DNA of 63,409 nucleotides, filler included, from Pirum gemmata (taxonomy: Eukaryota): NCBI GenBank assembly GCA_002812295.1. It is 17 parts of 17 records of this genome, joined end to end, with 100 filler letters (N's around TTAATTAATTAA, not from the genome) between each part and the next. Parts side by side here need not be neighbours in the genome. Positions count along the whole stretch, not along the records: positions 22,539 to 26,197 come from PDIN01002157.1; positions 26,298 to 29,935 come from PDIN01002158.1; 15 more parts are not named here. One strand, 5' to 3'. Every line of letters starts with the position of its first letter. Position 1 is the stretch's first letter. The translations under genes and the position numbers were made by a program. Positions 1-63,409 of this stretch are shown piece by piece. The notes below the pieces were generated by a model. That model searched no databases and had not been told where the DNA came from. It saw only the letters and a list, made by a program, of their open reading frames with translations.

Positions 1-310
1 AATAATAATAATAATAATAATATAATGTTAAATTAATATATAATATATAATACTAATAATAATAGTAATAATAATAGTGATATAATGATAACTATAACGA
101 TAATGATAATGATAATAATGATTATAATAATTATAATCATATTCATAATCAAAATAAAAATAGTAATATATATAATTACATAATATAGTGATATGTACTG
201 TTATGTAGTAATATTGAGACGGAATTTTTATTTCTACATATTTTTCGTATTTGACTTATTTCGTAATTTTTCATTTTTATATTTTTAGTTGTATTTTATT
301 TTCATTTTTA

Positions 311-1003
311 TTAAGAATGTATGGCTTTGTCATAATGTAAATTTTTTCTACTAGCATTAAGTACCCCATGTTTACGATAATAAAATCCACATGTATTACA
401 CAGTGTACCACTACCCTCTGGTCCAGGTCTCCAAGTACAGGAACTTGTTTCATAGCAATGTCGGCAAGGGCGATTGGTACGGATGATTGATTTTCTTTTC
501 CTTACACGTTTAGATCCATTCACAAATTCATGTTTCGAATGCTTTATAATGAAATCGCTATTATCTTCACTAAAACTATATCTATTATTATCAATAGTAC
601 TGCTATTATTATTGTCAGCATTATCATTACTATCATATGCTATAAAACTATTATCATAGGCTATACTATTTCTTTTGGTACTGACGTCGACACTATCATT
701 TTCTGTGTGTTTGTAATTGTTATATTGGAAGGAACAGGTATTGTTAAGAGGGCTATGAGGGGGGTAATTGTTACAATGGCCATTTGTTTCTCCGTCGCTA
801 TTACTTGTTAAACTCATACTATCACTATCAGTATTTTTATTGTAATATTGATCAGTATATATAGTAGCATTCTGTTCAGTATTCTTATGATCTTTTTTAT
901 AAGAGCAAAAATTACTATGTATATGATGGTGTGTTTTTGTAGAATTATCGCAATTAACTCCCCAAGGGCGCCATATTGCATTATTATTTGTTGATGAAGT
1001 CAT
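311..1003 (-). CDS. GATA zinc-finger transcription factor (single C-terminal CX2CX18CX2C finger), intronless
   Basis: 230-aa ORF ending RPCRHCYETSSCTWRPGPEGSGTLCNTCGFYYRKHG, preceded by basic KRVRKRK; Asn/Ser-rich disordered N-terminus. Confidence 0.9.
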   Translation of the reverse strand: MTSSTNNNAIWRPWGVNCDNSTKTHHHIHSNFCSYKKDHKNTEQNATIYTDQYYNKNTDSDSMSLTSNSDGETNGHCNNYPPHSPLNNTCSFQYNNYKHTENDSVDVSTKRNSIAYDNSFIAYDSNDNADNNNSSTIDNNRYSFSEDNSDFIIKHSKHEFVNGSKRVRKRKSIIRTNRPCRHCYETSSCTWRPGPEGSGTLCNTCGFYYRKHGVLNASRKNLHYDKAIHS

Positions 1004-1237
1004 GATTCAATAATTATATAATGTCTATTATCTATTGTTTATTGTTTTATAATAAAAAAAATAAAAAATTCGTTACTTTTTTTTTTTTCATATTTTAGTT
1101 TTTTGTTATTTTTCTGGGGTTTTTTCCTCTTTTATATTATTTTTAATTTTTTTTATTTTTTTTTTAGGTATTTACAAATTATTATTGTGTCTATTAAAAT
1201 TTAAACAACCTCATTTCTAACAGTTTTTTTCAAAAAA

Positions 1238-1633
1238 GTGAGGTATAATGTTGTGTTACAAAATTTTACAACTATATATAATAGTATATATATATTATAT
1301 AATATATATAACGTCAACGGCATTGTTCATGATATTGGCTCTTCAATTGCCGTATTAATATTTATTACAATGGTTATATATTATCTTTTTTTAAATAGAT
1401 TTTTTAAAAATACTCATTTCTATAATAAAATATTAAACTATGGCGTTCATTTAATCACACCAATGGTCACAATTGCATTATGGCTTTCAGAATGTCGTCA
1501 AGTTACTTCCAATAGTTTCGTATTTTATATATATTCCAATTTTTGTTTTTGTTCTAACGTAAATACTACTGGAAATAGTATGTTACAATTTGTAATATAT
1601 GTAAATTATGTATTATATAATATATATATATAA
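1238..1633 (+). pseudogene. Possible degenerate FAR-17a/AIG1- or Pr6Pr-like membrane protein
   Basis: Hydrophobic segments, VLQNFTT and ILNYGVHLITPMVTIALWL (H-x-x-x-P helix motif); no ATG start; very AT-rich. Confidence 0.3.
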
Positions 1634-2107
1634 TTATAATTGATATTATAATATAATATCTAAATGATATGAACTTAAGCTCATGCATTTTGAGTATTAT
1701 GAATGGAAATGATTAATTATTGCGTTCGATCCTCATAATAAAGCAAGCTTTGGTGTGCTTTCCTTTTCTTACAAAAACTTGAGAAGTATTAAAAAATACA
1801 AACACAAACATATTTGAAACAATTGCAAGTTTATTATTCGTTTATTGTAGCAATTTGTAAATTCTACTCAATAATACTTATAATTTGAAAATCACAAACT
1901 GACATCAAAAAGCTGACAAACTTACATAGGCAACTGAACATTTTTGTTTTTTCTGCAGATGTTTTCTGGTTTGTTTTTCTGTCAGCACTTTTTTTCATTC
2001 AATCATTGACTGTGCTAGTCACATTGATACAATGATAATATGATGACAGTTTGATGACCCTACTATGGTGTCTCCTATCGTAGACTAGCTTAGACAGACC
2101 CCCCCAC

Positions 2108-3044
2108 AGTAGGGGTGAGATGATGTCATTTTATTATTACCGAACAGCTGCCGGAACTTTTCCGATTTATGGTTCTATTACTATTAATGTTAATATTATT
2201 ACTTTTATTGGTATCTTTATAATTAGATTTACTATTTTAAGTTATTTAACTGCTAATATTAGTAAAAACACGGAACTAAGGTTTTCTCGATAAGCATCTG
2301 TTCGAAAAAAGTTCCAGCCCACTATACCCCATCTCTGGCTAGCTCTACTAGACTAGAGGCTATGTATAATAGACTAAATGGACTAGCTAGAGAGGAAGGG
2401 TGACACCCCTCCAATATGACTCTGAAATTTTCATTTTCCGTCACGGCTGCGGCTTACTATTTAAAGAAAAATAGCCTTTTTAAAGTAACTAAGTTACTAT
2501 ACTACTTCAAAAAGGCAAATTATTTGACTATTTATGGTTTATAATTTACTTAATTGGGAAGCCGAAATGCCTGTCGCGGAATTAGTGCCAATTTACGGGG
2601 TCATTTACTTATAGGACTCTTATAGGTGTCACCCCTCCTATTAGAGTCTAGTCTACTAGACTTCTACTAGCTACAGCTAGCTAGCTAGTAGTAGAACTGG
2701 TAGGTCTAAAATTCTAAATAGCTAGTAGCTGGCCCCAGTCATTAGTAAGCTATTATGCATACCTGAGAAAAATACCAAGAAAAATATTAGGAGAAAAAGA
2801 GTGGCCCAGAAGGAGGATGAGATGACGTCATCTTACCAATTGGATGCTCGGACCGGCGAACTTCCAGAAATTTGCCTAAAGTTACTATAAATAGTATAAT
2901 AAACTCTTTTAAAAGTAACTATTTAAATAGATAGTTACTAAATAAATAATTACAAATAATAAATATGGGAAGGCAAAATAGGCGAACAACATTTACTTTG
3001 TGCCTCGGTCAAAAAAGTTCGCCATAAGAGTTCTCACCCCTCCT
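2108..3044. mobile_element. Cluster of three related hAT-like MITEs (about 2108-2336, 2393-2639, 2811-3044)
   Basis: Terminal inverted repeats (Y)AG(G/T)AGGGGTGA...TCACCCCT(C/A)CT; the third element is flanked by an 8-bp direct repeat GGCCCAGA; the first has a close copy at 45721-45952. Confidence 0.7.
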
Positions 3045-3338
3045 GGCCCAGACTACTTCCAGACTCCAGCCAGAGTTTGGACCACAGCTTCTTAGAGCAT
3101 AGAGTTTTTTTACTTTTTTTTTTGGAATCATTGTTCTTTATTTGGTGAAGTTTGGTGTAAAATTATAATATAATCTTTTTTTATTTTTTTTACCAATAGA
3201 AAATATGCTGTACCGTATATAGATAATGGTATGTGCGGTGTGCAGGTGGTGTGCCTGAGGGTGGTGTGCACTATTTTTTAAAAAATGTATTAGGGTTAGG
3301 TTAGGGTTAGTGTTAGGGTTAGGAATGAATATCATATA

Positions 3339-3510
3339 TGGTGCAAATAATCAAAAAACGTCCAACTTTTTTTACTAGCTTTTAAAAAGTCTCACATTTT
3401 TTTATATATGTTCCAATATTTCAACAACTACTATATTACTTGTGTGTGCGAAAAACTTAAATTATATCGAACCCCAAAAGTCAGACGTTTTTAGCTTGTT
3501 TACACTATAG
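3339..3510. mobile_element. MITE family F (related copies about 4293-4473, 30635-30790, 54174-54310)
   Basis: Imperfect TIR TGGTGCAAATAAT...AAAAACGTCCAACTTTT / AAAAGTCAGACGTTTTT; recurs on other contigs. Confidence 0.5.
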
Positions 3511-3679
3511 TATAAAAATTTTTTGAGATCATTATTATTGTTGTTATTATTATTTACATAAATAAATATGATATTTTTTTAAAAAATATTACTACATTAT
3601 ATATTATTGTATATTGTTATTATACATTGTTATTATTATTATCATTATTATTATTATTATTATTATTATCTATTACAGT

Positions 3680-3779
3680 NNNNNNNNNNNNNNNNNNNNN
3701 NNNNNNNNNNNNNNNNNNNNNNNTTAATTAATTAANNNNNNNNNNNNNNNNNNNNNNNNNNNNNNNNNNNNNNNNNNNN
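3680..3779. other. Artificial contig linker. Also at 7433, 11210, 14950, 18698, 22439, 26198, 29936, 33650, 37209, 40937, 44679, 48453, 52176, 55851 and 59640, each 100 bp
   Basis: 44 N + TTAATTAATTAA (stops in all six frames) + 44 N, recurring every ~3.7 kb. Confidence 0.98.
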
Positions 3780-4640
3780 TACTACTACTACTACTACTTC
3801 TACTACTACTACTACTACCAATACTACTACTACCACCACCACCACCACCACCACTACTACTACTACTTCTACTACGACTTCTACTAATCGAGCTAATGTC
3901 GTCTGTCCCAACTCCCAAAGGGCCCCGAGATGGGGCCCCATAGACTACTGTGGCTATAGACCTGGGTGGGTCTAGCTAGGTATTGTGCTTTTTCATTTAT
4001 TTTGTTCTAAGTTCTAACTTCTAGCTAGATAGTAGTTCGGAAGTACTAACTACTTTTTTAAAGTCTACTTTCTATCATATTATTAAATATCTCAGGGTCC
4101 TACCTTTTTTTTTTAAAAAAGTCTGAATAAGATTTGTAGATCATGATTTGAATAATTTATAGTAGCAATATTGTAGCAATAATATGCTAGTTAGGAATAG
4201 ACTAATGATTGAGTTGGTAGCAGTCTTGTGCTAACTTGTGGTAGTATTGTGGATGTGGAAGTTGTGGTTGTTGCTTTTGCAGTTTCCACTAATGGTCCAA
4301 ACAATCTAAAAACGTTCTACTTTTTTTTATTATGCACACTTTTCTTTCTATGTTCGAAAATTTCAAACCCATTCATTAAATACCTATTACACGATTTCTG
4401 TATATTTCTGTTGGAAAACTGAAAATTCTGGTGAATCCCAAAAGTCGGACGTTTTTCGGAATTGTTTGTGCCATATTGATAATAGTTTGATAATCCTGTT
4501 TGTAATTTGTATCATATAAACCAAAGACCCCCGAAAGTCTTAGTCTTGTAGTTTATGATATTATATATATGATATGATATTATCTTAGTGCCTAGATCTT
4601 AGTGCAGTCTAGTCTATCATACATGAGTTGTATAGTCTAG

Positions 4641-5880
4641 TGCTTTTCAGATTTTTGGTCATCACAAAATATACAATAAATTGTACCAAATTAATACAAT
4701 ATAAATCCATTTAATTTAATTTGATATTTTTTTATCTATTTATTGATTTAAAAATGTAAATTTAAAGATTACAACCCTCCAAATAAGCATTCAGAGTGAC
4801 AAAGTAAATGAAAAGCACGATATCGATAAAGTATCGAAATATGATAATTATGACCATAGTTGTAAATTATTATAAGGGAGCCTTCAAATACCAAGTAACG
4901 CCAATTTCCAGTCAAATACAGCTTCAAATACCCCTACCTACCTACCCCTCGGCCTTAATTTCCCTTCAAATACAGCTTCAAATACCCCTACCTACCTACC
5001 TACCCCTCGACCTTAATTTCCAGTCAAATACCTATCATATTATCTATCATGTACAACGCTTTTCAATTGTTTTGTCATCATAAAGTATACAATAAAGAGT
5101 ACCAAATTAATACAATATAAATCCATTTCATTTAATTTGGTATAATTTATTATTTATTTATTTATTTAAAAGTATCGATTTAAATATTATAAACAACCAA
5201 ATAAATATTCGGAGTGACAAAATAAATGAAAAGCACAATAATATGTATACTGTATTAGACAAGTATCAATTTTTATATAATAAAATATACAATAAAGAGT
5301 ACCAAATTAATACAATATAAATCCATTTTATTTAATTTGGTATATTTTATAATCTAATTATTANATATCAATTTAAAGGTTATAACCTACCAAAAAAATA
5401 TTCAGGGTGACAAAATAAATGAAAAGCACAACACATGTATCCCTATAATTATATCGTGAAAACCCTAAACCGAGATTTGAGATTTTGAAAATTATCTTGA
5501 AAATTTTAATTTTGTTTTTTTCTAATAAAGAAATTATTATTATGTACATCTATTATAAATACCATAACTCGATATATTACTATCACTGGAAAACCAGAGA
5601 ATCGAGACTAGTTCGAAGCTTTTGAAAATTTTCGATCTAATTTTATGTATTGACCACTTTCTCGGAATCACTTTTGGTTTTCCCTCAAAATTTTTTAAAT
5701 TTTTCCTCATTTATCGTGCTTTTCAGTTGTTTTGTCATCATAAATATATAATAAATAGTACCAAATTAATACAATATAAATCCATTTCATTTAATTTGGC
5801 ATATTATATTATCTATTTATTCATTTAAAAACGTCAATTTAAATATTATAACCAACCAAATAAATACAATAAAAATGAAC
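4641..5880. mobile_element. Nest of MITE family A copies with a Harbinger-type MITE fragment at about 4876-5030
   Basis: Four full or partial copies of the GTACCAAATTAATACAATATAAATCCATTT core with GTGCTTTTCA / TGAAAAGCAC ends. Confidence 0.75.
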
Positions 5881-6340
5881 AACGATTTTGTTTTTTTGGC
5901 TCTATGTAGTTTTTTTTTTTTTTTTTTTTTCACAAATCAACAGGCCTGTCATCATAATCTACTGTGCAAAAAAAATGGTATTTGACCAATGAAAACTAAT
6001 AATTTAGACATCGGGCCATCAGCTGACTCACGATCGCGAAAGTGACAACCACAAAAACTTTTTTCTTGGCGTTTTATTTTCCTTATTTTATACCTCAAAT
6101 TTGCTTTTTTTAGCCATAACTTACTTAATTAAGTGTTTTATTTTACAAAAAATAATACTTTCTTTATTTAGTAAGTTTTTAATGCCGCCCATTGGATACT
6201 TTTTTGTAAACAAAATCTAGGCCTACAAAGTCTAATTTTTTTTTTTTTTTGTATTATCAGTGTTATTATTTTTAAAAAAACACTTGCTTTAAAAACTGGT
6301 ATAATATGTTAATAAATTAATCAATACGTTAAAATCACAA

Positions 6341-6765
6341 TTATTCCAGTAGTGCATCCATAGGTGCTAGTCCTTTATTTACACATCTGTTTTGAAACTT
6401 TACCAAAAAGAAACAAACTTTTGTTATTTCATTTATCATTGGTATCATATTCATGTCAACTTCGCCACCGATGATTGCAAACTGCTCTAGCAATAACTCT
6501 TTCAACATGTATTCTTGCAGACGCTATTCTGACTGTTAATTTGTGGTTCTTACCATTCATTTGAGCACCTTTTTGAAGCATAGGTGACATCTTCTAATCA
6601 ACATCAGTAGGCATTAAATCAGCAATTTCGAACCCCTTCTCAGCCATAACTAAACTATCTTTCCATAATTTACAAAACAACTCCTTTTGATATTTTACAG
6701 TTATGTCTCTATAATATCACTTATACCACCAGCCAGGGTGACATTCTGAAACAAAAGTTTCATGT
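6341..6765 (-). pseudogene. ISL2EU/Harbinger-type DDE transposase (DDE_Tnp_4-like), C-terminal remnant
   Basis: Manual translation: FVSECHPG..GISD..KDSLVMAEKGFEIADLMP..TVRIASARIHVERVIAR / QFAIIGGEVDMNMIPMINEITKVCFFLVKFQN; internal TAG and frameshifts. Confidence 0.8.
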
Positions 6766-6809
6766 CTAGTTTTCTTTAAAGCATTTTAATATACCTCTAT
6801 CGATGGAAT

Positions 6810-7340
6810 TTGGGTTTTAAACGAAGGATGTTCAAAAAAGTGATTCAACAAACTAAGTTTATTACATGTTTAAATACCTTAGAGCATTATGGACCGAAAG
6901 CTTACGATATTGAAATAGAATATGCTTATTGTCCTTGTGCAATGGGTAAATATGGAAAATGTAGTCATGTTGGTGGTTTGTTATTGTTAATTTATTATCA
7001 TTGGAGATGGCGTAAGGACCCAGAGAACTACAAAGTGTGTACATATATTCGAAGCCACTTTAGTATTACACATGATGGTAACAAAGAAGCAAGAGCAATA
7101 CCAATTAAATAGTGGGATATCGTAAAACCAAAAACTTTACACCATGAAAATTTAATGCATGAGGGTGAAAAGAGGAGGCGTAGCTCTTTTTCAGTTCAAG
7201 AGTTGCAAAAAGGTAGAGAAAGAAGCAAGTATGATAATGAAAGGAAACATGTCACTTTACAAAAGAATTTTCATAAGTTTTGTTTAACTGGTGATATTCC
7301 AAACATAATACAAAACAATACTCCGAGACTTAGGTTGTGA
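6810..7340 (+). pseudogene. SWIM zinc-finger ORF remnant, probably the second ORF of the ISL2EU-type element
   Basis: AYCPCAMGKYGKCSHVGGLL (CxC-x7-CxH SWIM motif) directly abutting the transposase remnant in divergent orientation; stop at 7110-7112. Confidence 0.7.
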
Positions 7341-7653
7341 ATTATCAATCAACCACAAAACCACAAACACCACGAACACCACGAACACCACGAACACCAC
7401 GAACACCACGAACACCACGAACACCACGAACANNNNNNNNNNNNNNNNNNNNNNNNNNNNNNNNNNNNNNNNNNNNTTAATTAATTAANNNNNNNNNNNN
7501 NNNNNNNNNNNNNNNNNNNNNNNNNNNNNNNNAAGGGTACCGGTATTATATAATATTATAATAATTATTCAGCTTATTGCTTACTTTTAAAAATAAAAAA
7601 ATAGTAATTTATTAATAATGAAATGTGAATATATATTAATACTAATATTATGC

Positions 7654-7833
7654 TAACCCTAACCCTAACCCTAACCCTAACCCCAACCCCAACCCCAACC
7701 CTAACCTTAACCCTAACCCCAACCGTAACCCTAACCCTAACCCTAATCCTAATCATAATCCTAACCCTAACCCCAATCCTAACCCTAATCCTAACTCTAA
7801 CTAGTACTCTAACTCCAACTCTAACTCTAACCC
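7654..7833. repeat. Interstitial telomeric repeat (CCCTAA)n with variants. Others at about 3290, 11498, 29874, 31220, 33750, 38509, 41041-41333, 42700, 43388, 44642, 55560-55850, 55951-56138, 56497-56610, 57886-58106, 59798
   Basis: Direct reading of TTAGGG/CCCTAA arrays, including CCCCAA and TTAGGA variants. Confidence 0.95.
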
Positions 7834-8477
7834 TTTTTTAATTTAGACCTATCAATATCATATAATATGATTGTAGCATGTACCATATTGAATCACGAAA
7901 AGCTGCCCGTTACAGCCCCTTTTTATATAATAAATCATAATTACCAAATTTAAAAGTATTGCAAATAATATACTAGCAAACTAAAGTACAATATTGCAGC
8001 GACTGCGTACTAGCAAAAGTCTAGCAAACTAAAGTATATTATTACAGTGACTGCATAGCTTATATATGTTTGTTATGGTTTCGCTAGTGAAAACCGTAAT
8101 TCTTCTTTAGTTATGGTAGCTTTAGCTACTAATAACTATTAATATAGTAATTACATATTATAATAGCAATATTATTTGTAAAGTTATATAGTAACGTTAT
8201 AGACATAGTAATATGATAGTTATAGTCATAATAGTAATAGTAATTATAATAATTATAATATTGGTAATATTATTTGTAATGTTATAGTCATAGTATTATA
8301 ATAGTTATAATAACAGTAATAGTTATTATAGTAATTATATAATAGTAATATTGTTAGTAATGCTATAGTTAATATTATAGTTACAGTAATATAGTAACAT
8401 TGATAGTATTAGTCACATAGTAATGTTATAGTGATAGTTAAGCTAACATTAGCTTTAAAAGCTAACATTAACTCTTA

Positions 8478-8622
8478 GGGAGTGTTGAAGTACTACGTAA
8501 AGCCAATTTCTGGTCAAATACAGCTTCAAATACCCCTACCTACCTACCCCTCGACGTCAATTTCCGGTCAAATACCACTTACCTACCTACCCCTTGACGT
8601 GACGTATTATTTGAACGCTCCC
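8478..8622. mobile_element. PIF/Harbinger (Tourist-like) MITE family B2. Copies about 30468-30594, 41418-41545, 59050-59320, 62931-63116
   Basis: TIR GGGAG(C/T)GTT(C/G)AA...TTGAACGCTCCC with internal CCTACCTACCCC repeats. Confidence 0.8.
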
Positions 8623-8684
8623 TCTAGCTAGCTAGCTGGGGTATTATATCAGATATCATACCAGCTAGTCTAGCTAGCTACTAG

Positions 8685-8921
8685 CTCGTCTATCCGTCAG
8701 TGCGCTATGTCATCAATTGATGACGATTGATGGTTTTACTTTGACAAACTTTTCGGGAAATGAGAGTGAATGACACGATAATTTCACCACTTAATATTGA
8801 CGTAATTTCCTTTCATTTGAAATACTTTTCGTTTCGCGTAATTAATAGTGTTAATTAATACGACCGCGTTGGATTTGAGATAAAAAGGTCATCAATTGAT
8901 GACCCTCTGACGAATAGACAA
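8685..8921. mobile_element. MITE family G
   Basis: Inverted ends CTCGTCTATCCGTCAG / CTGACGAATAGACAAG, each with the subterminal palindrome GTCATCAATTGATGAC. Confidence 0.6.
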
Positions 8922-10885
8922 GTCCTAGCTAGCTAGCTAGTTGTGGTCCTACTATAGCTAGTCTAGCTATGATAGATCTAGCTATGATAGCTATCATAGA
9001 ACTATAGACTAGACTATTGTGTTTTTTCATTTATTTTGTCACTCTGAATATTTATTTGGTTGTTTATAATATTTAAATTGATATTTTTAAATTAATAAAT
9101 AGTTAATAAAATATACCAAATTAAATAAAATGGATTTATATTATATTAATTTGGAACTCTTTATTGTATATTTTATGATGACAAAACAACTGAAAAGTAT
9201 GATAGTCTAGCTAGTCTGTCTACCATACTAAGTCTACCATAGTTGATATCTAGCTAGATAGTCTATCACGATAGGGCCGGGTCTACCTGAGACTACCTCT
9301 TTGTCTACCTTTGTCTTAGAATTATCTACCTTTGTCTACCTTTATTCGTCTACCCGATACCCTCTCTTTTAGTCTGTAGACCTCTAGCTAGACTATAGGC
9401 TAGCTAGGGCTAGAATCTATCATTAATGAAGACAACTAACTCTTTGTATATAATATTAGTCTATTGGACCAACATTAGACACAGGATTCATAATAATATC
9501 GAGCAAGTGTCACTAACATAGACTGAGAAAAAGAGAGGCTGCTAATAAAAAATCACATGATTCGGATCACGAAATAAGGATTTATTTATAACTGGTTTAT
9601 AAATAAAATGAATAAAATGAATTATCATAATAATAAAATATAAATAAATGGCTTCATCAATCAGCTAAAAGAATAACACTGTGGTATTAGTAGTAAATAA
9701 AGTGGTTTAATAAATGTATTAATTTAATATACCGTGTACTAAATAACCACAAACTATGATGTATTTATTGTAAAAACACGAGCTATTTTTGTGCCTGAAA
9801 TAAGCAATAATAATTTTAAAAAAGAGTTGTTTCACATCCGTTTCTATTACAACAACAACAACAACAACAAGATCAATAATGTATACACATAGCAAACTAG
9901 GTATTACATCATTGGATTTCATTAAAAATCGTTGAATTATATTAATAATGTTTTATATAATTCCATTGCAAATTTAAAAACGTAGCATCAATGCTCTGCT
10001 CGCCAGTTATTTAATAGCACACGCCAGTATTATTATATATTACATGCTTATTTTATTATAATATTATTGCTGTTGTTGATTATTATCATAATTATTATCA
10101 TAATTATTATCATGATAATAACAAAACTGGAAAATTTAAACTAAAAACTGAATTAAAAGTTGAGCTAAGAGTTGTGGGTAAACAACAGTTACTGTCTTTT
10201 GGTTTGGGTTAAGTCGTTATAAAATTAATAATAATAATAATAATAATATAATAATAAATAATAATAATAATAATAATACTATTAGCTATAGTATATAGTA
10301 ATAGTAATAGCAATAGCAATAGCAATAGTAATAGTAATAGTAATAGTAATAGTAATAGCAATAGTAATAGCAATAGCAATAGCAATAGCAATAGTAATAG
10401 TAATAGTAATAGTAATAGTAATAGTNNNNNNNNNNNNNNNNNNNNNNNNNNNNNNNNNNNNNNNNNNNNNNNNAGTAATAGTAATAGTAATAGTAATAGT
10501 AATAGTAATAGTAATAGTAATAGTAATAGTAATAGTAATAGTAATAGTAATAGTAATAGTAATAGTAATAGTAATAGTAATATCATTCTGATAGTAATAC
10601 TAAATGATAGATACAACAATAACATAATACTCGATCTAGGTGATGATGCTTTAGAATAGCAAAAAATCGTATTCTAACCTATTTTGTATCGATATGTATT
10701 ATAGTAAATATATAGTCTAGACTATTCGATTTGAAGTTTGAAATAAATAGTTCGATTTGAAAAATTAACCAAGACTGCTTGTAGACTATCGATAGTATCA
10801 TAATAAACAGTTACGCTATGATATCATACAGTTTACACTACCAGTACCTACTAGCTAGCTAGACTATGATATCTATGATATAGGC

Positions 10886-11075
10886 TATCGTGCTTTTCAA
10901 TTATTTTGTCGTCATAAAATATACAATAAATAGTACCAAATTAATACAATTTAAATCCATTGCATTTAATTTGGTATATTTTTTTATATATTTATTTATT
11001 TAAAAGTATCAATTTTAATATTATAAACAGCCAAATAAATTTTCAAGAATGGCAAAATAAATGAAAAGCACAATA
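10886..11075. mobile_element. MITE family A, representative copy (~190 bp). Others about 9015-9204, 21255-21363, 26298-26443, 30800-30984, 32527-32900, 33167-33351, 41890-42055, 44355-44530, 46696-46884, 55430-55522, 57635-57825, 58108-58250, 58810-58973, 59365-59518
   Basis: TIR TATCGTGCTTTTCA-TTATTTTGTC / GGCAAAATAAATGAAAAGCACAATA; conserved internal core found on most contigs. Confidence 0.85.
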
Positions 11076-11309
11076 ATATTACTAATATTTAATAATATGA
11101 TAGATGATAATAGTCTAGCTAGCCACTACTAGTAGCTATCATAGTAATAATCGCATGTATGCATGAGTGTATTTTCTGTATTTTCCTTTGTCTTGTTTTT
11201 TTTTTTTTTNNNNNNNNNNNNNNNNNNNNNNNNNNNNNNNNNNNNNNNNNNNNTTAATTAATTAANNNNNNNNNNNNNNNNNNNNNNNNNNNNNNNNNNN
11301 NNNNNNNNN

Positions 11310-11356
<47 letters not shown>

Positions 11357-11562
11357 ATAATCCTTTTAAATTAAATCTTGAAATCTTGTGGCACTGTTTT
11401 AAATATATTCAATCATTTTCGCCCCCTTTTTTGATTTATTTTTTATACAATCATCCAATTACTTACTTTACTTTTATTGTAACTTATAAAAGGGGCATCC
11501 TAACCCTAACCCTAACCCTAACCCTAACCCTAACCCTAACCCTAACCCTAACCTTAAAAAAG

Positions 11563-11814
11563 GGACAGTAGAAGAGTCGCAAACTGCTTCTTCTACAAGT
11601 ACTACTGCAGGGTCGAAACTGATGAAAACTTTTACTAAAACCAAAAAAGGTAAAGACAAAGAAAAAGTTCATCGTTGTTTGGAAAATGATAATTCAGATT
11701 GTGATAATGAAGAAAATAAAATTGATACCAACACAAAATTGTCAAAGACTAAAAAAAGAAAAAGTAAAAGCAAAGGGTTCCTAGAAGAGAGTGATAGTGA
11801 TAATGATAAAAAGG

Positions 11815-11870
<56 letters not shown>

Positions 11871-12763
11871 CCACACGACGAAGGTAACTTTTCTATGAAA
11901 AAGAAAAAATCATTAACCAATAACAAATTATCAAAAAATAAAAAGCGAAAAAGTCAGGGTAAAGGGTTTTTAGATGAAAGTGATAGTGATAGTGATAAGG
12001 ATGATGATAATAATGTTGTGACCCCACATGATCAAGATAACTTAAATGTAAAAAAGAAAAAATCATTAACCCACTCTTTCTATAACATCACACCTGGACT
12101 AAAAGCTAAAAAAGAAAAAGAAAAAATAGTAGAACAAGAAAGTAATGTTAAAAAACATGAAAAGCAAAAAAAGAAAGCTGGTAAAGTACACCTGATTAAG
12201 GACGACGAGGAGGACGAGGATAATAATACTTTAGACCAAGGCAGTACCACTCACACTAATAATTCTATTGGTACCAACTCTAATCAAACTATGGCGAATT
12301 TAAAAAAATCAATTACCAATACAATGAACAAAAGTACCCCTCCATCTTCGAAGCATAGTAAGGTTGATAAAAATAAGTTAGTAGAGGGGGGTGTTATGAA
12401 AAATAACAAAAAAGAGAAGAAAAAAACCAAAGGCAACGTTGTAGGCGATGATGATGATGATGATGATGATGATGGCGATGTATTTAAGGAAAAGCTAGAA
12501 GAAAAGAAAGTGGATAAAGCACAAGAAAGTAATATCAAGCACCAAGAATCAAATTCGATTACAGCAAGCGCCGGCAACCAAATATCAGCAGCAGCCGCTA
12601 CTACAAATCAGACCATGATGAATTTGAAGAAAAGCATTACCAATACAGTAGTTAAACCCACCACTAAACATAAAGTTAATGATAAAGAAAAACTAGTAGA
12701 AGAAAGTAATGGTATTAATAATTCCAAAAGAGGAAAAGGGAAAAAAGGTAAAGGCGAGTTTAT

Positions 12764-12798
<35 letters not shown>

Positions 12799-13669
12799 GG
12801 GATGGGGATGGGGATGATAGTGATTGTGGCGATGATCCTTTTACGAATGAAAATGAAGAATTAAAAGTACAAGACTTTGTTCAAGATGACCTTTGGGACT
12901 CTAAACCGCGACAAGTAAAAGAGAATAAAAAGAAAAAATCGAAAAGTAAAGATGCTTTAGACAAATATGATGTTGAAAATAGTGATGATGATGATCAACC
13001 TTTTAAAAGTAGTGTACCCAACCAAAAGTCTGAGTCAGGACTACTATCTGCTTCAACTACTGCCACAACCCAAACTTTGTCAAACATGAAAAAAACCATA
13101 TCCCCTCTACCACGAAAAAAAAGCGATAAAGAAATGTTAGTTGGTAATAAAAGTAACGATCCGTCACAAAATTGGGAACAAGTAGATCCAGGGAAGCAAG
13201 AACCTACTTCTGTAACGACTAATGCTAGTAGTCATCTCTCAGCAGCAGCAAGTGCTACAAACCAAACTATGCAGAATTTGAAAAAATCGATAACCAACAC
13301 AGTAACTAAAAGTACAACACCTTCCAGTAAACATAAAGTAAATGATAAAAATAAACTAGTACAAGGAGATGGTGTAGTACAACATGAAAAAAAGATGAAA
13401 AAACAAAAAGTTAAAGGTGATAATAATAATAATGATGATGATGACTCTAAACTGGGTTGGGCGCAAGAGGGAAATTGGGGCGGCAATGCGCATTCTAATT
13501 CCAATTGGGCGCAAGAACAAAATTGGGCTACCACCACAACAACCCCGATAACCAGTAGTACAACATACAAAAATAATAACGAAAATTCTGTTACAAAAGT
13601 ATTCACCAAAGGAAAAATGTCCAAAAAAAAAAAATTACTTAACGAAAGTGATACTGAAAATGATTCTAA

Positions 13670-13704
<35 letters not shown>

Positions 13705-14205
13705 CTCTAAATGAGTTTGAAGATGAAGGAGTGAAAATCACGAAGAAAAAAAAAAAACATTCAAAAGAAAGTAAAACAGCGTATAAAGCGAAGAACAATA
13801 ATAATGATAATAATAATAATAGTGATAATAATAATAATGATGATGATGTTTTTGATCATAATATAGCTGCGAATAAGCCAGGGAAAACTGCGAATTCCAC
13901 CTCTGGTAATAGTAAAAAAAAGAGTGATAAGGATTTTTTAGTAAGTAATGACAATTTGAAAAAAGAAGACACAGACGTAATAACAACTGCAGCAACCCAA
14001 ATTTCTGCAGCTGCTACTACTACAGGTCAGACAATGATGAATTTGAAAAAATCCTTAACAAATACAGTAGTAAAAGGAACTACACCAACAACTAAGCATT
14101 CAAAAACTGACAAGAGTAAATTAGTAGAAGATGGACATCAGAATAATTATCATCAAGAAACCGACGACGAACTATGGGATAACATTTCTACGCCAACAAC
14201 AACCG

Positions 14206-14275
<70 letters not shown>

Positions 14276-14603
14276 GCAACAAATTGAGGAGAACGATTTA
14301 TGGACTAATAGCCAAAGAGATGCAAGTAATAAATTAAAAGAAAATGAGGATGAAGATGATAACCATGTAATAGTCAAGAAGAAGAAGAAAAACAGTATAA
14401 AGGATTTAATGAATGCGGGGTATAATAATGACAAAGATCAGGTCAAACAAAAAAAGCGGAAAAGTAAATCGGCTGTTTTGGGATTAGATGAAGTTAATTC
14501 GAATGCTTTACAAATTAAGAATAAGCCTAAAAAGAAGAAGAAGACAAAAGGGAAAGGAACTCTTTTAGATGATGATTGTGATGATAGTGGGCATAGTGAC
14601 TGA
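11563..14603 (+). CDS. Large disordered K/D/N-rich protein with five copies of a ~35-aa repeat; probably the last exon of a longer gene
   Basis: 993-aa ORF from 11622, open upstream to an AG acceptor at 11561-11562; repeat A(A)xxTNQTMxNLKKSITNTVxKxTxPxSKHxxxDKxKLV; poly-D, poly-N and poly-Q tracts. Confidence 0.8.
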
Positions 14604-14619
14604 TATTATTACTATATTA

Positions 14620-14799
14620 GGAATCATCCATATAAAAAGGACGGCACCTAATCTTACCTATGCCTCTTTGTCCAAAACACTTTTGGTCATAATTTTAAAG
14701 TTCATTTTAATAATTAATTACTGCCTAAAACAGTTTAAGTCACACATTCGAGCAATGACTTCTATCAAAGAATAAGTGACGTCCTTGCTGAATATTCCC
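14620..14799. mobile_element. PIF/Harbinger-like MITE family E (copies about 33368-33537 reversed and 46019-46198)
   Basis: GGAATCATCCAT...TGAATATTCCC ends flanked by TTA/TAA; three alignable copies on different contigs. Confidence 0.7.
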
Positions 14800-15049
14800 T
14801 AAGTGGCCCCCTTTTTAAAAGAAAACCCAATAACAAAATTTACAAATCAATTTCAATGTAACAAATTGGTAACTCAAAATATTAATCTGGCAGTTTTTAT
14901 TATGATTTTCCGAGATAATAATAATAAAATATAAAATAATAATAATAATNNNNNNNNNNNNNNNNNNNNNNNNNNNNNNNNNNNNNNNNNNNNTTAATTA
15001 ATTAANNNNNNNNNNNNNNNNNNNNNNNNNNNNNNNNNNNNNNNNNNNN

Positions 15050-15780
15050 ATTACTGTTACTATTACTGTTACTATTACTGTTACTATTACTATTACTGTT
15101 ACTATTACTATTACTATTACTATTACTATTACTATTACTATTACTATTACTATTACTATTACTATTATAATTACTAATACTAATACTATTACTATTACTA
15201 TTACTATTACGATTACTATTACTATTACTATTACTATTACTATTACTATTACTATTACTATTACTATTACTATTACTGTTACTATTACTAATATATAATA
15301 TACTATTATTACCACTGTTGGCATGCTTATTGTCACTGCTATTATTACCATTACTATTACCATTACTATTACTATTACTATATATTAATATTAATTGTAA
15401 ATAACCCTAACCCAACCCCAGCCTTAACCATACTACCCCGTACCACACCACTACTACTACTACGTATACCGAGATACCACGTGCACTACTACTACCACTA
15501 CTACCAGCACTACTACTAGACCGGCCTACTACTACTATCAATACTACTAGTGAATAGTTGAACCTGTTTATAAAATACAACATTCAGTAAAAAATACCAA
15601 ATTAATTAAAACATGTCTGACTTCTGATGGCTTAACCATAATAATAATTTGGTATGTTTTTTTCAGTTTTTAAACAGGACAACACAATTGAAAAACACGA
15701 TAGTCACTGATAATAGTAGAAGTAGTAATAGCGATAGTGGTCGTGGTCGTGGTCGTGGTAGTAGTGTAATAGTAGTAGTG

Positions 15781-15834
<54 letters not shown>

Positions 15835-15853
15835 ATAGTAATAGTAATAGTAA

Positions 15854-15891
<38 letters not shown>

Positions 15892-16260
15892 ATAGTAATA
15901 GTAGTAGTAGTAATCGTAGTAGTAGTAGTAGTAATGGTAATATTAATGGTAATATTAATGGTAATAGTAATAGTAATAGTAATAGTAATAGTAATAGTAA
16001 TAGTAATAGTAATAGTAATAGTAATAGTAATAGTAATNAATAGTAATAGTAATAGTAATAGTAATAGTAATAGTAATAGTAATAGTAATAGTAATAGCAA
16101 TAGCAAATGTAATAGCAATAGTAATAGTAGTAATAGTAGCAGTAGTAGTAGTATTGCAGAAGCAGTAGAAATAGTGTTTGCAGCAAGCTATAGTAATAGT
16201 AGTAGAAGCAGTAGTAATAATGTAGTAGTAGTAGTAGTTGTAGTAGCAGTAATAGTGGTA
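15050..16260. repeat. Compound microsatellite block (TATTAC)n, (TAG)n, (GTAATA)n
   Basis: Direct reading; explains the spurious poly-VI/L/T ORFs. Confidence 0.95.
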
Positions 16261-16429
16261 GAAGCGAGGGTACTGGAGGTTCTAGTGCTAGGATATAAAT
16301 TAATATTTTTTTTTATATTTATATAATTTTTCTAATTATATATAAATTATTTAAATTTTCTAATCTTTATAAATAATAAAACCAAGAAGAAAACAAATTA
16401 AAAGGTATACTGATCTAGGTATTATAAAA

Positions 16430-17400
16430 TTAATACTGATTCAATCAATCACAATTGTAAATCTGTACGAAAAAAGACAGATATCCTTTTTATTGGAATC
16501 TACATACATACCATACATAGACAAACAGATAATTTTCTTCAAACTCACAGCAAAATTATAAAAGAGTGAAAAAACAAAAACAAAAAAAAAAACTAAAAGT
16601 TTATTTTTTGTATGGTTTCCGAACTCAACATAATAATGAAAACAAACTTATTTTCTTAACACTCGCAGGAAAATTATAAAAAAGGTAAAAACAAAACAAA
16701 AAATTGTAATATTTTTTGTATAATAAAACAGGGATTCTAAACAATAAGTAACAAAAAAAGCAAAAATATTCCCATTCCATTAAGAACAAAAAACCAAAAA
16801 AAAATTCAAACTGAAGAAAATGTAGGAAGACTGATTCAATCGCAAAGTAAAAATCTATGCGAAAGCGCCCAGATATCCATAAATATACGCTCGATCTCAC
16901 TTAAAAGTAAAACGTCCCAGAAAATTCATTAAAAGAATCACAAAGGATTAAAGAGCATGAAAACAATAACATACAAGCAAAAAAATAAATATAAATATAA
17001 AAAAGTATGTGCACAAGTTCAGAACAAAACAATTTTCTAAAACTCGCAGCATAATTATAAAAGAGTGAAAAAACAAAAACAAAACAGAAACCAAAAAAAA
17101 TATGTTCATGTCCGTATGGTTTCCACACTCCGCATAATTAAAAAACATAGACTGGTTCAAACAAAAAGGTTAAAAACAATTGATATATATAAATTTATAT
17201 ATAACCTTAAAACTACAAAATAACACAAAACAATTAACATAAAATGTAGGAAGACTGATTCAATCGCAAAGTTAAAACCTGCACGAAAGCGCCCAGATAT
17301 CCTAAAATCTACGCTCGGTTTCACATAACAGTTAAACATCCCCCAAAAATTCATTAAGAAGAATCACAAAGGATAAAAGAGCGTAACAACAACGACAGCT
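16430..17400. repeat. Diverged tandem repeat, period about 400-425 bp
   Basis: AAAATGTAGGAAGACTGATTCAATCGCAAAGT...GAAAGCGCCCAGATATCC at about 16817 and 17241; a more diverged copy at about 16430. Confidence 0.75.
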
Positions 17401-18660
17401 AAACAACAACCAAAACAACAAAACAAAAACAACAAAACAAAAACAACAATATAAACCAACGCAACAAACAATTATGTTCAGCAAAAAAAAGAAAAAAACA
17501 CGAACACACAACATATTGTATGTATTAGCAAGTGTTCTATTACAAATACAAACAATTATAGTTTCAAAAAAAAATTTAACTTTGTTTTACTTTGTTTCAC
17601 ATAAATAGATTAGAGAAACATACTTTCATATAAACATATCAATTGAAATGGGAGGTCATTTTACTTTTCTATAAAGATAACCCCACATTACACTGATAAA
17701 CTTTATATTATTGTTGTAACTCAAAAAAATTAAAACTTAAAAGAAATCAGAATAAATGTGAATGTTTGTCTCATTGGATAGATGGTCCTCTGAAGTAGCA
17801 AATATTATTCAGTTTAAACATCATTTTTCTTTTTTTAAAGTTTGGTTGGAGGTTGGAGGTTGGGTGGTTGGGGGGTTGGAGGGTTGGGTGGTTGGGTGGT
17901 TGGAGGGTTGGGGGTTGGGGGGTTGAAGTTTTTACAAAAACAAAATAAAAAACACCAAAAACAAAACATTAAACTCTTATACACTTCCTTATTGTAACCA
18001 GCAGTCGACAAAAGACATACGTTGAAGTTTTTAACTTTCATCTTTGGAAGTAGTTGATTTCAAGAAATTTCATATTTTAAAAACAGTACAAGTTAAATCA
18101 GTGTGAAAGAACATTTTAAAAATCACGCTGATCAAAGTAATGTTTTATTCTAAATAAACGAAAAAAAAACAGCTTTCATACACCCAAGGTAAAGAAATTG
18201 CAATTCTTATTTTTTAAATAAAATTTATAAAATCAACACTTCCAAAGTTGAAATGTAATTAACTTTAAGACAGCAACCAAAGAGTGCAGGACCAAGATAT
18301 AACCTAAAATAGCATCAAAAAATAGAAAGATTAATATTAATAATATATTAAAATTTAAAAATAAAAAAAAATAAAAAAAACACCAATTTCTAAAAATATG
18401 TCTCAGTAATGAAGTTGGTATCATGGATTAGAAGTCGCTCTGTACAGGCCGGCGAGCCTTACGACAACAATCCTCAATCGCAAATTACCATTAGATTCAT
18501 CATTGACAAAAGAAATCGATAAAACAAAAAAAGAAACATCATATAATAAAATAACCAATAACTAAGAATAAAACTAATAGCTCATACTAATAAAAGGTAA
18601 TAGTTACAATTAGTCTATAGTTATTATAATAATAAAAGAAATAGTAAATTAGAAATAGTA

Positions 18661-18697
<37 letters not shown>

Positions 18698-19139
18698 NNN
18701 NNNNNNNNNNNNNNNNNNNNNNNNNNNNNNNNNNNNNNNNNTTAATTAATTAANNNNNNNNNNNNNNNNNNNNNNNNNNNNNNNNNNNNNNNNNNNNTAT
18801 TATTATTATTATTATTATAATTATTGTTATCATCATCATCATCATCATCATTAATCCAACCAGTTTTCGTTACTTTGACTCCGCTTAGAGATTTGGAATT
18901 TGTAGCAATACTATTACGACCTTTTTCTATGTTCTCCTTCCATTACTGACTATGTCAAATATTGTAACATTGCTTTTATTGTAACCATTTTGTTGTTGTT
19001 GTTGTTGTTTTGTTGCTTTTGCTAGACTATTTTCTATCTCAATAACTTAGTTTTAAGTATATCCAATTTTTACTACTTTGAATCATCTTGAGATAACGTT
19101 AGCACTTAAAGTATGTAATATATATCATGATGCATGCAG

Positions 19140-21202
19140 GTATGGGAGATAATTGCTGTGGAGGTATTTGGGAGATGAAACGGGAATTAAGTCAAGAGTT
19201 AGGAGTTTATACTTATTCAATTATGATTGGCGATTCTCCAGAAGAAGATACAGAAAATGGGTATTCTAATGTTGTTTCTAATATTAACCCTATATTTATA
19301 TAATCCTTGCCTTTTATCGGATCCCCCTAACCTTTCTGATAATTACTAAAAACGAACGATGTATCCAAGACTTCACAGTTAGGGTGTTTAGTAATTGTTT
19401 TTATTCTTCTTCACTGTTTAGTTTCTATATGACAGCAAATGACCAGGTAAAGCAGGCTTGCCAAAAAATTGCGAGTAATCCAAAATTAAAAGGTGGCTTC
19501 AATGCAATTGGTTTCTCCCAAGGCAGCCAATTTTTGTAAGTTCCAACTAAAGTTATATTTTGTCTTTTTTTATATTATTTTTTCGGTGCACTTCTGGACC
19601 AAAACAGATCTAGAAAATAAAGTACAAGGGTCAATAAGGTTATTTTCCTGTTTAGCGTGGGGGAAGGGGTAGGCACAAACCAAGAATAAAACCAAGCTCT
19701 CAAAAAATGAACCAACGAATAGTCATAAAAAAGCAATAATAGAATATGTTCTGTAAGAATAAGAATAAGAATAAGAATAAGAATAAGAATAAGTATGATA
19801 GTTTTAATAAAAATAGAAATTATGATAGTATTAATTAAATTCTTATAATTACTAATAACAAATAATAATACATAAGCCAATACAATTACATAAAATTAAT
19901 ATTTGAAAATAACATAAACAATGAAATATTAATACTGTTGATAATAAGAATAAAGTATAAGTAAACTAATAATAAATAATGATGTGTAATATTTAATATG
20001 TAAAGGCGTGCTTACGTAGAGCGGTGCAATACTCCTAAAGTGCATAATTTGATAAGTTTAGGTGGGCAACACCAAGGGGTTTCGAAATTACCAAATTGTC
20101 ATTCTGGATATCTCTGCACTTTTATGGCCAAACTGATCGGTACTTTTTTTTTGTTTAGTTTGTTTATGTGTTCGCAAACATATTGAATATATAGCTATAT
20201 TTGTATTTTCAATCAAAAGAATCGCATTTTTATAGAAATCCCTTTTGGATTATTTTCATTATTTTGAAGATTTAAACGTTACAACAAAAACAACATAATA
20301 ATCGAACAAAATAACCCCGAATTTTTATTTTACTATTTTATTTTATTTTTATTTGCTTATAATTGGATTAGTATTAATTTTTATTTAATTTTCATTTTTA
20401 TTTCTATTCCTATTTCCTAAGTTTTGTTTCATCGTCATTAGTATTATTATTATTATTTGATTTTATCAATACTTAATATTAACAGGGATTGGTGCTTATT
20501 TTTCTTTCGTTCAAAATCATCTGGCGCAAGCTAACTACTGGCATGCTGCAGATAACGAGAAAGGATATTTGAAATACTGTCAATTTCTACCAGATATCAA
20601 CAATGCTCAACAGGAAAAAAACAGTCTTTATAAAAAGAATTTAATGAGCTTGAATAAGTAAGTATAACTTCTACTTCTACTTATTATTTTCATTTATTTT
20701 CTATTTTTAAATCTGTTTTTTGCTTCATGTTAAATTTGTTTTTTTGAATATTTTATAGATTTGTAATGGTTAAATTTCTGTATGATACTATGGTAGCTCC
20801 TGCCGAGTCTCAGGTTAAACTTACTTTTTTTGCTTTTTTTTATTTTTGTCATACAAAGATCAAAATAAGAACCACCAACTTTTTATTTTCATACTGGTAC
20901 AATAAAATTAAATTTTAGTATGTTTTATAGTTTATTAGTTTAGGCTAATAATAATGATAATTAGAACAATGATACAATAATAACAATTAACAAAGTTTTC
21001 CACATACTTTCTAATAATAATTGCAAAAAATACTCTTTAAGATTTGTACTAATTTTACTACTTACGAAAAAATAGCATTTTGAATTTTTTGATCCAAACA
21101 ATTCTTCCAAAATACTGCCATTAGAAGAATCACAGATTTACAAGGAAGACTGGATTGGTCTTAAAGCTATGAATGAAAATAAACAATTGGTGTTTCTTAC
21201 GG

Positions 21203-21257
<55 letters not shown>

Positions 21258-21783
21258 CGTGCTTTTCAGTTATTTTGTCGTCATAAAATATACAATAAAG
21301 AGTACCAAATTAATACAATACAAATAAATATTCGGAGTGACAAAATAAATGAAAAGCGCTATACATATACATAATACATGTAGATCTACGTTTAAATCTA
21401 AATCAAAATCCAGATCAAAATCCAGATCAAAATCCAGATCAAAATCTAGATCAAAATTTTAGATCAGAATCTAGACTTCCAAGCGCAAAAAATAAAAACA
21501 CATTCACAAATTTTGTGGGGATTTTAATTTCGCTTTATGTACCCCGCCCCTTTCTTAATTCAGTATAAATATTTATAATGGGTTGAAGTAAGTTAATAAT
21601 GGTTCGAATTAAATTTAAAATTTTAAATCTTAATATTAAGAATGTTTATTTTTTTCATTTTTATTTAAAAACTGATGGATTTAAATTTTATAAAATTATT
21701 ACTATATTTAGGTTAAAGGGGACCATTTACAATTCAGCATGGAATGGATGAGGGAAAATTTATATCCGTATTTAGAAAACTGA
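19140..21783 (+). CDS. PPT1: Palmitoyl-protein thioesterase 1. Exons 19140-19260, 19422-19535, 20006-20139, 20486-20657, 20759-20813, 21076-21201, 21712-21783; 5' exon not identified
   Basis: Spliced translation GMGDNCC..GFNAIGFSQGSQFLRAYVERC..NLISLGGQHQGV..AQANYWH..FLPDINN..YKKNLMSLNKFVMVKFLYDTMVAP..EDWIGLKAM..GDHLQFSMEW; all six introns are GT-AG with matching phases; Ser-Asp-His triad intact. Confidence 0.95.
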
Positions 21784-22559
21784 CCATTGGTGTGTGATTT
21801 GAACGAATAAAACCCAAAACTAAAAATTAAAATTTATTATTTTTTTTTTTGTAATAATAATAATAATATTATTATTAATAATAAACAGAAAGCTTAAATT
21901 CTTTCATTTAAATATTTATCAAAAAATAATGCTATATGTACCCAAGAATCACCGTTGGACTCTACCTTATCGATAGGGTGGGAATCTTCTGGATACCAAA
22001 AAACCTATTTTTTTTTAAACAGAAAAAGAAATTAGTATTATAATTATATAATATTAACAGTATTATTATTACATACTAATTGAGAATTAACTTTGTTGCT
22101 GTTATTGCTATTTCTTATTGTATGTTTTGTTTGTTATTGTTGGTGTAATTAATATTGGTATTGTTTTTACCGTTACTGATGTTTGTAGTTGTTGTTTTTA
22201 CTTTTTGGTTTGTTATTATTTGTTGTTATTTTTATTTGTTGTTGTTTGTTGTTGTTTGTTGTTTGTTGGTTGTTGTTGTTTGTTGTTTGTTGTTGTTTGT
22301 TGTTGTTTGTTGTTGTTTGTTGTTGTTTGTTTTTCTTGCTCTTTGTTATTTGCCTTTTGTTGTTTTGTTGTTGTTTCTCGTGGTAGTTGCTTAGTGCTTT
22401 TTGTAGTAGTAGTAATAGTAGTAGTAGTAGTAGTAGTANNNNNNNNNNNNNNNNNNNNNNNNNNNNNNNNNNNNNNNNNNNNTTAATTAATTAANNNNNN
22501 NNNNNNNNNNNNNNNNNNNNNNNNNNNNNNNNNNNNNNAATAATAATATAATAATGATA

Positions 22560-23330
22560 ATGTGGTTATTTCGATATCGATATTATAAACAATTTATAAT
22601 AATATTATAAATATATATTGTATAGCAATAACAATAGCAAAATAAAATTTTGCAATGTGTAATAATAATGACCTTATGTTCATTTACCGCCAACAGTCAC
22701 CAATAATAATAAAAGGTTATAATCCACCAAATAAATATTGAGAGTGACAAAATAAATGAAGAGCGCAACCCTTCGTATATACGTATTATAAACAATTTAA
22801 ATAATGCAATTACAATGTGTAATGAATGACCTGGTGTTCATTTCCCACCAACAGTGTTAACGTTACTAATAACAATAAAAGGTAATAAAAGGTTATAACC
22901 CACCAAATTAATATTGAGAGTGGCAAAATAAATGAAGAACACAATAGGTTTAATGCTCAGTTCCCACCAGTAATAATAATAAAAATAATAATGTGGTCAT
23001 TTCGTTACCGATATTATAAACAATGTATAATATTATTATAAATATACATAGCAATAATAATAGCAAAATTAAATTATTGCAATGTGTAATAATGACTTTA
23101 TGTTCATTTACCTTCAACAATCACCAATAATAATAAAAGGTTATAATCCACCAAATAAATAAACGAAGATCATAATAATTTTAATGTTCAGTTCCCAAAA
23201 ATATTATTAATAATAATATGGTTATTTCGATATTATAAACAATTTATATGATTATATAATAATTATGATAAATACCAATAACAATAGCAAAACTAAAATC
23301 ATTGCAATGTGTTATATTCATTTACCACCA
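22560..23330. repeat. Tandem array of ~215-230-bp units containing the right end of MITE A
   Basis: About four copies of TATTATAAACAAT...GCAATGTGTAAT...GTTCATTTACC...GGTTATAATCCACCAAATAAAT. Confidence 0.7.
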
Positions 23331-23954
23331 AATGTCAAAAACGGAAATTTATCATAATATTATTGTATTTGGACGAAGAAAATATTTTAGAGGAGGAAGA
23401 TGTAAACGAAGATGATATTGGCGATGGTGGTGATGATAACGATGAAGTTGATATATGAAAACAGTTTTTTTAAGTATTTGAATGTATATTCAAAAAATAG
23501 AATAATATATTGAAATATCATTACATGTACAGTTGTGTTTTGGGAGGGTGAATCTTCCTTGTTATTATTACTAGTATATATAATTGGTTATTATCAGATA
23601 TTATTATCAATCATACAATACTCGAGCCGCTGACTAGACGGAATAGATTTCAAAATGATAATCATCAAACGTGATTTAGATGTTGTCGAGATGTTATCGA
23701 ATTTGTTAATAAAGTCCTTAAAATTAAACGAATCAATTCTAATGCAGAGATTATTGACAAAATCGTAAATTTCATAAATAAACAGTTTCCAAAGTTCATC
23801 CGCCAAACTCACATCAACGTTCAATTCAAAATTACAACCATTTTGATTAACTAACTACGATTCACACCAAGGATATTTACATCGTACCCAAGAATTTCAA
23901 TATCATTATTTACAATGAAATATTTAATTCATTCAAAATTTAAATTGGGGGGGG

Positions 23955-25463
23955 TTAAGCTATAGTCAGATATAAATCACCAACACACCAAATATAAATT
24001 AAGTAAACATTAACAATAATCATAAATGTTAAAATAACACACAAATTACCAATCCAGTCATTAAAAAACGGGGGCACACTTAAATTTCGTTTTTCAATAA
24101 CCCCCACAATAAAGTTTCTTCTTAAATGATAAATAATCGAGGCATACATGACAATCACATCAGAACATACAACCACTGCAGTTACTAAAGGTTTTACTTC
24201 TGATCGTAATTGTTCAGTGTCTTTTATATGTAAAAAGGCTAAGGCAAAAAAGGCCAACGTAATACCAAACTGAACATACCTCATGTACGTTCTTTCTGCG
24301 GCCATCATTACTTTCATATCAAATTTAAAACATTCTTCGCGAGCGTTGGTGAAAATGTTATACCCATGTTTCTGGGTAGCAGTGCGAGAGTTGGACCGGT
24401 TACTAAATGCATAACAACCTAACCCTCTCCCAATTTTTCTTTCTCTTAATGAATCAGATGAACTTTCCGGAGAGGTTCTAATCAAAGGTGCCAGTCCGTT
24501 GTTGTTGTTGTCGATAGTTAAGGCAGTGTTGAATTGGTCTTGAATTTGTTTCTTATTAGGGTTATTTACATCACCAATATTATTGTCCATAACTACAACA
24601 GTATTAGAGAAATCAGTATTACCTGCATGTCTTTGTTCGTCGACATCCTTATTGATATTTTCTTTTAACCATTCTTCAAGTGCTTCATAATAGTTAGGCT
24701 CTGGTTTTTTAACTTCTGGGTACAAAAGCATGCAGCCAGTGTTGTACTTGCTTACTTTTAACTTTGTACCTTGGTGCTGCTCTATGAGCTCTACTAACCA
24801 TTCAGGATTCTTCTTTTCCTCCCCTTCTTTAACCAGAACTTTAATTTCGATAACTGCGTATGGAAATACATGGTATTCTTTCGCCGTTTCCGGAATATTA
24901 GGATTACTAACACTAATATGTTCGTCTAGAGTAACGCGAAGTCCATCGAATTGAACATCCTCCGCGTTTAAAAAAGAAGTACGAAAGTAATCAGTTTGTA
25001 CTTTCGGTTTTAAGTTTAATTCATCAATCTTGCTTTGAAATTTGATTAAATTTTTGTATTGTTTGTCGTCAGGTTGAGAGCCATACAAGGCCCTTTTTTT
25101 GGTACTCTCTTTACCAGTGATGTCAGTATCCCGATGCCGTTTTCTTTCTAAAAAGCATGGGTTCCCCGTTTTATCATTATAATCACCATAGACACGAGTC
25201 CTATATAAATCGGCCTTGTCCGCTTTGTATACCCTTTGTTCGTACATGGTTAAGCCATCAGTATCAAAATAAACACTACTGTTTTTAACGGTATCAACGC
25301 CATCTACAAATTGCCCTTGGCCAGTTCTGAAAGGCGATATAGGTAAGATTTTTTGGAGTTCTTCAACAAAACTGGGTACATTGCATTGTTGCATGATAAA
25401 TTTTGTTGTTTTACGTACAATAGTACTGTTGCCTTTATCGGCTAATATTGGTTTTTGAGACAT
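23955..25463 (-). CDS. VTC4: VTC4-like polyphosphate polymerase (VTC catalytic domain + DUF202-type 3-TM domain), no SPX domain, intronless
   Basis: Motifs VRKTTKF, SVYFD, YRTRVYG, FLERKRHR, STKKR, TDYFRTSF, RVTLDE, FPYAVIEIK, KVSKYNTGC, and MAAERTYMRY followed by three TM helices. Confidence 0.88.
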   Translation of the reverse strand: MSQKPILADKGNSTIVRKTTKFIMQQCNVPSFVEELQKILPISPFRTGQGQFVDGVDTVKNSSVYFDTDGLTMYEQRVYKADKADLYRTRVYGDYNDKTGNPCFLERKRHRDTDITGKESTKKRALYGSQPDDKQYKNLIKFQSKIDELNLKPKVQTDYFRTSFLNAEDVQFDGLRVTLDEHISVSNPNIPETAKEYHVFPYAVIEIKVLVKEGEEKKNPEWLVELIEQHQGTKLKVSKYNTGCMLLYPEVKKPEPNYYEALEEWLKENINKDVDEQRHAGNTDFSNTVVVMDNNIGDVNNPNKKQIQDQFNTALTIDNNNNGLAPLIRTSPESSSDSLRERKIGRGLGCYAFSNRSNSRTATQKHGYNIFTNAREECFKFDMKVMMAAERTYMRYVQFGITLAFFALAFLHIKDTEQLRSEVKPLVTAVVVCSDVIVMYASIIYHLRRNFIVGVIEKRNLSVPPFFNDWIGNLCVILTFMIIVNVYLIYIWCVGDLYLTIA

Positions 25464-26032
25464 TATTGACTATTAAATAATGTTAGTATTGTTTATGGTG
25501 TGTTTTTATTATTATTATTGTTGTTATTATTGTTGTTAGCTATTGGTACTGTTATTATTATATAATTACTGTTATTTCTTGTTTTGTTTTTAATTTTCAG
25601 CATCAAGCCATGATAAAAACTAAAAACGAACTACAAACAAACAAACAAAAAAAACTACAAAAAAACAAAAACAAAAACAAAAACAAAAAACAAAAAATTA
25701 AAAATAAAATAAAAAAGCGAAACGAGATTTTTTAATTTTTTAATTTTTTTAATTTTTAATTTTTTGTTGTCTGATAAAGCTTCTATTTTATACAATATTA
25801 TCCTAAACTTCAAAAATTTATAAAAAAAAACATTTTAATTTTAATTATTATTATTATTATCTTATATTATTATTATTATATAATTATTATTATTTGCCAA
25901 AGTCTAACCCTTACCCCCACCAATCCCCACCCCTATTAACCCATTAACCCATTAGCCCCACTTCAAGCTTAACACCCAAATCCTAACAGTCCCGAATATC
26001 AGTCTCCATTAAAAACAAATATTATAGTTATA

Positions 26033-26068
<36 letters not shown>

Positions 26069-26861
26069 GATTAATTATATTAAATCAATAATTAATTTAA
26101 AGTTCATGGACAAAACTAATTTTTTATAAAGCAAACAAATTTAAAAAAGCCATAACCACAACAACAAAATCACAAACAATGACCAAAAAAGTACTAGNNN
26201 NNNNNNNNNNNNNNNNNNNNNNNNNNNNNNNNNNNNNNNNNTTAATTAATTAANNNNNNNNNNNNNNNNNNNNNNNNNNNNNNNNNNNNNNNNNNNNGGG
26301 TTATAATCTTTAAATTGATAATTTTAAATCAATATACAGATAAAAAAATATACCAAATTAGTTTAAATGAATTTAAATTATAATAAATTGGTACTATTTA
26401 TTGTATTGACTTTATAATGACAAAATAAATGAAAAGCACAATAATAGTGTTGATAAGAGTAGTCTAGTGTGAGAAAGTCACTGAAAAGTGAAAAGAAAAA
26501 TTTAATAAAAAAAAAATGAAAAGAACTATTTCTGGCTCGAAAAATTCAAACAAGGTGTTTAATTAGATTCAGCCTTAATTTAATTCGACTCGAACCTCAA
26601 AAAAAATTAAAACTTTTTTTTTTGTGGTACTGGGCGCCCGGTTGATTTTTAACGTTGGTTGTTGTTTGTTATATGAACTTGTTGGTGTTTGTTATATTAT
26701 TATTAATAATAAGTCATTTTTTTATTTTTTATAATTAATTTACTATATTATTCTTGCATTATCATCTTCAATATCCAAACTATCCTCTATAAGAAAACTT
26801 AATAATTGTTTGTTGTTTGTTGTTTATTATAATAACTAATACTAATTCTTTTATTCGTAAT

Positions 26862-29696
26862 TTACAATATACTTGCAATATCATCTTCGATATCAACACT
26901 ATTTTGAAAAGCAGAATCCAAATCACAAATACTCTCTGTATCCGTGGAAAGACTTATATCACAATCAAATGTATTCAAACTCATTTGGCTATCTCTTTTA
27001 TGCAAGTCCCCAGCTTTCTTAGAATTAGTAGTCCACATTTTAAAGAAGGACACTGGTTCCTCGTCATCATCTTGAGCTTTTTTCTTAAAAACAGTTGCAG
27101 CTTTGTCATCATTTAAATTAGAAATATATATTTTACTTAATGCGAATCTTAACAAGTTATAACTCAACAAACCTGTCAGTAGCGATACAATAACTAAAAT
27201 ATAAGAAAATCCAATCGCGCATTCTCCAGGATTAAAGTAAGATGTGTCCGGTCCACACATCGGCGAGCCGTTTTCATTGGTGGTTTTTAACATTTCTTTC
27301 ATTGCTGCTGTGCCGTTTGCTCTTATTGCATCGCGATTTATTTCGGAAGGAATTAGTGCTTCCCACCACCCTATTTGATAGGCTGTCAAGCTTTCGAAAC
27401 TAAAAGGAAACAGTAACACTCCAGCCAATAAGGCAGTACAACCAATCCAGGAATAAATAACTGTAACACTGTACGTACGACTCTTACTTGGAGATATGAA
27501 TGAATAAAACAAAGAAACTAAGTTTAAAATAAACATAAACGAAGCAGAGAGAGTTAATATTACTGCAAACGACCAAGTTTTGTTAGGCGTGTCCCATAGA
27601 ACATTGCTACCCCATAACACAACTTCGCTTGTAAACTTAGGACCGTGGTACTGGTATTCTAAAAACAATAAACCGTAATTAACTTTTACTTCACCTTCAT
27701 GTCTTTTTTCAAATAAAGCCGCAGTGTAGTTTGTAATAGAGTGGTTATATAATAATGGTAGTTGACCAGGGATGGCTTGGGTCTTGTAGTTGTTTTTGGC
27801 TGGAATTCTAAGCACTTTGTTTTTGCTATTACAGACACCGTTTCCTAAACAAACGCCAATGGTTATGTTTAGTGTATAACTAGCAAATGGAGTAATCTTT
27901 TCCTGTTTAACTTCACTTCCTACCACGCTTTTTGTTTCTAAGGTTAAGGTTTGAATTGTTTCGTTATAGTAGTACTCTGATGCTGTGTAACCTTGTTGTA
28001 CAAAAGAGTTTCCAAATGTATTTGCAATGTCGACAGAATTGAGAGGGAGGTTGTAAATGGAAATACTTGTGAAACTTGTTTTTGTGGTTAGCCTGTATAT
28101 TTGTTCTGGCGTGGTGGTGGCGTTGTAGGGGGTGATGATTATTGGTTTCGGGCTTTCGTTATTGCCATCTGTTTTGGGAAAAATACAATAATATTAATTA
28201 ATATTAGTAATGATTTATATATATATAATAATATTATTAACATTAAAACATTTAACATTATCATTAAATATTATAATAATAAGTGTAGTAATAAATAAAT
28301 AGAATAAAATAAATAAAATAAATACCTTGCCAAATTGTCTCTGTCACATTTAGAACTGTTTCAGTATAACGAGGAACATGTACTTCTAAAGTAGTGGTTA
28401 ACCAGTGTGTAGTAAAAACGCCACCTAATAATAATCCAAGCGTAATACAATACAATACTGTACTTAGAACTTTAAGATGCGATTTTTTAAAGTTTTCAAA
28501 AAACGAAGACATTGTATGATCTGCACAAAACAAATAATAAAAAAACGACAAAATTTGCTGCATAATGGAAATGGAGATGATAGCTGTAGAAACATAAACC
28601 AAAGTAGTAACATTATCAATAAACAAAACAAAAGAAGCAATAATCCCACAATTCAACAACACAATAAAAGCAAGAAATACAAAACTCTTAATCTTCAAGG
28701 AAGTTTTGAGATTTTTTTTTGCTTTGATTTCGGACACATCAGCATCACTGGGACGATTACCCCATGACAAATCCCAGGTTCTCGATAGAGAGTAAGCCAT
28801 AAACCAAGGTACGAAAGTTGGCAGAAATAAAAAAAATGGAAGAAAGTTGAACATCATCATAAAAAATACATCCAAACTATGCAATAAAGCTAATGCAAAT
28901 GGAAAAAACATACTCATACACATTACTGCTATAACAAGTGTACTTTGGTTTATGAAAGTTGTTAGAGTCATTGCCAACACAAAGAAAAACATAACTGTAT
29001 TCCATCCCAAAATAATGTTATACATAGAATGTATAAATTTATAAAAATAATGACCAAAACAAAATGTAATATACAAAACACCATATATTCCTAACACTCC
29101 ATACGCTAACCATTGCGAAAGGGCACCCGCAAAATTGACTTGCAGAACCGAATAATAACATAACGTTATAAACACGGCTGGTGCAGCTGCACTAATTATA
29201 TACAACAAACACTGAATAAGAATTTGCGAGTAAATCACAATTTTAAAAAATATATTATGTTTTGGTGCCCGAAAAATCAGACCAGGTACCATAAACAGTA
29301 GATATATGTAACACGCAAAAGTCCCATTAGTCCAGCGTCGCCTTTGTGCTAAAAATTTCTCCGATTCTGTTTCCGCTTCAAAATAAAATATGGCCGACGG
29401 CACCCAACGCGTGTATTTTCCCGTTTTCAGAGCAGCAGCATAGGACAAAATACGATCTTCGGCCAAAAGTAAATTACCTTGCATTATACCATTCTCTGCT
29501 GTTGTGTTGTTGATAAAATCCATGTAATAATCAAGACATGGGCCGCTGATATCACTCATTCTATACATACCACAAGGACCCGGGATTACCGGTAACATAC
29601 CACACAAACTGAAAGCTCCTTGAAAAGCTGAAATGGAAGATTCGTAGTCAAAAGCTTGCGCGGAACGGTACCACATTGCAAGTAACCCTTCACTTT
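26862..29696 (-). CDS. CHS: Chitin synthase (GT2, division-1-like), 5'-truncated by the contig end, fused to a C-terminal LHFPL/claudin-like tetraspan domain. Exons 29696-28326 and 28168-26862; possible extra terminal exon 26786-26743
   Basis: PVIPGPCGMYR, LAEDRILS, EAET, QRRRWTNG, WDLSWGNRP; a 157-bp phase-1 GT..CAG intron (28325-28169) joins in frame to the 354-aa ORF carrying LLFPF..MCG..YFNPGECAIGFSY. Confidence 0.9.
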
Positions 29697-30149
29697 CTGT
29701 GTTATGATTATTATTGTATTGAATTTTAAATTTGTACAAAGGATTAATATGTGTTATCATGATTAGAATAGATTAATATTGTATTATTAAAAGTTGTAAA
29801 TAATTAATTATAATATTAAATTTTCATTTATAAACATAGTAATACATAATATACAATCAACAGATTTAATACCTAGCCCTAACTTCCAACCCCTAACCTA
29901 ACCCCTAACCACTAACCACTAACCCCTAACCCCTANNNNNNNNNNNNNNNNNNNNNNNNNNNNNNNNNNNNNNNNNNNNTTAATTAATTAANNNNNNNNN
30001 NNNNNNNNNNNNNNNNNNNNNNNNNNNNNNNNNNNCTACTACTACTACTACTACTACCACTACTAATAATAATAATAATAATAATAATAATAAGTATTAT
30101 TAGTACTATTAGTACTACTAATTTCTGAAAATGATAAGGACGACATTAC

Positions 30150-30220
30150 CTGTTCAATATAGGGATAATGCTGTCAGTAGCAGAACTACCAATGTTTAAT
30201 AGCTTAAAGAGAATCCCCAT
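30150..30220 (-). CDS. Probable first coding exon of an unidentified gene (MGILFKLLNIGSSATDSIIPILN)
   Basis: AAAG-ATG start, open frame, AG|GTAATG donor, followed by simple repeats to the contig end. Confidence 0.35.
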
Positions 30221-30258
30221 CTTTGCTGGTTTCAATTAATTTCTCTTCTCAGGTTGTT

Positions 30259-30290
<32 letters not shown>

Positions 30291-31035
30291 CTTGTTTTTG
30301 AGACAGTAGGGTTTTTGAGGCTGTTCTTGTCTTTTTGTTTTTATTTTGTGTGGGTGTTTGGTACTGTGGGTGTTTGGTTTTTTTTTTTTTATTTTATTTT
30401 ATTTTGTTGGTATTGAGTAATTTTTCCCGCTTTTATACTTTTTTTGTTGTTGTTGTTGAACTTGTTGGGGAGCCAATTTCCAGTCAAATACAGCTTCAAA
30501 TACCCACTACCTACCTACCCCTCGACGTTAATTTCTGGTCAAATACCACCTACCAACCTACCCCTTGACGTGACTTATTATTTCAACGCTCCCTTGGTGT
30601 TTGGAAGTAATAATTTTTCAACTAATTTTTCTCAAGTGCAAGCAATGTAAAAACGTCCAACTTTTGGGGTTCACTAGAATTTTAAGTTTTCGAACATTAC
30701 TAATTTAATAAGTATTTGATAGATTTGAAATTTTCAAAAATGAAAAAAAAAAAAGTGAAGTAAAAAAAAGTAGGGTGTCTTTAGTCTTTTAGGTAGTTTT
30801 ATCGTGCTTTCCAGTTGTTTTGTAATCAAAAATATACAATAAAAAGTACCAAATTAATACAATAAAATCCATTTTATTTAATTTGGTACATTTTATTATC
30901 TATGTATTCATTTAAAAAAGTCAATTTAAATATTATAACCAACCAAATAAATATTTGGAGTGGCAAAATAAATGAAAAGCACAAAGTGCTTTTCAGTAGT
31001 TTTTCAGTCAGGTTTTTCAGTGTTTTGTCATCATA

Positions 31036-31353
31036 AATGACCAAATAAGAACATAATACTACATACCAAATTATATTTTTTTAATACCAATATGTTTAAT
31101 TTGGTAGCATTTATTAATATTATTTGAAAATTTAAAAATACCTATTAAAAATTATTCCAAAAAAGATATAAATAGACTTTCAATAAAATCGACAGATCAA
31201 TCACTACTCCCCCTACTCTCCTAACCCTAACCCTAACGCTAAAACCCTCAACAACCCTAACTCTAAGCCTAACCCTAACCCTACGAGTATCAGATAGTAG
31301 ACCTGGCCATCATTATCATCATCATCATCATCATCATTATCATCATTATCATT

Positions 31354-31385
<32 letters not shown>

Positions 31386-32387
31386 TAATCGTTTATCATA
31401 ATCATTTAAATCATAATCATTAGGAAATTTATCATCATTTATCATCATCGTCGTCATCATTATCGTTATCCTCATTGTCATCATCATTAACATTATAATT
31501 AACATCATCATTATCGCCATTATTTTTCAATTTAAATATTATAAACCTCCAAATAAATAATCAGAGTATAGGAGTTTTTACTGTTTTTTCTGCAGGTTTT
31601 TTTTTTTGTTTTTTTTTGTGTTTTGTTTTTTAATTTTTGGTATTTTAGTATTACTATTACTATTACTTATTATTATTAGTAGTTGATTATTATTATTAAA
31701 TTCTATTACTATTAATATTACTATTACTATTACTATTACAAATTAATTAATATTACTAAATAATTAATGTTATTATTAATATTAATATTATATAATTACT
31801 AGTACTAGTATTATTATATTACTATTATTATTACTATTATTAATTGTATATATATGATGATATTAAATATGATAATAATAATGACAATGATGATGATAAT
31901 TACGATGATCATGATGATGAATGATGATGATGATGGTGATCATGATGACAATAACGGCGATAATGATGATGTTAATGATGATGACGATGAGGATAATGAT
32001 AATGGTGACGACGATGATGATAAATAATGATAAATGATTAATGATAAATGATTAACGATGATAATGATGATAATGATGATAATGATGATAATGATGATAA
32101 TGATGATGAATGATAATGATGATGATGATGAATGATAATGATGATGATGATGATGGCCATGTCTACTATCTGATACTGTTAGGCTTAGTGTTACAGTTGT
32201 TGAGGGTTTTAGGGTAGTGATTGATCTGTCGATTTTAAAAGTCTATTTATATCTTTTTCGGAATAATTTTAAAAAAAAATAGGTATTTTTAAATTTTCAA
32301 ATAATATTAATAAATGCTACCAAATTAAACATATTGGTATTATAAAATATAATTTGGTATGTAGAATTATGTTCTTATTTGGTCATT
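31036..32387. repeat. Long imperfect inverted repeat (foldback); arms about 31036-31523 and 31951-32387
   Basis: AATGACCAAATAAGAACATAAT...GTATCAGATAGTAGACCTGGCC(ATC)n is mirrored by (GAT)nGGCCATGTCTACTATCTGATAC...ATTATGTTCTTATTTGGTCATT. Confidence 0.9.
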
Positions 32388-33613
32388 CCATTTTTTTTCT
32401 TTTTACTAATTTGTTATTTTAGTTTTCTTAAATTGGTATTAAATTCCTGAAGATACTTCTAAATATGGTTTTTTTTCTTTTCTTGATGTCAGTAACCAAA
32501 CTAAGTCTTGCCCAGTGTTGTTGCCTATGTGCTTTTCAGTTTTGTCATCATAAAATATACAATAAAAAGTACCAAATTAATACAATATAGATCCATTTAA
32601 TTTAATTTGGTGTGATTAATTATCTATTTATTAATTTAAAAATGTCAATTTAAATATTATAACCAACCAAATAAACAATATAAATGTAAACTAGACTAGA
32701 CTCTAGTAGCTGACTAGCTGGTAGATAGTATCGATAGACTATCATGCTTTTCAGTAATATTTTGTAGTCATAAAATATACAATAAATAGTACCAAATTAA
32801 TACAATATCAATCCATTTAAATTAATTAGGTATATTTTATTATCTATTTATTAATTTAAAAATGCCAATTTAAAGATTTATAACCTACCAAATAAATATT
32901 CCGAGCAGATTTCGAGAGTGATTTTTCCACGTGGGAAAATTGGGAATAAATATCGTCTAAACTATTTCATTACAGTTGTCCACTCATTCTTTAATTCGGT
33001 ACTGTTTAAGTGTATAATTGAACTTTTTTATAAATACAACATTTTAAGTATAAAATACCAAATTAATTAAAACATGCCCGATAGTTTAACTATTATAATA
33101 ATTTGGCATGTTTTAAATTTATTTCAGTTTTTGATGAGATCATTTAGGACTCATGGTAGTCTAGTCTATCGTGCAATTCATTTATTTTATCACTCTGAAT
33201 ATTTATTTGGAGGGTTAAAATCTTAAAATTGACATTTTTAAATCAATATATAGATAATAAAATATGCCAAATTAAATTAAAAGGATGTATATTGTGTTAA
33301 TTTGGTACTATTTATTGTATATTTTATGATGACAAAACAAATGAAAAACACTTGTCTATATCGATAAGAAAACATTCATATTATAAAGGACGTGATAAAA
33401 GGCATTGCTCGAAAGCGTGACTTAAAGTCTTATTAAACTGTTTTGGGCAGTAATAAACTTTAAAATTATGACCAAAAGTGTTTTGGACAAAGCAGCATAG
33501 GTAAGATTAGGTGACGCCCTTTTTATGGATGATTCCTATACATTTTTGCAACGAATAATTAATTTTCTTACCCCCTACTAGCTAGTAGCTAGAACTATCA
33601 CCCCAAAGGCAAG

Positions 33614-33647
<34 letters not shown>

Positions 33648-35142
33648 CGNNNNNNNNNNNNNNNNNNNNNNNNNNNNNNNNNNNNNNNNNNNNTTAATTA
33701 ATTAANNNNNNNNNNNNNNNNNNNNNNNNNNNNNNNNNNNNNNNNNNNNCTAACCCTAACCCTAACTAACCCTAACCCTAAAACCCTAAAACCCTAACCC
33801 TAGCTAGCTAGCTAGCTAGTCTAGACTGTAGTCTATCAGAGCTCTAGCTAGCTAGGCAGCCCACTAGCCCACTATCTTTTTTTGTTGAATTAAAGGAGCC
33901 AATCTGTGGCTACATAATGACTTATTAATAGTACTTTATTTGTTATTTTGGATACTTTTTTGAAAAATCAAAAATAAAAAATACCTATTTAATCAATTCG
34001 TTTGATTTGATCTTTTCGGTTTTGACTAGACTAATTTTGAGCGAAGAATAGTCTATTTTCATTGGTTATTTTTCACAGCTGTTTATAGACTATCCTGAGC
34101 TGTTTATTGTTATTAGATTGTTATTATTATTATTATTTTTTTTTTAAAATTATTTTTTTAACATCCGGATAAAACTACAGAAATCTTTTTTTTTTTTTAG
34201 ACTTCTTTTCTAAAAACCTTTAATTATAACTAGCCAAATTATTTTTAAAAACTGGCCATTGGTTCATAATAGAGTTTTATTAATAGTACTTTATTAATTA
34301 AAATTGGAAGATTTTAATATTTCGTCAGATTTCGGTGGATGTTGCAATTTTATCCGGCATGAATGTTAAAAAAAAAAAAAATTTAAAATTTTTATTTTTA
34401 CTGTATTTTTTATTGTTCTTGTTTTTATATAGACTAGCATGATTTATCTGATTTACGATAGTTGGTATCAATAATATTATCGATAGTAATAATAGGGTGA
34501 TAATAGTAATAGTAATAGCAAAAGAGTAGACAAATAACAATAGCAATAGTAATAGTGATAGTCATACATAGTCATAGTAATAGTAATAGTAATAATAATA
34601 ATAATAATAAATAGTAATAGTAATAGTAATAGTAATAGTAATAGTAATAGTAATAGTAATAGTAATAGTAATAGTAATGGTTATGGTTAGGGTGGGCTGC
34701 AATAATATTATATATTTTTTCTCAAAAATCATGATTTTTTAATAATAATTACCATATTAAGGTATTTGTAATATAATAAAAAAATCACAAATATCATGAA
34801 TTTTTTATTTCCTTTGACTTGGTTCTATATAATAATTTTAATATATACTCATGGTTTTCTAGGTTTTCACACTTTTGCTCCAACTGTTTATTGACAATAA
34901 CAACCCACCAACCAAACCAAACCAAACACAACAAACAAAGCGTAACAACACTATCCACCACCACCACAAACCACGTTTTATATTTCAGTTGTTCCCAAGG
35001 TTATTATTATTATTATTACATTTTTATTTATTTATTAATTTAAAACCTAGTTACTCTTTTTGTTAGTTTTGTATACAATAAGAGTTTATTTGTTTTCATT
35101 TTTTTGTTTTCATTATTATAACCATCTTCTTGCTGTTTTAGA

Positions 35143-35391
35143 ATGCCTGTTAATAATAAAAATGAAATACCCGTGTCTTCGGGAAGTGAGTTCGAGAATA
35201 TTGTAGATGAAAATGATGAACAAAATAAAAATAATAAGGGTTATTATATACATAATTGTCGCCGTATACGTGGTTTCGAGTGTCCCTTGCATTGTTCTCA
35301 AGTCTTGGTCAGTATTGTGATAACCATACTAGTCACAACTATGTTATTCTTATGTTTTACGAAGTTGCTACAGAAAAGGAATTATCAAATG
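35143..35391 (+). CDS. First exon of a probable ZDHHC1/ZDHHC11-like palmitoyltransferase
   Basis: RRIRGFECPLHCSQV plus a TM helix resembles the RxxG(W/F)xxPLHxxQ N-terminal motif of this subfamily; ATG|GTAAGC donor at 35392; no DHHC exon found on the contig. Confidence 0.55.
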
Positions 35392-35572
35392 GTAAGCACA
35401 TTGATCAAGTTATAACTTTACTTAAAACCATAACTATTTACAAGTATTACCAAAGCCAAACACATTTTAAATCTATGTTTAATTATTACACTAACGACAA
35501 CAATAATATTACCTAGCACTAGTAACAACAACAATAATTGATAAAAATGACACTACTACTACCACTACTACT

Positions 35573-35667
<95 letters not shown>

Positions 35668-36480
35668 TTTCTTCTACCATAACAGTAACAACAATAATAG
35701 CAGTAAAAATAACAATAACAATAACAATAACAATAACAATAACAATAACAATAACAATAATAATAATAATAATAATAACAATAACAATAACAATAACAAT
35801 AACAATAACAATANAATAACAATAACAATAACAATAACAATAACAATAACAATAACAATAACAATAACAATAACAATAGCAATAACAATTGTCGTTTTTT
35901 TCATCTTTCTTCTGAAGTTTTATTTTTCTTTTTTTCTTCTTCTCTTCTTCTTTTTCGATTTTTCGCTGCACGTCGGCCATTATATCTTTACTCGGCAAGA
36001 ACTTCCCTGAAGAACTTCCCAAGTTCCCAACCAGCTGGCTGGTAGAGCTGCTGGCAGCTACTTAGTATTATGTATTATGTATTTGTCTTTCACTTACATT
36101 TAAAAAAGTATTTCACTTAATTCTTTGTTTGATTTGTTTTTATTTGCTTTCATATACTGGTAATTTAAAAAAGTTAATTTTTTATATTATGTTGTTTAAT
36201 AGACTATAATTGACTATAATAGTATTAATATACACACACATTAGACTAAAAATAAAAATAAAAAAAAATGTTACAACAAGTTGCTTTAGGAGTTTAGAAG
36301 TATGATATCAATATCGGTAGAAATAAATAATCTTAGCTAGCTACTGTTCAGGGGTTGATCATAGAAATATAATAATATCATAGTCAATATCATAATTAGT
36401 CAGGTGTAAACTACTATTACTCCTGATTACTACTACTAATACTACCAGTACTATTACTATCAATGATACTACTATTATCA

Positions 36481-36524
<44 letters not shown>

Positions 36525-36525
36525 T

Positions 36526-36626
<101 letters not shown>

Positions 36627-36681
36627 CAGATTACTGATCTAGCATGTTATAAAACATGTAAATCTATACAACAGGATTTTC

Positions 36682-37043
36682 TTATGATTCAACGATTTCA
36701 AAAATGTAGAAAATCGGCTATAACACATAACCAGTTAAATTTGAAAACTTTTAGAATTCCTTCTGATGAATTAAAAAAAAATCGAAACTGTTCTCAACCA
36801 ACTAAACACACATACCCATCGTGGCAACTGTGAGGAAGGGTGTCCTTGTGAATGTTGTACATAAAATTTAAACATTCACAAGGACACCCTTCCTCACAGT
36901 TGCCACTATCGGTATGAGTGTTTAGTTGGTTGTGAACAGTTTTGAATTTTTTTAATTCATCAGGACGAATTCTAAAAGCTTTCAAATTCAACTGGTCATG
37001 TGTTAGAGTCGATTTTCCACATTTTGAAATCGTTGTACCATAA
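36682..37043. repeat. ~360-bp palindrome/hairpin
   Basis: Perfect 36-bp stem 36821-36856 / 36871-36906 with a 14-nt loop; imperfect arms extend about 140 bp further on each side. Confidence 0.92.
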
Positions 37044-37176
37044 TAAATGATGGCTAGTTAAGTAAGGAGCCATATAAAAATGTTTTTTTCTTTCTGGATA
37101 ATACAAGGTTACTATTACTATTATTATGTTTGTTATATTATTTAATAATTTATTTATTATTGTCATTATCATTATC

Positions 37177-37208
<32 letters not shown>

Positions 37209-37315
37209 NNNNNNNNNNNNNNNNNNNNNNNNNNNNNNNNNNNNNNNNNNNNTTAATTAATTAANNNNNNNNNNNNNNNNNNNNNNNNNNNNNNNNNNNN
37301 NNNNNNNNGCCAATC

Positions 37316-37450
37316 ATGTCCAACATCGACCAACTTACTGAGCAACTTAAAACTATGAAAATTGAGAAAGACACTCAAGAACTCGAAAATTATCAACTCG
37401 AAAGACAAAACTTGCGCAAACGAGTCGACGAACTCGAAACAAAGCTCTGA
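37316..37450 (+). CDS. Small coiled-coil ORF (44 aa), or the 3' end of a longer one
   Basis: MSNIDQLTEQLKTMKIEKDTQELENYQLERQNLRKRVDELETKL*; GC higher than flanks; lies at the contig start. Confidence 0.4.
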   Translation: MSNIDQLTEQLKTMKIEKDTQELENYQLERQNLRKRVDELETKL

Positions 37451-37636
37451 GGTCCAATTCGAAGAAATGGTCAAACGAGCCTGTTGCAAACGATAAAGAT
37501 AGGTGTTTGAGTGTTTTGTAGAAGATAACACAAATAAAAAAACGGATATATTTTTGTAAATATTTTATTATGAAAAAAACAACTAGAGTTTTCGTATATA
37601 TATTATTAATATTTTTTTTTTTTTTTTTTTTTTTTT

Positions 37637-37673
<37 letters not shown>

Positions 37674-37772
37674 ATTTTTTTGCATATAAATAACTAACCC
37701 TACAAAAATACAAAATTAAATTTTTTAATTTTTTTAATTCAAAAAACTTTATTATATAGTAAAAAAAATAAA

Positions 37773-37818
<46 letters not shown>

Positions 37819-37849
37819 ATATATAATTAAATAATATATATAATTAAAA

Positions 37850-38404
37850 ATGGATAATAGGTATTTAATTTTAACCAAAGATGGCACCGAGTATGAAGAC
37901 GTGAAGATAACCTTAACGTTTATAACTAGTAAAGTTATTCTGGATTTTCAAGCAGAGGGTGATATCATCATTAACGAAGAGGCTGTTAAAGCTCTTAAAT
38001 TAGAAATTGGAAATGTATACGATTACTTGTATAGTCTATGCATATACTATGGTCTTAATGGTAGAAATATTACCTGGTTCAAGAGTAAACGCGTTTTAAC
38101 ACACCTAAATATTCATGGGTGTTTATGTTGGTATAAACAACTGCAAATAACTGATACATTCTTCCTTGACATGGTTTTGGTGGAAGGAATGAGTGAATTT
38201 CAAACTTTGGAAAATGTTGCAGAATTTTTAATAATTGCATTGGAATTCGACAGGTCTGTTTTGTTTTTGAAACGTTTTTTGCATCAAATAATGGCTGCTC
38301 CTAACTTTAGAAATAAGGTTAATGTGTTTAGTTTGGTACTTAATAAGGTAGATCCTCGATTTCAAATGAAAGCAATTGAACTAATTATGACCTGCCTTGA
38401 ATAA
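37850..38404 (+). CDS. Hypothetical protein (184 aa), intronless
   Basis: AAAAATG start, globular amino-acid composition, sharp GC rise against the flanks; no motif recognised. Confidence 0.65.
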   Translation: MDNRYLILTKDGTEYEDVKITLTFITSKVILDFQAEGDIIINEEAVKALKLEIGNVYDYLYSLCIYYGLNGRNITWFKSKRVLTHLNIHGCLCWYKQLQITDTFFLDMVLVEGMSEFQTLENVAEFLIIALEFDRSVLFLKRFLHQIMAAPNFRNKVNVFSLVLNKVDPRFQMKAIELIMTCLE

Positions 38405-38793
38405 TAAGTAGGTGGGATCGATTCTCGATTTCAAATGAAAGCAATTGAACTAATTATGACCTGTGACTATGATTTAATAGTAGGGATTTAGCTAGCTAGC
38501 TAGAGAATAAGGGTTAGGGTTAGGGTTAGGGTTAGGGTTAGGGTACACCATATTATAGGTAGCTAGCTAAATCCCTACCTAGCTAGGTAGAGAAAAATAA
38601 TAAATAATAAATAAAATTTTTATAAATATTATAATTTTTTTTTTTTTTTTCAAATGCTTTTTTTTTTTGGTTTTTTTTTTGCAAAAATTGAAAACAGATG
38701 CCAATCTAGAGGGGTTATATGTTCATTTTACCTTCCTAGATGGTCATTCTAAACTCCAGAAAATATCCTTTCGACGACCTTCGACGATCTAAA

Positions 38794-38876
38794 GACTTTT
38801 ATCGACGACCTAAGGACTTTTATCGACAACCTAATGACTTTTATCGACAACCTAAGGACTTTTATCGACAACCTAA
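38794..38876. repeat. 21-bp minisatellite, about four copies
   Basis: GACTTTTATCGAC(A/G)ACCTAA(G/T) repeated. Confidence 0.85.
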
Positions 38877-38916
38877 GGGTATATATTCGCGACCTTATTA
38901 AAATAATTATCATTAC

Positions 38917-39033
38917 TGTTATGACGTCACATTACGTTACATTACGTAATATTATGACGTCATCGAAGCAGTACAAACAGTGTAACGAATGACGTCACAT
39001 TGCGTAATATTATGACGTCATCGATTGTGAACA
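38917..39033 (-). mobile_element. Putative 3' LTR (117 bp) of the Copia element
   Basis: On the minus strand, purine-rich AAGTGGAGG is immediately followed by TGTT...AACA; contains four TGACGTCA motifs. Confidence 0.55.
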
Positions 39034-39260
39034 CCTCCACTTAAGTGAAATTGAATCAACTTAAGTGTGATGACGTCATAATGACGTATCACTTAAGTGA
39101 CGTCATTATGACGTAACATCACTTAAGTGGACTCAGTGGTCAGTTGTGTTTATATATATATCGTCATTCTGTTGTTGTCGTCATTCGTGATGTCATCGTT
39201 TCATAGTCTTACTATAGTCTATCTATAGTCTATTTCAACATGAATCGTGTACTAGTATTT

Positions 39261-40936
39261 TCATTCGATTGCTGTGGTGTCCATAATTTGGCTCACGTAC
39301 TGGTTGTGTTTATGTTTTGGAAGTGGTTTCGTGAACATATCTGCGGGGTTATTTTCACCTTCTATCTTGAATATTTGAGCATGGTTTGCTGTGAATTGTT
39401 CTCGTGTATAGTGATATGCAATGTCTATGTGGCGTATATTTTTGATTGGAGCTCGGCCTTGTATTATTTGTTTAGCCCCGTGATTATCGATGTGCGCATG
39501 TATTTGAAGCTGTTGATGTTGATTCGGAAGTAATGATTGTATGTTGTTGATGTATTGGGTGGCGCGAAACCCTGCCATAGCTGCAATGAATTCTGCTTCG
39601 TTTTGTTGTATTGCTACATTGTTTGTTTGTTTTGCTTTCCAATCTACTACTGCGTTATTGTATAGTGTGTAGTATCCTATTGTAGTCTTAGCGCCCGGTA
39701 GGTCGGCCATTGAAGAATCGGTATATAAAATTAATTTGTCGTTGTTATGTGTTTTTCGTTTGGGGTAACTGATGCCGTAGTGACTGGTGTTGTATAGATA
39801 TTGTAGTGTGCGTATAGCAGCGTCGACGTGTTGTTGTGTTGGGTTGGTGCAGTGCGTGGCCAATTTGTGGGCTGTGTATGCTACGTCTGGTCGTGTACTA
39901 TCCGCTAGGTATCGTATGATTCCGATGTACATTAGAAATAGTTTGAGTAATCGTTTGGAAATGTGGTGGTTGTTGTGCGCTGATTGTTTGATGAGTTTTA
40001 CAAATGTGGTTGCCATTGGGGTGCTTATTTTTGTGTTGATTGGTATTCGAAGTTGTTTTATAACGTTTTGTATGTATTGTTGCTGGTGTATTTTCGTATG
40101 GGTCTCACTTTGCTTTATTTCCATGCCGATTATGACCTGTGCTTCTCCTAAGTGTTTCAGTGGGTACTGTTTGTTGATGGCGTCTATCAGTGTAGTGTCT
40201 GGTCCACATTTGTAAATGTCGTCTACATACAATCCTACTGCCGTTTTGCCATCGGGTGATATCGCTATGCATGATTCTACTGGGTGTATGTTATAGTTGT
40301 GTTGTCGTATTACATTACTCATGCTTTGATTAAATAGCATGGAAGCGTCACGCTTGCCGTACATAGCTACTCCGACCTGTATTGCGCATTGAAATTGATC
40401 GTTCGGGTCGTAATGTCGTGCTAGTAATCGTTGCTGTTCTGGTGATAGCTGTTCTTTGATTAAGTACATGCCTTGAGGGATATTGATGTATGTTGGGGTT
40501 GGTGTTGGTGTATGTAAGAATGCGTTGGAGACATCGTAATGCTGAATTGGTTGATTTATCTTGGCCGAATGTGCTATGAGTGTGCGTGTTGCTTCACGGG
40601 GTAGTACCGGGGAGTAAGTATCTTCTGCTGGTGGTCCTTGGTCGCCTCGACAATTCAGTCTTGCTTTATACCGCCCATCTTGTTTGATTTTTATTGCCCA
40701 TATTGTGTTGTACGTGTGTTCGTCGTCGGGAACGGATTTCCTATCCACTATTCGGAATTTTTCGTTTAACTTGATGTACGCGCTGAATTCGCTAACTATT
40801 GCTTCGATATATTGTTCCTTGTCAGGTTGATTGATTGCTTCTGTAAATGTAAGATGTGCGTGATAGTTGGTTTGTTCTAGTAATTCTATCATCTGTGTTG
40901 CTGGTGTGGTGTGTTGTATTTGTTCTTTGTGTGATG
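39261..40936 (-). mobile_element. Ty1/Copia LTR retrotransposon pol (RT + RNase H), 5'-truncated by the contig end
   Basis: YKARLNCRG, DTYSPV, YDVSNAFLH, LYVDD, TRPDVAY, YTDS, EAEFIA, IDN, RHIDIAYHYTRE, NPADMFTKPL; at least 543 aa uninterrupted. Confidence 0.96.
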
Positions 40937-42156
40937 NNNNNNNNNNNNNNNNNNNNNNNNNNNNNNNNNNNNNNNNNNNNTTAATTAATTAANNNNNNNN
41001 NNNNNNNNNNNNNNNNNNNNNNNNNNNNNNNNNNNNATAATTAGGGTTAGGGTCAGGGTTAGGGTTAGGGTTAGGGTTATGGTTAGGGTTAGGGTTAGGG
41101 TTAGGGTTAACGTTATATGGTTGGGGTTAGGGTTATGGTTAGGGTTAGGGTTAGGGTTAGGGTTAGGGTTAGGGTTAGGGTTAGGGTTAGGGTTAGGGTT
41201 AATTGGGGTTAGGGTTGGTTAGGGTTAGGGTTAAGGTTAGGGTTAGGAGCTGGTTAGGGTTAGGGTTAGGGTTAGTTAGGGTTATGGTTAGGGTTATTCA
41301 GGGTTATAATTAGGGTTAGGGTTAGGGTTAGGGCATGAGTGATATTAAACTGAAATGCATAATAATATTATTATAAATAAAAAAGAAAATGATACTATGT
41401 AGTATGTATAATAATACATTACGTCAAGGGGTAGGTAGGTAGTCGGTATTTGACCGGAAATTAACGTCAAGGGGTAGGTAGGTAGGGGGTATTTGAAGCT
41501 GTACAGGAAATTGGCGTTACGCAGTATTTGGAACTATTTGAATACTCCGTCTATTTCATTAGAGCTGCTCTCTCAATCTTTAATTTGGTACTGTTTAAGT
41601 GTATAATTGAACTTTTTTATAAAATACAATATTTATTATAAAATACCAAATTAATTAAAACATTCCCGATAGTTTAACCATAATAATAATTTGGTATGTT
41701 TACGTTTATTTTCAGTAATAATTAAAATGTATTATTAATATTATTTACAACTTGAACAAAAATTTGACATGAAAATTTGCGAATTTTCAAAATAATCAAA
41801 TCGCTTTTTTCGATTTATTATCGTCGTATCATAACCTTTCTATAATTAAAAGTTACCAAAATAAACATAACTTACAGCAAATTATAACTATTTGTCACCC
41901 TGAATATTTATTTGGTTGGTTATAATATTTAAATTGATATTTTTAAATTGATAATTAAATTGTAAAACATACCAAATTAAATAAAATGGATTATATTGTA
42001 TTAATTTGGTACTGTTTATTGTATATTTTATGATGATAAAACAGCTAAAAAGTACTAACTACTTAATAGTACCAAATAACTGATAATTTGTATCAAATTA
42101 TGGAGTAATGTCGACGTCTCATTGTTGAATAAGTTCCTAAAAGTTTTTTTTTTTTC

Positions 42157-42369
42157 CAAGCCGGATAAAACTGTAGAAACCATTTTTTTTTAGACTTCTT
42201 TTCTAAAAACCTTAATTATAACTAGCCAAATTATTTTTAAAAACTAGCAATTGATGTATAAAAGATTTTTTTAGTTACAAAACGTTCCAGAATTTGGTAG
42301 CATTATTATTAACATTGGATCATTTTGAGATTTTTGATTTGAACTCAGTTGCCATTTTCACCCGGCTTG
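42157..42369. mobile_element. MITE family D (copies 34162-34361 and 55121-55320; partial about 46900)
   Basis: TIR CAAGCCGGATAAAA...TTTTATCCGGCTTG with a shared internal sequence. Confidence 0.8.
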
Positions 42370-42779
42370 ATATCACAGACTAGTTAAAAAAAAAAAAAAA
42401 AAAAAAGTCGACCAAAACTAGACGAGTTTACAAAATACGACAGATAATTAAATAATTTTTTTTTTTGAATCTTCGCTTTCTAAAGTCTCAAAAACTTGCT
42501 GGGAGATACCCTACTACCCAGTCTACCCCCCGTGTAACGGCTGGTCACGTATGAGAAGGAACTACCACCCCTTATGATGTAAAGATTTGGAAAAAATCCT
42601 AAATTATTAATAATACTCGAAAAAACGAAAAAAAACGAAAAAAACCAAGTAAAAGAACAAAAAATTCATACTTAATTAAGTTTATTTTAGCTTTATTGTA
42701 CCCTAACCCTAACCCTAACCCTAACCCTAACCCTAACCCTAACCCTAACCCTAACCCTTAACAATAAGTCATATTAAAA

Positions 42780-44073
42780 ATGTTATCCACAATCGTATTC
42801 TTTTATCAAAATACCTTTTATATATACAATATCATTTGCTTTATATTTTACAATAAATAATGAACAACTCGAACCAATAAGTTATTCCCAAGGTCTCCAA
42901 TGATCCTGGGGTACGTCCATATTCAACGTCCAGAAGTTTTCAAGAGTGTTAATAGTTGTATCGTCTAGCAGGTATTGTAAATTGTAAACTATTAATATTG
43001 GCCCATGGGGATGTTCTTTATGTTTTGATTTTCGTCTTGTAAACTATAGGGGATGTTGTTTTGACTTTTGTGTTTTGGTTTTCGTCTTTTTTGTCTCACT
43101 TTTTCGTCTCCCTTTTTTGGAAATAGTTAAGAGAATCGAACTCTATTTATACCCACTTTACAATACAGCTATTGATACTTTATTATAACATTGATATTTT
43201 GGTTTCATACAAAATACAACGTTGTACTAGAATACCTGTCGATAAGACAGTGGTATTCTGAGAATACCTGTTGATAAGATTTATATGACATTGGTATTCT
43301 CAGAATACTTGCTTATAAGACACTGGTATGCATATGTTTATATCTAATCATACTGACGTCCTATTTGTTGTTTTAGGATTGAAGATAGTTAGGGTTTCCT
43401 GGGTTAGGGTTAGGGTTAGGGTTAGGGTTAGGGTTAGGGTTAGGGTTAACGAAATTAGGAATAGATTCACATCCAGCAGTATCCTTTGCTGCTTCATTAT
43501 TCAGTCTATCGGCTTTTCTTTGCTTTCTTCTTTAAATTTCTTTAATTGCTTTCCTCATATCGTCCATCGATTTCTCTGGCACCAACAGAAAAGGAACCCA
43601 AACAGACGCCATACCATAAGTACAATAAACTTCTCTATCATCTCTGTGGTTACGTTCTCTTATAGCCACAAGTTTAGTTGTACATGCAAAGCTAGGGTCA
43701 AAATCATGGAAATAGTCTGTAAGTGTTTCTTTTACGGTTACAATACCGGTACCTCATCAGTACTTACATTTTCACTAATTCTATGACAAGCAGCTTATTG
43801 AAGTAGAGTAGTAACCACAAGTTTCGCAAGTTCTATTATGAAGTGTTCTTAAAATGTCATACTTGGCAATTGATAATCAAATGGTAGGGTTTCACATTGA
43901 AAATCCAGTTTGTTTTGAAGCTGATACTCCTTGCTACTACGCAAAATCACATTTTCGAGAAATGTCATAATATTATTATACTTGTCATCGTAGTTGGCCT
44001 TTTGCCCTTCAACTCTCAAATCGCGTAAGCTTTCTTTTCCGTCATTATTAATATTAAATTTAAAATGCGTCAC
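42780..44073 (-). pseudogene. Degenerate coding sequence enclosed by the two halves of a Harbinger-type MITE
   Basis: Protein-like stretches broken by stops, frameshifts and a TTAGGG array (e.g. VKETLTDYFHDFDPSFACTTKLVAIRERNHRDDREVYCTYGMASVWVPFLLVPEKSMDDMRKAIKEI*). Confidence 0.45.
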
Positions 44074-45720
44074 GGCCTGTCACAAAAATCCGACCCCCCC
44101 ACCCCCCAGCGTTATGTAATTACGCTCCCTAATGTCATGTAATCGTTTTTTGGAGTTTATTTTTGAAAATTAAGCCGTAGATTACGATTTGGGGGTCTAA
44201 GATTACGATTTGGGAGTCTAAGATTTTGTAATCGTTTTTTGGAGTTTGTTTTTGAAAATTAAGCCGTAGATTACGATTTGGGAGTCTAAGATTTTCTTTT
44301 TAAGGACTGTAAAAAGGGCTACACATTGTGCACAATTCTATTCAAATTTCATGAGTGCTTTTCAGTTGTTAAATTTGTCATCATAAAATAAACAATAAAT
44401 AGTACCAAATTAATACAATATAAATCCATTTAATTTAATTTGGTATATTTTACTGTCTATGTATTTATTTAAAAATGTCAATTTAAAAATTATAACCACC
44501 CAAATAAATATTCAGAGTAACAAAATAAATAGTTCAAATAGAATAATAGTGTTCAAGCTTCAAAATGCTTTCTTTAGTTACGGCCACCCACAGACACAGT
44601 TTTGAATATTTTATGCTTTTGTTGGTATTAATATTAGGGGGTAGGGTTAGGGTTAGGGTTAGGGTTAGGGTTAGGGTTNNNNNNNNNNNNNNNNNNNNNN
44701 NNNNNNNNNNNNNNNNNNNNNNTTAATTAATTAANNNNNNNNNNNNNNNNNNNNNNNNNNNNNNNNNNNNNNNNNNNNAAAAAAAAAAAAAAAAAAAAAA
44801 AAAAAATAGCTGACAGATTTTCTATGGTGTGATAATAATAGAAGTCAAAAAAAATTTATGTCGGCCGAGGTCTACAATATACATATTATATTAGTGGTTG
44901 GGTTGAATGTGAAAGTTATTGTGTTTTTTACGAACCATTTTTTACACAACGTATATAATATTATTACCTCGTGGAGTAGTTTAGCGTAGTCTGACTCTAA
45001 CTAAACGAAATATAAACGAATGCAAGAGATAGAAGAAAGGGAAAAGAAGTAAGTAGACTCTAGAAAAAAGAAAAAGAAAATCAAATGCGGAAATGGGAAG
45101 TTCCCAACTTCCAACTTTTACAAGAAAAAGAATAACATCGTATGAGAAAGACAACGATCCTCTCTCCCCCTTTCCTTTCTTTCTTTAGAACAATATAAAT
45201 ATATGTTCATAACATTCCTATATATAGTCAATATAACCAAAAAAGAACCTAAAAATATATATATAGATGATTGTTAATTGGCTAGTAATGGCTTGGTACT
45301 CTTGGTACTAGTAGCTAGCACCGCTACTGGTCTCCTCAGAGCCGGATTTATCATACCAGACCCAAGGAGTCCGTCAGATCTCCGTTAGCCAAGGTACCGC
45401 AATTATAATTTTCTCCCAATAATTTCGCTATTGATAAATATCACTATTTTCTAATTTTTCGCTATTTCTCGCATTTATTCCCAATCCCGATTCCTGGACT
45501 GGTTGGTTCTTTCCCATAAAAAATGCGTTCATTGGTTAATAATTCAAAAGATGGCAATAGAAAATTAGAAATCGCAGAAAATACAAAAATTTAATTAATT
45601 TCAAAAGAAATAAGTTTTTTTTTCAGAGTAGAATTTCTATAGACGAGAATAATTATTTGAATAATTATTATTTGCAACTTTTTTTAAAAAAAAAAGAGTA
45701 GGGGTGAGATGAATTATTTT

Positions 45721-45952
45721 AGTAGGGGAGAGATGACGTCATTTTATTAATACCGAACAGCTGCCGGAACTTTTCCGATTTATGGTTCTTATTACTATTA
45801 ATAGTAATATTATTACTTTAATTGGTATCTACTATAATTAGATTTACTATTTTAAGTTATTTAACTGCTATTATTACTAAGGAACACGGAACTAAGGTTG
45901 GCTCGATAAGCATCTGTTCGAAAAAAGTTCCAGTAGATATCTCACCCCTACT
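45721..45952. mobile_element. hAT-like MITE, same family as 2108-2336
   Basis: AGTAGGGG(A/T)GAGAT...ATCTCACCCCTACT; left end duplicated at 45697. Confidence 0.8.
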
Positions 45953-47488
45953 AACTTTGTCTTTTTTTCTTCCATTTGTTCGGTAGATCAGTCGGTAGTC
46001 TGTAGACAGACCTAGTTTGGAATCATCCATAATTTACGTCACCTAATCTTACCTATGCCTCTTTGTCCAAAACGCTTTTGGTCATAATTTTAAAGTTCAT
46101 TTTAATTAATAATTAACTACTACTTTTAAAACAGTTTAAGTCACACTTTCGAGCAATGACTTCTATCAAAGAATAAGCGACGTTCTTTATGAATGTTTAG
46201 CTGAGTCTACTAGTACTACTTACTATTATCTAACTAAACGTTCCCTTATACTTCATTATTATAACAGCAATTACTATTATTTTAATATTATTATTATTAT
46301 TATTATTATTGTTCACTTTAATAAGCTTTAATAAGGCATTTATTTGTTGTGCTGTTACAGTGTTTGTTACTAATGTTATACTAATCATATTTATCTAGCT
46401 AATAAATCAGTAAAATTTTTAATATCGACAGTTTATTATGCATTTAATATTATGATGTAATATTATTATATGGTTGGAAGGTTGTTATTGACGTAGCACT
46501 CCTCATTGTTGACGTACTAAATGATGTCATAAAAAGAATTTATACCCCAGACTTCAACCAATGGAAAATTAATATATTAAAGTAAGAACTTCATTGGCTA
46601 TGTCTAAGTGACTTTTTGCTGCCCAAAAGGCCACTCGGCAACCTAGCTAGCTAGTGCTAGGATATAATATTATAATTCTTTTTTTTTTTTTTGCTATAAT
46701 GCGTTTCAGTTGTTTTGTCATCATAAAATATACAATAAAGAGTACCAAATTAATACAATATAAATTCATTTTATTTAATTTGGTATATTTTATAATCTAA
46801 TTAGTAATTTAAAAATATCAATTTAAATTATTATAACCAACAAAATAAATATTCAGAGTGACAAAATAAATGAAAAGCACAATACCTATATTGTATGACA
46901 CCAACTGGATAAAAATGGCGACATCTCGACTACTCGACATCCGCCATTTATGAGCTCAAAAATCCAAAAAATCTCAAAATGGTTTCATAGCTTTAAAAAA
47001 AAAAAAAAGTAAAAACAACCTTTAGAAAAGCTCTAAAAGAGTTGTAAAAGTACCTTTAGTAGAAAGCAAAAAACAACAAGTCAATAACAACAACAAAAAA
47101 AAGACTTAGTCTAGTTCCCTCTTTAAAACAAGAACTTGCCTCTAACTACCCGGCTAACGTACTTAAAATTATAATTATGGTTAAACTATCAGACATGTTT
47201 TAATTAATTTTTGGTAATTTATATTTAATATTGTATTTTACAAACAAGTTCGATTATACACTTAAACAGTACCAAATTAAATTCTACTAGCTATCATAGT
47301 AGCTATTTTAGTACTGCCAGTTGTCTGCCCTCCATTTCGTTTCTAGCTAGCTATCATAGTATGATAGCTAGTCTAGTAGTAGCATTTCGTTACTATTTCG
47401 TTTTGGGTTTTGGAAATTTGGAGCCGTTTTGGCCGCATTTGGGGGACCAATTTTGGGCATCTTGAAAGAGTCAAATCAGTTTGTCAAA

Positions 47489-47553
<65 letters not shown>

Positions 47554-48640
47554 GTTGTTTGTATTTGTCTATTTTAATTTTTTAATATTGTATAATTATT
47601 TATTTATAAAAGTAGTTTGCAACAAACGCTTTGTTTTGTTTTAGTTTTGTTTTGTTTTGTTTATCATTGATGTCTAGCTAGTATTAGTAAGTAGCATTAA
47701 TTGATTCGAGTTATTCGTGCATGTGAATTTGAAATAATTATTATTGTTTTTGTTGTTGTTATAATATTATTATTAATAATTGTTGGTTTTTGTTGTTTGT
47801 TTGTTGTTGTTGTTGTTTGCTGTTTGTTTGTTGTTGGTTTGTTGTTTGTTTGTTGTTGGTTTGTTGTTGGTTTGTTGTTGGTTTGTTGTTGGTTTGTTGT
47901 TGGTTTGTTGTTAGTTTGTTGTTAGTTTGTTGTTGGTTTGTTGTTTAAGTTCGTTTGTTGTTTGTTTGTTGTTTGCTTGTTTGTTGGTTTGTTGTTTGTA
48001 TGTTGTTTAAATTTGTATGTTGTTTGTTTGTTGTCTGTTGTTGTTTGTTGTTTGTTGTTTGTTGTTTGTTCTTTGTTGTTTTTTGTTCTTTGTTTTTTGT
48101 TTGTTGTTTGCTGTTTGCTGTTTGCTGTTTGCTGTTTGCTGTTTGTTGTTTGTTGTTTGTTGTTTGTTGTTTGTTGTTTGTTGTTTGTGTTTTTGTATTG
48201 TTTGCAATTGTTTATTATTTATTAAATTGGTTTGTTTGTTGTTTGTTTGTTGTTTGTTTATAATAAATTAATTTTGTTTGTTTAATTTTGTTTGTTTAAA
48301 TTTGTTTGCTGTTCAAAAGTTTGTATTATTGTTTGTTTGTTGTTTGTTGTTTGTTGTTTGTTGTTTGTTGTTTGTTGTTTGTTGTTTGTTGTTTGTTGTT
48401 TGTTGTTTGTTATTTGTTGTTTTTTTGTTGTTGTTGTTGTTTTTGTATTGTTNNNNNNNNNNNNNNNNNNNNNNNNNNNNNNNNNNNNNNNNNNNNTTAA
48501 TTAATTAANNNNNNNNNNNNNNNNNNNNNNNNNNNNNNNNNNNNNNNNNNNNTTGTTGTTGTTGTTGTTGTTTGTGTTGTTGTTGTTGTTGTTGTTGGTT
48601 GTTGTTGTTAGTAATAGCAATAATAATAATAATAATAATA

Positions 48641-48673
<33 letters not shown>

Positions 48674-48713
48674 CGTGTTCGTAAAAGTGATATAATTGTT
48701 GTATTATATATAA

Positions 48714-48757
<44 letters not shown>

Positions 48758-48807
48758 TAAATATTAAGTTAAAATAATTGATACTCTGAAATTAAATACC
48801 CTGAAGA

Positions 48808-63409: not shown

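What the first reader, a model, noticed from the sequence alone, without database searches (positions are those of the whole stretch)
26743..29696. Chitin synthase fused in frame to an LHFPL/claudin-like tetraspan domain with a ~225-aa glycosylated loop
Seen: the two ORFs listed separately (28264-29760 and 26862-27926) join through a 157-bp intron (..TGG CAA G|GTATTT..CAAAACAG|AT GGC..). The 81 codons upstream of the second ORF are open, giving about 890 aa on this contig. After the CHS catalytic motifs (LAEDR, QRRRW, SWGNRP) and TM helices comes TM-THW, then a loop with about eight N-x-S/T sequons and a Cys pair, then YGLL, TPNKTW-TM, TM-LLFPF, MCG-x4-YFNPGECAIGFSY-TM and an acidic tail. Known: GL..P..W..P..CG..(Y/F)..G.C.IG.(S/A)Y is the LHFPL (lipoma HMGIC fusion partner-like) signature. 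Animal LHFPL proteins are auxiliary subunits of membrane complexes (LHFPL5 with PCDH15/TMC, LHFPL3/4 with GABA-A receptors). The CHS fusions I know are N-terminal myosin, cytochrome b5 or MIT domains and C-terminal SAM domains; I know of no CHS-LHFPL fusion. Inference: a chitin synthase carrying its own auxiliary, anchoring or sensing subunit, whose extracellular domain could organise emerging chitin or tether the enzyme to the wall.
Basis: partly seen in the sequence, partly recalled or inferred. Interest (0 to 1): 0.88.

Follow-up and report, generated by a model that had tools for sequence, protein, structure and literature searches.

The report
Chitin synthase with built-in claudin-fold subunit
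In a single-celled relative of animals, a chitin synthase gene continues across an in-frame intron into a four-helix membrane domain resembling the LHFPL helper subunits of animal ion channels; the fusion recurs in related species and likely gives the enzyme its own permanently attached assembly and anchoring subunit.

Summary
A 157-bp GT-AG intron (28325-28169, minus strand) joins the two ORFs in frame, giving about 890 residues. The public gene model of the ichthyosporean Pirum gemmata, 100% identical to exon A, makes the same join. The first half is a division-1-like chitin synthase whose N-terminal exons lie off this 3.6-kb contig. The second half passes Pfam's LHFPL cut-off, and its predicted claudin fold matches LHFPL4 best (Z 18.9), but it lacks the claudin beta3-beta4 cysteines. 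The fusion is not peculiar to this gene: 15 of 111 long homologues carry it, including Pirum, Sphaeroforma and Ichthyophonus proteins. Fused enzymes form one clade (97/95), so a single origin is likely. The big loop is predicted as long beta-strands with a conserved YYxN-x-S/T site, but 6 of 16 fused proteins lack it, so the tetraspan is the conserved part. Best reading (0.5): a covalently attached auxiliary subunit that packs on the synthase; the docking prediction gives only weak support. No transcript was seen and no function was tested. I found no description in the searched literature, but public records already carry both Pfam labels and the key 2015 paper was unavailable. Verdict: new variant of a known kind, interest 0.6.

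The parts
29697..29935 (-). 3' part of an upstream intron (acceptor ..CACAG ending at 29697); the exon(s) with catalytic motifs 1-4 lie beyond the contig end at 29935
   Evidence: 29697-29860 is 85% AT; N-linker starts at 29936; paralogue matches begin at about 29706-29733; acceptor inferred from sequence
28326..29696 (-). Exon A: C-terminal half of the chitin synthase plus the first helix of the tetraspan
   Evidence: oomycete Chs1 hit E 8e-15
28750..29658 (-). Catalytic and channel motifs 5-9: QAFDY, VIPG, EDR, QRRRW, SWG, with the channel helices between them
   Evidence: motif list from PMC9556331
28522..28710 (-). Two predicted membrane helices after SWG, which would return the chain to the cytosol before the tetraspan
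   Evidence: hydropathy; helices 568-599 and 602-629 in the paralogue model; topology inferred
28411..28479 (-). Tetraspan helix 1, followed by THW
28169..28325 (-). 157-bp phase-1 GT-AG intron inside the extracellular insert
   Evidence: same join in the public model
27678..28401 (-). 189-residue insert (interrupted by the intron), predicted as long beta-strands extending the claudin beta1-beta2 hairpin; 7 sequons; conserved YYxN-x-S/T
26862..28168 (-). Exon B: rest of the insert, remainder of the LHFPL-like tetraspan, acidic tail, stop
   Evidence: Pfam PF10242 E 7.6e-9, 36.5 bits
27126..27677 (-). YGLL strand, helices 2-4 and second extracellular loop with C-G-x9-G-E-C and a roughly 28-residue helical insertion
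26865..27125 (-). Acidic, Ser/Thr-rich tail, probably cytosolic and disordered
   Evidence: the matching tail of paralogue P0006 has pLDDT under 50

Best explanation
This is one gene, a division-1-like chitin synthase fused in frame to an LHFPL-like claudin-fold tetraspan, and the tetraspan likely works as a covalently attached auxiliary subunit that packs on the enzyme's membrane helices and helps it assemble, reach and stay in patches of plasma membrane. Shown: the reading frame, the motifs, the Pfam and PDB sequence matches, and conservation of the fusion across ichthyophonid proteins in one clade. Predicted: the claudin fold and the long beta-strand insert. Inferred: two helices after SWG bring the chain back to the cytosol, so the tetraspan sits with claudin topology and its loops outside. 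Also inferred: the enzyme makes chitin from UDP-GlcNAc as Phytophthora Chs1 does; the tetraspan does for the synthase what LHFPL4/5 and TARPs do for channels; and in long-insert paralogues such as this one a glycosylated beta-stalk, perhaps 6-9 nm long, projects into the wall as an optional spacer or tether that sets the paralogue apart.
For: Frame and public model. Module in 15 of 111 long homologues by a local HMM built from such proteins; two more (P0004, P0010) keep helix 1 and THW and then diverge or end. The 18 fused rows form one side of a branch at 97/95 in a 32-row tree. Fold: Foldseek top hit LHFPL4/GARLH4, E 6.8e-6; VIA Z 18.9, rmsd 2.9, 183 aligned, then TARP gamma-3 at 17.1 and claudins at 15-16. 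A profile of 8 modules hits only LHFPL4 (E 1.5e-7) and LHFPL5 (9e-6) below E 0.1 in the PDB. Full-length paralogue P0006: pTM 0.80 with 112 of 944 residues disordered, above the roughly 0.65 I would expect if the module floated free (my estimate). As separate chains the two parts of P0006 scored 0.40 (runs 0.35-0.44) against best control 0.00, runs agreeing in at least 90% of contacts, partner pLDDT 75. The tool calls this weak support: the mark was reached by 51 of 78 solved and 2 of 108 mismatched pairs, but at 0.60 or under by only 5 of 78 solved and by all 4 mismatches that passed. YYxN-x-S/T is kept in 9 of 11 long inserts, which fits an outside location. LHFPL5 is described as an auxiliary subunit that localises PCDH15 and TMC1 (PMC6974483, abstract and passages).
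Against: No transcript, localisation or activity data. The docking pass lies in the range the tool calls more often wrong than right, and it was run on paralogue P0006, not on this protein. The linker is short (about 15 residues), which alone could raise pTM. The nearest unfused relatives (Creolimax P0022, P0029, choanoflagellate and giant-virus enzymes) have no such module, so the enzyme family does not need it. The claudin beta3-beta4 cysteines are lost in this protein. The language-model search does not single out LHFPL: Claudin_3 0.90, Clarin-2 0.89, LHFPL 0.89. Zebrafish Tmc localisation does not need Lhfpl5, so the trafficking analogy is not universal.
Confidence: 0.5

Rival explanations
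1. The tetraspan is mainly a membrane pedestal for an extracellular beta-stalk that binds or guides nascent chitin chains, or tethers the enzyme to the wall, and so shapes fibril assembly.
For: The insert is predicted as strands of 17-27 residues at pLDDT mostly 60-90. It is present in 10 of 16 fused proteins, keeps a Tyr-Tyr-sequon site in 9 of 11, and has 8-20% aromatic residues. Pirum and Sphaeroforma are reported to have thick walls (PMC11286789, passages).
Against: The insert shrinks to 20-27 residues in 6 of 16 fused proteins, including two Pirum paralogues with intact catalytic motifs. Identity among long inserts is only 12-34%.
Confidence: 0.2
2. The module is a sensor: tension on the wall-linked loop, or a ligand, is passed through the tetraspan to switch chitin synthesis on or off, as LHFPL5 couples tip-link force to a channel.
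For: Closest solved relatives are LHFPL4/5 and TARPs; LHFPL5 sits under the tip-link cadherin (PMC6092121, passages). A sister clade has an N-terminal SH2 domain instead (P0022, P0029), so regulatory add-ons occur in this family.
Against: Analogy only. The extracellular part is optional. No partner is known.
Confidence: 0.1
3. The tetraspan is an oligomerisation or junction module: it polymerises like a claudin and places synthases in arrays or at the new membranes of cellularising coenocytes, with catalytically dead paralogues as scaffolds.
For: Claudin fold. CHS oligomerisation differs between taxa and is proposed to matter for fibrils (PMC9556331, passages). P0117 and Sphaeroforma SARC_00622 (P0120) have lost EDR, QRRRW and SWG yet keep the module and a long insert.
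Against: The best matches are non-polymerising auxiliary subunits rather than claudins. The beta3-beta4 cysteines are missing in this protein. Self-association was not tested.
Confidence: 0.12
4. The fusion is a passenger: co-translation of two proteins that act independently, or are cut apart.
For: Unfused sister enzymes exist; the predicted contact is weak.
Against: The fusion is kept in every member of its clade with enough sequence to judge, across Pirum, Sphaeroforma and Ichthyophonus; the linker is short and conserved in length.
Confidence: 0.05
5. Two neighbouring genes were joined by a gene-prediction artefact.
For: The Pirum assembly is fragmented and its annotation is called lower quality (PMC5560861, passages). 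The model's first 22 residues look like intron read-through and its last residues differ from the window's frame.
Against: Helix 1 of the tetraspan is in exon A and helices 2-4 in exon B, so neither ORF holds a whole domain. Relatives from several sources carry both parts in one record, and P0115 aligns through the junction.
Confidence: 0.03

Closest known systems
Division-1 chitin synthases: Phytophthora sojae Chs1 (7WJM, 8K52), yeast Chs1 (7XS6, 8K3x), Candida Chs2 (7STN)
   Same: Motifs 5-9 in this gene and motifs 1-9 in paralogues; the P0006 model matches 7wjo at E 2e-23; PF01644 in paralogues.
   Different: QxF/YDY in place of QHFEY; no MIT or 1N domain seen in paralogues; two helices after SWG and then a fused tetraspan.
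LHFPL4/GARLH4 (9FAJ chain L) and LHFPL5/TMHS (6C14), Pfam PF10242
   Same: Four helices with an extracellular beta-sheet; P..W, FP and C-G-x-G-x-C motifs; best sequence and fold match.
   Different: Fused to an enzyme instead of a free subunit of a channel; about 15% structural identity; beta3-beta4 cysteines lost in this subclade; 189-residue insert in the first loop and about 28 extra residues in the second.
TARPs, calcium-channel gamma subunits, claudins, MP20
   Same: Same fold, Z 14.7-17.1.
   Different: No sequence match below E 0.1 in the PDB profile search; none is fused to a glycosyltransferase as far as I recall.
Known CHS fusions: myosin motor, cytochrome b5, DEK-C, aminotransferase, SAM, IQ, MIT
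   Same: Accessory domains joined to a CHS core, often read as trafficking or interaction aids (PMC5122149, PMC3942024; passages).
   Different: Those are soluble domains; this is a four-helix membrane domain with an extracellular part. The passages I saw list no tetraspan.
Unfused sister enzymes: Creolimax CFRG0329T1 (SH2-CHS), Salpingoeca PTSG_01414, giant-virus CHS (Homavirus, L001, L002)
   Same: Same CHS subfamily, 35-41% identity for the three named proteins; two helices after SWG where checked.
   Different: They end about 100-220 residues after SWG with no tetraspan.

Membership tests
Chitin synthase (GT2) | Motifs 5-9 (QxxEY, VLPG, EDR, QxxRW, SWG) | tested here: met
   QAFDY (D for E, family-wide), VIPG, EDR, QRRRW, SWG (list)
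Chitin synthase (GT2) | Motifs 1-4 (TxYNE, DG, K, DxG) in this gene | not testable with these tools
   Off the contig and no genome held; present in paralogues P0004-P0006. The 'Y' for motif 1 of P0003 is a false match in the loop.
Chitin synthase, division 1 | Chitin_synth_1 (PF01644) | tested here: inconclusive
   Not found by my scan of the truncated P0003 though listed as precomputed; above cut-off in P0004-P0006
Chitin synthase (GT2) | CHS fold | tested here: met
   Tested on paralogue P0006: top 18 rows shown are CHS structures, E about 1e-21 to 1e-23; exon A hits PsChs1 at E 8e-15
Chitin synthase (GT2) | Monophyly with known CHS divisions against HAS/NodC outgroups | not tested
Chitin synthase (GT2) | Makes chitin from UDP-GlcNAc | not testable with these tools
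   Needs an assay
LHFPL (PF10242) | Pfam gathering score 25.2 | tested here: met
   36.5 bits for exon B; 24.8, just under, for the whole model; 7 of 8 trimmed modules match at E up to 1
LHFPL / claudin superfamily | Four helices with an extracellular beta-sheet (claudin fold) | tested here: met
   Predicted model pLDDT 80; Z 18.9 to 9faj_L, rmsd 2.9, 183 aligned
LHFPL / claudin superfamily | beta3-beta4 disulfide (Cys68-Cys79 in LHFPL5) | tested here: not met
   0 Cys between YGLL and WG in this protein; 2 Cys in deeper-branching P0013, P0014, P0020, P0021. Hence filed as LHFPL-like, not as an LHFPL member.
LHFPL (PF10242) | C-G..G-x-C motif in the second extracellular loop | tested here: met
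   CGPDTSYFNPGEC aligns with LHFPL4
LHFPL (PF10242) | Descent from within the LHFPL family by phylogeny | tested here: inconclusive
   No standalone relatives were retrieved for a tree; the atlas ranks claudin-like, clarin and LHFPL clusters level
LHFPL / TARP-type auxiliary subunit | Binds a principal membrane protein and alters its assembly, location or gating | tested here: inconclusive
   Weak docking pass on a paralogue, 0.40 against 0.00

The most novel reading that the evidence does not exclude
Ichthyophonids evolved a wall-building machine of their own: a chitin synthase with a hard-wired LHFPL-type subunit whose beta-hairpin is drawn out into a glycosylated stalk that reaches into the wall, couples wall tension or fibril position to synthesis, and is assembled with catalytically dead paralogues. 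LHFPL proteins would then have served matrix-to-membrane coupling on an enzyme before animals used them on ion channels.
Probability: 0.2. Interest if true: 0.85.

Novelty: new variant of a known kind. Interest (0 to 1): 0.6.

Why it matters
The chitin synthase fusions listed in the surveys I read add soluble domains; this one adds a four-helix membrane subunit of the kind that animals use on ion channels. It gives a concrete, testable handle on two open questions: how ichthyosporeans build their thick walls independently of fungi, and what LHFPL-like tetraspans did before animal channels. Short-insert, long-insert and catalytically dead paralogues in the same genomes form a natural deletion series. 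Because Ichthyophonus carries the fusion, it also marks a lineage-specific feature of a fish parasite's wall synthesis.

Tried and rejected
RNA: no run was listed for 26400-29900, so no reads were laid; this says nothing on expression. No genome is held, so the 5' exons could not be sought. A viral origin or viral copy of the fusion was sought in viral contigs. P0007, P0018 and P0013 gave no confirmed locus, and the alignment gave 3 loci matched only up to query residue 612; I read 2 of the 3 and both are unfused. The metagenome scan gave 10 loci, none matched beyond residue 613; I read ORFs of 1 of them. So whether the single-ORF fused proteins (one on a 272-kb contig) are eukaryotic, viral or from RNA is unknown. 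Standalone relatives of the module: none at E 0.01 among 2030 candidates, a search that also missed its own member P0121 and is therefore insensitive; 1 short fragment among 162. All 17 hits of exon B among 1.84 billion representatives are fused proteins or pieces resembling them. The insert has no atlas hit and no convincing fold match in PDB or BFVD, but it was never folded and searched alone, so its fold is not shown to be new. The first tree was the quick version, with P0004 and P0010 labelled unfused; one search relabels them as fused because they keep helix 1, leaves out the long branches P0117 and P0027, and uses 14 unfused rows of the 40. Papers: 'chitin synthase'+'LHFPL' 0 hits; two of chitin synthase/lipoma HMGIC/L_HMGIC_fpl/PF10242 0 hits; some searches gave listings only and none is titled on this fusion; one search timed out. 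The 12 supplements of PMC5560861 hold none of the domain names. Torruella et al. 2015 (Curr Biol), which I recall analysing ichthyosporean chitin synthases, is not held. Earlier scan notes: nothing.
Full report
Setting. The window is a chain of short contigs joined by N44-TTAATTAATTAA-N44 linkers; the finding lies on the contig 26298-29935. Exon A is 100% identical to EukProt Pgem_evm1s5485 of the ichthyosporean Pirum gemmata. That genome is described as fragmented, AT-rich and annotated with Evidence Modeler from transcript and ab initio evidence (PMC5560861, passages). No whole genome is held.

The observation. On the minus strand a GT at 28325 and an AG ending at 28169 bound a 157-bp phase-1 intron; G|AT gives Asp and links the two frames. 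The intron is 89% AT, the exons 64-65%. The joined frame is about 891 codons. The public model makes the same join, and relative P0115 aligns through it without a gap, 39% identical over 461 columns. The first helix of the tetraspan is in exon A and the other three in exon B, so the two ORFs do not make sense apart. No RNA run was listed, so splicing is inferred, not seen. The gene is cut at its 5' end: paralogue matches start at about 29706-29733 and their N-termini match nowhere in the window.

The enzyme half. It has motifs 5-9 of the list given for Phytophthora Chs1 (PMC9556331, passages) and hits that structure at E 8e-15. It does not hit Chitin_synth_2. Full-length Pirum paralogues have all nine motifs and PF01644, which PMC5122149 (passages) calls very specific to division 1. 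The model of paralogue P0006 matches solved chitin synthases at E about 1e-23. I treat it as a division-1-like chitin synthase; activity is untested.

The second half. Exon B passes Pfam's LHFPL cut-off (36.5 against 25.2 bits); the whole model falls just short (24.8). An AlphaFold2 model of residues 425-826 (pLDDT 80, pTM 0.68) has four long helices. Foldseek's first six rows are LHFPL4/GARLH4 (E 6.8e-6). VIA-align ranks LHFPL4 first (Z 18.9, rmsd 2.9, 183 aligned), ahead of TARPs, MP20 and claudins. A profile of eight modules finds LHFPL4 and LHFPL5 and nothing else below E 0.1 in the PDB. Against strict membership: the beta3-beta4 cysteines built in LHFPL5 (PMC6092121, passages) are absent here, though kept in four deeper-branching fused proteins, and the atlas ranks claudin-like, clarin and LHFPL clusters level. 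I file it as LHFPL-like.

The loop. Between THW and YGLL lie 189 residues with 7 sequons (shuffle mean 3.5, P 0.036). The model draws them as strands of 17-27 residues continuous with the claudin beta1-beta2 hairpin. From strand length alone I infer a stalk of some 6-9 nm; I did not see coordinates. A YYxN-x-S/T site is kept in 9 of 11 long inserts although identity is only 12-34%. The Cys pair is not conserved. In 6 of 16 aligned fused proteins the insert is 20-27 residues, including two Pirum paralogues with full catalytic motifs. The stalk is therefore optional and the tetraspan is the constant part.

Distribution. Of 111 homologues of 799-2280 residues, 15 carry the module by a local HMM built from such proteins: three from Pirum, Sphaeroforma arctica SARC_00623 and SARC_00625, a protein labelled Ihof (Ichthyophonus hoferi by my reading of the prefix), and nine unnamed metagenome proteins. 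The exon B search added SARC_00622, SARC_14609 and two more Pirum models. In a 32-row tree of the catalytic region the 18 fused rows are one side of a branch at 97/95; two long branches were left out, and P0004 and P0010 were counted as fused because they keep helix 1. Their sister is a pair with an N-terminal SH2 domain and no tetraspan (Creolimax P0022 and P0029). With the midpoint root this points to one fusion in an ichthyophonid ancestor. Giant-virus relatives read here are unfused.

Mechanism. SWG is cytosolic in CHS (legend on motif h). Two helices follow it here, so the linker would be cytosolic and the tetraspan would have claudin topology, loops outside; this fits the sequons. The closest solved relatives are auxiliary subunits that sit against a principal membrane protein and help place it (PMC6974483, abstract and passages). 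The full-length P0006 model has pTM 0.80 with 12% of residues disordered, which suggests a fixed placement, although the linker is short. Folded as two chains, the parts scored 0.40 against 0.00 for the best of three controls, a weak pass by the tool's own calibration. I put 0.5 on a built-in auxiliary subunit for assembly and placement, with the stalk as a paralogue-specific spacer or tether; 0.2 on the stalk as the main point; 0.12 on oligomer or junction scaffolding; 0.1 on sensing; 0.05 on a passenger fusion; 0.03 on artefact.

Prior art. Searches for chitin synthase with LHFPL, lipoma HMGIC, L_HMGIC_fpl or PF10242 gave no paper. Passages of two CHS surveys list myosin, cytochrome b5, DEK-C, aminotransferase, SAM, IQ and MIT domains and never name Sphaeroforma or ichthyosporeans. 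An Ichthyosporea review mentions chitin synthase once; PMC4739763 and PMC5560861 not at all, and the latter's 12 supplements lack the domain names. PMC6299283 and PMC13345962 (passages) add nothing on this. I read passages, not whole texts, and supplements of the other papers were not searched. Torruella et al. 2015, recalled as the study of ichthyosporean CHS, was unavailable and may show the architecture. Public records already carry both Pfam labels. The fusion is thus in databases but, as far as these searches reach, not discussed.

Verdict. A real, lineage-wide and apparently undescribed domain architecture built from two known families, with a predicted beta-stalk that had no match in the searches run. 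New variant of a known kind; interest 0.6, and 0.85 if the wall-coupled machine reading (probability 0.2) proves true.

Noticed in passing
whole window: Short contigs of about 3.6 kb joined by N44-TTAATTAATTAA-N44 linkers about every 3.74 kb; neighbouring genes in the window are not true neighbours.
   Followed up: yes
window 26760-26900 (-): The public model ends at ..EDDIA while the window's frame runs on three residues to a stop; a near-duplicate of the last codons lies about 120 bp downstream at 26775.
   Followed up: partly
P0022 (Creolimax CFRG0329T1), P0029: Sister chitin synthases with an N-terminal SH2 domain (E 5e-11 and 2e-6): a possible phosphotyrosine-controlled CHS, another fusion I have not seen described.
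   Followed up: partly
P0120 (SARC_00622), P0117: Fused proteins that have lost the catalytic motifs but keep the tetraspan and long insert; probable pseudoenzymes, the first beside active paralogues.
   Followed up: partly
P0016, P0017, P0019: Proteins of 1320-1370 residues with two PF01644 stretches, apparently two CHS units in one chain.
   Followed up: no
L001 8196-14886; L002 8203-12076: Viral contigs with an unfused relative beside ORFs that look like a phosphohexose mutase, a glutamine:fructose-6-phosphate amidotransferase and a CAP-domain protein (L001) or a GH18 chitinase (L002); labels recalled from sequence features, not from a call.
   Followed up: no
P0114: A 1014-residue fused protein on a 272,826-base ENA contig; eukaryote or giant virus not determined.
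   Followed up: partly
P0092: A record labelled Zophobas morio matches exon A at 69% over 21% of its length; possibly ichthyosporean contamination of that assembly.
   Followed up: no
window 23955-25469 (-): VTC plus DUF202 protein, like a polyphosphate polymerase subunit.
   Followed up: partly
window 39261-40988 (-): ORF that looks like the reverse transcriptase/RNase H of a Ty1/copia element (label recalled).
   Followed up: no
window 311-1006 (-) and 48805-50034 (+): GATA zinc-finger protein and ankyrin-repeat protein.
   Followed up: partly
window 61979-62494 (+): 108-bp tandem repeat, 4.8 copies, encoding a 36-residue unit with two cysteines; possibly a surface protein.
   Followed up: no
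window 31077-32347 and 32539-33338: Nested inverted repeats (70 nt at 99%, 137 nt at 88%) around simple repeats, MITE-like.
   Followed up: no
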